DNA of 64,000 nt, from NCBI GenBank assembly GCA_963797485.1, contig CAWCPF010000001.1, positions 219,567 through 283,566 on the forward strand, read 5' to 3'. This DNA comes from an uncultured Chloroflexia bacterium (GTDB lineage: Bacteria; Chloroflexota; Anaerolineae; Anaerolineales; E44-bin32). This document shows positions 1 through 64,000 of the stretch, piece by piece. Both the position numbers and the translations under genes were made by a program. A model generated the notes under the pieces. It did no database searches. It saw nothing but the letters and a program-made list of their open reading frames with translations, and was not told the origin of the DNA. Positions within the stretch are counted from its first letter, which is position 1. Each line of letters opens with the position of its first letter.

Positions 1-820
1 CCCGCAGCCGCCGCCCGACCTCGTCGCTAAGCTCACGCAACACCCGCTCGAGTGCCGGCCGGTCGTCCAAATCGCGATCGAAGGTCGTTTCCGAAGACAC
101 TGATTTGACCTGATGTTCGTCGACAACCGGCCGATCATCGATGCCCCTGGCGCGCTCGATCAACTCACCAGCTCGGTCCCCAAAGCTCCCCGCCAGACGA
201 TCCCGCTGAAGGACGGCCAATTCGCCGATGGTTTGGACCCCCAAGCTGTCCAGCGCCGCACGCGTCTTGGGTCCTACCCCCCACAGCATGCTCACCGGCA
301 GCGGGGCCAGAAACTCGGCCGCCTTCCCCGGAGGGACCGTGATCAACCCGTCGGGCTTACCCACCTCGGTGGCGATCTTGGCCACCAGTTTGCTCTCCGC
401 CACGCCCCAGGATGTCGTCAGGCCGGTTGAGTGCAGGATGGCCGCCTTGAGATCTTCTGCAACCATCTGTCCGCTGCGCGGATCGTCGGACACGTCCAGG
501 AAGGCCTCGTCGATCGATATCGGCTCCACCAAAGGGGCGGAGTCCCTCAGCAGGGCCATGACCTTGTGGGAGTATTCTCCATAGGTCCCGTGACGGCCGG
601 AAACGACGATCAGGTGCGGACACAAACGCAAGGCCTGCGAGGTTGGCATGGCCGACCGCACGCCAAAAGCGCGGGCAGGATAGGAAGCTGAGGCGACGAC
701 ACCCCGGCTGCCCGGCCTGCCGCCCACCACAAAAGGCTTACCCGCCAGCTCGGGTTGAAGCAGGGCCTCCACCGAGCAGAAGAAGGCATCCAGATCGACG
801 TGGAGTATCTTTCGACCCAA
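1..820 (-). CDS. dinB: DNA polymerase IV (Y-family), N-terminal part; runs off the left edge
   Basis: Manual translation from TTG at 820 gives MGRKILHVDLDAFFCSVE...GKPFVVGG...RGVVASASYPARAFGVRSAMP, the DinB signature. Absent from the ORF track because there is no stop in the window. Confidence 0.93.
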   Translation of the reverse strand, partial: MGRKILHVDLDAFFCSVEALLQPELAGKPFVVGGRPGSRGVVASASYPARAFGVRSAMPTSQALRLCPHLIVVSGRHGTYGEYSHKVMALLRDSAPLVEPISIDEAFLDVSDDPRSGQMVAEDLKAAILHSTGLTTSWGVAESKLVAKIATEVGKPDGLITVPPGKAAEFLAPLPVSMLWGVGPKTRAALDSLGVQTIGELAVLQRDRLAGSFGDRAGELIERARGIDDRPVVDEHQVKSVSSETTFDRDLDDRPALERVLRELSDEVGRRLR

Positions 821-833
821 ACTCCGCCCCTTA

Positions 834-862
834 TCGACAGCCAGGACGACCTCCCTTAGAAT
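834..862 (+). promoter_or_regulatory. Putative sigma70-type promoter of the small zinc-binding protein gene
   Basis: TCGACA-N17-TAGAAT, followed by SD GGAGG (879-883) and ATG at 889. Confidence 0.55.
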
Positions 863-888
863 GGGGACGTCAAGATCCGGAGGCGCCC

Positions 889-1185
889 ATGCGAATATGC
901 ACTGTCTGCAACTCGACGTCCCCTGACACAGCCGAAACGTGTGTCTCTTGCGGTGCCGATCTGGCTCAACTGTCAGAAACCGCGGTCGTGCTCGCCCGCC
1001 TCAAATCCAATCCGCGCGTGGGGACCGTTCGCCTTATTCCGCACGCGGATTGCTGCCCGGCCTGTCGGGACGCCGAGGGCGTCTGGTCGAAAGATGAAGT
1101 CCCCGATCTGCCAGTTCAAGGGTGCTCAAATCCCATGGGCTGCCGGTGTTTCTACGAGCCAGAATTGATCGACATCTACCCCTGA
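889..1185 (+). CDS. Small Cys-rich protein (zinc ribbon plus second Cys cluster), 98 aa
   Basis: GGAGG SD; CTVC-x10-CVSC zinc ribbon; C-terminal CCPAC...GC...GCRC. Confidence 0.8.
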   Translation: MRICTVCNSTSPDTAETCVSCGADLAQLSETAVVLARLKSNPRVGTVRLIPHADCCPACRDAEGVWSKDEVPDLPVQGCSNPMGCRCFYEPELIDIYP

Positions 1186-2684
1186 GGATCGGGGTCCCCA
1201 TCCCCGCCTTCGCTTCCGACGGCCAACTGCTGCTTGACGAACTCGAGCGCCTCGGAGCGGGTCGACACCAACCCGTCGGCTTGAGCCTGGCGCAGGCTGT
1301 CCAGCAGGCGCCCCACCTGGGGTCCGGGCTCGAGATCCAATTCACGCATCAGCTCGTCCCCCCTAACCAGAATCGCCGGGGACACTTCCTGCCCGCCCCG
1401 ATCGAAGTAGGCCGCAAACAACCTGCGAACTGTGGCCATTCGCGCCTGCCAGCGATCCGGGTCCGCCGGTGCACCGGTCTGGCCCCGCAGATCGGCTAGC
1501 GACAGCATGCCGATTTCTAATCCTTCGATGCCGGCGGCCTGAAAGTATCGGTAGACCGCCCTGCCCGTGATGCGTGACTCGTGCGCCAGGTGGCCGGGCC
1601 GCATGTGGTGCGCGATCACGCGCCGGATGACGGCGGTCTCATGACCACTGAGTTTCAGCGCGGCGGCGCGGCGCGCCGCCAGCTCGGCCCCGACGGCCTC
1701 GTGGCCCAGGAACTGAAGCTTGCCCTGGTCGTTGACTGTCCGAGTGGCCGGCTTGCCAATGTCGTGGAGCAGGCCAGCCAGCAGCAGGCTCTGCCCACGG
1801 GTTCGCTCCTGGCCTACCTCAGACACGAGATGCGCACGCACAGCCGCTGAATACGGCTCCAGCCCGCTCCAGACCTCCCGCGCGTCGCCGCCGCCGGACA
1901 ACCACGCACTCAGGTGACTGACCACGCGTACGGAGTGTTCGAGCACGTTGAACTCATGCGGCGCCGCCTGGTCACAGGTCGCCAAAGGGGTCAACTCGGG
2001 CACAAGCTCCGGAAGCAGTTCCAGCTCGAGAAGTTGTCGGAGTGCCGCGATGGCGGCCGGCAGCCCGAGTATCCGGTACATCTCATCCCGGACGCGCTCG
2101 GCCGACACGCGCCGCATGTCGCCACGGATGGAGCGCAGCTGGTCGAGCGTGGCCGCATCCGTCGTCAGACCAAACTCGTGGCTAAGTCGCACGCCACGCC
2201 AGGCGCGGACCGGATCGGAAACCATCGCATCGGGCCCGCAGGCGCGCAGGATTCGGCTCTCGAGGTCAGCCCGGCCGCCGGTTGGATCCACGATCTCTTG
2301 AGGGGTGCGCAGTTCGACCGCTAGCGCGTCGACGGTGAAATCGCGCAGGCGCAGATCGGCTTCCAGGGATCCGCCAATCATGCGGTTGAAATCCAGTGTC
2401 AGCCGGTTCCCGTCGCGGGGGCCAACCAGAACCCGGCCCGTGTCCCGCACTGGATCGAGATCGAAATAATCGCCCCCAACCTGATCGGCCACCCGCCGCC
2501 CAGCCTTGCGCGCATCCCTCTCGACCATGAAATCGTAGTCCCGGCTGGGATGCCCGACCAGCCGATCGCGCACGGCCCCACCTACCAGCCAGACCTCATC
2601 ATCCGGCCCGAAGCAAGCCCGGACTCGATCGACCAGCTCGGGCCAATCCAGGGTCGGATTCTGCGAATCGGGCTTGGGCATCAC
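1176..2684 (-). CDS. CCA-adding enzyme / poly(A) polymerase family protein with HD domain
   Basis: VGGAVRD, DYD, RDFTVDA, SAERVRDE and LLHDIGK (HD) motifs. Confidence 0.9.
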   Translation of the reverse strand: MMPKPDSQNPTLDWPELVDRVRACFGPDDEVWLVGGAVRDRLVGHPSRDYDFMVERDARKAGRRVADQVGGDYFDLDPVRDTGRVLVGPRDGNRLTLDFNRMIGGSLEADLRLRDFTVDALAVELRTPQEIVDPTGGRADLESRILRACGPDAMVSDPVRAWRGVRLSHEFGLTTDAATLDQLRSIRGDMRRVSAERVRDEMYRILGLPAAIAALRQLLELELLPELVPELTPLATCDQAAPHEFNVLEHSVRVVSHLSAWLSGGGDAREVWSGLEPYSAAVRAHLVSEVGQERTRGQSLLLAGLLHDIGKPATRTVNDQGKLQFLGHEAVGAELAARRAAALKLSGHETAVIRRVIAHHMRPGHLAHESRITGRAVYRYFQAAGIEGLEIGMLSLADLRGQTGAPADPDRWQARMATVRRLFAAYFDRGGQEVSPAILVRGDELMRELDLEPGPQVGRLLDSLRQAQADGLVSTRSEALEFVKQQLAVGSEGGDGDPDPQG

Positions 2685-3238
2685 CCAAATCCTGAGACCC
2701 GATCCGGCCTGACAACTCCAATGAACGGGAGATTGCGGAAGTGTTCGTCCAGATCCAGCCCGTAACCGAAAACGAACTTGTCGGGGATCGTGAAGCCCCG
2801 GTAGTCAATCGGGACGTTCACTTCTCTGCGGGAGTCCTTGTCAAGCAGAGTGCACACTTTGAGCGTGCGTGGCTTGCGTGTCTTCAGGAGCTCCAGCACG
2901 GAGGCTATCGTGTTGCCGCTGTCTATGATGTCTTCGACCAGCAAGACATCGCGTCCTTCGATCGAGGCCGTGAGATCGAGCGTGATGCGCACGTTGCCCC
3001 CGGATTGCCGTGCGCCAGCGCCATACGAAGCCACGGCCATGAAGTCGATCGCATGCGGGATGGTGATCCGCCTCATCAAATCGGTCAAGAACATGACACC
3101 GCCGCGCAGGATGCAGATGAGGAGCAGGTCCCCGCCGGCATAGTCCTGGCTGATGGCTTGCGCCAGCGCGTCGATCCGGGCTTGCAGCTCGGCCTCCCCG
3201 ATCAGCACCTCTCCGAGATATGCCTGGTGCTCGTTCAT
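2681..3238 (-). CDS. hpt: Hypoxanthine phosphoribosyltransferase
   Basis: [22 protein letters not shown]-binding loop, FVFGYGLD...RNLPFIG. Confidence 0.95.
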
Positions 3239-3817
3239 GCTTCGCCCCGCGGGACTTCGTGATGCCGGCGACAGCGAGCTTCGTACAATTCGGCCGCCCC
3301 GACCACGACGATAGGGTCATCAAAGCGCGCCGGACGGCCGTCGATCAGCCGCTGAGTCCTGGAGGCCAGCTCACCACAAACCATGCAGATGGCATGCAGC
3401 TTGTCGACCACCTCGGCCAACGCCATCAAATCCGGCATCGGCCCAAAGGGCTCGCCTCGAAAATCGGTGTCCAGACCGGCCACAATCGCCCTCAACCCGC
3501 TGTCGGCCAGGCCCTGCACAACTTCGAGGATATCTCGATCGAAAAACTGGGCCTCGTCGATGCCTACGACGGTCGTTTCGGGTTGCAGCCTGCCAGGGAT
3601 CAGCCCGGCTCGCTCGACCACTTCGGCCTCGAATTCCGAGCCGGCGTGCGAGGTGACCTTGCCCTCATCGTAGACGCGTGTCCACGCTCGGCTTGAATAC
3701 CTGGATCGGCTGGCGCGCGATCCGCGCCCTGCGCAGCCGGCGTATCAGCTCGTCCGTCTTCCCGCTGAACATGGATCCGGTCACGACTTCGACGCCGCCG
3801 GCAGTGTGTTTTACCAA
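3235..3817 (-). CDS. tdk: Thymidine kinase (frameshift near 3672)
   Basis: GSMFSGKT Walker A in the 5' [21 protein letters not shown] and YEARCRRH in the 3' ORF. The frames join as [14 protein letters not shown] if one base is removed. SD GGAGGTG precedes TTG at 3817. Confidence 0.9.
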
Positions 3818-3839
3818 GTGGATGACACCTCCTGGGGGG

Positions 3840-3871
3840 AAAAGCAACGGGCAGGTGGGTTCACCTGCCCG
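3840..3871 (-). terminator. Hairpin, probable intrinsic terminator after rpmE
   Basis: Perfect 10-bp stem CGGGCAGGTG/CACCTGCCCG with a 4-nt loop, then TTGCTTTT on the minus strand. Confidence 0.65.
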
Positions 3872-3909
3872 AGTGTACCTCAGCCGGTTGGACCTGCAAA
3901 TTGCCGGGA

Positions 3910-4383
3910 TTACACCTGCGGTTCGGCGGCAGTGTCTGGCATTTCGAAGCCCTGACGTTTGAGCGCCCGCTTCAAATCCGCCAGGCTCTTGCGACCGAAG
4001 CCTTCGATCTCCAGCATCGCCTGATCGCCCTGCGCTAGCCGGTCCAGGGCCTGGCCCACCACTTCGATCCCGGCGCTCGCCAAAGCTGTCTCGATGCGGC
4101 TCCCCAACTCAAGCTCATGGATGGGCAGCTGCGGGGAGGTTTGGGCCGACTCGCGCGCCGTCTGTTCTTCGAGATATTCCTGGCGGGCCTGGAGCTTCTT
4201 GTAGAAGCGGTCAACCTGGCCCTCGGTGTCCACGATTCGCTGCTCGCCCGTGAAGAACGGGTGGCATTGTGAGCACACGTCGGTGTGGATCTCTTCCACC
4301 GTCGAACCGGTGGTCCACGTGTTTCCGCACACGCACGTCACCTTGGCCTCGGGAAAGTACGTTGGATGCAAATCCTGCTTCAT
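3910..4383 (-). CDS. rpmE: 50S ribosomal protein L31 (zinc-binding type) fused to an RNA polymerase alpha-CTD-like domain
   Basis: N-terminal HPTY...CVCG...[12 protein letters not shown]...[10 protein letters not shown] is L31. C-terminal [20 protein letters not shown]...[16 protein letters not shown] matches the alpha-CTD pattern. Confidence 0.9.
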
Positions 4384-4490
4384 GGTTTGACCTCACTCCC
4401 CATTCAGGATCGAGGCGCCGGTCCTTGGGTGGCTGATCCTGGGGAATGGACTCAGCCGGGCGGAGCCGACGCCGGTTTATAGATCGCGCC

Positions 4491-4748
4491 TCAAGCCTTC
4501 GGAACCACGCTCACCCGCTTGTGCCCGCCGCGCATGAAGTCGTACACGACCACGCCCTCGGCGGTGGCGAACAGGGAGTCATCCCCTGCCCGCTTCACAT
4601 TCAAACCCGGATGGATTCGCGTGCCGCGCTGCCGCACCAGGATGTGGCCCGACAGAACCTGTTCGCCGGCGTACTTCTTAACGCCCAGGCGCTGTGATTG
4701 GCTGTCACGCCCATTGCGGCTGGAACCGCCGCCTTTTTTGTGTGCCAC
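4491..4748 (-). CDS. rpmA: 50S ribosomal protein L27
   Basis: [16 protein letters not shown]...RLGVK...ILVRQRGT. Confidence 0.97.
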
Positions 4749-4765
4749 GTCGGTCCTCTTTTCTC

Positions 4766-5320
4766 CTACTCGGACTTCTTGGTCTTACGCCCAGCGGGTG
4801 CCTTCTTGCCGGCTGGCACGCGCTTGCCGGTGGCCGGCTTGGCGGCCGGTTTCTTTGGCGCCCCCGCCCTGGTGGTGCGCGTCTTGGGTGCCTCTCCAGC
4901 CGGCGGTCGCTTCCTGCGGCTGGCGGCCGGGGCGGCATCAACCGCCGCTTCGGGTCCTGCCGCAACGACTGGCTCGGCTTTGGGAGCCGCCTTTTTCACC
5001 TGGCCCGCACCCAGGATATCGTCAATCATCACCCGGGTGTAACGCTGACGGTGGCCCGCTCGGCGACGATAGCGGAGCTTCGCCCGGTACTTGAAGATAC
5101 GAACCTTGGGCCCCTTGATTTCCTCAACCACGTGGCCCAGGACCTGCGCCCCCTTGAGATGGGGCTTTCCAACCTGCGGGCTGCCATTATCGGCCAGGAG
5201 CAGCACCTTGTCGAAGGCCACGGCTTCCCCTGCAGCCAACTGCAAGCGGTCGACTTCAATGACTTCACCCGAGCGGGCGATGTACTGTTTCCCCCCGCTC
5301 TCCACGATGGCGTACGGCAT
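4766..5320 (-). CDS. rplU: 50S ribosomal protein L21 with a long Ala/Lys/Pro-rich C-terminal tail
   Basis: [13 protein letters not shown]...KVRIFKY...[19 protein letters not shown] before ATG at 5320. Confidence 0.95.
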
Positions 5321-5433
5321 AACTTTCCTCCAGCTTCGCTTCGCCGCCGTCTGCGCGGTGCATGCCGCCCAGCGACGGGGAAGTTGGGGATCAAGGACCC
5401 GCCCCGACCTCAAGCGGTGGGGCAGGTCATCGG

Positions 5434-5463
5434 ATTATAAAGGTCGGCTCGCCGGGCTGTCAA
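5434..5463 (-). promoter_or_regulatory. Consensus sigma70 promoter of rplU-rpmA-rpmE
   Basis: TTGACA (5463-5458)-N18-TATAAT (5439-5434). Confidence 0.8.
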
Positions 5464-5484
5464 CGGCCAGCCCCCACGTCTCAC

Positions 5485-8400
5485 TCAGTCAGCGGCCACA
5501 GCCTCAAACTCGGTGAGAGGTGACTCCTCGGTCAGGCGTTCCCCGTCCAGCCGTTCATCATGCAGCACTACTTCCTCGCCCGGGAAACCAGTCCCGGCCG
5601 GGATGAGCTTGCCGATGATGACGTTCTCCTTCAGGCCGCGAAGGAAATCGACCTTGCCCTCGATAGCCGCACCCGCCAGGACCTTGATGGTGTGCTGGAA
5701 GGATGAGGCTGACAGGAAGGATTCGGTGTTCAGGGACGCCTTGGTCACGCCCAGCAGCACCTGGGCCGCCCACGCCGGCTGCTTGCCCTCTTCGCGCATC
5801 TGGTCGTTCATCCGCTGCAGGAACAGCCGGTCGACCAGGTCACCAGGCAGGAGATCGGTGTGCCCTGGGTGAGTGATCTGGACCTTGGACAGCATCTTGC
5901 GAATGATCACCTCGAAGTGTTTGTCGTTGATGTTCTGGCCCTGCGACCGGTAGACTTTTTGAACTTCGGTGAGCAGGTAGAGCTGCGCCGCGTCGCTGCC
6001 CAGGATGCGCAGAATGCGGTGCGGATTGAGCGAACCCTCGGTCAGCTGGTGACCGGCTTCCACCTTCTCCCCGTCCTTGACCAACAAACGGGCGCTGGCT
6101 GGGATGTCGTACTCGACATCATCGATCTGATCATATGAGACGACCACGGTGCGCTCGTCAATCCGCAGCCTGCCCCCATGGCTGGCACGAATCTCGCTGT
6201 CGCCTCGGCTGGCGATCAGCTCACCTTCGGTGATCTCCGTGCCGTCTTCGACTTTGAGCGACCAGTTGCCGGGAACGTTGTACTCATCCTTGATCAACTG
6301 GCTGTTGACGACACGCACGATGCGCGGCCCCTCGGGCACGTCAGGGCGATGGACGTGCACGGTTCCGGCGATCTCACACAGGATGGCCTCGCCGCGCGGT
6401 TTCTTCCGCGCCTCGAAAAGCTCTTCAACTCGGGGAAGGCCGGTGGTGATGTCACCGCCGGCCGCCACACCGCCGGTGTGGAACGTCCGCAGCGTGAGCT
6501 GGGTCCCGGGTTCTCCGATTGACTGGGCTGCCACGATGCCGACCGCGGCGCCGAGCTCGACGATCCGGCCCCGGCCAAGATCCATCCCGTAGCAGTTCAT
6601 GCACATGCCGAATTGCAGCTCACACGTGAGCGGGGATCGGACATACACCTCGGGTACACCCGAGCGATCGAGGCGCTTGGCCAGCTCGAAATCGACCAGT
6701 TCGTTCTTCTTGGCCAGTACCTCACCCGTCTCCGGATGCACCGCCCGCTTAGCCATGATACGCCCGTTCAGCCGCGACGTGAAATCCTGTCCGGCCACAT
6801 CGTCGCTGCGGCGGACCCAAATTCCAGCTTCGGTCCCACAGTCTTCAGAGTTGATGATGACGTCCTGAGCCACATCGACGAGCCGCCGCGTCAGATAGCC
6901 TGCGTCGGCTGTACGAAGGGCTGTGTCGGTCAAGCCCTTTCGGGCCCCGTGGGTTGAAATGAAGTACTCCAGCGTGCTCAGGCCGTCACGGAAGCTGGAG
7001 CGGATTGGGAGCGGGATGATGCGCCCGGCGGGATCGGCCATCAGACCGCGCATGCCGGCCAGCTGCGAGATCGGGCCGAAGCCGCCTTTGGTGGCGCCCG
7101 AGATCGCCATCGTACTCAGGTTGCCCGACGGGTCCATCGCGTCGCGGACGGCGGAAGCCACCTGTGTGGTGGTTGCCTGCCACAGCTCGATGACCCGCTC
7201 GGTCTGTTCCTGCTCGGTCAGCAGGCCGCGCTCATAGTCCCGACGGACTTCGTCAGCTTCTTCGAGAGTCTTGGCGATGATCTCGGACTTTGCCGCGGGG
7301 ACTGAAATATCCGAGACCACGATCGTCGTTCCCGATCGCGTGGCGTATTGGAACCCGATGTCCTTGATGGCATCCACTACGGCCGGTGTGCCGTCTTCAC
7401 GCAGGAGTTGATAGACCTCGCCGACCAGGTCCTGGATCGAGCCTTTGTCGAGGACCCGGTTCACAAAGCGCATCTCATCCGGCAGGATGTGGTTAAACAG
7501 GACCCGGCCGACGGTGGTTTCTATCACACCGGGCTGGCCGGCCTCGAGCCGTTCGTGGTTCTCGTCGTACCAGGTCACCGTGCTCAGCTTGATCGGTGTG
7601 TGGACGCGCACCTGGCCCAGCTGATAAGCCATCTCGACTTCATCCATGGTCGAGAAAGCCCGTCCAGCCCCCGGCTGCTTGGAGCCGTCCACATCCATGG
7701 TCAGGTAGTAAACGCCCAGCACCATGTCCTTGGTCGGCCCGACAATCGGTTCCCCATCGGCCGGCTTGAGCAGGTTGCGCGATGAAAGCATCAGCTCGCG
7801 AGCCTCGGTTACGGCCCGCTCCGACAGCGGCAGGTGCACCGACATCTGATCGCCGTCAAAGTCTGCGTTGAACGCCGAACACACCAGTGGGTGAAGCTGA
7901 ATGGCCTTGCCTTCGACCAGGATGGGCTCAAACGCCTGAATGCCCAGACGGTGCAGCGTCGGTGCCCGGTTGAGCAACACCGGCCGGTCTTTGATGACCT
8001 CTTCCAAGACTTCCCACACCTCGGGCCGCTCGCGTTCAATGATGCGTTTGGCACCCTTCACGTTGGCGGCATAGTTGTAGGCCACCAGCTTGGAGATGAC
8101 GAAGGGCCGGTAAAGCTCGAGGGCCATGGTCTTCGGCAGGCCGCACTGAAAAAGCTTCAGGTGCGGGCCAATGACGATAACCGAGCGCCCCGAATAGTCC
8201 ACGCGCTTGCCGAGCAAGTTGCGGCGGAAGCGCCCCTTCTTTCCCTTGAGCATGTCACTCAGGGATTTGAGTTCTCGGCGGCCGCGGCGTGAAAGGGCTT
8301 TGCCGCGCTGGGCATTGTCGATCAGCGAATCAACCGCTTCCTGGAGCATGCGCTTCTCATTGCGGACAATCACATCCGGGGCGCCCAACTCCACCAGCCG

Positions 8401-9741
8401 CTTGAGCCGGTTGTTGCGGTTGATGACCCGGCGGTAGAGGTCGTTCAGATCGGAGGTGGCAAACCGCCCGCCATCCAGCTGCACCATGGGACGCAGATCC
8501 GGCGGGATCACCGGCAAGACCGTCAACACCATCCATTCGGGGCGATTGTTCGATCGCCGGAAAGCCTCAACCACCTTGAGCCGCTTGGTGGCCTTCTTCT
8601 TGCGCTGCTTGCTGCGGGTTGTGCGAACCTCTTCCCACAGCTCGTCGGCCATCTTGTCCAGGTCAAGCTGCTGCAGGATTTCATAAAAGGCCTCGGCGCC
8701 CATATCGGCGCGAAATACCTGTCCCCACTTGGCTTTCAGTTCTCGGTATCGGCCTTCGCCGAGGAACATCATTTGTTCGATCGACGACAACTCGTCGCGA
8801 TCCTTGATCATGTCCTCTCGGGCGCTCACACCTTCTTCGTCGATCAACTCCCGCAGCTCGACCACCTTTTGATCGGCCTCAGCTTTGACGGTTTCGATGT
8901 GGGTGTCCATCTCGGCCAGAGCCGCCTCGTGGCGCTCCTTGAGGCTGGCTTCGATTTCTTCCAGGCGTATTTTGACCGCCTTCTCGACACGCGCGACATG
9001 TTCGTTGCCGATCGTCTCGCCCTTTTCGGCAATCAGAGTGTCGGTCGCCTTGAATTTGATGCCCGCTCGAATAGCCGAACCCTGCTTCTCGCGCAGGCTG
9101 GCCTCCAGGCGCTGGCCCTCCTGGATGACGGGTTCGATTTCCGCCGCCACCTGCTCGGCATAGGAGCCTTTGAGTTCGCGCTTTTTGGTCTCGTGTTCTT
9201 CGATGCGCTTCTTGCGCTGGGACTTGGTCTTGGCGATGCGTTCGTTGAGGGCCTCGGCCTCTTCCTTCTCGACGCGGTTGATTTCTTCTTCGAGGCGCTT
9301 CAGAGCCTTCTTGCGGGCATCCTCGTCAACGTAAGTGACGACATACTGAGCGAAGTACAGCACACGGTCCAGATTGCGTCGTGAGACATCCAGAAGCAAA
9401 CCCAGATACGACGGTACCCGGCGTGTGTACCATACGTGAGCCACGGGCGCAGCCAACCCAATATGGCCCATGCGCTCGCGCCGCACCGACGAACGCGTCA
9501 CCTCCACCCCGCACTTTTCGCAGGTGATCCCCTTAAAACGAATATTCTTATATTTGCCGCAGTAGCACTGCCAGTCCTTGGTCGGGCCAAAGATGGCCTC
9601 ATCGAACAGGCCGTCCTTTTCGGGCCTCAACCTGCGGTAGTTGATCGTCTCCGGCTTAAGGACCTCACCGTGCGACCAACTCAATATGGTTTCGGGGGAC
9701 GCCAGGCTGATACGCAGCGCTCGAAAACCCTTGGATTCCAC
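5485..9741 (-). CDS. rpoC: RNA polymerase beta' subunit
   Basis: KPETINYR, Zn-binding CYCGKYK...[13 protein letters not shown] catalytic motif, [33 protein letters not shown]. Likely GTG start at 9741 after GGAGG. Confidence 0.98.
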
Positions 9742-9817
9742 CCAGACCTCCACTCAAGAAAGGCGCGAATTTCGCCGGTCAAGCCATTGGGTCGAACAAA
9801 CGTGCTAATTTACAGAC

Positions 9818-9857
9818 AAAGCAAAACAAGCGCAAGAGGATCACGCCTGTTGCGCTT
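9818..9857 (-). terminator. Terminator-like (attenuator-like) hairpin inside the rpoC 5' leader
   Basis: AAGCGCAA-c-AGG-cgtgat-CCT-c-TTGCGCTT followed by GTTTTGCTTT, lying between the promoter and the start codon. Confidence 0.55.
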
Positions 9858-9899
9858 AGCTGGGAGGGGTCGTTATCGCAGGTTCCCCATGTAGGCAGA

Positions 9900-9927
9900 A
9901 TTCTACTCGCGGTGGCCAGCCTGTCAA
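9900..9927 (-). promoter_or_regulatory. Putative sigma70 promoter of rpoC
   Basis: TTGACA (9927-9922)-N16-TAGAAT (9905-9900). Confidence 0.7.
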
Positions 9928-9965
9928 GGGTTGTCCCGCCTGCACGCCTGGCGTATGGCTGGAGC

Positions 9966-12900
9966 TCAGGAGGCTTCGAGCGGCTGGACGGCCGGCTGGG
10001 GATGCAGCGGGATTTCGAATGAGAAGGTGCTGCCGGCTCCCAATCGGCTTTCCACGGTCACGCTGCCCCCGTGCTGTTCGATGATCGATTTGACGATCGC
10101 AAGCCCCAGCCCCGTCCCGCGTTCTTTCAAGCTCTCTTGCCGCCTCGCCCGGTAGAAACGCTCGAACAGCCGGGCCTGGTCGGCCGGAGAAATACCCATG
10201 CCGGTATCGCGGATCGAGAACATCAGCCGACCGCGAGCCTGCCTGGCCTGCACGACAACCTGCCCTCCCGACTGGGTGTATTTAATCGCATTGTCAATCA
10301 GATTGGAGACCGCCTGCCTGAGGAGCGTTCGATCGGCTTCGACGGGATCTTCGGCTCCGTCAGTTTCGACTTCGAGAGCGATCCGTTTGTTGATCGCTTG
10401 GGGCCGGTGGGCGTTCAGGACCTCGTCTAGCAGGTCGTCAAAGTCGAACACTTCGAGGTTTAGCCCCAACCCGGCTTCGATACGCCCCAGGTCCAGCAAA
10501 TTCTCGACCAGCCCGCTCATCTGGTCCACACTGTCGAGGATCTTGCCGACAAAATCGCGTTGTTGATCGTTCAACGAACCGACCATGGTCATCATGGTGG
10601 AGTAGCCGCGCATGAGGGTAAGGGGGGCGCGAAGGTCATGGCTCACCGTGGAGACAAACTCCGACTTGAGCATATCGAGCTTTTTGTAATGGGTGATATC
10701 CCACAGCACGCAAACCCGTCCCGACCGCTCTTGGCCTCCAACTTCAATGTCGCGGGACGCAGCTGACAGCACTTGGCCGCCTTCGAGCTGAACCTCAATG
10801 ACCTGAGATTCGGGTTCCGATGCCGTGAGCTGGGCCAGCAGCTCGGGGAAGGCAATCCAATCCTGGGCAGGCTGGCCAAGGGCGTTTTCGGCCGGCCCTT
10901 TGAGCACGACCTCGGCGGCTGGATTGGCGAGCAGGATACGGCCCAGCCGGTCGATCACCAACACCGAGTCCGGGGTGGCATCCAGCACAGCCGCCAACCG
11001 AAGCCGTTCCTCCTGGGCCTGCTGGAACAGGCGCACATTGGCCAGCCATACCCCTATCTGGGCGCTCACAATGGTCGTCAGATTGGTCTCATCAGGAGAA
11101 ATCAAATGATGCTGCCCATGAGCCAGCCACAACGCTCCCAGGTATTCGTCTTCGTTGAGGATAGGGAAGGCCATCAGCACTTCCACGTCGGCCTCCGTGC
11201 GCTCGACGTCCAAAACGGCGCGGGCCCGGCTGGGATTCTCCAGCGCAAACTGGCCTCTCTGGCGGCACAAAGCCAGAATCTGCTCGTCGAGCGCCCCCCA
11301 GCGCCCCTCCAACCTCGCCGATTCGAGGGCCGGTCCCTGATCCAGTCCCCCCACTTCGGGGACAGTCACGAGCCGCACAACATCGGCCCCGGTGAGCGAC
11401 GCCAACCCATCCAAGATCGGGATCAGCGAAGCTTCCAGCTCCATCCTCGAGGCCAGTGTCTGGCTGACGCGCAACAGCAAATCCATCGCCTCCAGCCGGC
11501 CCTTGAGGCTCCGCCGCATGCGTTCAAAGGATACCGCCAGCCGGCCGACCTCATCCTCCCCGGCTGCAGTGACCGTGCGTTCCAGGTCGCCTCGGGCAAT
11601 GGCTTCAGCGGTCGAGGCCATCTGGCGAACCGGCTGGGTCACGCGGCGGCTGGTGACATACACGATGACAAGCAGCAATGCGCCGACCACGCTTACGACG
11701 GCCAGCAGCCGCGCGGCGATGGGAACGGCCATCCGATCGACGACGCGTTGTGGAACCATAACGACTACTTTCCACGGGTAGCCTTCGACCGGTTGAACAT
11801 ACTCCAGGGCGCGAGTTCCATCAGCTGAGGTCAGGATGGAGACTTCCCCGGCAAGGTCGGTTGAGAAGCTCGCCCGGCTCAGCAAGTCCCGACCTTGGGG
11901 ATGGAAAAGGATGACTCCTTGACCGTCGATGATGTATGTGTCCCCCAGGTCGGAATCCCTGAGAAGCCCAAGGGCCGGGCTGATTAATGGATTGGACTCA
12001 AGTCCGGTCCAACCAGCCATCACCCCCAGAGTTTGATTCTGAACTGGATCGATCACCGGTGTGATGAAAACCAGCTCGGCTTCGGAGGGCGCGGACCGCG
12101 CCACTCACGACAATCTCCTGTGGCACACCCTGCAGCCCGACTTTCAGACCCTCCACAATGTCAGCGGGCAGAGGCTGCAGCAAGCTCTGGTCAGCCGGGA
12201 CCAGGGTCAGCAACGCCCCCTGTCCATCAAACAAGGCCGTGCGGTCAAAGAAGACCTGGTTTGACTGGCCCAAGGCCAGTTCGGTGGCATCGGCCGAAGG
12301 GTCTAGAAGCAGGGGTTCCGCTTTCTGCGCCAACCCGCGAACGACCTGCCGTCCGGTCTGAATGAAAAACGGAACGGCGCCGCTTGCCTGGGCCGCCGTC
12401 TGCCGCATTTGGTCCTCGATTAGATCTCGGGCCGAAGTCCGGGCGAGGTACCACTGCCCGGAGGACAGCACGACCAGGCTCAACAACCCCAGGGCAGACA
12501 GAGTGGACACCATTCGGGCGGCCAAGGAACGGTTGTACGGACCCGCCCGCAGGTTCGTGGGCCGCGTCCAGATCCCCAAGCCTGTCATGAGCAGGATCTG
12601 GCCGACCACACCTCCCACCAGGCCCTCGAGCAAGGTCACCGCCATGCCTGGTCCGGATTGCTGAAGGGCGAAATCAAGGCCGTCATAGAGCGTGCCGGGG
12701 CTGTAGGCGTACACCTCTACAAGCCGCAGCCCCCCAACCACCGCCGCGGCCGCCAGGCACGCCGCCAAGGGCTGGCGCGCCAACCTGGCCAAGCTCTCCC
12801 GGTAGTTCTGCCGCATGAGCCACGCCGCCAAGCCGGCTTCAAATGCGACCATCAAGGGCGTGGCCATACTCTGAGTTTCCCAACCCCCGCGGGCCAGCCC

Positions 12901-13290
12901 GGCCGCCAGACCCACGATGACCGCTTGCCACACCCCCATGTAGCCTGCCGCCAGGACCCATGGAACGGCCGCCAGCACCCCGATGCCCGGCACCGCCAGG
13001 GCGCGGGGCAAGCCTACCGCAGTCCCGCCGCCCAACCCGGGCAGCCGCAGCATCAGAGTCTCGGCCGCGATGGGAGCAAGGAAGAGTAGAACCAGGAACC
13101 ACTCAATCTCAGCCAAGCGCAGTTGGGGGTTGGGGGTTTTCGGAGTGAGCGAGCGGTCGGAAGGCGACTCGGAGGCAATCAGAAGCCAGGCGAGACCCAG
13201 CAGGCAGACGCCGATGAGCATGTAACCGGCTGGCCGGTTGGGGAGGCTCAGCGAAAATGCGCCTTGAATGCCCAGGAGACTGATGGTCAT
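9966..13290 (-). CDS. Large multi-TM sensor histidine kinase (TM region, Cache-like, HAMP, GAF, PAS, HisKA, HATPase); frameshift near 12095
   Basis: The 5' ORF has many TM helices and the start of the extracytoplasmic domain. The 3' ORF has HAMP (EDEVGRLAVSFERM), H-box SHDLRAPL, NLIDNAIKY, DTGMGI and GTGLGL. Confidence 0.85.
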
Positions 13291-13320
13291 GAGGTCCCTG
13301 CGGGTGCAACGACGGCGGCG

Positions 13321-13329
13321 ATTATAGCA
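13321..13329 (-). promoter_or_regulatory. Extended -10 promoter of the sensor kinase; a divergent TGtTAGACT at about 13379-13387 could serve the REC gene
   Basis: TGCTATAAT on the minus strand about 30 nt upstream of the ATG. Confidence 0.55.
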
Positions 13330-13430
13330 TTCTCCTTCTCCAGCCAGTACCGCCTGCTTGCCCTAGCAGCCGCCTTCATGTTAGACTGCTCAGGCTGGGT
13401 CGGCGCAGACCCCCGGCCGGGACCTCGCGC

Positions 13431-14591
13431 ATGACAGACAAAATCTTGATCATTGACGACGACGTGGACACGCTCAAGCTCGTAGGACTGATGCTTGAGC
13501 GTCAAGGCTACAAGATCACCGTGGCGAATAACGGCGTCCAGGGTCTGGCCAAGGCCGGTGCCGAGCGCCCGGACCTGATCTTGCTCGATGTGATGATGCC
13601 GGACATGGATGGCTACGAAGTCACCCAGCAGCTGCGCAAGGATCCGGCACTGGCCCACATTCCCATCATCATGTTTACGGCCAAATCCATGGTCGATGAC
13701 AAGGTGGCGGGGTTTGAGGCTGGCGTTGATGACTACCTGACAAAACCGACACATCCGGCTGAGCTTACGGCACACGTCAAAGCGGTTCTGGCGCGGTCGA
13801 ACCAGGCCCGTGCGGTCAGCGCACCGACCGGCAAAGATAAGGCGGCCGTCATCGCGTTCTTGGGCGCTCGCGGCGGGATGGGGACCACGACCATGGCGGT
13901 CAATGTGGGCGTGGCCCTGCAACAAGCCGGCCACGATGTTATCCTGGCCGAGCTCAACCCCGGTCATGGCACCTTCGCCCTCGACCTGGATCTGGGTGCC
14001 TCGTCCGGTCTGGCAAATCTTCTGACACGCTCACTGAAGGATGTGCACCTTCGTTCGGTCGAAGGAGAGCTGGCCGAGCACAAGAGCGGGCTCCGGCTCC
14101 TGCTGTCAGATTATCAGCCGTCCGAGATCGAGCTCGAACAGGCGGTGCCCCAGATGGAGGCCGTCCTCAGCAACCTGGCCGCCCTGGCCACCGTGGTGAT
14201 TGTCGATCTTGGCTCCGGAATGCGACCGTATGTGAAACCGATCCTCGAACTCACCGACCGCCTGGTGGTGGTGGTTGAGCCGGTCTTCCCCACCAACCGC
14301 ATTGCCCTGGCCCTGGTTGACGACATCGTGTCGTCAGGCTATGCGCGCCACAAAGTCAACATGGCCCTATTGACGCGCATGCGGACGAGCCTGCAAATCC
14401 CCTGGAAAACTCTCCACGACGAATTGGGAGTCGAGCTGGCCGGGGTGGTATCCCCCGCCCCCGAGCAGGCCCATCAGGCCAGCCAGAGCGGCACCCCTCT
14501 GCTCCTCATCCAGCCCGACAGCCTGGTAGCCGATCAACTTCAGAAGATCGCTGAGCATCTAACCAAATTCCTTCAGCCTGTCAAAGGCTGA
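13431..14591 (+). CDS. Response-regulator receiver fused to a MinD/CpaE-like ATPase domain
   Basis: IIDDD...LLDVMMP...KP receiver motifs; deviant Walker A-like GARGGMGTT; VVIVDLG. Confidence 0.85.
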   Translation: MTDKILIIDDDVDTLKLVGLMLERQGYKITVANNGVQGLAKAGAERPDLILLDVMMPDMDGYEVTQQLRKDPALAHIPIIMFTAKSMVDDKVAGFEAGVDDYLTKPTHPAELTAHVKAVLARSNQARAVSAPTGKDKAAVIAFLGARGGMGTTTMAVNVGVALQQAGHDVILAELNPGHGTFALDLDLGASSGLANLLTRSLKDVHLRSVEGELAEHKSGLRLLLSDYQPSEIELEQAVPQMEAVLSNLAALATVVIVDLGSGMRPYVKPILELTDRLVVVVEPVFPTNRIALALVDDIVSSGYARHKVNMALLTRMRTSLQIPWKTLHDELGVELAGVVSPAPEQAHQASQSGTPLLLIQPDSLVADQLQKIAEHLTKFLQPVKG

Positions 14592-14599
14592 GCTCTCCG

Positions 14600-15376
14600 G
14601 TGACCGAACGGGCGGTCGAACTCGATGTCGAGCGCGCCGCCGGGCTGATCGCCAACGCCCGGGCCGGCGTGGCGCTCACCGGAGCGGGGATTTCCACGCC
14701 CTCGGGCATACCTGACTTCCGTTCGCCCGGATCGGGGCTTTGGGGAAAGTTCGACCGCATGCAGGTTGCCTCCCTCTCGGCGTTTCGATATCACCCGGAG
14801 CGGTTCTTCGAGTGGGTCCGGCCCCTGGCTGAGAGCATGCTTGAGGCGCAGCCCAACCCCGCGCATATAGCGCTGGCAGAACTTGAACGCGCCGGCCATT
14901 TGGCAGGCATCGTCACGCAAAACATAGACAATCTGCACCGGCGGGCCGGCTCGAGCCTTGTGCTCGAGATTCATGGCCATCTTCGCCAGTCGACGTGCGT
15001 GGATTGTTTCCGGCGCTTTCCCAGCGGGCGGCTCCTGGAGCGCTTCGCCCGCACCGGCGAGATCCCCCGCTGTCCGGTTTGCTCGGCCGTCCTGAAGCCG
15101 GATGTCGTGTTGTTTGGGGAGCAGCTCCCGTTCGAAACTGTCCAGGAGGCCAAGCGGCTTGTCGCCCACAGCGATCTGATCCTAGTGGTTGGCTCGTCGC
15201 TGGAGGTGAGCCCAGCCGCCATCTTCCCGGTCCAGGCACTCAATGCCGGTGCTCGTCTGATCATGGTCAACCGCCAGCCGACTTATCTCGACCCCCGCGC
15301 CGATGTCATCTTGCGCGAAGATGCTGCCACAGTCTTGCCTCGGCTGGCGGACGAGGTGCTAAATGGCCGAGGCTGA
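14600..15376 (+). CDS. cobB: NAD-dependent protein deacylase (sirtuin, CobB family)
   Basis: GAGISTPSGIPDFR, TQNIDNLH, HG, CxxC/CxxC zinc site, KPDVVLFGE, GSSLEV. Confidence 0.92.
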   Translation: MTERAVELDVERAAGLIANARAGVALTGAGISTPSGIPDFRSPGSGLWGKFDRMQVASLSAFRYHPERFFEWVRPLAESMLEAQPNPAHIALAELERAGHLAGIVTQNIDNLHRRAGSSLVLEIHGHLRQSTCVDCFRRFPSGRLLERFARTGEIPRCPVCSAVLKPDVVLFGEQLPFETVQEAKRLVAHSDLILVVGSSLEVSPAAIFPVQALNAGARLIMVNRQPTYLDPRADVILREDAATVLPRLADEVLNGRG

Positions 15377-16619
15377 CTCCCACACTCCGTCCGAAGAATC
15401 GGCTATCCGCAACTACCCCCAGCTTCTCAGGCGCTACGCCCGGCTGCTGGAGGTCTCATCGCAGCTGGTCTCCACGCTCGAACTTCAGAGCCTGCTGGAC
15501 AGCATCGTGGCCGCCGCCAAAGAACTCACCCAAAGCGAATCGGCGTCTCTGCTTCTGTATGATCCGCAATCCAAGAACCTGTATTTCGAGGCAGCCACCG
15601 ACAATCTCATCCAAGGCCTCGATCGCACGGCCGTTCCGGCCGAGAACAGCATCGCCGGTTGGGTTTTTGCGCATCAGGAGCCGCTGGTGGTCGACGATGC
15701 CATCCAGGATCCGCGCTTCTTCCGCGAGGTGGATGTGCTAACCCGCTTCCAGACACGGACCATTCTGGGGGTCCCTTTGAGGACCAAGGAAAAGACCTTT
15801 GGTGTGATCGAGGCCGTCAACAAGCTGGCCGGCAAGTACGAAGAGGATGATGTGCGCGTCCTCCAGACGCTGGCGGCTCAAGCGGCCATCGCCATCGAGA
15901 ACAGCCGCTTGTTTCAGCAAAGCGACCTGATCGCCGAGATGGTGCACGAGTTCCGGACCCCACTGGGTGCATTGACCGCCGCAGCGCATCTCATCCAGCG
16001 TCCGGACCTGCCAGACGATCAGCGAGTGAAACTCAGCCGTACCGTCTACAGCGAGGTCCAGCGGCTGAACGAGATGGCCGACGATTTTCTCGAGTTGGCC
16101 AGGCTGGAATTGGGTCGGGCGCGCTTTGTGCGGGAGCCGGTGCACATGGGTGGCTTAATTGGGGAGTGCATTGAGATCATTCGACCCCAGGCGGAGGCCC
16201 AGCACATCAGCATTGAAACCGACATCGACCCAAGCGTGTCTCCGGTGGCAGGCGATCGGAATCGCCTCAAACAGGTCATCCTCAATCTGCTCACCAACGC
16301 GCTCAAGTACAACTCTCAGCCGGGGAAAGTGAAGCTCGAACTGCACCGCGAATCCGACCGCGTGCTGGCCTCCGTCTCGGACACCGGGCGCGGCATTCCC
16401 GCTGAGAGCCTGCCCCACATCTTCGAGCGGTTCTACCGGGTGCCGGATCAGGAAGCCCGAGTTGGCGGCACGGGCCTCGGACTGGCCATAGCCAAGCGGA
16501 TCACCGAGACTCACCAGGGGACGATTTCGGTGCAGAGCGAGCCGGGCCGAGGGACGACCTTCACGGTGTCCCTGCCGGCCGGTGGGACCGTCGCCTACGA
16601 CACCCGGCCTCGGCCCTGA
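15363..16619 (+). CDS. Cytoplasmic GAF-domain sensor histidine kinase
   Basis: GAF domain (SIAGWV...VPL...GVIEAVNK), VHEFRTPL, NLLTNALKY, DTGRGI, GTGLGL. Confidence 0.9.
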   Translation: MAEADSHTPSEESAIRNYPQLLRRYARLLEVSSQLVSTLELQSLLDSIVAAAKELTQSESASLLLYDPQSKNLYFEAATDNLIQGLDRTAVPAENSIAGWVFAHQEPLVVDDAIQDPRFFREVDVLTRFQTRTILGVPLRTKEKTFGVIEAVNKLAGKYEEDDVRVLQTLAAQAAIAIENSRLFQQSDLIAEMVHEFRTPLGALTAAAHLIQRPDLPDDQRVKLSRTVYSEVQRLNEMADDFLELARLELGRARFVREPVHMGGLIGECIEIIRPQAEAQHISIETDIDPSVSPVAGDRNRLKQVILNLLTNALKYNSQPGKVKLELHRESDRVLASVSDTGRGIPAESLPHIFERFYRVPDQEARVGGTGLGLAIAKRITETHQGTISVQSEPGRGTTFTVSLPAGGTVAYDTRPRP

Positions 16620-18340
16620 TCAGCCCCGCCGTCCAAACTGGCGTTCGAGTGCATCGACAGACAGATGAATAAGGGTCGGCCGCCCGTGAGGACACGTCCG
16701 GGGAGAGGCGCAGGCCTCGAGATTGCGGATGAGTTCGGCTTGTTCCGCCAGGGACAGAACCTGACCGGATTTGATGGCCGCCCGCTTGCATACCCTGGCC
16801 GCCAGCTGGGCTTCGAGTTCTCCGCCTAAGGGTGTTTCGTCCTCTTCGAAGTCATCTACAACCGTTCGCAGCGCGCTCTCGGCGGACAGTCCTGTCAGGA
16901 GCGCCGGCAGGGCGCGAACCCTGAAGGTGCGGCTCCCAAAGACCTCGACATCGAATCCTAACTGGTTCATGATCGGCAACCTGTTTTCCAGAAGTATCGT
17001 CTGCCCTTGGCTGAGTTCGACACTCTCCGGCTCCAACAAAACCTGGGACGCTAGTCGCCCTCCGCGGAAGCCGTCCATCATGCGCTCGAACAGGACCCGT
17101 TCGTGGGCCGCGTGCTGGTCGATCAAGTACAGCCCATCGGGCCCCTCGGCTACCAGGTAGGCCGTGCCCACCTGCCCCACGGCTCTCAAAAGCGGCACTC
17201 CGCCGATCGGCCGGCCAGCTGGCACCAGTCCCGGGAGTGGAGGCGGCACGCGGGCTGCCAGTCGAGCCTCGACCCCGGCGGACTCGCCTCCAGGCCACGC
17301 CTCTTCTGCCGAACCCAGCCAGGCGGATGCCACGTCCACGGTCGGGGGCGCCTGATGCAGCAGATGGGCCCGCACCGTCCGTTGGACGACCGAGAACACT
17401 ATGCCGGGGTCCTTGAACCTCACTTCGGCCTTGGCCGGATGCACATTGACGTCGACCTCATCCGGGGGCAACTCGATGAAGAGCACAGCCAGGGGAAAAC
17501 GACCGACCATCAACAGCCCGTGGTAGGCCCCAACCACGGCCGCCCCAAGGCTGGTATCGTGAATCCAGCGACCATTCACGAAGAAGGTCAATTCGCGGCG
17601 GTTGGACCGATCGACGGATGGAGGGCCGATGAAGCCGCGAACCTTGACACCGGCCTCCAGCGAGGGTTCGGACAACCCGATCATGGACCGCGCTGTGTCG
17701 GCCCCGAGGACGGCGGCCAGCGCCTCGCGATCATCGCCGGCGCCCGTCGTCTGCAGATTTGCCGGCCCTCTTGACTTAGGCCAAACCGGACCCCGGGGTA
17801 GGCCACGGCATACCGGCCGATCCACTCGTTGATGTGCCGCCTTTCGGTAGACTCTGTTTTCAGGAACTTGCGTCGAGCGGGCACATTGAAGAACAGCTCT
17901 CGAACCTGGACAACAGTCCCGACGGGCATCCCGATCGGCTCAACGACCCCCAGCTGACCGCCTTCGGCTGTCAGCCGCCGGCCCGCCCGTGTCTCTTGCG
18001 TGCGGGAGCGTATCTCCAGCCGCGAAACGGCGGCGATTGAAGCCAGGGCCTCTCCACGAAATCCGAGGGTCCGAATGTTGAACAGCCCCTCGGTGGACTG
18101 AAGCTTGGACGTGGCGTGCCGCGCCAGGGCCACTTCCAGATCCTCGGGGTCTATCCCCCATCCGTCATCCGAGACCTCGATCAGGCCGCGCCCGCCAGCC
18201 TCGACGCGCACATCAATCCGGCCGGCCCGAGCATCCAGTGCGTTTTCGACCAGTTCCTTAACCACTGAAGCCGGACGTTCGATAACCTCCCCGGCGGCGA
18301 TGGCCGAGGCGACCTGGTCCGGCAAGACCTGGATGCGCAA
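16620..18340 (-). CDS. mutL: DNA mismatch repair protein MutL (frameshift near 17760)
   Basis: AAGEVIERPASVVKELVENALDA, GFRGEAL, VDVNVHPAKAEV, DQHAAHERVLFE endonuclease motif, CPHGRP. Confidence 0.93.
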
Positions 18341-18396
18341 AGTCCGGCTCCTGACTGGGCGATTGGACGAACCCTGCGATTATACTGGCCGGCGCG

Positions 18397-18426
18397 TTGA
18401 CAGCCAGCCGCGGCGGACACTATACT
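18397..18426 (+). promoter_or_regulatory. Putative sigma70 promoter of the HAD gene; a divergent TATAAT at 18384-18379 could serve mutL
   Basis: TTGACA-N18-TATACT. Confidence 0.65.
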
Positions 18427-18486
18427 TTCGCATCCCAACGCCCGCGCCCCCTCCGACTGGCAGGGCACCGTTCCTGCTGAGAGCCA

Positions 18487-19171
18487 TTGACCGAATCGGC
18501 TGGCCTTCAATATCTGCTCATCGACCTGGATGACACGGTCTATCCGCCCGGGAATGGCCTGTGGCGTCAGATTTCCGGCCGCATCGACGAGTACATGCGC
18601 CAGCGACTGGGCCTGTCCGCAGACCAGGTTGCAGTCCCGTCGGGCGGCGTACGTGGCTGCTCACGGGACGACGCTAACCGGGCTCATGCAGGATTTCGGT
18701 GTCGACGCGGCGGATTACCTCGAGTTCGTCCACCGGGTCGACTACAGCTCCGCGCTCAGACCGGACGCAAGACTGCGCGCCGCCCTGCTGTCCTGTCCAC
18801 AGTCCAAGGCCATCTTCACCAACGCCAGCCGATCCCACGCCGAACGCGTTCTCAGCGGCCTTGGATTGGATGGCGTCTTTGACGAAATCATCGACATTGT
18901 CAGCTTGGGCTATGTGAACAAGCCCCTGCCCGAGGCCTATCGGCGCGCCATTGAACTGGTCGGGTCGCCACCCGCCGGCGTGTGTTTGATGGCGGACGAC
19001 AGGCCGATCAATCTTGCCCCGGCGCGGCAGATGGGCATGACGACCGTGCTGGTTGGTTTGGATATGTCGGCCGGGTTTGACCACCATGTCGCTCATTTGG
19101 TTGATCTGCCGGCGGCCGTTCCCCAACTCTTCGAGTTCAAGCGGGCGCCGGAGGCGGGGGATCGTGGATAA
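18487..19171 (+). CDS. HAD-family hydrolase, pyrimidine 5'-nucleotidase-like (frameshift near 18632)
   Basis: DLDDTVY motif I, HGTTLTGL, IFTNA, KP, DDRPINL. Confidence 0.85.
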
Positions 19172-19989
19172 GGTCATCACGCTGGACGAGGCCGTCAACC
19201 TGGTGCCCAAGACCCCGTTCCGCCTGGCGCTGGGAGGCGTCACGCTTTACAGACGGCCGATGGCGTTCGCCCTGGCGCTGCTGGACCGGCTGGAGGCGCT
19301 CGAGGCCCGCCGGCAGCTTGACCTGGTGTGCTTCACCGCAGGGTTGGAAAGCGATATCCTGGTGGGCGCTGGTCTGGTCAACCAGATCCGCACATGCTAC
19401 TTCGGTCTCGAGATTTTCGGCCTGGCACCCAACTTCACGGCTGCGGCTTCGAAAAATGAGCTGAAGATCGTCGATGAAAGCGAAACCAGCCTGGCAGCCG
19501 GGCTGCGGGCCAAACTGGCCGGAGTGGGGTTTATGCCCTCCCGATCTTGGCTGGGGACCGACATGCCCAAGCTTCGCCCGGACGTCCGATCGGTCGTCGA
19601 TCCGTACAGCGGCCAGGCCCTTATGGCCTTTCCAGCCATCGAGGTGGATGTGGCGGTGCTTCACGCCCTGGAAGCGGACCCCCAGGGCAATGCGGCGCTG
19701 GGAGGCAACCGCGGCGTGGATGTCGAACTTGCCATGGCGGCCGAGTTGGTGATCGTGACCGCCGATCGAGTTTCCCCTGGACTTCGAACGCGCCGACCTG
19801 GTCGGTCCGGTCGTCGATTGGGTGGTCGAAGCGCCCAACGGCGCCTGGCCAACTTCCTGTCATCCCCTCTATCCCATGGACGGGCTGGCCGTCCTGCGAT
19901 ACATCGAGGCTGCCGGGACCGGCGACTACCCCGCTCTCATCCGCGACTGGAAACTTCGACATGCCGTTGCGGTGATAACAACCGATTGA
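19164..19989 (+). CDS. CoA-transferase subunit A, glutaconate CoA-transferase-like (frameshift near 19785)
   Basis: LGGVTLYRRPMA, GLRAKLAGVGFMP, DPYSG...PAIEVDVAVLHA...GNA. The shifted frame continues VDWVVEAPNGAWPTSCHPLY to TGA at 19989. Confidence 0.8.
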
Positions 19990-20080
19990 GCCATCCAGGG
20001 CCAAAACTAGTGTTGACATACGTTAGGATGAACGTGGCCACGGACGCCGAGGCCGACAGGATGAAGCGAGGAGTTTAGGG

Positions 20081-21397
20081 ATGGGCGCAAGACGCGTACT
20101 TGGATTGGTACTCGGCATCGTGGCCGGATTGGTGCTGTCTGCCGGACTCTTTATCGGAGGCGCCACTTTTGGCGCGGCCCTCGGCCGGCTGTCCAACAGC
20201 CCTCTGCCCGAGCGGATTGTCGAACAGCCCCTCGCACCAACGGTGATACCTTCGCCCACACCGCCTCCCACCGCGACCGGCGTGCCCACCCAGGCGCCCA
20301 CCCCCGTCCCGACGCCTTCGGCTGCCGCCTCGGACAGGGACCGGTTGTTCGCACCATTCTGGCAGGCATGGGATCTGGTGCACCAGGAGTTCGTCGACCC
20401 GGTCCGGGATCTCGATCTCATGCGCGGGGCCATTCGGGGGATGATGGAATCGTTGGGAGACCCGGCCAGTTCGTACATGGACCCCGACGAGTTCCAGCAG
20501 GCCAACTCCAGCCTCGCCGGCGAATATGAGGGCATCGGGGCCTGGGTCGACACCAGCTCGGAGTATCTGACCATCATCTCGCCCATGCCCGGTTCTCCGG
20601 CCGAGAAGGCAGGGCTGAAACCCGGCGACCAGATCATCGGCATTGATGGATCGGACCTGGCAGGTGTCGACCCCAATCAGGTCGTCCAAATGGTGCTTGG
20701 ACCGGCGGGCTCGACCGTGCACCTCAGCGTGCGAAGGGAAGGTGCCTCCGCTCCCTTGGAGTTCGACGTCCAGCGGGCAGCCATCACTGTGCCGAGCGTC
20801 CAAGGTCGCATGCTCGACGGCGAGATCGCCTATATCCAATTGTTCACGTTTGGCGATACCACGGCCGAGGAGCTCCACCAGCAACTCGAGACGCTGCTGG
20901 CCCAGAACCCCAAGGGACTGATTCTGGATTTGCGCAACAACGGCGGCGGTTTCCTGGACACGTCCGTCAGGGTCGCCAGTGAGTTTGTCGCAGAGGGCCC
21001 GATCCTGACCGAACGATTCGGCGATGGGACCGAGAATGTTTATCGGGCCCAGGGCAATGGGGTGGCCACCGACATCCCGCTGATTGTGCTCGTCAACCAA
21101 GGTACGGCCTCGGCCTCGGAAATCGTCGCCGGCGCCATCCAGGACACCGCCCGGGGCCAACTGGTCGGCGAGACTACGTTTGGAAAAGGGTCGGTGCAAA
21201 ACTGGATTCCGCTGGAGGGCGACGGCGGCGCCGTGCGTGTGACCATCGCCCGGTGGTACACGCCGAATGGCCGCCAAATCAGCGATCAAGGGCTAACGCC
21301 GGATGTTAGTGTCCCTCTAACGGACCAGGATGTAGAATTGGGCTCAGATCCGCAGCTGGACAAGGCGGTCGAGCTCTTGGGCGGTTCCAGCCCATAG
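20081..21397 (+). CDS. S41 carboxy-terminal processing protease with PDZ domain
   Basis: N-terminal anchor, YEGIGA, PDZ, LILDLRNNGGG, TASASEIVAGA, TFGKGSVQ. Confidence 0.92.
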   Translation: MGARRVLGLVLGIVAGLVLSAGLFIGGATFGAALGRLSNSPLPERIVEQPLAPTVIPSPTPPPTATGVPTQAPTPVPTPSAAASDRDRLFAPFWQAWDLVHQEFVDPVRDLDLMRGAIRGMMESLGDPASSYMDPDEFQQANSSLAGEYEGIGAWVDTSSEYLTIISPMPGSPAEKAGLKPGDQIIGIDGSDLAGVDPNQVVQMVLGPAGSTVHLSVRREGASAPLEFDVQRAAITVPSVQGRMLDGEIAYIQLFTFGDTTAEELHQQLETLLAQNPKGLILDLRNNGGGFLDTSVRVASEFVAEGPILTERFGDGTENVYRAQGNGVATDIPLIVLVNQGTASASEIVAGAIQDTARGQLVGETTFGKGSVQNWIPLEGDGGAVRVTIARWYTPNGRQISDQGLTPDVSVPLTDQDVELGSDPQLDKAVELLGGSSP

Positions 21398-21429
21398 CGG
21401 GCTGTCGGTCAGTGTGGAGGTAGTCGGCC

Positions 21430-22155
21430 ATGTTTCTCTTTTGGGATCCAACCTATCTGGCCTTCATGATTCCAGGCCTGCTGCTCAGTCTGCTGGCCCA
21501 ATGGTGGGTGAAATCTACCTACCGGACCTGGAGCAAAGTGCCCAACGCACAGGGTCTCAACGGCGCGGAAGCTGCACAGAAGCTGCTTGCATCGGCCGGC
21601 CTGGGACACGTCGGCCTGAAGGGCATTCAGGGCCAACTGACGGACAACTACGATCCGCGCAACCAAACCCTCAACCTTTCTACGGGCGTCGCACAAAGCC
21701 CGTCGGTGGCATCGCTGGCCATCGCCGCCCATGAGATTGGCCACGCCATACAGGACCAGCAAGGCTATCTGCCGATGCGTTTCAGATCGGCCCTGGTACC
21801 GGCGGTCAGCATCGGTTCGAATCTGGGCATCATCCTGATCATGGCCGGGTTGGTCCTGCAGGGCTTCTTAGGGGCCACTTTATCGATCCAAATCGCCTGG
21901 CTGGGCGTGTTGTTCTTTGCGGGGGGTGCGGTGTTCGCCGTGGCCACGCTGCCCGTCGAGTTGGACGCTTCGTCCCGGGCCAAGGTCCTGCTCCGCCAGA
22001 CAGGGTTGGTGACGTCTCCAAAGGAGGCCGCAGGCGTGAGTTCGGTGCTGCGCGCGGCTGCCTTCACCTATGTAGCCGGTCTGGCCACGGCCATCTTTCA
22101 GTTGCTGTACTTCGTGAGCCTGGTGGGGGGCATGGGGGGCCGGCGCCGAAGCTGA
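21430..22155 (+). CDS. Membrane zinc metallopeptidase (YugP-like)
   Basis: LTDNYDP, AAHEIGHAIQ (HExxH), TLPVELDASSRA, AAAFTYVA. Confidence 0.9.
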   Translation: MFLFWDPTYLAFMIPGLLLSLLAQWWVKSTYRTWSKVPNAQGLNGAEAAQKLLASAGLGHVGLKGIQGQLTDNYDPRNQTLNLSTGVAQSPSVASLAIAAHEIGHAIQDQQGYLPMRFRSALVPAVSIGSNLGIILIMAGLVLQGFLGATLSIQIAWLGVLFFAGGAVFAVATLPVELDASSRAKVLLRQTGLVTSPKEAAGVSSVLRAAAFTYVAGLATAIFQLLYFVSLVGGMGGRRRS

Positions 22156-22248
22156 AAACCGCGCAGCCCAATTCGAACCTTGCCGCACCCGAGACCAACG
22201 GTTTTTGGAACACGGCCCTTCCAGAAGAACTTGGAAAGGCGGATGGTT

Positions 22249-22266
22249 TTGTGAATTCTTTCACAA
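22249..22266. promoter_or_regulatory. Perfect Rex-type operator palindrome
   Basis: TTGTGAA-TTCT-TTCACAA matches the Rex consensus TTGTGAANNNNTTCACAA; intergenic. Confidence 0.7.
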
Positions 22267-22307
22267 TCCGGCCGTGAATCGGCTGCACGACCAGATGGGC
22301 GCCTGCT

Positions 22308-22336
22308 TTGACACGCCCTTAAGCAAATGCTAGAAT
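22308..22336 (+). promoter_or_regulatory. Strong sigma70 promoter of the mgtE operon
   Basis: TTGACA-N17-TAGAAT with an extended TG. Confidence 0.8.
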
Positions 22337-22342
22337 CCCGCC

Positions 22343-22587
22343 TTGCCCTCGCCGAGCCAGCGTGACCTCGGCAGGCCTTATCACCTCAAGACCAACGGGT
22401 CTGTCCTGAGGCGCGGCGGGCGCTCTTCCCCGCACCCACAACGAACGGCGGACAGGTTTCCATGAATGGCCAGCCTGCCGCCTGAAGACCAGCAACCGTA
22501 GCCGGGGCGATGGTCCCAGGGATCCCGGCCGGTGGTTTGGCGCGAGCCGGATCGAGAATCCGCCCAGATCGAACCAGGAGGCCAACC
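22343..22587 (+). ncRNA. Candidate cis-regulatory structured leader RNA of mgtE
   Basis: About 245-nt 5' UTR with consecutive hairpins (GCCGAG/CTCGGC; CCTCA-AGACC/GGTCT-TGAGG; GGCGG-CAGG/CCTG-CCGCC). No family recognised. Confidence 0.5.
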
Positions 22588-23952
22588 ATGGACGAGAGCC
22601 TGGTCGAACAAGTCCGAGAACGCATCCGCAAATTCATTGACGCCGGTCGATTGGAAGACGCCGCCCAGGCCCTGATCGAGCTGCATCCTGCCGATCGCGC
22701 CCAGGCCTTCGCCGCCGCCGACGAAGACATCCGCGCCAAGCTGGTCCCACTGCTCGACCCCGAGACGACAGCCGAGCTGTTCGAAGAGCTCCCGGAGCAC
22801 CTGGCCGCCGAGACGTCCGAGCCGCTGGGCACCACCGAGCTTTCGGAAGTCCTGGACCGCATGGATCCGGACGAAGCTGCCGACCTGTTGGGCGACATGC
22901 CGCCGTTGAAGGCAGCCCTGGTCCTGGGCGAGATGGACCGCGCGGAAGACGTCCTGCCGCTGCTCCATCACGAGGACGAATCGGCCGGCGGCCTGATGAC
23001 GACATCCTTCCTGGCGGTGCGCCGTCAGATGACCGCCGCCGAGACAATCGACTTTCTGAGGCAGATCGGAACTGACTCCGAGATGCCCAACTACATTTAT
23101 GTGATCGATCGCAATGGCAAGCTTATTGGGAACATCAGTCTGCGGGACTTGATCGTGGCCCGGCCGGACACCCCGGTTGAGAACTTCATGAACCGGGACG
23201 TCGTCAGCGTCCTGGCCGGCACCGACCAGGAAGAGGTTGCCCGGATGTTCTCGCGCTACGACCTGACGGCCCTGCCGGTGGTCGATCGAGAAGGGGTGCT
23301 GCTCGGGGTGATCACCTACGACGACATCCTCGAAGTTCTCGAGGAAGAGGCGACCCAAGACGTCCTTAACCTGGCCGGTATCGAAGCCAGTGGAATCAGC
23401 GACCGGCCATACTGGTCTTTAAGCATCGGGCAGGTCGTGCGCTCGCGTTTTGTCTGGCTCCTGGCGCTGTTTGTGGCTGAAACTTTGACCGGGACGGTGC
23501 TGCGCCACTTTGAGGCCACACTCCAGGAAGTCGTCTCGCTCTCATTCTTCATCCCCTTGCTGATCGGTACGGGCGGGAATGCCGGTTCTCAGACCGTGGC
23601 CAGCATCATTCGCGCCCTGGCGCTGGACGAGGTTGAACCGCGGGACCTGATCCAAGTTGTGCTGCGCGAGCTGGGCGTCGGCGCGCTGTTGGGTTTGTTG
23701 CTCGGAGCCGTGGCCTACGGGCGAGTGCTGTTCTGGGGCCTGCCTCCGACCATGGCCCTGGTCGTGGCCGTCACCATCTTGAGCATCTGCATCTGGGCCA
23801 ACACGGTTGGTTCGCTGATCCCGATTGCCGCCGACGTGGTCGGCATCGACCCAGCTGTGATCTCAGCCCCCATGATTACGACTCTGGTGGACGCCACCGG
23901 GCTGCTGATTTACTTCAGCGTCGCCATTCTGGTCCTCCACCCCACGGCATAG
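22588..23952 (+). CDS. mgtE: Magnesium transporter MgtE
   Basis: MgtE N domain (LHPAD, MDPDEAADLL), CBS pair, TM domain IGTGGNAGSQ and DPAVISAPMITTLVD; SD AGGAGG. Confidence 0.95.
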   Translation: MDESLVEQVRERIRKFIDAGRLEDAAQALIELHPADRAQAFAAADEDIRAKLVPLLDPETTAELFEELPEHLAAETSEPLGTTELSEVLDRMDPDEAADLLGDMPPLKAALVLGEMDRAEDVLPLLHHEDESAGGLMTTSFLAVRRQMTAAETIDFLRQIGTDSEMPNYIYVIDRNGKLIGNISLRDLIVARPDTPVENFMNRDVVSVLAGTDQEEVARMFSRYDLTALPVVDREGVLLGVITYDDILEVLEEEATQDVLNLAGIEASGISDRPYWSLSIGQVVRSRFVWLLALFVAETLTGTVLRHFEATLQEVVSLSFFIPLLIGTGGNAGSQTVASIIRALALDEVEPRDLIQVVLRELGVGALLGLLLGAVAYGRVLFWGLPPTMALVVAVTILSICIWANTVGSLIPIAADVVGIDPAVISAPMITTLVDATGLLIYFSVAILVLHPTA

Positions 23953-23956
23953 CCGC

Positions 23957-24847
23957 ATGGCCGGAGTCTTGATCCTCAACCCTTATGCCGGCCGCTGGAA
24001 GGGGCGCTCCAAGCGAGCGGAAGTGGAATCCGCCCTGCGCCGGGAGGGAGTTGAGGTCGAGGTCTGGGAGAGCACGCACGCCGGGGAGGTGATCGACTTG
24101 GCGCGCACGGCGGCCGCCTCGGCCAAGGCTCCCCTGCTCATCGCCGGCGGCGACGGCACGATCGGCGAAGTTGTGAATGGCCTGTATCAGACTCACCCCG
24201 AGGGCGTCCTGGGTCCCATCGGCATCTTTCCGGTTGGCACCGCCAATGACCTGGTCGTCAATTTGGGCCTGCCGACCAACCCGGCAGAGGTGGCGGCGGC
24301 GATCCGCCGAGGCACCACCCGTCGCATTGACCTGGGCCGCGTCAATGAATGGGTGTTCGACAACAACTCGGCCGTCGGGCTCGAGCCGGTCGTGACCCTG
24401 TACAACATCCGCATGCGCCATTTGCGCGGCCTCATGCGCTACCTGGTGGCGGCGCTTCGAGCCATCGGCGACAAGCGCGAATGGAGGATGCGCATCGAAT
24501 GGGATGACGGGCGGGCCGAGGGCCCGGTGAGCCTGGTCTCGGTCGGTAACTGTGCCATCACGGGCGGGCTGTTCCGGATGGCGCCCGCGGCCGATCCAAC
24601 CGATGGCCGGCTGACCTTTGTCTATGGCTATGCACCCACCCGGCGCAAGATGCTCGCCTTGCTGCCGCGGACCATGTCCGGCACCTATGTGGACGACCCA
24701 GCCATCCACCAGCACCACACCAGAAGGCTGGTGATCACCAGCCAGCCCGCCACTCCGCTTCAAGTCGACGGCGAGCTGCGTTCCGAGGCGGTTGAACGCC
24801 TTGAGTATGACGCCCTGCCGCAGAAGCTGGACTTGTTTACGCCATGA
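23957..24847 (+). CDS. Diacylglycerol kinase family lipid kinase (YegS/BmrU-like)
   Basis: NPYAG, GGDGT, PVGTANDL, QVDGE. Confidence 0.9.
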   Translation: MAGVLILNPYAGRWKGRSKRAEVESALRREGVEVEVWESTHAGEVIDLARTAAASAKAPLLIAGGDGTIGEVVNGLYQTHPEGVLGPIGIFPVGTANDLVVNLGLPTNPAEVAAAIRRGTTRRIDLGRVNEWVFDNNSAVGLEPVVTLYNIRMRHLRGLMRYLVAALRAIGDKREWRMRIEWDDGRAEGPVSLVSVGNCAITGGLFRMAPAADPTDGRLTFVYGYAPTRRKMLALLPRTMSGTYVDDPAIHQHHTRRLVITSQPATPLQVDGELRSEAVERLEYDALPQKLDLFTP

Positions 24848-25677
24848 CCCGCTGCCTGATCGTGAACGCCGACGATTTTGGCCTCACCCCTGGCGTGTGC
24901 CAGGGAATCGTGCGGGCCCACCGGGAAGGTATCGTGACCTCCACCAGCGTGCTGGCCAATCTGCCTGGCTCGGCCGAGGCCGCCTCCGGCGCGCATGCCG
25001 ATGCGCCCCGTCTGGGCGTGGGCGTGCATCTCAATCTGACCCGGGGCGCCCCGCTGGCGTCCCCGGACGTCGTCCCCGACCTGGTCAACTCACAGGGTAA
25101 ATTCCTGAGCTATGCAGAGCTCACAAGACGCGCCGCCGATCTGGATCTGGACCAGGTGCGAAGAGAATGGGCGGCCCAGATCTCGGTCCTGACCGCCGTC
25201 GTGCCGGTTGACCACCTCGACAGCCATCATTTCGTTGCCGAGCTCTCTCCGCATGTCTGGCAGCTCTACCTCGAACTGGCGGCCGAGCATCGTCTGGCCG
25301 TTCGGGGTCCTCGACCGCCCAAGCTCGGCCGGCAGAAGCTCCAACCAGACGGCGCGGCGGCTCCTATCCTGGATCGGGAATGGGCCCGCGCCGAGTTGGC
25401 GGCCTCAGGCGTGGTGACGCCGGACGGCCTGCGCGTGGATTTCTTCGGCGAAGACGCCAATCAGCCGCTCCTCGACCATCTTCTGCGCGATCTCCCCCAG
25501 GGCGTGACTGAGCTCATGACCCATCCCGGACTGGTCACCCCAGAGCTCGTGACCGGCAGTGACTATGCGCAGGAACGCGCCGCCGAGCTGGCGGTCCTCA
25601 CCTCCGACGCGACCCGGCACGGGGTCGAAGCCGCCGACATCCGGTTGGTCCGATTTGCAGATGGCCTGCCAGGTTGA
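24844..25677 (+). CDS. ChbG/YdjC-family carbohydrate deacetylase
   Basis: NADDFG, GVHLNLT, HLDSHH, ELMTHPG. Confidence 0.9.
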   Translation: MTRCLIVNADDFGLTPGVCQGIVRAHREGIVTSTSVLANLPGSAEAASGAHADAPRLGVGVHLNLTRGAPLASPDVVPDLVNSQGKFLSYAELTRRAADLDLDQVRREWAAQISVLTAVVPVDHLDSHHFVAELSPHVWQLYLELAAEHRLAVRGPRPPKLGRQKLQPDGAAAPILDREWARAELAASGVVTPDGLRVDFFGEDANQPLLDHLLRDLPQGVTELMTHPGLVTPELVTGSDYAQERAAELAVLTSDATRHGVEAADIRLVRFADGLPG

Positions 25678-25680
25678 TCG

Positions 25681-26346
25681 GTGCTGCTAACCTGGCTCCT
25701 GCGCGTTTTCTTTCGTGAACTATACACTCGGCTTTCCTGGGCCTATGATGGGGTGGCGCAGCTCACGTCTATCGGTCAGTGGTTCGATTGGCAGACGGCC
25801 GCGTTGGGCTATCTACGTCCCGGCCGCGTGCTCGAGATCGCCTTTGGGACGGGACACATTTTGCAGACGCTGGCGGAGGATGATTACCCCGCCTTCGGGG
25901 TGGACCCTTCGGCGCAGATGGCAGCTCTGGCCAGCCGCCGTCTCCGGCGCCATGGACACGCCTTGCAGATTGCTCGCGCGGAAGCGCAGCACCTGCCCTT
26001 TGCCGACCAGTCCTTTGATTGCGCGCTGTCGACCTTTCCAAGTGAGTTCATCTTCGAGGCCGCCAGCCTGGGGGAGTGTTGGCGGGTGTTGAAATCATCT
26101 GGCCGCATCATCGTGGTCCCAATGGCCGAGGTCACGGGCCTGTCTGTTTGGGACCGATGGGCGGGATGGCTGTACCGAGTGACGCGGCAATCCGGGCCAA
26201 CCCAGCTTGGATGGGCTGATCCCTTCCGGCGAGCCGGATTCCAAGTTGAGGTGCATGCGGTGGCGCTGCCCAGGGCGAAAGTGGCGGTGATCACGGGCGA
26301 CAAACCTGCGCTGCCGCCCCCAAAGCAGGATCGGAGGGCAGATTGA
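25681..26346 (+). CDS. Class I SAM-dependent methyltransferase
   Basis: VLEIAFGTG, GVDPSAQM, LPFADQSFD. Confidence 0.85.
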   Translation: MLLTWLLRVFFRELYTRLSWAYDGVAQLTSIGQWFDWQTAALGYLRPGRVLEIAFGTGHILQTLAEDDYPAFGVDPSAQMAALASRRLRRHGHALQIARAEAQHLPFADQSFDCALSTFPSEFIFEAASLGECWRVLKSSGRIIVVPMAEVTGLSVWDRWAGWLYRVTRQSGPTQLGWADPFRRAGFQVEVHAVALPRAKVAVITGDKPALPPPKQDRRAD

Positions 26347-27122
26347 AACTCGCGCAGCCTGGGGATTTAGCGATGTTGGTCGCCGAAGGTGGCAAGCAGT
26401 TCATCTTCAAGCTGCAGCCCGGATTGACCTTTCAATCCCACCAGGGCGTGATCCCTCACCTGGATTTGATCGGTCGAGCCTGGGGGGCTAGTGTGCAGAC
26501 CCACCTGGGGCACCCGCTCCATTTCTTCCGACCGACGCTGCGTGACATCCTGCTCCTCATCAAGCGGCGATCGCAAATCATCTTCCCCAAGGACATCGGC
26601 TACATCCTGCTCCGGCTCTCGGTCGCGCCGGGCTCGCGGGTTCTGGAGGCCGGAACAGGTTCGGGCGCCCTTACCACGGCGCTTGCATGGGCGGTCGGCC
26701 CGACGGGGCATGTGATCTCGTACGATCGCCGTCAGGACATGCAAGATTTGGCTCGACAGAACCTCGATCAGGTGGGTTTGTTGGACCGCGTCAGACTGGT
26801 CCAGGGGGATGCCGAGCAGGGGTTCGACGCCCAGGAAGTGGAGTCGGTCTTTTTCGACTTGCCGGCCCCGCACCTGTACCTGGACCAAGCGCGCGCCTGC
26901 ATGCTCAACGGGGGGACGCTCGGGGCGATCGTGCCGACCGCCAACCAGGTATCCGATTTGCTGGCGGCCCTTCAGGCCCGGCCCTTCGTAAACATCGACG
27001 CGTGCGAGATCTGGCTGCGTTACTACAAGAACGTTCCCGAACGTCTGCGCCCGGTGGACCGAATGGTGGCCCACACGGGTTATCTGGTGTTCGCACGCGT
27101 GGCTGACCCAGCCGCCGGCTGA
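26343..27122 (+). CDS. trmI: tRNA (adenine58-N1)-methyltransferase
   Basis: QIIFPKD, VLEAGTGSGALT, FDLP, RPVDRMVAHTGYL. Confidence 0.9.
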   Translation: MKLAQPGDLAMLVAEGGKQFIFKLQPGLTFQSHQGVIPHLDLIGRAWGASVQTHLGHPLHFFRPTLRDILLLIKRRSQIIFPKDIGYILLRLSVAPGSRVLEAGTGSGALTTALAWAVGPTGHVISYDRRQDMQDLARQNLDQVGLLDRVRLVQGDAEQGFDAQEVESVFFDLPAPHLYLDQARACMLNGGTLGAIVPTANQVSDLLAALQARPFVNIDACEIWLRYYKNVPERLRPVDRMVAHTGYLVFARVADPAAG

Positions 27123-27216
27123 GAATCTGGAAACCTGTTATCGGCGTCCGACATCCAACCCCGGGCTTCACCAGACCAGCCGGGGCGGACGCAGGGCCTC
27201 CGGAAGGAGAAGACCA

Positions 27217-27780
27217 GTGTTCTTTCGAAGACGGCCATTTCGACGCCGATGGCTCCGCCCAAGGCTCCTGCCGCTGCGCAGAGCCCTTCGGTCGGCGCAT
27301 CGGTCCATGCAGGCCCAACGCTTCGACGAGGCGGCGCAGGAGTTTCAGGCCCTGGCCCAGGAAGCCGAGCGCCTCGATCTCCCCGCTGCTCCGCAGCTGT
27401 TTCTCCAAGCTGGGCGCGCCTTGCTTTCGGCGGGCCGCGAAGCCGAAGCCAAGCCGCGGCTGTTGCGAGCCTTCCATATGATGGACGAACGCCACGATCC
27501 GCGCTTGGCCCCCTTGGGCCGGCGGCTGGTCGACGACCTGCGCGCCGACGGGCGGTCCGATCTTGCCACGGCTTTGGAGGCTGAGCTGAGCGCGCTCTCC
27601 AGCGTCGCAGGGGCGACCACGGTCACATGGACGCCCACCGCGCGCTTGCTGCTTCCGGCCAAGTGCCCGTGGTGCGGCGGGAGCGTCCACACGGACGAGG
27701 TGGATTGGTCGGACCCGGAGCGGCCGGGGTGTGCCTATTGCGGCAGCCCGCTGGTCGGCAGCGACGGCGATGGCGGATAG
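27217..27780 (+). CDS. Hypothetical helical protein with C-terminal zinc ribbon
   Basis: Arg-rich N-terminus, TPR-like helices, CPWC-x17-CAYC; overlaps the next gene's start. Confidence 0.7.
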   Translation: MFFRRRPFRRRWLRPRLLPLRRALRSAHRSMQAQRFDEAAQEFQALAQEAERLDLPAAPQLFLQAGRALLSAGREAEAKPRLLRAFHMMDERHDPRLAPLGRRLVDDLRADGRSDLATALEAELSALSSVAGATTVTWTPTARLLLPAKCPWCGGSVHTDEVDWSDPERPGCAYCGSPLVGSDGDGG

Positions 27781-28348
27781 CCTTCCCGATCGACTGCAGC
27801 GCGCGCTGGCTGCTCGCCAGCCGCACGTGGTCACCGAATGGCAAGCCCGTCCGGCCGCGGTACTGGTGCCGCTCTTTTGGGAGGCCGGTGAATGGCACTT
27901 GCTGTTCACGCAGCGGACCGAAGCCGTGGACACTCATCGCGGACAAGTGTCATTTCCAGGCGGCGCCATCGAGAACACCGACGGCACGCCTCTGGCAGCC
28001 GCGCTCCGGGAAGCCGAAGAGGAGATCGGGCTGCCGTCCAACCTGACCCGGGTTTTGGGCCAACTGGACCCCTTGTTGACGGTGACTCAGTTTCTGGTCA
28101 CCCCCATCGTGGCGCGGATCGAATGGCCCTTCCCGATCGTGCTAAACCGGCAGGAGGTGGCGGAAACGTTCGGCGTGCCGCTGGCATTCCTCTCCGATTC
28201 GAAAAACCTGCAGTTGGAGAGCCGTGAGCCCTTGATCCCCGGGCGCCCGGTCCAGGTCTACTCATTCCTTCCCTACCACGATCACGTGATCTGGGGCGTG
28301 ACGGCCCGGATCACCATCGATCTGTTGAGCCTGCTGCAGGGGCTCTAA
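27770..28348 (+). CDS. Nudix hydrolase, CoA pyrophosphatase family
   Basis: AAVLVP, LLFTQR...HRGQVSFPGG, ALREAEEEIG Nudix box, IWGVTA. Confidence 0.92.
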   Translation: MADSLPDRLQRALAARQPHVVTEWQARPAAVLVPLFWEAGEWHLLFTQRTEAVDTHRGQVSFPGGAIENTDGTPLAAALREAEEEIGLPSNLTRVLGQLDPLLTVTQFLVTPIVARIEWPFPIVLNRQEVAETFGVPLAFLSDSKNLQLESREPLIPGRPVQVYSFLPYHDHVIWGVTARITIDLLSLLQGL

Positions 28349-28354
28349 ACCAGG

Positions 28355-28388
28355 CAAACAAAAAGGAGGAGGCAGGGCCTCCTCCCTC
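28355..28388 (-). terminator. Intrinsic terminator after rplY, between convergent genes
   Basis: GGAGGAGGC-cct-GCCTCCTCC followed by TTTTTGTTT on the minus strand. Confidence 0.8.
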
Positions 28389-28407
28389 AAAGCATTCCAA
28401 TCCCAGC

Positions 28408-29092
28408 TTACTCTTTTTCCTCGGCCTCTCCGGCTTCCTCGCCTTCGACCTCTTCCCGCCGATGGCGCTCGACAAGCTCGGGCTCGGCGGCCACGCCAAC
28501 GGCCTCCACCTCTTCGACGACGACCTCTTCCACTTCTTCGGCCATGTAAATCACATGGGCAATGGTGTCCGTCGCAGCATTGAGGATGCGGACCCCCTTG
28601 GCAACGACCAAGTCGGCGACAGTGATGGAGTCGTCTATTTCGAGCCAGAACGCCCAGATCCACGGTGATGCGGTCCGGCAAATCCCCGGGCAGGGCCTCA
28701 ACTTCAACTTCATTGATGCCGGCCACGAGCACACCGCCCTGCTCCTTGACCGCCGGTGCAGATCCGACGAGCTCGATGGGCACCTCTGTCCGGATGACGA
28801 CGTCCATGGCTACCTTGAGGAAGTCCACGTGCAGCATCGATCGGGTGATCGCATCACGCTGCACATCGCGGATGATCACCTTGTGGGTGTCTCCACCCAC
28901 GTTGAGATCGATCAGAGTCGAGCCGGTGATGCCGGTCATGACTTTGGCCGTTTGGCGCGCATCAAGGCTCAAGGGGATGGGCTCGATCCCGGTCCCGTAC
29001 AGGATCGCCGGCAGTTGTCCCTGCCGCCGGATCTCCTTCACGTGCTTGCCCAGTTGATCCCGGGCGCTGGCTTCAAGAATGTGCGTTTCCAA
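28408..29092 (-). CDS. rplY: 50S ribosomal protein L25/Ctc (frameshift near 28645)
   Basis: IRRQGQLPAILYG, DVQRD...HVDF, GGVL, ALPGDLP; acidic tail in the second frame. Confidence 0.92.
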
Positions 29093-29164
29093 AACAGCTG
29101 CCTCCGATGCCCTTGCCTATCGCCGTCTGGCTTCGACTTCCTGTGCCGGCGGCGTCGATTGTTA

Positions 29165-29653
29165 CTACCGGCGCAACAGCCGGGCAGCAAACAGGAAGGC
29201 CCCAAGGACCGCGCCGGCCGCCAAGCCGACCATCAAGGAACCGCGCGTGTCAAACAGGGCATTGGCGGTGCCATCCACGCGCCCGGCGACCAGGAAGATT
29301 GTGTTGCTGCCTTCGCTAAGCTCGGCCCGGCTGGCCAGGGTGAGACCGGCGCGTGAACCGCTCAGGCTCACCTTATTCCCCATGACCACAGCCACTCCGC
29401 TGTTTTCGAGGGACACCACTTCGCCGCGCACAGCGGCCGCTGCCGAAAGGTTGAGCGAGGCGGTTTCGGCCGTCACGATGCCAGCCCCGCCTGTCCGCAA
29501 GCCGACGTCCCCGGCCACAATCCGCCGGGCGCCCCCGCCCTGGATGCGAACCATTTCGGCCTCAATCGTCCCCACCCCCCCGCCTGTCAGGTTGACGATA
29601 TCGGCCTCTAGAGAGTCTTGTTTGACGACCTCTTCGCCTTCAGGTTCGCCCAT
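29165..29653 (-). CDS. Hypothetical protein with 15-residue beta-rich repeats and a C-terminal TM anchor
   Basis: Repeats EADIVNLTGGGVGTI / EAEMVRIQGGGARRI / VAGDVGLRTGGAGIV; ends in a hydrophobic helix followed by RLLRR. Confidence 0.75.
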   Translation of the reverse strand: MGEPEGEEVVKQDSLEADIVNLTGGGVGTIEAEMVRIQGGGARRIVAGDVGLRTGGAGIVTAETASLNLSAAAAVRGEVVSLENSGVAVVMGNKVSLSGSRAGLTLASRAELSEGSNTIFLVAGRVDGTANALFDTRGSLMVGLAAGAVLGAFLFAARLLRR

Positions 29654-29906
29654 GACTGGCCTCAACGGGGCTAAAAACGACCCTGGCCCAACGCTTTGGG
29701 GGGTCGTGCGTGGCCCACGCATCTCTCCATTGGAATCGGCGCACAGCGGCCGCTATCTGGGCGCACAGTGCGCATCCCACAAGTCCGGCCCATTCTAACG
29801 GCCGGTGGTGGCTTCGTCAACCTTAGATTGATTTCATCCGGCCGGGAGGTTAAACTTACCGATTGCCCTTCGCTCGGCTGCCGAGCACGGCACATTTGGC
29901 AGGTGT

Positions 29907-30590
29907 ATGGCACACTCATTGAAGCTCAATCTCGCGCTGGCCAGCGCCCTGGTCCTGTCGGGCCTGGCATGGTCGGCGCGCCCCGCCCAGGTCCCAGGCT
30001 TCGCTGAGATCAGCCGCCCGTCGGCTGGCGAAGCGCTCTCCGCGGTCGTCACAATCGAAGGCACCGCTTCCCATCCGGCCTTTCAGGCTTACGCGATCAG
30101 CTTCGCCTATGATCCGAATCCGACCCACACGTGGTTTCCGATCGGGGACCGTTCCACAACCCCGGTCAGCGATGGACGGCTGGCGCTGTGGGATACGACC
30201 GGAATCACACCCGGAACCTACCAGGTGCGGCTGACGGTCCTGTTGGAAGGCGGCAGGAGCCTCGAGGCCATCGTGGGTGGACTGGTGATCGGGGGCGCCG
30301 GCGGCGGAGCCGCTTCATCCGAGGCCACTGCCCTGCCCCCGCCTTCGACCCAGGCGGCATCGACGCAGGCTGCCAACCCGATCGTGCCGGCCGTAGAGGC
30401 ACAACCGCCCACGCCGGGTTCGAACCTGGTGGCGGTGCTCAAGATCGGCGTTTTCAGCGCCATCGCCGCCCTGGCGTTGATCGGCGGATACGCCTACTTA
30501 CGGCCGAAATTGCGGGTTTACCTGGGATCGCTCCAGACCCGCCGCCTTCACCCCAGACGCAGGCCAAGCCCCCGCGAGGGCAGGCGATGA
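29907..30590 (+). CDS. Exported protein: signal peptide, Ig-like beta domain, Pro/Ala linker, C-terminal TM helix
   Basis: Hydrophobic N-terminus, VTIEGTA...WDTT...GTYQVRLTV, TM helix with basic tail; ATGA overlap with pth. Confidence 0.75.
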   Translation: MAHSLKLNLALASALVLSGLAWSARPAQVPGFAEISRPSAGEALSAVVTIEGTASHPAFQAYAISFAYDPNPTHTWFPIGDRSTTPVSDGRLALWDTTGITPGTYQVRLTVLLEGGRSLEAIVGGLVIGGAGGGAASSEATALPPPSTQAASTQAANPIVPAVEAQPPTPGSNLVAVLKIGVFSAIAALALIGGYAYLRPKLRVYLGSLQTRRLHPRRRPSPREGRR

Positions 30591-31174
30591 GCGCGCCCTG
30601 GCTGATCGCCTGCCTGGGCAACTCCGGTCGGGGCTTTCGTGAAAATCGTCACAATGTCGGCTTCATGGTGGCAGACCGTGCCAGCCAACGCTGGGGGTTC
30701 GATTTCTCTCGGGTTCAACACCTGGCCCTCACGGCCGAGGGCCAAGTGGAGGGTCGTCGGACACTGTTGGCCAAACCGCAGACGATGATGAACCTCTCCG
30801 GCCGTTCAATTGGCGGGATCGTGCGCTTCTTCAAGATCCCGCTGGACCAGCTGCTCGTGGTCTACGATGACCTCGATCTGCCGGTCGGGGCGCTCCGACT
30901 GCGGCCTGGCGGCGGCAGCGGCGGCCACCGTGGCATGGAATTGATCATCGAGGCGTTGGGGAGTGACGCGTTTCCCCGGCTGAGAGTGGGCATCGGCCGG
31001 CCCCCGGGCAGGATGGATCCGGCCGCCTTTGTGCTGCAGAACTTCTCGGACGCCGAATTGGACGTCGTAGGACCCACACTGGATCGCGCCGTGGACTGCC
31101 TCGAGGCCCTGCTCACACAAGGCCTCGAGGCGGCCATGACGCGTTTCAATGGCGACCGCGAGGAGGACGATTGA
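30587..31174 (+). CDS. pth: Peptidyl-tRNA hydrolase
   Basis: LGN...NRHNVGF, KPQTMMNLSG, YDDLDL, GGHRG, RLRVGIGRP. Confidence 0.95.
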   Translation: MSAPWLIACLGNSGRGFRENRHNVGFMVADRASQRWGFDFSRVQHLALTAEGQVEGRRTLLAKPQTMMNLSGRSIGGIVRFFKIPLDQLLVVYDDLDLPVGALRLRPGGGSGGHRGMELIIEALGSDAFPRLRVGIGRPPGRMDPAAFVLQNFSDAELDVVGPTLDRAVDCLEALLTQGLEAAMTRFNGDREEDD

Positions 31175-34100
31175 ACCTGTCGACCCTCCTGAGCCCGATT
31201 GCGCGGCTGGACGCAGTGCAAGCGCTGGCCGGGCAACAAAACGCCAAGGGTATGCGGAGCCTACAGGTTCCGCGGGCAGCCCGGCCGCCGGTCATGGCCG
31301 CGCTCAGGGACGCCGTTCACCAGCCGGTCCTGGTTATCGTTTCGAGGATCGACCGCCTGCTGACCCTGGTCGAAGAGCTCCCGATGTGGGGCCCGGGCAA
31401 TGATCCACTGACGTTCCCCGAACCGAACCCGCTCTTCTATGAGGCGGCCCCGTGGGGTCCGCGGACAATCCGGCAGCGCATCGAATGCCTGGCCGCGCTG
31501 CAGCCGAATCCCGAAGGTCTGGCCTCGGGCGCCCTGCCTCCCGTGATTCTGGCAACCGCCCGGGCGGTCATGAGCCGAACCCTGCCGGCCGAGGCATTCC
31601 GGGCGCACATGCTCACGCTCGAAGTCGGCCTCACCTACCGGGTGGACCAGCTGGTCAAACAACTGCTCGACATCGGCTATCTGCCAGCCAGTGTCGTTAC
31701 CCAGCCGGGGGAATTCAGCCGGCGAGGCGGGATGCTGGACGTCTGGCCGTCTTCTTTGGCCCGCCCGGCTCGCCTCGAGTTCTTTGGGGATCAGCTCGAC
31801 ACGCTGCGAGCTTTCGATCCGGAAACCCAACGCTCCACGCAGGCGCTCGGGGCGTTTCGGCTCACCCCGGCGCGCGAGGCCCTGCCTTCCCGGTATTTGC
31901 CCCAGTGGTCCGAACTGCTGCCTGCTCCGGCCCGAGAGGATCCCCGACCCGACGCCCATGTGCCCTGGCTTGAGTTTCTCATGCCGCTGATGTGGGACCG
32001 CCCCGCCGGTCTGTTGGACTACCTTCCCGGGAACAGTCTGGTACTGGTCGACGATCGAATGGCCTTCGAAGATGCCGTCAATGAGTTTGAGGGCCAGGCC
32101 GTCGCCTTGCGCGATCAGCAACAAGCTCAGGGCAAGCTCTCAGAAGATTTTCCCCTGCCCTATCTGACGCTGGACGAACTCTCCGAAGTCCTGGAACGCC
32201 TGGGAGCAGTCGATCTGGGGATGATCTCGACCGCCGATGAGTCGGGGCCATCGCTTGGCCCAGCTTTCGATCCGGGGCCGAGATTCGGCGGCCAGGTCCG
32301 GCCGCTGTTGGATTTCTTGGGCCGCCGCCGTGCCGCGCATGAGACGTGCGTGGTCGTCAGCCGGCAGGCATCTCGCCTGGCCGAGATTTGGGGCGCCGAA
32401 GGAGGCAGCGCCCGGCTGGTCGACGATCTGCCGGCGGACATGATTTCTGGAGATGTTTACTTCATCCAGGGCGCGTTGGCGGAGGGCTGGACCTTGCAGG
32501 TGGGCGGACACGGCCCGGTTCACTTATTGACCGATGCGGAAATCTTCGGCTGGGGCCGTCCGCGGCCCCGGACGCGCCGTCCTGTTCAAGCCGCCGCCCC
32601 TGAGGCCAGTTTTGCCGATCTCAAGCCTGGCGACTTCGTGGTGCATATCGATTACGGGGTTGGGCGCCTCATGGGTCTGGTCCAACGCACTTTGGAGGGG
32701 CTCGCCCGCGAGTACCTGTTGGTGGAGTACGGCGGCGGCGGCCAGGTGTACGTCCCCGTGCATCAGGCCGACCGCCTGACGCGCTATGTCGGCGTCGAAG
32801 GCGTCGAACCCCACCTTTCCAATCTGGGGTCTCAAGAATGGGATCGAGTCAAGGGCCAGGCAGCCGAGGCGGTGGAGGAGATCGCCAGGGAGCTGCTGGA
32901 TTTGTACGCTCGGCGGTCCGCGGTTCAGGGCTACGCCTACGGGCCCGACACCGAATGGCAGCGCGAGTTGGAGGCCTCCTTTCCGTATGTGGAAACCGAG
33001 GACCAGCTCCGAGCTATCCACTCAGTGAAGAATGACATGGAAGGCCCCCAGCCCATGGATCGACTCATCTGCGGGGATGTGGGGTACGGCAAGACCGAGG
33101 TGGCCCTCAGAGCTGCGTTCAAAGCCGTGATGGAGGGGCGCCAGGTGGCCCTGCTGGTCCCCACGACCATCCTGGCTCAGCAGCACCTCACGACCTTCCA
33201 ACAGCGGCTCGCTCCCTACCCGGTCAAGGTCGCCATGCTGTCTAGATTTCTGTCACACGCGCAGGCCATGGAGGTCATCCGCCGGCTGGCCTCGGGCGAG
33301 ATTGACATCGTGATTGGGACCCACCGATTGCTGCAAAGGGACGTTCAATTCAAGGACCTGGGGCTGCTGATCATCGATGAAGAGCAACGATTTGGGGTCA
33401 CGCACAAGGAGTACCTGAAGCGCATGCGCACCGAGGTGGACGTGCTCACGCTGACGGCGACGCCCATTCCGCGCACGTTATACATGGCCCTGGCCGGCGC
33501 GCGGGACATCTCCACCATCAACACCCCACCTGAAGAGCGTCTGCCTGTGGTCACCCAAGTGAGCCGATACGATCCGCGGCTGATTCGTCAAGCCGTGCTG
33601 CGGGAGCTCGACCGCGGCGGCCAGGCCTTCTTCGTCCACAACCGCGTTCAAACCATCAACAGTGTGGCACGCCGGCTAGAGCACCTGCTGCCCGAGGCCC
33701 GGCTGGGCGTGGCCCACGGCCAGATGCCCGAGGAGGCTCTATCGCAGGTCATGCAGAGGTTCTCGGTCGGCGAAATCGATATCTTGGTGAGCACGTCGAT
33801 CATCGAGTCAGGCCTTGACATCCCTAACGCCAATACGCTCATTGTCGATCGAGCGGACCTGTTCGGCCTGGCGCAGCTTTACCAGCTGCGCGGCCGAGTC
33901 GGCCGAAGCTCAGCCCGGGCCTACGCCTATTTCCTGCGCCATCCCCAGGATCATGCCACCGAGGACGCCTTGCGCAGGCTGGAGATCATCGCCGAGAACG
34001 CTCAACTGGGGGCCGGCTACTCGATTGCTTTCAGGGACCTGGAGATGCGCGGCGCCGGCGACATCCTGGGCACCCGCCAGCACGGACATATCGCCGCCAT

Positions 34101-34641
34101 TGGCTTTCACCTTTACACGCGTTTGCTGGCCGGGGCCGTCAGGCGCCTGCGAGAAACCTCGGCCGGCCCGGTGCCAGCCTCCGACATCTTCCTGGGCACG
34201 CGCGAGCCTTTGTCGGTCTCGATTGAACTGCCGTTGTCGAGCGCCATCCCGACGGCATTCGTTCCTGAGCGCGAACTCCGGCTGCAGCTTTATCGTCGGA
34301 TGGCCGAGACGCGCGAACTCGACGAGGTGGTGGCGATGCAATCCGAACTCGAGGATCAATTCGGTCCGTTACCGAACGAGGTCGCCAACTTGCTCTTCCA
34401 ACTCAAGGTGCGCATCCTGGCGGCCCGGGCGGAAGTCGACAGCATCACATCAGAAAACGGCCAGATCCTGCTGCGCATGCGCTCGACATTGGAAACGCTG
34501 GACCTACCCACTCTCGGTCCGGATGTCCGCCCCAGCCGCAAAGGCGTCTGGCTTTCAAGGAGCCAAGACACGAACTGGGAGGCACGCTTGTTGGAAGTCT
34601 TGGAGCGCCTGGGTCGCGCCGGGGTGCCCGCCGCGGCTTGA
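31171..34641 (+). CDS. mfd: Transcription-repair coupling factor
   Basis: [11 protein letters not shown] domain ([12 protein letters not shown]), [40 protein letters not shown]-terminus. Confidence 0.96.
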
Positions 34642-34653
34642 ACGGGCCGCGTG

Positions 34654-35604
34654 TCAAACCTGGGGGCGGAACCGGATCAGCCCAACCAGATACGGCTGAC
34701 CGTCGATGTATTCAATCAGTATCGACCATGAGTGCCAGTTGAAGGTGTTGCCGCCAGCCGGGGCTGGACGGAAGGCATTGTAGTAATTGAGATTGGCGTC
34801 GGCGATAGGCGGCAAGACCGCCTGTGTGACAGTCCCGAGTTGAAGCGAATCGCAGGCAAGGGCCGGCGCGTTGGCAAGCACATCCTCAAGTTGTGGCAGG
34901 ATGGCGTCTGAAAAGGTCCCCTCGATCGCAGTTTGGCTGCCCACGTTAACGCCCCAGGCTCGAGACGTCGGGTCTACAAACAGGTCGGCGACTTCCGAGC
35001 GTGTCAACACGACAGCCGGATCCCACCAATCCACCCGAATGGCCAGACCGCGCCGATCGGAGACAAGCGAACTCAACAGATCGCCATCACGCGAGATGAT
35101 GGCCTGAGAGAATCGGGTAAACACCTCGTTGGCCCGCAGATCGGAGCAGAACGCGTCGGGGGAGACGTATTCGGTCAGATTCGTGGCCTGGACCCAGCCT
35201 GTACGGCCGTCCGTTCGTTCGATCTCCACCCATTGCGAGCTCCCCAACAGAGTGCTTTTCCCGGTCAAATGCAGTCCACGCTGGTCGGGGGCCAGGTAGC
35301 CGTTGATTTCGCCGGACAAGCCGGCCGTGGTTCGAAACGGGAGCTGGCCCCCGTCCACGATGCCCAGCACTGCATACTCACTGGTGGGCGGGGCAAGGCC
35401 GGCTTCGGGGGTCGGCGTTTCAGAGGGGGGCACGGAGGTGGACGTGGGTCGAAACGGTGTCGTGATGGTTTGCATCGGAACCAACGTTCTCGAGCATGCG
35501 GCCAGAGACGTGGCCAGGACCACCGCCAAGCAGGCCGCCAGACTACCCGGAGGCGTCCGATGTCGGTGAGGCTGGGTCGATCCGATCTGGGCGCGTACAG
35601 TCAT
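34654..35604 (-). CDS. Lipoprotein with an SH3b-like domain
   Basis: Lipobox LAAC, Pro/Thr linker, WVEIERTDGRTGWV. Start uncertain. Confidence 0.65.
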   Translation of the reverse strand: MTVRAQIGSTQPHRHRTPPGSLAACLAVVLATSLAACSRTLVPMQTITTPFRPTSTSVPPSETPTPEAGLAPPTSEYAVLGIVDGGQLPFRTTAGLSGEINGYLAPDQRGLHLTGKSTLLGSSQWVEIERTDGRTGWVQATNLTEYVSPDAFCSDLRANEVFTRFSQAIISRDGDLLSSLVSDRRGLAIRVDWWDPAVVLTRSEVADLFVDPTSRAWGVNVGSQTAIEGTFSDAILPQLEDVLANAPALACDSLQLGTVTQAVLPPIADANLNYYNAFRPAPAGGNTFNWHSWSILIEYIDGQPYLVGLIRFRPQV

Positions 35605-35644
35605 ACGAAATCGAAGTGCGGGTCTGAGCGACGCCAAACCGGAG

Positions 35645-38171
35645 CTAGCCGGGTGCCGTAGGAAGGTGCGGGCGATGGGAACTCGGCTTGGAGGACGATT
35701 TGGATTTGCCCTTGGGCTTGGAACGAGCCGGTGGAACAGCATCGGCCACAGGCGGCCGCAACGCGAGCTCAAACACCTCATCCATATGTCGCACCAGCTT
35801 GAATTCCAGCGCGGCGCGCGCCTTGGCGGGCACATCCACCAGGTCCTTCTTGTTCTGGGCCGGCAAAATGACCGTTCCGAGCTTCAATCGATAAGCGGCC
35901 AGGACCTTCTCTTTCACCCCGCCGACGGGGAGAACCCGCCCGCGCAGCGTGATTTCGCCGGTCATGCCCATATCGCGATTGATGGGGCGGCCAGTCAGAG
36001 CCGAGGCGAGCGAGGTGGCCATGGTGATGCCGGCACTGGGACCATCCTTCGGTATGGCACCTTCGGGAATGTGGATGTGGATGTCCGTGCTTTCGAATAG
36101 CTCGGGGTTGAAGTTCAGCTGCTTTGCTCTAGATTTCACAAATGACAGCGCTGCCTGAGCAGATTCCTGCATCACTTCCCCGATCTGCCCGGTGATCTGC
36201 ATGTTCCCTTTGCCCTCCACCAGGAGGACTTCGACAGGAAGGGTGTCCCCCCCATTCTCGGTCCAGGCGAGTCCAAGCGCGGCGCCGATCTGATCTTCGC
36301 GCTCAGGTTCTCGCGGACTTATCTGGGGCGGACCCAGGAGGCGTGCCAGCCGAGCCGGGGTCACGCGTGCAGGCGTGCTGCGCCCCTCGGCCTTCTTGCG
36401 AGCCACCTTGCGGCAGATCTTGCCGAGCTCCCGCTCGAGGTTTCGCACCCCGGCTTCCCAGGTGTACTGGCGAATGATGATCTGGATCGCCGGAGCGGTG
36501 ACGGTCAACTCTTCAGCTGCCAGACCATTCTGCTCCAATTGGCGAGGCACCAAGAACTTTTCGGCGATCGCCAGCTTTTCTTCTTCGATGTAGCCGGGGA
36601 AATCAATCACCTCCAGCCGGTCGATCAACGCCGGGGGAACGGCTTCCAGGGTGTTGGCCGTGGTGACAAAGAGCACTTTGGAGAGATCGTAGCCGATCTC
36701 CAGATAGTGATCGGAAAACCCGTGGTTCTGCTCCGGGTCAAGGACTTCGAGCAGCGCGGCTGACGGATCGCCTCGGAAATCATTGCCCAGCTTGTCAATC
36801 TCATCCAGCATGAACAGCGGGTTGACTGTGCCGGCCTTGCGCATCCCCTGCAGAACCCGGCCCGGCAGGGCGCCGATGTAGGTTCGGCGGTGGCCGCGTA
36901 TCTCAGCCTCATCGCGGACCCCGCCCAACGAGACGCGGACAAAGTTGCGGCCAAGCGCCTCTGCGATGGATTGACCCAGCGAGGTCTTTCCGGTTCCCGG
37001 TGGGCCGACGAAACACAAGATCGGCTGGCGCTGCTTCGCGCCGGCCAGGCTGCGCACGGCGATGTACTCGAGGATCCGTTCCTTGGCCTTATCCAGTCCG
37101 AAGTGTTTCTTGTTCAACACACGCGAAACATGCTTGATGTCCAGGTCGTCTTCACTCGACGCGGTCCACGGGAGTTCGATCAGCCAATCCAGATAGGTCC
37201 GGATGATGCCGACTTCAGGCGACATGGGCGGCATTTGCGTGAGCCGCTGGACCTCACGCTGCGCCTTGGCGGCCACCTCATCGGGCAGGTCCAGATGATC
37301 GATCCGCTCGCGCAGTTCCGAGATCTCCTGGCTCCAGATGTCAGTCTCGCCCAACTCGGTCTGGATGGCCTTCATTTGCTCGCGCAGGTACATCTCGCGC
37401 TGCGACCGATCGACCTCGTTCTGTACCTGAGCATGGATATGGTCTTCAAGCTCGAGCACATCCAGCTCGCGGCCGAGCAGAACGCTCAGCCGCTGCAGGC
37501 GGGCCATCGGGTCGAAGGTCTCGAGCAGCTCCTGCCGTTCGGCGATGGTGATGCTCAGGGCCGAGGCCACCAGATCCGCCAACCACCCCGGCTCTTCGAT
37601 GTTCATGGCATAGACATAGGCTTCTTCGGGCAGGGTGCGGCTTAGCCGCACACAGCGTTCGAAGAGCGTCAAGACCGCCCGCATCAAGGCGATGTTCTCT
37701 TTCGTCCGGCGGTTGTTCTCTTGGACCGGCCGAGCGCGCGCCCGGAGCACACCGTCGACGATGACATAACGCACGATCTCGACGCGCCGGCGGCCTTGAG
37801 TTCAGGATCGACATCGAACCGTCGGCCATCTGCATGGGGCGGCTCACCGCCAGCTCGGTCCCCACAGAGTACAAATCGCTCGAGGTCGGGTTTTCCACAT
37901 GAGCATCAATCTGGGTCACGGCGATCATGGTCTCGCCATCCCGCGCCGATTCCTCGATCGCCGACAAGGTCGGCTCGTGATCGACGAACAGCGGTGTGAC
38001 CATGTTGGGGTATACGACCACGTCTCGGACCGGCAGCACGGCGCACTCAATCAAGCCCTCATCGTCCATGAGGGCATTGTCGATGTCGTACAACTCGTCC
38101 GACCGGCGGTTCATGCCTTCGCCGAAGTCAGGTATCAGCTGGTGCGACCAGGTCGAAAACCAGGCGCTCAA
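35645..38171 (-). CDS. lon: Lon protease (frameshift near 37803)
   Basis: [11 protein letters not shown] domain, [23 protein letters not shown] catalytic Ser, GGVKEK. Confidence 0.94.
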
Positions 38172-39530
38172 GTTTGCTCCACTTCGAGGGGGGCGGCGCC
38201 CAGAGCCAGCCGCCCCGCTTGCCAGGCCTGCAGGACTTCACCCACCACAAACAGGCTTCCCGTGACGAGCACCACGCTGTTCTCGGACGCCTCCGCCAGG
38301 GCAGTCTGAACGGCCTGGGCCGCTGGAATGATCGCCTCCGCCTGCCGGTCCAGGGTGCCGGCTAGTGCCACCAGCGACTCCGCCGAGGCGGCACGCGGAT
38401 GCCGGGCCTGGGTGAAGATGACCCGCGAAGCCTGCGGGAGCAGTGCCCGCAACATCCCTTCCAGGTCTTTATCCTCCGAGGCTCCAAACACCAGGCTCAT
38501 GGGACGATCAGGGTAGACGGAAGCCGCCGTTTCCGCAAGCCGGCGGGCCGAGTCTCTGATTGTGAGCCGCATCCACCACCAGGCTGGGATCATGGCGAAG
38601 TATCTGAAAACGTCCTGGCCAATCCACCTCGGAGAATCCTTCGCGCAAGGCACGATCACTTAACGGGAGCCCGCGATCGCCCGCCAGATCCAGCGCGGCA
38701 TATGCCACGGCGGCATTGTCCAGTTGATGGCGGCCGAGCAGCGGCATTCTCAGTCGGACCGGCGAACGGCCGTCGCCGGTCCGATACAACCTGAGGGACT
38801 GTCCGCTCACATCCTGGGCTTCGGGCTCCACAATCCAATCCACGCCAATCTCGGTCACCGGCGCCCCCACCTCGGCGGCGCGCACCAAAATGACACGTCG
38901 CGCCTCTTCCGGCTGGGGGGCAACCACCAAAGGCACGCCCGGCTTGAGGATACCGGCTTTTTCACCGGCAATGGCGCCAAGCGTGTTGCCCAGCAAATGG
39001 GTATGGTCGAACGAAATGGACGTGATGGCCGTGACCAAGGGCTGGACAAGATTGGTGGCGTCCAGCCTGCCCCCCAGACCCACCTCGATCACGGCCGCCT
39101 CGACTTGCTGATGGGCAAAATACATGAACCCCAGCGCCGTGACCAGCTCGAAAGTTGTCAGGCCAGGAACGCCGGCGGCGTGAGCGGCGAGGTCGGAGGT
39201 CAGGCCGGCCACGTCGGCAGGGGGAATGGGGCTCCCGTTGATCCGGATTCTCTCTGTGAAGTCAACCAGGTGGGGAGACGTGTACAGGCCGGTGCGATAG
39301 CCCGCATGGGCAAGACACGACGCCATCAGGGCGGCCACGGATCCCTTGCCCTTAGTCCCGGCAATATGCAGGGTTGGGTACCTGAGATGGGGTTCCGAGA
39401 GGCGGGCGAGCAGGTCAGCCATCCGGCCGAGGTCGAAGGCCTCTGCCGAATACCGGTCGCTTCTTTCTCGACTGTAATCTACGAAGCTGTAAAGGTAGTC
39501 GAGGGCTGTTTGATAAGAATTGATCTTCAT
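38168..39530 (-). CDS. folC: Folylpolyglutamate synthase / dihydrofolate synthase (frameshift near 38558)
   Basis: HIAGTKGKGS, YTSPHL, EVGLGGRLDATN, WPGRF, DAAHN, VTGSLFVVGE. Confidence 0.93.
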
Positions 39531-39730
39531 CGTGTTAGACCGGAATTCTAACCTCGCCAACGGTGGCCGACAAGAGACATGCTTCACTTGTCTGGGACGG
39601 GCAATCGCGTTATCATCGTGTACAAGATTCAACTTTGTGCCAGGAGGTGCCCTGCTAGAAGATACAAGACCCATGCCGGAGACGCAATTACGTCACCCAC
39701 TTTGAACAATTCGAGGAGGAGCAACACGCA

Positions 39731-40747
39731 ATGCGAAACCATCGCCCGTTTTACGCGCTGAGCCTGATTGTGTTGGCTGCGCTGGTGCTAGGCGCCTGCG
39801 GACCTGCGGCCACGCCGACCCAGGCACCCGCCCCGGCTGCCACCGAAGCGCCGACCATGGCGCCTGAGCCCACCGAAACCCCATCCACCTTGGGGACGGC
39901 CGACGACCCGATTGTGGTTGCCTTCGAGCCGTCCGCCACCTCACAAGAGATCACGGCTGGCGGACAGGCACTGCTTGACCTGCTGTCCCAAGAGACCGGG
40001 CTAACCTTCAAGGGTGTGATCCCGACCTCTTATGCGGCGCTGACCGAAGCCATGGGCTCCGGCAATGCTCAGATCGGCTGGATGGCGACCTTCGCCTACA
40101 TCCTGGCCCATCAGCAGGGCTATGCCGATGTGTCCTTGATCACCAACCGCTTCGGGTCCGACCATTACGGCTCACAGTTCATCGCCAACGTGTCCTCGGG
40201 CTTCACGCCGGCCCCGAACACGCCAGCCACCGAGGCCGATCTGCCCACCCTGCTGCAGTTCAAGGGCATGACCCCGTGCTTCGCCGATGAACAGTCGACT
40301 TCCGGTCACGTGATCCCGGTCATCTTCCTCAAGAAGGCCGGGCTGACCGATGCCGACATCCCCGATCCGGTCTATGCAGGCGGCCACACTCAGGTTGTGC
40401 AGGCTGTCTATGACGGCGGCATCTGCGACTACGGCGCCACCTTCGTGGATGCGCGCTCCAGCGTCGCCACCGACCACCCCGACGTGAACGACAAGGTGGT
40501 GGTGATCTACCAGACCGAGGCGATCATCCCCAACGACAACATGTCCTTCGCCCCGGATATGCCGCAGGATCTGCGCGACCAGGTCACGGCTGCCATGCTC
40601 AAGATCGCCGATACCGAAGATGGCAAGACGGCGCTCAACGACCTGTACCAGATCGGCGGGCTTGTTCCGGTTGATGATACGGCCTACGATACCTTCCGCT
40701 CCTATCTGGAAGCTTCGGGCATCGATCTCAGCCAATACGTGAAGTAG
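39731..40747 (+). CDS. phnD: Phosphate/phosphite/phosphonate ABC transporter substrate-binding lipoprotein
   Basis: Lipobox LGAC, STSG, GGH and IPND motifs; SD GAGGAG; adjacent to phnC and phnE. Confidence 0.85.
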   Translation: MRNHRPFYALSLIVLAALVLGACGPAATPTQAPAPAATEAPTMAPEPTETPSTLGTADDPIVVAFEPSATSQEITAGGQALLDLLSQETGLTFKGVIPTSYAALTEAMGSGNAQIGWMATFAYILAHQQGYADVSLITNRFGSDHYGSQFIANVSSGFTPAPNTPATEADLPTLLQFKGMTPCFADEQSTSGHVIPVIFLKKAGLTDADIPDPVYAGGHTQVVQAVYDGGICDYGATFVDARSSVATDHPDVNDKVVVIYQTEAIIPNDNMSFAPDMPQDLRDQVTAAMLKIADTEDGKTALNDLYQIGGLVPVDDTAYDTFRSYLEASGIDLSQYVK

Positions 40748-40763
40748 GCACAGGCCAGTAGAT

Positions 40764-40804
40764 ATCGAGGGGAGAAAAGCGACCCTTTTCTCCCCTCGAT
40801 TTTC
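40764..40804 (+). terminator. Strong hairpin between phnD and phnC (partial terminator or mRNA stabiliser)
   Basis: ATCGAGGGGAGAAAAG-cgacc-CTTTTCTCCCCTCGAT followed by TTT. Confidence 0.75.
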
Positions 40805-40825
40805 GTCCTAGAGGGAGGTGTCCGC

Positions 40826-41599
40826 TTGCTCCGAGTTGAACATCTCACCAAGGTCTATCCCAGTGGAACCGTGGCCCTCAAGGATGTGAGTTTTACGGTC
40901 GAAGACCGCGAGTTCTTGGTCATCATCGGTCTCTCGGGCTCGGGCAAGTCCACCCTATTGCGCTGCATCAACCGCCTGATCGAACCCACCGAAGGGCGCA
41001 TCCTGCTGGATGACGTGGACGTCACAGCGGCCTCCCCGGCGGAGCTCCGGCGATTACGGCGCCAGATCGGGATGGTGTTTCAACAGTTCAATCTCGTCAA
41101 GCGCAGCAGCGTGATGACCAATGTGCTCTCCGGCAGACTGGGATACGCCAACCCGCTGATGAGCTTGATGGGGATTTGGCCCAGAGCGGATCGCGAGCGC
41201 GCCGTCCAAGCGTTGGATCGGGTCGGTATCGCGGACAAGGCCCAGGCGCGGGCAGACACGCTCTCAGGCGGACAGCAGCAACGCGTGGGCATCGCCCGCT
41301 CCCTCATGCAGGAACCCAAACTGATGCTGGCCGACGAACCGGTCGCCTCACTGGATCCTGTGCTTTCTCATTCCATCCTCAAATATCTCGAACTACTCAA
41401 CAAAGAGGGCATCACGGTCCTGTGCAGTTTGCATTTCCTCGACCTGGTCCACCGCTATGCCACTCGCGTGATCGCCCTGAAAGACGGAGTTAAGGTCTTT
41501 GAGGGACTCCCCAAGGAGATCGACCGAGCCAAGTTCAAAGAGATCTACGGGGAAGAAGCCCAGGAAGTTCGCGCCACGGAAGTTGTCGAGGGCGGCTAG
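40826..41599 (+). CDS. phnC: Phosphonate-type ABC transporter ATPase
   Basis: GLSGSGKST, NVLSGRLG, LSGGQQQRV, ADEPVASLDP. Confidence 0.92.
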   Translation: MLRVEHLTKVYPSGTVALKDVSFTVEDREFLVIIGLSGSGKSTLLRCINRLIEPTEGRILLDDVDVTAASPAELRRLRRQIGMVFQQFNLVKRSSVMTNVLSGRLGYANPLMSLMGIWPRADRERAVQALDRVGIADKAQARADTLSGGQQQRVGIARSLMQEPKLMLADEPVASLDPVLSHSILKYLELLNKEGITVLCSLHFLDLVHRYATRVIALKDGVKVFEGLPKEIDRAKFKEIYGEEAQEVRATEVVEGG

Positions 41600-41601
41600 G
41601 C

Positions 41602-43005
41602 ATGGCGGGGTCGTCAGCCTCCGGTCCATCCCATCGGTCAGCCTGGATCGCCGCCCTGCTGTCTGTCGTCCTGCCCGGGGCAGGACAGTTTTATGCCGGC
41701 CGTCGCGGCCGCGGCTTCTCGATCTTTCTCAGCACGGGCATCATGCTCCTGATTGCTGTCTGGTACCAGGTCCCGGCGTGGTACGCCGCCCCGGCGGTCG
41801 CCTGGATATGGGGTGTGTGGGACGCCATCGGCGCGGTTGAGGGCAAGCTGCGCTCCGTCTTCCTTCCGATGGCAGCCTTGCTGGTCATGGGCTATGGAAT
41901 TGGCTGGCAGATTACCGAGATCGATTTTCCGGCCCTGGCCAGGAATATCGACCGAGCCCAATCCATCCTGCGCCCCATGCTGAGGCCGGACTTCATCACT
42001 CGCGAAGAGATCACGCAAAGAGGCTGGGCGCCGGTGGAAGTCCCTTGCGGACCGAATCCCCCGGCCTCCTCCAATACCATCGACGGCATCACGGTGGAGC
42101 TATCACCGAACTGCGGCAGTCTTAAGGATACGTTGAACGTGCACGCAAGCGGGTTGTGGCCGGACACCAATACGCTGGTACAGTGGTCGACCCCAATTGG
42201 CGACCGGCTGCCTCTCGGTGAGGGTTTCATCACCAATCTGAACGTGGCCTCGGACGGGGAAGGGAATTTCGACCTCACGATTCAGATCCCGCCAAGTGCG
42301 CTTTCAGCCGCGCCCGACCCCACCCTGCCGCTCGAACACCGGGTTTATCTCACACAGGCCTTGCCTCAGCCGGGCTTCAAGCTTTCCAAGAATGGCGAAT
42401 ACGTCGCCGTGGGTATCGTCCAAACGCTGTTTCTGGCTTTGATGTCGACCACCTTCGGCACGCTGGGGGCGATTCCCATAAGCTTCCTGGCCGCCAGGAA
42501 TTTGATGGCTGGAAATCCGATCACCTTGATCGTTTACACGCTGGCGCGCACCCTCCTCAATATCATACGATCCATCGAACCCTTGATCATCGCCATCATC
42601 TTTGTGGTCATTGTCGGCTTGGGTCCGTTCGCAGGCGTCATCGCTATAAGTTTGCACACGATCGCCGCCCTGGCCAAACTGTACTCCGAAGTCATCGAGG
42701 GCATCGACCCCGGGCCCTTGGAAGCCATTCGGGCGGTGGGCGGGACCTGGCTGCAGATGGTCCGCTATGGAGTAGTGCCCCAGATTGTGCCGCCTTTCGC
42801 CTCCTTCACCCTGTTCCGCTGGGATATCAATGTCCGCACATCAACCATCATTGGGTTTGTCGGCGGAGGCGGGATTGGTTTCTATCTGTACCAATGGATC
42901 ATCAAAGGCGATTACCGGGCTGTAAGCGCGTCCTTCATCGCCATCGCCGTGATCGTCATCGTGCTCGATTTTGTCAGCGCCAGGGTCAGGGCCAGGCTGG
43001 TATAG
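41602..43005 (+). CDS. phnE: PhnE-type permease with an N-terminal TM extension and an inserted extracytoplasmic domain
   Basis: GLGPFAGV, KLYSEVIEGID.GP.EA, RWDINVRTSTIIGFVGGGGIG. Confidence 0.88.
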   Translation: MAGSSASGPSHRSAWIAALLSVVLPGAGQFYAGRRGRGFSIFLSTGIMLLIAVWYQVPAWYAAPAVAWIWGVWDAIGAVEGKLRSVFLPMAALLVMGYGIGWQITEIDFPALARNIDRAQSILRPMLRPDFITREEITQRGWAPVEVPCGPNPPASSNTIDGITVELSPNCGSLKDTLNVHASGLWPDTNTLVQWSTPIGDRLPLGEGFITNLNVASDGEGNFDLTIQIPPSALSAAPDPTLPLEHRVYLTQALPQPGFKLSKNGEYVAVGIVQTLFLALMSTTFGTLGAIPISFLAARNLMAGNPITLIVYTLARTLLNIIRSIEPLIIAIIFVVIVGLGPFAGVIAISLHTIAALAKLYSEVIEGIDPGPLEAIRAVGGTWLQMVRYGVVPQIVPPFASFTLFRWDINVRTSTIIGFVGGGGIGFYLYQWIIKGDYRAVSASFIAIAVIVIVLDFVSARVRARLV

Positions 43006-43006
43006 C

Positions 43007-44153
43007 ATGCAACCCCGCGAATTCAGCACTCGACGTTGGTTCGTCACGGCTTTCCTGGTCATCCTGGCCATTGCCGCGTATGTCGTTGGCTACCGGGTCA
43101 CCGAGATCAACCCTACCAAGCTGCTGACCTCGCTCCCGAAGAGCCAGAAGATCCTGACGGCCTTGATCCACCCGGACCTGTTCACGCGCGAGACCGTCGA
43201 CACCACCATCGATGTCGTCTTCCCGGTCCCGTGTGGATCGATCGAGCCCGCGCAAGCCTCTCAATTCCGGTCCTCGGATCGTGGCCAGCCCCGCTTGCGC
43301 CAATCCAGGTGACGTGGTCACCATCCAGGGTATGGACATGGCGGCCGACAACCAGGTCAAGCTTCAGTGGCTGCTGCCCACCGGGAACACCTTGTTCTCG
43401 AAATTGGCAACCACCGATGCCAGCGGGAGTTTCACGGCGCAGGTCGAAGTCCGCCCGATCACGGCGATCACCGATGGAACCCCCAGTCATCTGCAGGCCT
43501 TGACGGCTGTCCCGTTCGGGAAACTGATCCCAAGCCAGGCGATGACCGATGTCTTCAACAACATCATGGTGACGATCTTCATGGCGTTGTTGGCCACGAC
43601 CGCCGGGACCATCGTCGCCGCGCCGATCAGCTTCCTGGCGGCGCGCAACATCATGGCGCGCAACTGGCTGGGGACGACGGTCTATGGCGTGGTCCGTGCC
43701 ATCCTGAACATCACTCGCTCTTATGACTCGCTGGTGCTGGCAACCGTGTTCGCGTTGTGGGTTGGCTTTGGTGCCTTTGCTGGCGTGATGGCCTTGACCG
43801 TGATCACGGTGGCGTCACTGGGCAAGCTCTTCTCCGAAGCGGTTGAGAGCATTGACCCGGGCCCCATCGAGGCCGTGGCGGCTACGGGAGCGACCGCGGT
43901 GGAAGTGGTGCGCTATGCGGTCGTGCCTCAGGTCATCCCGGATTTCATCAGCTACATTATCTACCATTGGGACATCAACGTCCGCATCAGCACCATTCTG
44001 GGATTTGTGGGAGGCGGCGGTATCGGCTTCTATCTCAGCCAGCGCATCAACGTGCTCGAGTACCGCAAGGCCGCCACGGCCATCTGGGCCATCGTCGTCG
44101 TCGTTTGGGCCATGGATTTCCTGAGCGCCGAGATCCGCAAGCGCTACACCTAA
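43007..44153 (+). CDS. phnE: Second PhnE-type permease with an inserted domain (frameshift near 43260)
   Basis: KLFSEAVESIDPGPIEA, HWDINVRISTILGFVGGGGIG; ATG at 43007 just after the previous stop. Confidence 0.85.
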
Positions 44154-44194
44154 CCCACGCATCCGCCGGCCGGTTCGCCCCCTTCACATCCCGG

Positions 44195-44203
44195 TGATAT
44201 AAT
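44195..44203 (+). promoter_or_regulatory. Extended -10 promoter of the HNH gene
   Basis: TGATATAAT about 20 nt before the ATG. Confidence 0.6.
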
Positions 44204-44224
44204 CCCGCCCAAGTTTTTAGGCCT

Positions 44225-44737
44225 ATGTTCACCATCGAAACAGCAGTGCTCGTTCTGAACGCCAATTTCGAGCCGCTTAATGTGTGCTCGACTCGCCGTG
44301 CATTGGGCCTGTTGATCTCGGGCAAAGCGGAAATGCTGCTCAACGGCCGGGGCACAATCCAAACCGTCCGCCGTGCCTACCCACGGCCATCGATCATCCG
44401 GCTTGAGTACATGATTAAGCGGCCCCGTCCGCGGGTCAGGCTAAGCAAACGTGAGATCTTCCGCCGAGACCACTACACCTGTCAGTACTGCGGAGCCCAG
44501 GGGAGCCACCTGACGCTGGATCACGTTGTTCCCCGGCACCTAGGTGGCGAGCATACCTGGGACAACCTGGTCACCGCGTGTGCCCAATGCAACTTGAAAA
44601 AAGGGGGACGAACGCTTCAGAAAGCGCATATGCAGCTGCGCCTGACGCCGGCCGAGCCTCACCCCACGGCCAACTACATGTTCGGCGCTCACCTGGCCGA
44701 CAATCAATCTTGGGCGCCCTACCTGGAGGGCTGGTAG
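44225..44737 (+). CDS. HNH endonuclease (McrA/HNH_5-like)
   Basis: VLVLNANFEPL, RDHYTCQYCG, TLDHVVPR, WDNLVTACAQCNLKKG. Confidence 0.92.
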   Translation: MFTIETAVLVLNANFEPLNVCSTRRALGLLISGKAEMLLNGRGTIQTVRRAYPRPSIIRLEYMIKRPRPRVRLSKREIFRRDHYTCQYCGAQGSHLTLDHVVPRHLGGEHTWDNLVTACAQCNLKKGGRTLQKAHMQLRLTPAEPHPTANYMFGAHLADNQSWAPYLEGW

Positions 44738-45856
44738 CCCTCGCTCCGCGCCAGCTTCAGGACATCCAACCACGCCATCAACGCACCCCCGACGACCCCC
44801 TGACCTCCGGTCACAATCGGAATGGGTGAGTCCAGAATCGCCTCCGTGAGCGCCCTGAGCTGAGCGTCCTGGATTTCCCCAACTCTGCCCAGATCGCTCG
44901 CCAGCCGATCAGCGTCGCTCGGCCATGCGCGGCGGTGCGCCATCCAAACCCGGGTGTCCCACAGCACGCCTTGAACCGTTTCGGCCAATAAGTCCAGTGT
45001 GTGCCTGGGCCCCCATGTGTTCACGGCCTCGCCTATAAGGGAGCGCACTGCCCCGGCGGCCAACCTTCCGCTGGCGACCATGCCGCGCTCCTCGACAAAC
45101 GCCCGGACCCAAATCGAGCGCTCCGCTTCAAGCCGCCCCCAGACGGTTGATGAAGCTCGGCCAATGATGGCCAGGCTGTCGCCTGCGGCGCTCAAGGCGC
45201 CCTCAAGCGCCGCCACCCGCCGGCGCAGATTTTCATCCAGCGTGGAGGCCGCCGCCCGGAGCTCGTCGCCTGCGCCTGGATGGCGGGCAACAAAGGCGAC
45301 GTCCGCGGGTGTATCGAGGTCGGCCCGGTACAACGTTTCGGCCGGCATACTCTCGATCTGGTAACCTCCTTCGTGAGACAGCACCCAGCCGGCCATGTTG
45401 TCCTTGGGGAGCCTGTCGGCCACGGCCTGGAGCCCGGAGGTATCATTCAGGACCATCCAATCGGTGGAGTGCAGGTTGTTGACCAAGCCAGACCTCTGCG
45501 GAAGCTCGCGGGCCTGATCGAAGAGGCTGGATAGGACGGAGGCCGACAACAAGGGCGCGCTGGCGGCGCCGAAATAGGCCAGGCGCTTCCAGCCCTTGGA
45601 CGCCACAAGCCCGGCCAGCCTTGATCCGAAGTGGAATTCCCCGGCGCACTCCCGGGCCGCTGGCGGCCCCGAACTGTTCGAATGCCGGCATGTCCTCGGA
45701 TGGTGCCACAACCAGCAGGTCCAAACCGGGGATGTCCCCCAGGCGGCGGCACAAGTCCAAAGCGGCCGATTTTTGTGCGGCCGCCATCCACCTTTCAGCG
45801 GAGCTGGCTCCGGAAGGAGCCAGCATTACCAGCACGGGAAACCTCTTCACCGCCAC
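44719..45856 (-). CDS. Uncharacterised protein with a CofC/nucleotidyltransferase-like N-terminal region (frameshift near 45660)
   Basis: YFGAASAPLL, VNNLHSTDW and ADLDTPAD (resembles the CofC-like DxDTPxD motif); two frames join. Confidence 0.6.
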
Positions 45857-45901
45857 ATCCTTCCCGGCGCTCGCGGTTATCTGAGCGCCGGGGGTTGACC
45901 C

Positions 45902-46471
45902 TTAGATGACATCCGTCTCGATCAAACCGAAAGTTCCGTCCCGCCTTCGGTAAAGCACATTCACGCGCCCACTCTCGCCGTCCAGGTAGACAAAGAAACC
46001 CTCGTGCCCCAGAAGATCCATTTGCTCGATGGCCTCGTCTTCATCCATCGGCGCCAAGGCAAAGCGCTTACGACGGACGATGCGCCCTTCGATTTGGGCT
46101 TCGCCGGGTTCGGCTTCGGATTCGGACGGGACGACCACCGCCTCAGCCGCGCTGCGCCCATCCCCCCGAGGATCCCAATGGCGACCCTTGTAGCGGTCAA
46201 TTTGGCGAATGATCTTGTCCATGGCCGCGTCGACCGATACTTGCATATCCTTACTGCGCTCTTCGGCTCGAAGCTGAATGCCCTTGCCCCGGATCGTCAA
46301 TTGCGCCACCTGGCGATCAGCCACGCGGCGCGCCGTCTTGGCGTAGCTCAAGTCCACGATGGCTTCGTCGAGCACGTCGAGATACTTGGGCAGCTTTGTG
46401 ACCTTCTCGGTCACGTAGTCCTTGAACTTATCTGTGGGCTCGAAGTGATGGGCATTGATTTGGATTCTCAT
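45902..46471 (-). CDS. hpf: Long-type ribosome hibernation promoting factor
   Basis: LRAEE...SVDAAMDKIIRQIDRYK; C-terminal PMDEDEAIEQMDLLGH.FFVY...NVLYRRRDG. Confidence 0.93.
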   Translation of the reverse strand: MRIQINAHHFEPTDKFKDYVTEKVTKLPKYLDVLDEAIVDLSYAKTARRVADRQVAQLTIRGKGIQLRAEERSKDMQVSVDAAMDKIIRQIDRYKGRHWDPRGDGRSAAEAVVVPSESEAEPGEAQIEGRIVRRKRFALAPMDEDEAIEQMDLLGHEGFFVYLDGESGRVNVLYRRRDGTFGLIETDVI

Positions 46472-46490
46472 ACTCCCGATGGCCTCCATG

Positions 46491-47267
46491 TCAGAACGAT
46501 GCGGTTGTCATCCGGCCAGCGCGCCCGGGCGTCAAGCCATATACGATCCGCGCCCTGGCCGCCAGCAACGCCTCAGCGCACGCCTCCAGCGTCGCACCGG
46601 TGGTAAAGAGATCATCCACGACCAGAATCGATCGCCCCGCCGTCAGGGTCAACTCGGCGGCAAACGCCCCGGCCACATTCAGCCTTCGCCCGGCGGCATT
46701 CAGACCCACCTGGGAACCTGTCTCCCGCGTGCGCCGCAACACCTGGTCATCAAACGGCACGCCGAGTCTGGCACCGAGCGCCCTCCCTAACAGGCTGGCC
46801 TGATTGTACCCTCGCTGCCTGAGCCGCGAGGCACTGAGAGGAACGGCCGAGACAAGGTCGGCATGCCAATCCTCCCGCTGGTACAGCTCTGTGAGCCACC
46901 CGGCCATGACGTTCGCCAGGCGTGTGTCCCGGCGATATTTGAGCCGCAGGATAGCAGAGTCGAGCGGGGGTTGATACCAGGCATAGGCGCGGGCGGATAG
47001 GTGGAGTGCGTGTTCCGAGCAGCGCGGGCAGTCCTTCACAGCTCCCTTCAACGGAGCCCCGCAAGACCTGCACACCGGCAGAGGCAGACGCACCAGCCGA
47101 GCCTGGCATGCGCTGCACCAAACGGCTCCCGTGACGCCGCAGCCGGCACATTGAGGGGGGAAGAGTACATCGAGGGCGGCCTCGAGCAAGCGCCGAGGCT
47201 GGAGCGCATCCAAACGGACCGAAATCAGACCCACCCAAGACCCTCCCCTCAGGGTCTCCCGCTGCAA
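46491..47267 (-). CDS. comF: ComF/ComFC family protein (double zinc ribbon plus PRTase domain)
   Basis: FPPQCAGC...C..C, VPLSASRLRQRGYNQA, VVDDLFTTGAT. Start uncertain. Confidence 0.9.
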   Translation of the reverse strand: MQRETLRGGSWVGLISVRLDALQPRRLLEAALDVLFPPQCAGCGVTGAVWCSACQARLVRLPLPVCRSCGAPLKGAVKDCPRCSEHALHLSARAYAWYQPPLDSAILRLKYRRDTRLANVMAGWLTELYQREDWHADLVSAVPLSASRLRQRGYNQASLLGRALGARLGVPFDDQVLRRTRETGSQVGLNAAGRRLNVAGAFAAELTLTAGRSILVVDDLFTTGATLEACAEALLAARARIVYGLTPGRAGRMTTASF

Positions 47268-47304
47268 GACGGCAGGGCGAGCCGCAAGGCGGACAGAGGT
47301 CGGA

Positions 47305-48258
47305 CTAACCGCCTGCGCCCAGAATACCGCCCAGCGGAGATGTGAGCAGGAGCATGGCCGCCGGGCCGAGCAGGATGATCAGGAGCGAAGGGAAGATGAG
47401 CAAGCCGATCGGGAAGATCATCTTAATCGGGGCCCGGTGGGCCTCTTCCTCGGCCATTTGCCGGCGGCGGACGCGCATCTGGTCCGACTGGATGCGCAGC
47501 ACCTTTGCCATGCTGACGCCCAACTGCTCGGATTGGATCACGGCGGCCACGAAGGAGGTCATCTCGGCAAGGCCCAACCGCTCAGACATGTCTCGCAAGG
47601 CTTCTCGGCGCAGCTTGCCAAGCCGGATCTCCTGGATCACACGTCCGAACTCCAGGGCCAGATCGTTCTCCCACTTCTCATGGACCTTGGCCATGGCGGC
47701 ATCGAAACCCAGGCCGGCTTCCACGGCGATTGTCAGCAGGTCCAGGGCGTCGGGCATCGCCCGAAAAATGCCTTTCTGACGGCCGCGGATCTTGCTCGAG
47801 AGCCACAGATCCGGGAAGAAGAAGCCCACCAGAAGGAAGAGCAGCGAGAACAGCAAGCCCTGGAGCCAGTTGCGCCCGGTAAACAAGAACACCAAGAAGA
47901 TCACGCCGCCGAGGACGGCTGCGGCCACAAAGCGCATGGCCAAGAAGAACGCCGGATCCAACTGCATCGGGTTGCCGCCCATTTCCAGCCGTCGCCGGGT
48001 ATTCTCCAGCGTGGCCTGCGGCGTAAACCTCTGGGCCATCTGGCCAACTCGGTTGAAGAAGGGCAGGATGACGCGCTCGTAGAACCGCTGGGAGAGTTCG
48101 ATCTCCTCCAGCGAAACCGGCTCGTCGCGCACGCTGAACTCGGCCAGACGTTCGGCGATCGGATCCTGAGCCGCCGGGGCGCGGATGCCCGCAATCACGA
48201 GCACAACGGCCAGCACGATGACCACTGCCAGCAAACCCACAATCAATGTAAATGGCAT
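47305..48258 (-). CDS. tadC: Tad pilus platform protein TadC
   Basis: PDALDLLTIAVEAGLGFD, QSEQLG, EEEAHRAPIKMIFP. Confidence 0.92.
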   Translation of the reverse strand: MPFTLIVGLLAVVIVLAVVLVIAGIRAPAAQDPIAERLAEFSVRDEPVSLEEIELSQRFYERVILPFFNRVGQMAQRFTPQATLENTRRRLEMGGNPMQLDPAFFLAMRFVAAAVLGGVIFLVFLFTGRNWLQGLLFSLLFLLVGFFFPDLWLSSKIRGRQKGIFRAMPDALDLLTIAVEAGLGFDAAMAKVHEKWENDLALEFGRVIQEIRLGKLRREALRDMSERLGLAEMTSFVAAVIQSEQLGVSMAKVLRIQSDQMRVRRRQMAEEEAHRAPIKMIFPIGLLIFPSLLIILLGPAAMLLLTSPLGGILGAGG

Positions 48259-48289
48259 GGGCGCCCCATCCCTTTTGTGAAATTCCTCA

Positions 48290-49276
48290 CTATATGTCGA
48301 TGTTCACGATCTTCTGCGTGATCATGAAACCGGCGACGATCATGATGCCGGCAAGAATGAGCAACGGAATGCCGCAGGCGCGCGTCTCGGGATTGAAGAA
48401 CTGCATCAGGTACGGCCGATTGACCAGAAACAGCAGGGCCATCAGGGTGATCGGCAGGGCCGAGATGACCCAGGCGGTCGCCCGCCCTTGGGCGGTCAAG
48501 GCCGAGATCTCGCCGCGGATTCGGACCCGCTCCCGAATCGTATATGTAATCGTGTCCAGGATTTCGGCCAGATTGCCGCCGACCTCGCGTTGGACGTTGA
48601 TAGCCGTCACAACCATGTCGAGGTCATCGCTGGTGATGCGCCTCAGGATATGATCGAGCGCCTCTTCCATGGGGATGCCGAGCTGGATTTCCTGAACCAC
48701 TCGGTGGAACTCGACCGAGATGGGAGCCGGCAGCTCGCGGCTGACAGCCTCCATGGCTTGCAGGGTCGAAAAGCCGGCTCGGAGACCGTTCACCACCAGG
48801 TTGAGCATATCACCCAGCTGGTCGTCGAATTTCTTGAGCCGGCCGCCGATGGCCATTTTGACGTAGATGCCGGGGATGAAAAGGCCCCCAATCCCCATCG
48901 GAATGGCAATCAGCAGCGAGCCGGAGATCACCAAACCAATCACAGCGCAGCCGATGGCGCTGATGACCATCACGGCGAGGTATTCCGCCGGGCGGAATTT
49001 CAGGTCAGCACGTGCCAGGTTGCGAGAGATGTTGGCGAAAATCTCGGTACCTTCGCCGAGGCGGTTGAGCAGGTCGGCTATCGGGCTGGTGCGGTCTTTG
49101 GCTCTGGCATCAGCTGCGTCGGCGGCCAGTGACGTGACAACACCTCCGGTCTCGGCGTACCGCCCCAGGCGCTCTTCGACCACCGATTGGCTGCCGAGCA
49201 GGGACATCAGCGCGCCTGCCACCAATAGCAGGAGCCCGAGCCCCCCACCCACGTAAAGCACCAGAGCAGGATCCAT
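48290..49276 (-). CDS. tadB: Tad pilus platform protein TadB
   Basis: FDDQLGDMLNL...LRAGFS, QREVGGNLAEIL, TAQGR. Confidence 0.92.
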   Translation of the reverse strand: MDPALVLYVGGGLGLLLLVAGALMSLLGSQSVVEERLGRYAETGGVVTSLAADAADARAKDRTSPIADLLNRLGEGTEIFANISRNLARADLKFRPAEYLAVMVISAIGCAVIGLVISGSLLIAIPMGIGGLFIPGIYVKMAIGGRLKKFDDQLGDMLNLVVNGLRAGFSTLQAMEAVSRELPAPISVEFHRVVQEIQLGIPMEEALDHILRRITSDDLDMVVTAINVQREVGGNLAEILDTITYTIRERVRIRGEISALTAQGRATAWVISALPITLMALLFLVNRPYLMQFFNPETRACGIPLLILAGIMIVAGFMITQKIVNIDI

Positions 49277-49294
49277 CGTCAGACCGCCATCCTT

Positions 49295-50705
49295 CTAATA
49301 GCGCCTCTCGCCCACGCCGAAGATCGACGGCGGCAGGTGAATTCCGGAGGCTTCTATCTTGTCCATAAACTTCGGCCGCAAGCCTGTCGGTCGCAGCCGA
49401 CCGATCACGCGCCCATCCTCAATACCGGTCTGCTCGAAAACAAACAGATCGGTCATGGTGATCACATCGCCTTCCATGCCCTGCACTTCGGTGACGTGGG
49501 TCACTTTGCGGGCGCCATCCCTCATGCGCTCCAGGTGCACCACCAGCTGCAGGGCCGAGGCAATCTGTTCGCGGATGGCCCGCTGTGGGAGATCCATGCC
49601 GGCCATCAGGGTCATAGTTTCAATACGCGACAAAGTATCGCGCGGACTGTTGGAGTGGGCCGTGGTCATCGATCCGTCGTGGCCGGTGTTCATGGCCTGG
49701 AGCATGTCGAGCGCCGCCGCGTCGCGGATCTCGCCGACGATGATCCGGTCGGGCCTCATCCGCAACGAGTTCACCACCAGGTTTTGAATGGTGACCTCAC
49801 CCCGCCCTTCAATGTTGGGCGGACGCTTTTCAAGGGACACCACATGCTCCTGGCGGAGCTGCAGCTCAGCGGCGTCTTCGATGGTCACAATGCGTTCATC
49901 GGTTGGGATGAACTGCGACATCACATTCAGGAAGGTCGTCTTTCCCGAACCCGTGCCGCCAGAAATCACCATGTTGATGCGGGAGATGACAGCCGCTTTC
50001 AGGAACTCAATCGCCTCGGGCGTCACCGTCCCGTACTCAATCAACTGCTCGATGGTGATAGGGATCTTGGCGAACTTACGGATGGTCAGGACTGGGCCGA
50101 CCAGCGAAATCGGCGGAATAATGGCGTTCACGCGCGAACCGTCAGGCAGGCGGGCATCAACGTAGGGGCTGGATTCATCGATGCGCCGGCCGAGAGGCGC
50201 CACGATGCGGTCGATGATGCGCATCAGATGGTCGTCGCTTTCGAAACCGGCCGGTTCTCGATGCAGCTTGCCGGCGCGCTCGATGTAGATGTTCTTGGCG
50301 CCGTTGACCATCACCTCGGTGATGGTCTCGTCCGCCAACAGTGGCTCGAGCGGGCCCAGCCCCAGGATCTCGGCCACGATCTGCTCGAACAGCCGCCGGC
50401 GCTCCGGGCGCGACAGGACGATCTTCTCTTCGGCCAGAATGTTCTCGAACAGCTCCTCGATCGTGCGGCGGACCTCAGCCGTCTGGCTGACATCCATCGT
50501 GGGGTCGAGTTCCGCCAGGAGTTTGTTCTGGACGCGAGTTCTTGAGATCGTGATAGGTGTCGCGTTGAGCCGTTCCGGGTGCAGATGTCCGGCGGGCACT
50601 GATCCCGCTTAGCCGACCGGTGCCGTCGCGACGGGCCGGCGCGCTGGGCGTCTGGGCTGCCCCCTCGGCCGCCTGGCCCTGCTCAATTCGCTTTAGGAGT
50701 GACAA
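49295..50705 (-). CDS. cpaF: Tad pilus assembly ATPase CpaF/TadA (frameshift near 50540)
   Basis: GLGPLEPLL, ISGGTGSGKTT, IEDAAEL, LRMRPDRIIVGE, AMNTGHDG; N-terminus MSLLKRIE after GGAGG. Confidence 0.92.
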
Positions 50706-50745
50706 AACCAACCTCCCCTCGGCCGACTATCGGCCAGGTCCTGCT

Positions 50746-52008
50746 CTAACGGCTGAAGAGACGCGGCCGTTCTGTTTCTTTTCTCTTCCGCTTCCTCGGG
50801 CGTGCCTTCAACCAGCCGCTGTCTGATTTTACCAAGAAGCTCAAGGATGTTCTTTGCAGGTACCTTTCCCTTATCACCTAACAATAATGGCACGCCCCGG
50901 TTGATCGAGGCGTTGACGGAGACTTCATCCGCCGGGATCTCCCCATCGACCGGCCGTTTCAGGTTCTCAGCCACAGCCTCGGCGCTGATGCCGCCCTTGC
51001 GTTCCATTTTGTTGAGCACGAAGAAGACCTGCTCACGTGGATATTCGAGCACACTCAACAGGTCGAACAGCAGGCGGACGTCCTTGATGGACGGGATATC
51101 CGGCGTGGCCACCGCCACCAGCATATCGGCCGCGTCGAGGATGGCCAGCGTGATGTCATCCATGACTGAACTGGTGTCCACCACCACGTAGACGAAGTTT
51201 GACTTGAGGTAATGCAGCACCTGGCGGACCTGTTCGGCGCGAATCTCATCCGCCATTTCCGGTCTGGGCGGCGCCGCCAAGACTTTGAGGCCGCACTCGT
51301 GTGTGAGGAGCACGTCGCCAACGTAGTCCGCGTCGAGCTCTTCGGCCCGCGAGGCAAGATCAGCAATGCTGTTCTTGACCTGCAGGTTCATGAACACGGA
51401 CACATCGCCAAACTGCAGGTTGCCGTCGACCAGCACGCAGGGGGTTTCCTCGGTGTTCAAACCAATCGCCAGATTGGTCGCCAGGGTGGTACAGCCGACG
51501 CCGCCCTTAGCACTGTAGACAGCCAGCAGCTTGCTGTCCCGGATTGGCCCCTTGGAGTTCCCACCCCCCCCTTGCGCCGGCATGAGCTGGGCCGGTTTGG
51601 CGAGCTGTTTGCGCTGCACTTTGGCACGTTCCGCCACCACGCGAATGGTCTTGATCAGTTCGTCGCCCGAAGGCGGTTTGGCGATGAAGTCGCGCGCGCC
51701 GGCCAACATGGCTCGGCGCATGTAGTCGGCTTCGCTTTGGACCGACAGCATCACCACCTGGGCGAAGGGGACATCCTTGAGCAGGGCTTCGGTGACGGCG
51801 ATGCCATCCATGTCCGGCATGTTGATGTCCATCAAGACGACGTCCGGCTGGGTATCGGACCCCAGCTGCAGGGCCTCTTCCCCAGACCGGGCGGAGCCGA
51901 CGACATCGATGTCGGATTCGAACTGAAGCAGCTTGCGGAGATTTCGCGAGTTTCGGCGATATCGTCGACGATCAGGACGCGGATGTTCTCTTCCGCGGCT
52001 TCAGGCAT
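50746..52008 (-). CDS. cpaE: CpaE/TadZ receiver-MinD-like pilus localisation protein (frameshifts near 51942 and probably 50780)
   Basis: MPEAAEENIRVLIVDD...MDINMP receiver, SAKGGVGCTT, DGNLQFGD. Confidence 0.88.
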
Positions 52009-52052
52009 GGGGAGCTCCGTGCGCTACCTGGCGGCGAGACCCCCGAGCGGTC

Positions 52053-53175
52053 ATGGCACCGGCGTCGCGCTGCTCGCGCCAGGCATGGTCGACTGGAACT
52101 CGCGCTCAGGCGCTTTAAGGACCGGTTCCATGCCGAACGGCAGCCTCGACGGGACAGCGATGTTGTAGTTGTCTATCAGATACTGCAGCGTCACGCTTGA
52201 GGTTGTCTCGTCGGTCGTGTCCCCCGGACCGCGCAGGGTCAAGGTGAGATTAGCGCCCGCGTTCAGCATGTACTCGAGCGCCAACGCGTCCTGAGGCGTC
52301 ACGATCAGCGAAACCAAATCCGGCGGCTTGGCGACGGTGGCGACCTGCTGCTGGGCCGGCGCGCCGGCGCCCTGAGCCGGCACGGGTGTCGGCTGGGTGC
52401 TTTCCTGCTCGACCTCACCGACCTGGAGCACGGTGGCATTGGCAATCAGCCGTTGGGAGACAAGGCGAGGTCGCTGCAGTTGGCCGGCGCCTGGCACGAC
52501 ATAGAGCGGAATCCCGGACACTTCCTCCGTGTCCAACCGGCCAAACGGCAGTGGCTTTTCAGAGGTACATTTGTTGTTTTCAGCCAATGTGTCGCATGCA
52601 ATTCCGGACGCGGGTACGAGGTTTTGGTCGACCAAGATCTCAGTCTGGTCCGGCAGGCTGGTCTGAAAATCGGAGTCGACGTCGACTAAGAGAAGGCTCA
52701 CGATCACGTCCACGCTGTCGCCATCTTCCAGCGCGTAGCCCACGCTCGAAAATCGGTTCATAGGGATGGTCACGGCCGTAAAGCCGGCGGGGATCGCCAG
52801 CGACGCATCCGACCCCGTACCAAGCAGGTCTCCGGATTGCTCGGTGACCATATTCTGCGTGATCGGCACGCCGCGGGCAATGTCCATGCGGGCCCGACGG
52901 CCGGTCACCTGGTTCAGATCGGTAATCATGGTTTCCACGACGAAGTCAGCCGGAAAGGGTGACAAGATAACGCCGTCTTGCGGGATGACCGCGCCTCTGG
53001 AGATGTCCTGCGCGGCGATCACGATCTGGGCCTCACCGCCAAAGGCGGGACCCTCCGTGCTTTGCGCCTCCGGGCCGCCACCCCCGCTGCCAAGTCGACT
53101 GAGCACGAGGAAGCCAGCCACTGCGCCAAACAGCAGAATCAGCGCAAAGAGAATGAGAATGCGTCCGCGGCGCAT
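52053..53175 (-). CDS. cpaB: Flp pilus assembly protein CpaB/RcpC (SAF domain)
   Basis: N-terminal TM helix, VIAAQDISRGAVI SAF domain, GDSVDVI, VSLIVTPQDA. Confidence 0.85.
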
Positions 53176-53226
53176 ACAGCCTCCTTCGAGGTGGTTAAAA
53201 CCGCCGACCCGAACACGTGGCCGGGT

Positions 53227-53254
53227 ATGATACAGCTTCCCGGTCCAGTGTCAA
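53227..53254 (-). promoter_or_regulatory. Putative promoter of the cpaB-tad operon
   Basis: TTGACA-N16-TATCAT. Confidence 0.6.
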
Positions 53255-53299
53255 GCCATTCTTTAAGGTATCGTACCCGCACCTATCGACTCGATGCAA

Positions 53300-53324
53300 G
53301 GAGCCCTATCGCTGATAGGGCTCC
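53300..53324 (-). terminator. Perfect hairpin downstream of the flp pilin gene
   Basis: GGAGCCCTATC-gct-GATAGGGCTCC, 11-bp stem; weak U tract. Confidence 0.6.
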
Positions 53325-53377
53325 CAGGCGATCGGCCTGTTGCACTGGCATGCTTGCGCAGGCCATGTGAGCCGAAA

Positions 53378-53524
53378 CTAGATGTTGCTCACAATGTTGC
53401 TGAACACGTTGCCGATAGCAGGACCAAGCAAGGCCAAAATTACAATGACGACAACAGCCACCAAAACGAGAATCAGCGTGTATTCGACCAAGCCCTGGCC
53501 CTTTTCCTTAGGCATGTACAACAT
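53378..53524 (-). CDS. flp: Flp (type IVc) major pilin, 48 aa; missed by the ORF track
   Basis: Manual translation MLYMPKEKG|QGLVEYTLILVLVAVVVIVILALLGPAIGNVFSNIVSNI; SD AAAGGAGG; TATAAT at 53566-53561. Confidence 0.93.
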   Translation of the reverse strand: MLYMPKEKGQGLVEYTLILVLVAVVVIVILALLGPAIGNVFSNIVSNI

Positions 53525-53642
53525 AGCTTCAACCTCCTTTCTTCAGGATTTGATGGCTCAATTATAAGGAGACTGAGCCTGAAGCCACAATAGGACCTAT
53601 TTCCGATATGTGCCCAGCCGGCCCCAGGGGTTGATCGCCAGC

Positions 53643-54703
53643 TCAATCGCCGGTTGGAAGAGCCAGGGTGGTGCGGGTCCCGGCCTGGCTGCCCTCGATC
53701 GCCACTTCGCCCCCCAGCTGTTCGACCCGATCGCGCAAACGCTTGATGCCTCCGGGGCGCAAATCGTCGCCCCCATTGAGACTGTCCGGATTGAAGCCTT
53801 TGCCGTTGTCTTCGACCACCGCCCTGACCAGATGATCGTCCATGTCGAGCATGATCTTGACTTGGGTCGCTTGGGCGTGCTCGCGGACGTTGGCCAGAAA
53901 CTCCTGAACGGCCCTGAAGACAAGCACCTCACGCGTTGAGTTCAATCGGCGCTCGGTGCCCGTGATCACGCAGTTGATTTCCAGCCCGGATTTCTCTTCG
54001 AAGGCCTCGGTGTACCGGCGCACGGTGGGTGCCAGGCCCAGATCGTCGAGCATCATGGGGCGTAGGTCGAAAATGAAATCCCGCACCTTGCCAAACGTCG
54101 AGGCGGCCGAATCCTTCAGGCTGGCGAGTTCCTCGCGCGCCTTGTCAGGGTCGGTTTCGAACAAGCGCATGGCTATTTCGGTCTGCAGAATAAAGTTGGA
54201 TAGTGCCTGGGCAGGCCCGTCGTGGATCTGTCTGGAGAGCTTCCGGCGCTCCTCTTCCTGTGCCTCGATGATGTCCTCAACCCCACTTTCGATCCTGTCT
54301 TGCGAGGTCTCGCCCTGGACCTCAATCTCCGGATTACCCTCCAGCAGAGTCAAAGTCCGGGTCAGCAGGTCCGACTGGCGCTCGAGGTGCTGCTTGTCGC
54401 TCTCCAGCTTCTCGAGCTGTCCGCGGATTGTGAACAGGCGCTGCTGAGCATCTTGAGCGGATTCGTAGGCGCTCAAGATGTCTTCGCGGGGAACCGTCTC
54501 GAAGGCGGATTGAATTTGATGTAGCCGGTTGGTGATAGTTGCATTCCGCTGGGCAAGCTTGTCGACCTCACCATGGCTCTGCTCGATAAGCATCTTGATT
54601 TCAGATAATTTGGTCTTGACCTGCTCAAGATCAGTGTGACTTCGAAGTCTATGAAGACCTCGACGGGCGTTTTTTCCTGAACGGGCTCGGCGTGCTCGGT
54701 CAT
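53643..54703 (-). CDS. degS: Cytoplasmic DegS-like sensor kinase (frameshift near 54640)
   Basis: Coiled-coil N-terminus, IIEAQEEERRKLSRQIHDGPAQAL, IFDLRPMMLDDLGL, EDNGKGF. Confidence 0.8.
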
Positions 54704-54715
54704 CCCACTACCACC

Positions 54716-55408
54716 TCATTTGCGGGTGTCCTGAAGGCGCACCCAGCCATGGCGCAGGGCGTAGACTGCCGCCTGCGTCCGATCTTCGACGTCTAGCTTG
54801 TGCAGAATGGCGGTCATGTGGTTCTTGACCGTTTGATGGCTGATACCCAGACGGGCGGCGATCTCCTTGTTGCTCATACCCCGCGTGACGAACTGAAGAA
54901 TCTCCATTTCGCGTGGCGACAAGGGGGTGAAGGCTTCCACATCGCCCTCCAAGTGGGGCCGGCGGATGTTCTCCACACCCTTGGACAGCCACTGGTCGAG
55001 GCCGTCCTTGTCGTACACCTGGTCGCCCACTACGAAATAGCCCCGGGCAACATGCCGGATCACATCGACCAGTTTGCCGGCGTGCACATCCTTCGAACAG
55101 TAAGCCTTGGCTCCGGCGCTGAACGCGTGCAAGACCTGTTCCACGTCATCATAGGCCGTGAGCAGCACGACCGAGGTATTGATACGATCAGCGCTCAACT
55201 GGCGTGTGACCTGCATGCCGTTCATGTTGGGTAAGTTGATATCGATCAAAGCGATGGTCGGCTGCAGGTCGTGGATCAATTTCAGGGCCTGATCGCCGTC
55301 GGTGCCCTCCGCCAGGACGTCAATGTCGTCTTCGGCGTCGAGCACGTTGCGCACCCCCTCGCGGAACAATGGATGGTCATCGACAATGACAAGCTTGATG
55401 GTTTCCAT
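54716..55408 (-). CDS. degU: DegU-like NarL/LuxR-family response regulator
   Basis: VDDHPLFREG, DINLPNMNG, LSPREMEIL...SNKEIA...TVKNH...DRTQA...HGWV. Confidence 0.8.
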   Translation of the reverse strand: METIKLVIVDDHPLFREGVRNVLDAEDDIDVLAEGTDGDQALKLIHDLQPTIALIDINLPNMNGMQVTRQLSADRINTSVVLLTAYDDVEQVLHAFSAGAKAYCSKDVHAGKLVDVIRHVARGYFVVGDQVYDKDGLDQWLSKGVENIRRPHLEGDVEAFTPLSPREMEILQFVTRGMSNKEIAARLGISHQTVKNHMTAILHKLDVEDRTQAAVYALRHGWVRLQDTRK

Positions 55409-55610
55409 CTGTGGCCCCGCCGATCAATACCCGGTCCAGGGATGTTGGGCCGTTTCGCCCGGCCGATCCCCCATACCGCGCATCACCGGGCCGGCCAACG
55501 CGTCAAGCATATGATCTGACGCGCCCGCGGACCCAAGCCGGCGATCGGGCGCGCCGAACCCGGCTTCATTCCGACCTTGGACAATGTCGGCAGTATAGCA
55601 CAGCCGTTCC

Positions 55611-57053
55611 TCAAGGCAACTCAGGCTGCCATCGGTAGACGGACATGTGCTCCCCCCCGGCCTGAAGGCTGAACGGCGCGTCGCCGGCATAGATCGGAGC
55701 TCGATCGGAGGTCAACTCCGGATACCACCCCGGAAAGGTCATCAGATAGGCCGCCCGCTTCGAGTCCAGGTACTCCGACAGGCGGGCCTCATCGCGGATG
55801 AAGGGGATCACCTCAGGGTTCACCAGTCCGGCAAGGTCGAGAATGGGGCGACCCCCGAAATAGCCCAAGGCCCCGATGTCGTGGGCGGCGATCAGATCGG
55901 CCGGCTGGGTGTGGTCGCGAATCCAATCGGCGGTCTGGACCATCTCGGTGTTGATAATGGCCACATCCTGGGCATAGGCCCCGCTTCCCAGCACCCAGAA
56001 AATCCCCAAAATCAGCCCCCATGTGGCCAGCCAGGCGCGCGACACAATCCATCTCCAGCCGCCCGACCCAGCCGCGCGCGTCCATTCCCTCAATCCAAGC
56101 AGACCGATGATGGTCAGGATGGGGATGGTGGGCATGGTGTAGCGCCCATGCTGGTAGACGGCCGGCAGCCGCAGGGCGAAGATCCCCAAATAGGCCAGGG
56201 CCCACGCGACGGGCGCCAGCCGCGACCACTCGCCAAGGCGCCCCCGTTTGAAGACCCACACAATCAGGCCCGGCAGCAGGATCAGCCCGGGGCCGACCAG
56301 CGGCTGCAGCCCCTCCCGCCCCAGCCGGTTAACGAGCGTGGTCTGGGTCAGGATGGCGTACTCCGCCTGCTTGGCGAAGAAGGTGTTGGGCCAAATCTGA
56401 CCCGAAAGCGCCAGGTTGAAACCCAGGTATGGGACAAGCAGCAACAGCACGCCAAAACCGAACTTGACAAGCCGGGACCACGCCGCCCGGTCCCTTGGGC
56501 CATCAAGGAGCACCTTCCACGCATAAGCCAGGCCCAGGGTCAGACCATCAGGGCGGATCCAGGCCGACAGACCGACGAGTACACCCCACAGCACTGGCAG
56601 CTCCGGACGACGGTCTATGCCCCACACGATCGCCAGCGCTATCCCAGCCATGGCCAGCGTCTCCATTCCGGAGAGTGCCGCCCAGGCCAGATGCCATTCG
56701 AAGATGATGGCAGCCGCGGCGGCGGCCGGCCAGACCCAGCCGTTGTCGTCGATGACCCATTTGGCCGCCAGCCACCCCGTCAGGCCGAGCATCAACCACC
56801 CGACGGCCGCCGACCAGGTTACCGGAGAGAGTCCGAACACGGCCGACGGTGCCTGGATGAGCGCCCAGAGCGGAGAGGTCGAGCCAGCACTCGGCTCGCC
56901 CGGAACGAAGGCCCACTGTCCGAGCTGGACCAGGTTGCGCGCGTACGTTTGATGGATCCAGGCGTCGTCAAGAGGGAAACCCGGGCCCGTCAACGCCAGG
57001 CTACGAGCCGCATACAGCCCCAGCGAAGCCGCCGCGGCTGCCACGGCGGCCAA
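55611..57053 (-). CDS. Polytopic GT-C-type membrane glycosyltransferase
   Basis: LDDAWIH..YARN, GSTSPLW, SGMET, RPDG, DIGALGY, DLAGLV; many TM helices. Start uncertain. Confidence 0.75.
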   Translation of the reverse strand: MAAVAAAAASLGLYAARSLALTGPGFPLDDAWIHQTYARNLVQLGQWAFVPGEPSAGSTSPLWALIQAPSAVFGLSPVTWSAAVGWLMLGLTGWLAAKWVIDDNGWVWPAAAAAAIIFEWHLAWAALSGMETLAMAGIALAIVWGIDRRPELPVLWGVLVGLSAWIRPDGLTLGLAYAWKVLLDGPRDRAAWSRLVKFGFGVLLLLVPYLGFNLALSGQIWPNTFFAKQAEYAILTQTTLVNRLGREGLQPLVGPGLILLPGLIVWVFKRGRLGEWSRLAPVAWALAYLGIFALRLPAVYQHGRYTMPTIPILTIIGLLGLREWTRAAGSGGWRWIVSRAWLATWGLILGIFWVLGSGAYAQDVAIINTEMVQTADWIRDHTQPADLIAAHDIGALGYFGGRPILDLAGLVNPEVIPFIRDEARLSEYLDSKRAAYLMTFPGWYPELTSDRAPIYAGDAPFSLQAGGEHMSVYRWQPELP

Positions 57054-57089
57054 CAGCCATCCGGGACCGGGACGAACTCGACCAGTCCT

Positions 57090-58667
57090 TCACGATGACG
57101 ACCCAGCCGGCTCGACGACTTTGAAAAGGTAGATGGGCTGTTCAAAGCTGTCTTTGACCTGGACTTGAAGTTCGAGCCAGCTCACCGAACCCGGGGCCGC
57201 GTAGAGAGCATCCAATCCGGGAGGATGATTGGCCTCGAGCACCACCCAGCCCGCCTTGAATTGCCTGACCACTTCATGCAGGCGGGCGGGGTTCCCATCC
57301 GGGATAACCACGGCGGGTGTGTGGGCCGCCAGCCAGAATCCAGGCGGATTATTGACCGCCACGACGGCAAAATCGTCCACCGAAGCCGGCAGTGCGGCGG
57401 CCACGCGCGGATAGTCCCGTTCGGCTGTCCCCCAGCCCCGTCCGGCAAGGGAGGGACCGATCTCGCGGGAGACGAACAAGCCCACGGTCACCACGGCCGC
57501 AATGACAGCCATCCCGGCCCCAAGCACCCGGAGGGCAGGCTCAACTTTCCAACCCCGACGCGCTGACATCCATTCCAAGAACGCTTCCAGGCCAAAGGGA
57601 GCCAGGGCCCAGACCATCGGCATCACAGCCGAGGCGGAATGAAAGAATCCGCCGCGAGTTCCCGGGAAGGGAAACGCCAGGCTCATGGCCAGGAACAGGA
57701 GCAGCAGGTAGCCTGCCGCCAGGCGCACAAGCCGGTTGGCGCGCAGCCGCCACGCACCCCAGAACACCAGCGGCCACAGATAGATCAAGCCATTGACCAC
57801 CAGCAGGCTGACCAGGTTGCTGAGTATCGCCTGGAGCCGGGCGGTCAGAATGGCGCCCAAGCCTGAGGCCAGCCAGTCTGAGAGGCTGAGTGCGGACGCC
57901 GGATAGGTGAACAGGGCGTTGTAGCTGGTCAGCCAGGCGGTCTTGAGCCCACCCGGCGAGAGGGGGCCGCCGGTGACACGCCACATGCGGACAAACCAGG
58001 GCAGCATCACGGCCAAATAGCCGGCGAGGAGCAGCCCGAGGCCCGTCCTCCGCCGGCGGTCGTTGAGCCACCATGCGCCAATGGCAACTACCAGCATCAG
58101 GAGTCCGTCGGCCCTGGAAAGGTGACACAGCCCGGTCAAGAGTCCGGCCAGGAACCAGGTCCACGCCGGCCGCGACGGCGCCGCCGAGGCTGCGAACAGG
58201 CACAGGCTCCCGACCACAGCGAAGAGCGAAAACGCGTCTGTGGTGACCAGGAAGGGGAGGTAGAAGCCCGACAAGCCCGCCAGGGCTCCCGCCAGCAGCA
58301 CCTGCTGACGCCGCGCCCCAAGTCGCCCCGCCAACCACGCTGACAGCAGCGGCAGGCTGGCGGCCAGCAGCAAAAAAGGCAGGCGGCCGGCGTTGAACGA
58401 ATCGCCGAAGACGGCCATGGATGCGGCGGCCACAAAGGTGGTAAGCGGCATCCAGTACAGGTGAGCCGGCTGAGGCAAGCGCAGGAAGGCCTCCGCCAAG
58501 AAGTTCCAGACGAACGGAACCTGCAGGCCGCCCCCCGCATGCAGGACTCGCGCGGTGGCAAAGTACGTGTCGGCGTCCATATAACCCGGCTCGCCAACCC
58601 AGACCGACGCCAGCGCGGCCACAAGTAATCCGTATGCGGCCAGGCCGGCGGCAAGCTTGCGGCTCAT
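57090..58667 (-). CDS. Polytopic GT-C-type glycosyltransferase (ArnT/PMT-like)
   Basis: MDADTY..AR, YWMPL, LSRADG; many TM helices. Confidence 0.72.
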   Translation of the reverse strand: MSRKLAAGLAAYGLLVAALASVWVGEPGYMDADTYFATARVLHAGGGLQVPFVWNFLAEAFLRLPQPAHLYWMPLTTFVAAASMAVFGDSFNAGRLPFLLLAASLPLLSAWLAGRLGARRQQVLLAGALAGLSGFYLPFLVTTDAFSLFAVVGSLCLFAASAAPSRPAWTWFLAGLLTGLCHLSRADGLLMLVVAIGAWWLNDRRRRTGLGLLLAGYLAVMLPWFVRMWRVTGGPLSPGGLKTAWLTSYNALFTYPASALSLSDWLASGLGAILTARLQAILSNLVSLLVVNGLIYLWPLVFWGAWRLRANRLVRLAAGYLLLLFLAMSLAFPFPGTRGGFFHSASAVMPMVWALAPFGLEAFLEWMSARRGWKVEPALRVLGAGMAVIAAVVTVGLFVSREIGPSLAGRGWGTAERDYPRVAAALPASVDDFAVVAVNNPPGFWLAAHTPAVVIPDGNPARLHEVVRQFKAGWVVLEANHPPGLDALYAAPGSVSWLELQVQVKDSFEQPIYLFKVVEPAGSSS

Positions 58668-58752
58668 GCTTTCCCGCCGGCCCCGACGGCCGGACGCTTG
58701 GAGGCGGGCCGGAGTCCGACGGCGCCATCGCAGGGTTGGGCGTGATGCGTAT

Positions 58753-60675
58753 TCATCCGGTCAGGGCGTAAAGGCTGTAGCCGTCGCCAAACGTGCTCAC
58801 AAGCGAAAGGGATTTGAGCAGCTCATCCAGGGCGTTCCAATCCTCAAGCGTGTAGCGCTCATCGGTGTCGCGGATGAAGGCCATCCCCGCCTGATTTACG
58901 AGCACGTACGCGAGACCCTGGGACCGCCAGCCCGCCAGGATGGCCTGGTTGTCGGGAGTCGTGCGCCTTAGGGTGTACCAGCGGTCGATCCACGTGTCCG
59001 GAAGGCACGTGGGCTGACAGTCATAGCCGCGCGGCTCCCAAAGCATGGCCACGGAGCCGGGTTTTCCGAGCGGCCCGACGGCCCGCATCGCCGGCAGATA
59101 GGCGCCCAGGCGGCGAGCGGCGGCCTCGTCGGCGCGCTCCGTGCCCACCACCACCCCCAGCGGGCGCTCAAAGCTCAGGGCGTTCACGGCGGCGATCGCG
59201 GTCAGGCTCATGACGAGCAAGACGAGGGCTCCGGCCAACCTCCCAAATCGCACGCTCCCCCAGCGTGCCGGTCGAAGACCGTCATAGCCCATGCCCGCCA
59301 GCGCTGCCCATGCCGGGAAGATGACCAGATAGAGTTTGGACTGGGACAAGAGTTCGGAGGCGAAGCCAGCCATTCCCCAGGCCGCCCAGCCCGCCAGCAC
59401 AAAGGCCGCCAGCAAACCGGATGGTGTGTCGGCTCGGAAAGGCACGAACAACGCCGCCAGCCCCAATCCAAGCAGGAGCGGACCGATGGTGGCGGCGTAG
59501 CCCGGACCGCCCTCCACGCCGAAGATGGTGGCAAAGATCGGCACCCCTGGCCCCACGGGCTGGAATCCGGCCGAGTGAGTACCGGAGAAGAACGCCTGTC
59601 TCAATGGAGTAACCCACGGCGCCCCGCCGACGAAAGGATAGAGGGGTGCACCGGTGGCGAGCAAGTTCTTGACAGGCCAGATCATGAAGGTCAGCCCGGC
59701 CGCCAGCACGAAAGCCGCGGCAGCTCTTGGAGACGGGCGTCCGCGCCACATCAGCGCCAACCCCGCCAACCCGCAGATCGCGACCACTCCGGCGGTGTAC
59801 TTTGTCCCCATCGCAAAGCCGGCCAGGGCACCCGCCCACAACGACCAGCGGATTTCGCCATCCTTCCGGTAGAGGTCGAGGCAGATCAGGACCGCCAATC
59901 CAAACAGCGCTGCCGGCCAATCGTCATACCCCCACGCCATCGAGGACCAAAGCGTTTGTCCGCACATCAGGCTGGCTGCCGACACCCAGGCACCGGCCGG
60001 CCAGTAGCGGCGCACGAAGCCGAGGGTCCCGGCGGCCGCCAAGCATGCCACGAGCAGGCCCAAGACCATAGCCGACGACGCCCCGCCCAGCGCCATAGCC
60101 CAGGTGTTCATCATTTCCATCAGGAGCGGGTTTCCCCAAAAAGGGTTGTCGGGGGTGAAGGCCACGCGGCCCTGGGACAGGAACTGAGCCGGGAGCGAGA
60201 GGTGGTAGACGAGAGCGTCGAAGTGAAGAGGCGGTCCGAGCGCCTCGAGCAGATCGATCCCCACGAGCAGCGCCACCGCCGCTGCCAGGCAGACCTCGAA
60301 GACGCCGGACGGGCGCAGCTCCCCGAGCCCGCGCCTCAGCCTGGCTGCCCACTCCAGACCAGAACGCCAGAGGCCGATCAGCGCCAGACCCAGGATGGCG
60401 AGCGCCGGCCACGTTCCCACGCCCAAGAAGGCCCCAACCGGTAGCCATGCGACCCCAAACACGCCAAGACCCACGGCCGCCTGGACCGCAGCGCCCGCCA
60501 GTTCCCCGGCGGGCCGCATCGGGAGCAAGCGCGTCCCCACCGATCCGCAGGCAAACAGGATCAAGATCGGCACCATCAGGTGGACGGCGTCAGCCGCCAG
60601 CGACGCAGCCAGGCCCGGGTTGAGGGGCTTGTGCACCGCATAGTAACCCACCAGGGCGGCAAACAGCAGAGCCAA
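58753..60675 (-). CDS. Polytopic GT-C-type glycosyltransferase (ArnT/PMT-like)
   Basis: FDALVYHL, GTKYT, KNLLATGAPLYPF. N-terminus uncertain. Confidence 0.72.
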   Translation of the reverse strand: MALLFAALVGYYAVHKPLNPGLAASLAADAVHLMVPILILFACGSVGTRLLPMRPAGELAGAAVQAAVGLGVFGVAWLPVGAFLGVGTWPALAILGLALIGLWRSGLEWAARLRRGLGELRPSGVFEVCLAAAVALLVGIDLLEALGPPLHFDALVYHLSLPAQFLSQGRVAFTPDNPFWGNPLLMEMMNTWAMALGGASSAMVLGLLVACLAAAGTLGFVRRYWPAGAWVSAASLMCGQTLWSSMAWGYDDWPAALFGLAVLICLDLYRKDGEIRWSLWAGALAGFAMGTKYTAGVVAICGLAGLALMWRGRPSPRAAAAFVLAAGLTFMIWPVKNLLATGAPLYPFVGGAPWVTPLRQAFFSGTHSAGFQPVGPGVPIFATIFGVEGGPGYAATIGPLLLGLGLAALFVPFRADTPSGLLAAFVLAGWAAWGMAGFASELLSQSKLYLVIFPAWAALAGMGYDGLRPARWGSVRFGRLAGALVLLVMSLTAIAAVNALSFERPLGVVVGTERADEAAARRLGAYLPAMRAVGPLGKPGSVAMLWEPRGYDCQPTCLPDTWIDRWYTLRRTTPDNQAILAGWRSQGLAYVLVNQAGMAFIRDTDERYTLEDWNALDELLKSLSLVSTFGDGYSLYALTG

Positions 60676-60803
60676 CCCGATGGCGGCGCGCCCCGCGCGA
60701 GCTTGCCGCGCCGCGGCCCGTCTGTCTGTCTCCCTGTGCCGGGTCTTTCATCGGTCCCGCCCGGCCAGGCTCAAGATCGCCCGGGGTTGCTTTGTGAGAG
60801 ATT

Positions 60804-62054
60804 TCACAAGGTCCTCGATCCGCGCCCCTGGCCGATACTGAGCACTTCCGATCGGGTCGCCCACCACCGCACCCACCACAGTCCCAATAGCGCGGCGAAA
60901 GGGAGCGGGATCAACATCAAGGAGCTCTCCTGATTGCCTTGCAGGGTGTTGATGAATACCAGCCACGGCAAGCCGACCAGCGCCGCCAGTGTCATGACCG
61001 TGGCCAGGCCGCCGGCGGTGCCCCAACGCTGCACCCACAGGCTGAAGATCAGCACTATGCCTGGGATGAACACCAGATAGTTGGTGCTGGCCGTGCGGAG
61101 GCTGACCAGCTGTGTGACCACCAATGTGAGCGCCGCCGTCCACTGAAACCAGCGGTCGGGCTTGCCCATCGAGAGAAGCCACTCCCACAGCACGTACAGC
61201 ACCGCAGCGGCGCTGACGCCCACCGTCAACCACAGCGATCCAAACGGCAGGCCGTCGGCGACGAGCGAAATCGGCGACCCGGCCGGCGAGTAGCTGGGAT
61301 AGCCGACGACCTCGCGGATCCATGCCAACGGCCAGCCGGGCATGATCGCCACGAAGGCGCCCATGAGCACCGCCGAGGCCCCGACGGTCCAGGCTGCCAG
61401 CGCCCTGCGGCGGCTAAGCAGCCCCCAAAGGAGAACAAATGGAAACAACAGCACCACGATTTGGGGTTTGGTCAGGGACAGCGCCAGCAAAATCCCAGCC
61501 ACGGCATCCTGCTCGCGTTGAATGGCCCACAAGGCCCCGGCTATCAGCGCCGCCTCGATGACCGCAAACTGGCCCAGGACCACAGCCCGAAATCCTTGAT
61601 ACCAGACCAAGGAAAAGATCATCAGGGCGGCGAACAACCACGGCCGGGGCCGCCAGCGCGCCAGCTGGATGCCGATGAGCGTCAGGACCAACAAGGCTGC
61701 CTCTAGCACCGTCATCCACACGGCGCGCGCCCACGTGAAAGGCAGCAGGGAAAGCGGAGACACAAAGATCACAACGGGGAGTGGATACGCGAAGCGGGCG
61801 AGATCCTCACCCGCCGCCGGATCAGCCGGCCGGCCGTAAATGATTTGCTGCGCTTGTTCCGCTACCACAGGGTCATAGGGACTGATTCCCTGCGTCAGCC
61901 AAAGGCGAGTGCCGAGCCAGCGCGGCAAGAAGTCGTTCCCGCCCGGGGCCTGAAGGGCGAAGCGGTAGTTCTGATAGGTCATGGCGGCAGAAAGGATGAC
62001 CAGGAGCAGCGCCAGCAACGCGCGCCGGCCTTGGTCGTGGCCGTAGGCTCTCAT
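60804..62054 (-). CDS. GT87/DUF2029-like membrane glycosyltransferase
   Basis: NDF, SPY, FAYP, LGQ and KPQ motifs with about 10 TM helices. Confidence 0.8.
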   Translation of the reverse strand: MRAYGHDQGRRALLALLLVILSAAMTYQNYRFALQAPGGNDFLPRWLGTRLWLTQGISPYDPVVAEQAQQIIYGRPADPAAGEDLARFAYPLPVVIFVSPLSLLPFTWARAVWMTVLEAALLVLTLIGIQLARWRPRPWLFAALMIFSLVWYQGFRAVVLGQFAVIEAALIAGALWAIQREQDAVAGILLALSLTKPQIVVLLFPFVLLWGLLSRRRALAAWTVGASAVLMGAFVAIMPGWPLAWIREVVGYPSYSPAGSPISLVADGLPFGSLWLTVGVSAAAVLYVLWEWLLSMGKPDRWFQWTAALTLVVTQLVSLRTASTNYLVFIPGIVLIFSLWVQRWGTAGGLATVMTLAALVGLPWLVFINTLQGNQESSLMLIPLPFAALLGLWWVRWWATRSEVLSIGQGRGSRTL

Positions 62055-62243
62055 GCGGGTTGGTGGCCAGGGCAGTGGATGGGCATTTGGTCTCTTGAGG
62101 CGGAGGACGCAACGATCCACACGGCCGGAGGGCCGACTTGCGCAGGCGTTCGGTGATGTTAGCATATCCAGGCCAATCTGCAAGGAGGCGGCCTCATTAG
62201 CGCTGGTTCCGGCGATCGATCGGCTGCATCACCCCAAGCTCCC

Positions 62244-63146
62244 GTGCCCCCCGAACCCGAGGGTGGGGCACGTAGGAGAGATGTGTCCGCCTCCGGGGCG
62301 CAGGCCCTGCTGGCCGAAATGCGCGCCCGGCCTGCCGTCTCGCTTGGCCTCGGGGTGGCTCTGCTCGTGTTTCTTGCGGCATGCATCGTGTTCTTGCCGC
62401 CGGCGGTGGATTGGTCGGGAGTTTTTCGACCGGCAGCTTTGACCTTGCTGGCTGGCCGTTCCCCCTTTTCAGTCCCCGGCTACTTCAACGCGCCCTGGAC
62501 ATTGTTGGCCCTGGTACCGTTTGCGCTCCTCCCCGAACCTATCGGCCGGGCTTTGATCGCCCTGGCCAGCCTGGCCTGCTTTGCCTTTGCCGGCGTGAAG
62601 CTCGGCGCCAAGCCATGGACCTTGGCGCTCTTCTTGACCTCGCCCCCGGTTCTTCACTCTTTGTTGAATGGCAATCTGGACAGCCTGACACTGCTGGGTG
62701 TGGTGGTGCCCCCGCAGCTTGGCCTGGTGCTGCTGGCGACCAAGCCGCAAATTGGCCTGGCGGTGATCATCTTTCGTCTGGCCGAGTCCTGGCGGGAAGG
62801 AGGTGCGCGCAGGCTGGTCAAAGACGCCTGGCCGCTGGCCGCTCTGGGCCTGCTGTCGATCGCGTTGTACGGCGCCTGGCCGCTGCGCTCCACGCAAGAG
62901 ATCGGCCTGTGGTGGAATGCCAGCCTCTGGCCGGCCTCGATACCCTTCGGGTTGGCCTTCCTGGCGTTGGGGTTGAGCCGCCGCCAGCTGCGCCCAACTC
63001 TGGTGGCTTCGCCGCTTCTCTCGCCTTACGTGCTGCTTCATGCATGGGTCGGCGCGTTGGCGGCCACACTCGAGTCATTCCCGGTGGCGGCGGCCGCCGT
63101 GGCCGGCACATGGATTCTGGTGGCCATCCGGGCCATGGGAGGCTGA
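62244..63146 (+). CDS. GT87-like membrane glycosyltransferase
   Basis: DW, FNAPW, NGNLD, TKPQ, SPY. Start uncertain. Confidence 0.7.
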   Translation: MPPEPEGGARRRDVSASGAQALLAEMRARPAVSLGLGVALLVFLAACIVFLPPAVDWSGVFRPAALTLLAGRSPFSVPGYFNAPWTLLALVPFALLPEPIGRALIALASLACFAFAGVKLGAKPWTLALFLTSPPVLHSLLNGNLDSLTLLGVVVPPQLGLVLLATKPQIGLAVIIFRLAESWREGGARRLVKDAWPLAALGLLSIALYGAWPLRSTQEIGLWWNASLWPASIPFGLAFLALGLSRRQLRPTLVASPLLSPYVLLHAWVGALAATLESFPVAAAAVAGTWILVAIRAMGG

Positions 63147-63209
63147 CATGGGTGCGGCCAAGGACCAGCACCCAATACGGGTCTCGCAGGTCATAACGGA
63201 GATGCCGTC

Positions 63210-64000
63210 TTGAGCCGGATCACCCGGGCCTTGCGTGATGAGGAGCCGCTGGCTATGGCCGGTCTGCTGGGCTTGGTGTGGCTGGTGCTCACCATCGGCT
63301 TCGGTGTCATCCCCTCCGCCGGCGGGGATGATTGGGTAACCTTCCAGGGTGCCGCCCATCACCTCCTGTCGGGCGAGCCTGTATACGGCCAATTGATCGG
63401 CGTCAGCTACTACTCCAACCCTCCCTGGCTGGCGGCCGTGCTCATACCGCTGGCGATCTTGCCCACTCGATGGGGGTGGGCCGCTCTCAATGGCCTGAAC
63501 CTGATCGTCATGGCCTGCTGGCCAGGCGATGGACCCAGGGATGGATCAAGCCCGTCCTGGTTTTGACGTCACCCGCTGCGCTCTACATCTTGCTGCACGG
63601 CCAGGTCGAGCCCCTGATCCTGGCAGCCGTCTTTCTTCCCCGTGAGTGGTGGCCGTTGGCGGCACTCACCAAGCCCCAAATCGGACTCGGGCTGGCCTTC
63701 GGCATCCAGCGCCGGGGGCTGCTCAGGGCGGCGCTGATTACTGTGGGTGTGCTGCTGCTGAGCTTGGTGCTCTTCGGCGCTTGGCCACGCGACCTGCTCG
63801 CGCAACCGACTCCATTTGTTGAAGGGGCCCACAACCTGTGGCTGGGGCTATGGCCGTTCCAAGTGCCCGCCGCCGTGGCGCTCATCCTGCTTGGCATGAG
63901 GCGCCACGACGAACGTCTCCTGGTGGCCGCCGGACCCTTTGCGTCGCCCTACGCCACGACGTCCAGTCTGATCGGACCGTGGCTGGCGCTGGTTTCATTC
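63210..64000 (+). CDS. GT87-like membrane glycosyltransferase, paralog of the previous gene (frameshift near 63515; runs off the right edge)
   Basis: DDW, YSNPPW; the shifted frame reads LHGQVEPL...TKPQIG...SPYA. Confidence 0.7.

Follow-up and report, generated by a model that had tools for sequence, protein, structure and literature searches.

An RNA polymerase alpha-CTD-family domain fused to ribosomal protein bL31 in Anaerolineales

The rpmE gene analysed here raises the question of what a domain related to the C-terminal tail of RNA polymerase's alpha subunit is doing on bL31, a protein that bridges the two ribosomal subunits. The gene lies in the window, which is the whole 64,000-nucleotide stretch of DNA that was analysed, and its parts and neighbours are listed in Table 1.

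Table 1. Features of the fused rpmE gene and of its upstream neighbours, in window coordinates
Feature	Position	Strand	Basis
rpmE, 157-aa bL31-alpha-CTD fusion	3910..4383	-	translation, Pfam
bL31 core, residues 1-64, Zn-type	4192..4383	-	PF01197, PRK00019, dN/dS
Charged linker, 23 residues (61-83), after the GQVDRF motif; presumably helical	4135..4203	-	length count
Helix-hairpin-helix domain of the alpha-CTD family (residues 84-148); has the 3-residue insertion of Anaerolineae, and its last helix is basic	3940..4134	-	Pfam, PDB, hhalign
rpmA (bL27), conserved upstream neighbour	4491..4748	-	Pfam; 78/80 loci
rplU (bL21), Ala/Lys/Pro low-complexity tail, no alpha-CTD copy; conserved upstream neighbour	4766..5317	-	77/80 loci
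rpoC (beta'), adjoining here, not a conserved neighbour; no alpha-CTD copy	5485..9753	-	Pfam, profile search

The fused gene, its spread and its neighbours

As described in the earlier note, the gene is one uninterrupted ORF with no internal stops, and the motifs quoted there were found in it. The complete Zn-type L31 claimed for its N-terminal part was recovered by Pfam as Ribosomal_L31 over residues 1-64 with an E-value of 1.3e-27 (PF01197, 96 bits against a cut-off of 27), and the NCBIfam model PRK00019 gave 97 bits against a cut-off of 70. The zinc ligands of the CxC...CxxC core are C17, C19, C37 and C40, which are invariant across 40 aligned homologues. Judged by profile cut-offs and cysteines, the fused protein is a member of the Zn-type bL31 family. 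With canonical Zn-type bL31 (RpmE; PF01197, TIGR00105, PRK00019) it shares this core, the CHPFFTG and GQVDRF motifs, the single copy and the position of the gene after rplU-rpmA, but it adds a fixed linker of 23 aa and a domain of 65 aa, giving 157 aa where the family models have 65-80 positions. The fused bL31 was the only PF01197 match in this genome, which is 81% complete, and no second bL31 of type B was found in it. We infer from the single intact copy and the operon context that the fused bL31 is incorporated into ribosomes, at bridge B1b. In family f9 and in genome G670, some fused bL31s (L020, L021, L153) have lost the zinc cysteines and kept the alpha-CTD domain and the linker. Unfused Anaerolineae bL31s (L025-L044; P0149-P0231) often carry long charged or Ala/Pro/Glu-rich tails of up to about 300 aa.

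Neither a misassembly nor the loss of a stop codon accounts for the fusion, as both domains lie in one ORF in 80/80 loci from a part of the genome_contigs collection. Moreover, all of the 120 best listed homologues (119 besides the query) carry PF01197 and PF03118, and three same-order matches that had been flagged with an internal stop proved to be intact fusions on re-reading.

The phyletic survey bore out the suggestion that the fusion is lineage-specific. In a sample of 401 genomes of the phylum, all 36 genomes of the same order matched from residue 1 to at least residue 150, as did 3 of 11 genomes belonging to the remaining orders of the class, over the full length. A separate sample of the class gave full-length matches in at least 37 of 252 Anaerolineae genomes of other orders, spread over 11 families. 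Among 353 genomes outside the class (five of them unpublished and entering no other count), no match was better than E 7e-29, and none of theirs among the matches listed (150 of the 654 in the whole sample) ran through both domains free of stops. Matches were obtained in 28 of 30 near relatives, all 28 as fusions; the two non-matching genomes are 56% and 87% complete. Run with a full-length alignment, the genome_contigs scan went through 6 of the 64 parts, and the best 80 of its 594 loci were retained. All of these 80 are fused, and their record titles name Anaerolineae-level taxa, Chloroflexota or "uncultured Chloroflexia"; the genera named as carriers are Anaerolinea, Leptolinea, Longilinea and Pelolinea. 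Atlas clusters with the bL31-alpha-CTD architecture are likewise mostly from Chloroflexota where the phylum is known. The fusion is thus order-wide among the genomes sampled. The architecture is visible in precomputed Pfam labels. We found no description of it in open-access full text, subscription journals and supplements being outside the scope of that search, and the bL31 passages of one review mention no such fusion.

The earlier note had placed the operon directly downstream of rpoC. The gene order rpoC-rplU-rpmA-rpmE is real in the window, but the C-terminus of rpoC lies within 3 kb of the fused rpmE in only 4 of 80 loci; the adjacency is incidental and was rejected as evidence. The genes that recur within 3 kb of the fused rpmE include, besides rplU (77/80) and rpmA (78/80), tdk (71/80), hpt (66/80) and a CCA-like gene (63/80). 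In the window, the tdk-like gene past rpmE (3235-3847, minus strand) is split over two frames, probably by an assembly indel.

Residues, surface and linker of the tail domain

Pfam assigned residues 80-142 to RNA_pol_A_CTD (PF03118) with an E-value of 5.8e-9 and a score of 36 bits, the gathering score being 23.8, in line with the domain proposed from the letters. When the C-terminal 75 aa were compared with PDB sequences, RpoA chains came first (best 1doq, E 2.8e-5), and hhalign matched a profile of 42 bL31-domain sequences to the E. coli alpha-CTD over 60 columns (probability 96.7%, E 4.4e-10). NCBIfam recognized the N-terminal part as L31 and additionally gave partial matches to eight RpoA models. 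An Atlas model of a relative, P0026 (pLDDT 0.77, pTM 0.42), matched bL31 clusters only, the best of them labelled PF03118 where aligned. By these profile matches, the tail of the fused bL31 belongs to the PF03118 domain family.

The residue pattern read in the earlier note, with the R and GxKS positions kept and two Asn positions changed, was confirmed: R96, G130, K132 and S133 correspond to R265, G296, K298 and S299, T99 stands in place of N268, and G128 in place of N294. The same pattern is found in the 42 copies of the main clade, which are related and not independent rows, 29 of them coming from this genome's order (the genome itself and its relatives). R265 is kept in 40/42 copies, G296 in 42/42, K298 in 37/42 and S299 in 30/42, whereas N268, K271/R272 and R293 are lost and N294 is replaced by G in 41/42; in 36 RpoAs of the class, the positions of N268, K271/R272, R293 and N294 are invariant or K/R. 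In the 80 genome_contigs loci, R265 is present in 79, G294 in 79, G296 in 80 and K298 in 72, and a basic residue occupies positions 304 (K/R), 305 (K/R) and 308 (R/K) in all 80.

The tail fails two tests of a functional RpoA tail. The full DNA determinant (R265, N268, N294, G296, K298, S299) is incomplete, N268 occurring in at most 8/80 loci and N294 in 1/80, against 36/36 each in the class RpoAs; and the domain is attached to bL31 instead of an alpha-NTD, a separate intact rpoA being present. We take N294 and K298 to have roles in DNA binding by the alpha-CTD, and the G-x-G hairpin made by N294G is presumably typical of sequence-independent helix-hairpin-helix domains. Roles of N268 and S299 in DNA binding by the alpha-CTD are described in PMC1874639.

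The identity of the bL31 domain to the RpoA tail of the same genome is 40%, and the distribution of charge differs. The net charge of positions 301-310 is +3.3+-0.8 in the 42 main-clade bL31 copies, compared with -0.5 in 36 RpoA, -0.6 in 18 NusA, -0.6 in 8 bS16/bL21 and -0.6 in 5 other bL31 copies, and that of positions 263-273 falls from +3.0 in RpoA to +0.8 in the main clade. The earlier description of the domain as an "alpha-CTD mimic" therefore holds only in part. The bL31 domain shares with the RpoA alpha-CTD the Pfam match, R265, G296, K298, mostly S299 and an insertion seen in Anaerolineae (see below), but it is not carried by an alpha-NTD, it has lost N268, K271/R272, R293 and N294, and it has gained a conserved basic helix, so that it is not a plain mimic.

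The linker between GQVDRF and the domain is exactly 23 aa long in 39 of the 42 main-clade copies (24, 25 and 25 in the others) and in 80/80 genome_contigs loci. It measures 28-37 aa in five bL31 copies of other origin, and the tails ahead of the bS16, bL21 and DUF4013 copies described below are variable and of low complexity. Domain dN/dS is 0.03-0.12 in six same-genus pairs and 0.17 when pooled over 36 pairs from nine genomes, and about 0.06 for the bL31 core, these values being rough as dS is near saturation. The fused tail domain is under purifying selection.

Origin of the domain and its other hosts

The genome holds exactly three alpha-CTD-family domains, on RpoA, NusA and bL31. RpoA is intact with its own domain, which rules out that the tail of rpoA was split off or moved elsewhere. 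In 44/44 genomes searched, PF03118 was matched above the cut-off. A 3-residue insertion before the hairpin is present in 36/36 Anaerolineae RpoA tails and missing in E. coli and in five copies of RpoA belonging to four other genomes of Chloroflexota. The same insertion is common to all 47 bL31, 18 NusA, 6 beta' and 8 bS16/bL21 copies, which suggests that the module was derived from the Anaerolineae's own rpoA.

The trees give no support to a single origin of all bL31 fusions. In a tree of the RpoA N-terminal domain, built from this one gene with 42 rows, the fused bL31s are spread over three positions: a clade of 16 genomes including this one (14 of them fused), a pair from family f117, and f102/f124/f129. 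A domain tree of 80 rows and 65 columns, which omits 24 bL31 and 10 RpoA rows, unites 18 main-clade bL31 copies at 99/98, and its starred branches force at least three changes. A tree of 73 rows with more hosts, whose bootstrap had not settled, forces at least four changes and does not resolve the main clade. Thus, bL31 acquired or exchanged the domain on more than one occasion, though how often is uncertain with 65 columns. The f117 bL31 copies nest among the NusA copies of their own genomes in the domain tree, with 65-82% identity, and six other f117 genomes have NusA-sized copies and no bL31-sized copy, which together suggest a recent copy or gene conversion. In the f117 pair (L016/L017; G561, G507), a divergent nusA adjoins rplU-rpmA-rpmE.

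NusA and beta' are the commonest other hosts. In 33 genomes (16 + 17), NusA carries one or two alpha-CTD-like domains after KH2 (L003:460-2127, L085-L102, L263-L279). All 17 NusA-sized matches that were checked are NusA, none of them from a genome with a bL31 copy. NusA was retrieved in 17 bL31-fused genomes, this one included, and has a copy in 14; of the others, two f5 genomes seem by eye to hold a degenerate remnant and G523 holds none. These domains can be likened by position to AR1 and AR2 of E. coli NusA, which are also small helical domains after KH2, but the Anaerolineae copies carry the class RpoA insertion and are acidic on average (net charge -4.1). The nusA gene of this genome (G000:C3:858647-860138) is split over two frames, probably by an assembly indel; it is intact in two same-genus genomes and split at another place in a third. 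A conserved basic motif, (V/E)(F/Y)DE..G.V...R(R/K), stands at the C-terminal end of NusA throughout the class.

Six copies, from several Anaerolineae families, sit in the beta' subunit as internal insertions shortly after the NADFDGD catalytic region (L117-L121 in G433, G626, G460, G424 and G557; L123 in G429, at a contig end), and about ten further candidate matches sit in ORFs of 1,270-1,580 aa. PRK14906, whose label we take to read "beta'/alpha domain fusion", is matched weakly by the bL31 domain at positions 1317-1369 (E 0.042), near the C-terminus of the model, unlike the internal beta' insertions of Anaerolineae. RpoA itself carries a tandem double Anaerolineae-type alpha-CTD in P0241 and P0212.

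A further 55 genomes of the class were searched with a mixed profile, and 20 non-RpoA matches were read. The hosts were bS16 in six genomes (L240, L243, L245, L246, L247, L250) and bL21 in two (L241, L244), all without a bL31 copy. Six of the 55 genomes have bS16/bL21 copies and four have bL31 copies, with no genome in both sets, the numbers being too small for significance. In four DUF4013 proteins with hydrophobic, membrane-like stretches (L248, L249, L251, L258), the module stands at the end, in two of them without the class insertion, and in one protein (L242) it follows an HTH_3 domain. Four further matches, to multi-repeat or sigma70-region-4 proteins, lack the insertion; the last three are two small proteins that stand alone and a weak match that reads as DNA ligase. 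The multi-repeat proteins (L252-L255; P0175, P0185) lack the class insertion; in some, the repeats are followed by sigma70 region 4 and HARE-HTH, and P0185 has 11 repeats. An uncharacterised protein of 255 aa (L122) starts with the module, and its copy groups with the bL31 copy of the same genome. R265 and the G-x-G hairpin are kept in most rows of every host group.

The fusion resembles in kind other ribosomal proteins with an appended C-terminal domain, namely the long bL21 families (NCBIfam PRK12278, 216-223 positions) and a bL31-DUF4332 fusion (P0145, a metagenomic cluster of 2, found once among 29 long bL31s scanned), but here the appended domain is alpha-CTD-derived, and host and lineage differ. 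The PRK12278 tail is presumably an HhH-like COG3743 domain, and the DUF4332 part of P0145 matches PRK12278.1-1 weakly at positions 152-214 (E 0.001). As DUF4332 is a different domain of the helix-hairpin-helix type, the fold class, and not alpha-CTD identity, may be what matters. No published function for long bL21 (PRK12278) or bL31-DUF4332 was found in open-access full text.

Possible roles of the appended domain

Of the uses listed by the earlier note, nucleic-acid binding appears to be the likeliest. According to PMC10931766 and PMC7363858, the N-terminal domain of bL31 binds uL5 and its C-terminal part binds the 30S head (uS13). The linker would extend the C-terminal helix of bL31 and set the domain at a given distance from the 30S head, and such a fixed-length extension suggests that the domain is held at a set place by the head. 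There, the kept hairpin of R265, G-x-G296 and K298, together with the new stripe of K304, R/K305 and R/K308, would bind a phosphate backbone, most likely that of the 16S rRNA of the head or of nearby mRNA, and could steady bridge B1b or the mRNA. The loss of N268, N294 and K271/R272 would take away the reading of promoter UP elements known from RpoA. The fixed spacing, the generic hairpin and the new basic stripe are best fitted by such backbone binding. Our preferred reading falls a little short of an even chance: the remodelled alpha tail domain on its fixed 23-residue linker may serve, at the 30S head, as a helix-hairpin-helix appendage that grips RNA whatever its sequence. The copies of other origin (f117, f102, f124, f129) and those on bS16 and bL21 have no basic helix, and the fusions cannot all be explained by this mechanism. 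An acidic protein, for example the acidic copy of NusA, would be an equally possible partner of the basic stripe.

A wider scheme, which we consider unlikely, is that Anaerolineae repeatedly passed copies of the alpha tail to ribosomal proteins (to bL31 more than once, to bS16 and to bL21), to NusA and to the inside of beta' as a system of handles tying ribosomes to the transcription complex, in which the bL31 arm of Anaerolineales would be a hard-wired coupling contact. Taken for bL31 itself, a link of the tail to transcription is possible. The domain on the ribosome might bind RNAP or NusA, through the NTD of the latter or its acidic alpha-CTD-like copy at the AR1/AR2 place, and so tether the leading ribosome to the elongation complex. 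PMC8940904 and PMC6614797 describe binding of E. coli alpha-CTDs to the NusA-NTD and AR2, and bioRxiv 2020.03.01.971028 places RNAP at the 30S head near uS3/uS10 in E. coli expressomes. Such tethering would also suit the three copies of this genome on RpoA, NusA and bL31, the predominance of NusA (33 genomes) and beta' (6) among the other hosts, and the NusA copy in 14 of 17 fused genomes. However, that co-occurrence follows phylogeny and is not independent evidence, at least 19 genomes have the domain on NusA and not on bL31, several surface residues invariant in RpoA are lost, and the proximity of rpoC is not conserved (4/80). That bS16, bL21, HTH and DUF4013 proteins bear the same module also weakens the case for a role in coupling that depends on geometry, as far as the module at large is concerned. 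A complex prediction that paired NusA 1-502 (G643, alignment of 16 rows) with the bL31 domain (alignment of 42 rows) scored 0.00 in both runs, the mark being 0.32, and is evidence neither way. We regard this device as unlikely.

It is similarly unlikely that the module is a position-independent tag, placed on many abundant proteins for non-specific DNA or nucleoid binding or for one shared partner, with host and site mattering little. The range of hosts (bL31, bS16 in six genomes, bL21 in two, NusA, beta', tandem RpoA in P0241, the HTH protein and four DUF4013 proteins), the R265 and G-x-G hairpin common to most rows of the host groups and the mutual absence of bS16/bL21 and bL31 copies, in numbers too few for significance, are what such a tag would lead one to expect, but in the main clade the unvarying linker of 23 residues and a basic helix specific to bL31 indicate a fixed position and a specialised surface. 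These readings need not exclude each other, and the role need not be the same in copies that arose separately.

A role off the ribosome, in which free bL31, released for example in zinc shortage, would serve as an alpha-CTD decoy or regulate the operon that encodes it, is very unlikely. According to PMC10931766, bL31 undergoes loose exchange and, in E. coli, acts as an autogenous repressor, but a type B bL31 was not found in the 81%-complete genome, the UP-element residues are lost, and a free decoy would have no need of a fixed linker. That the domain is a neutral passenger, a mobile module that landed on the exposed C-terminus of bL31 and was kept only because it folds harmlessly, is the least likely reading, for although the module is mobile and the f117 bL31 copy is so close to the NusA copies of its genome, dN/dS is well below 1, the surface lysines are nearly invariant, and no loss was seen in 36/36 same-order genomes or 28/28 matched relatives.

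To return to the RNA-gripping appendage and its alternatives, core ribosomal proteins rarely gain folded domains, and here a whole order appears with a domain of the transcription machinery on a protein that bridges the subunits, its spacing fixed and its surface evolved anew; other families put the module on two other ribosomal proteins. If the bL31 domain binds rRNA, it would be a clear case of ribosome accretion through a recycled polymerase domain; if it binds NusA or RNAP, it would open a new route to transcription-translation coupling. As named genera carry the fusion, a ribosome structure or the binding of the 65-residue domain makes the idea testable.
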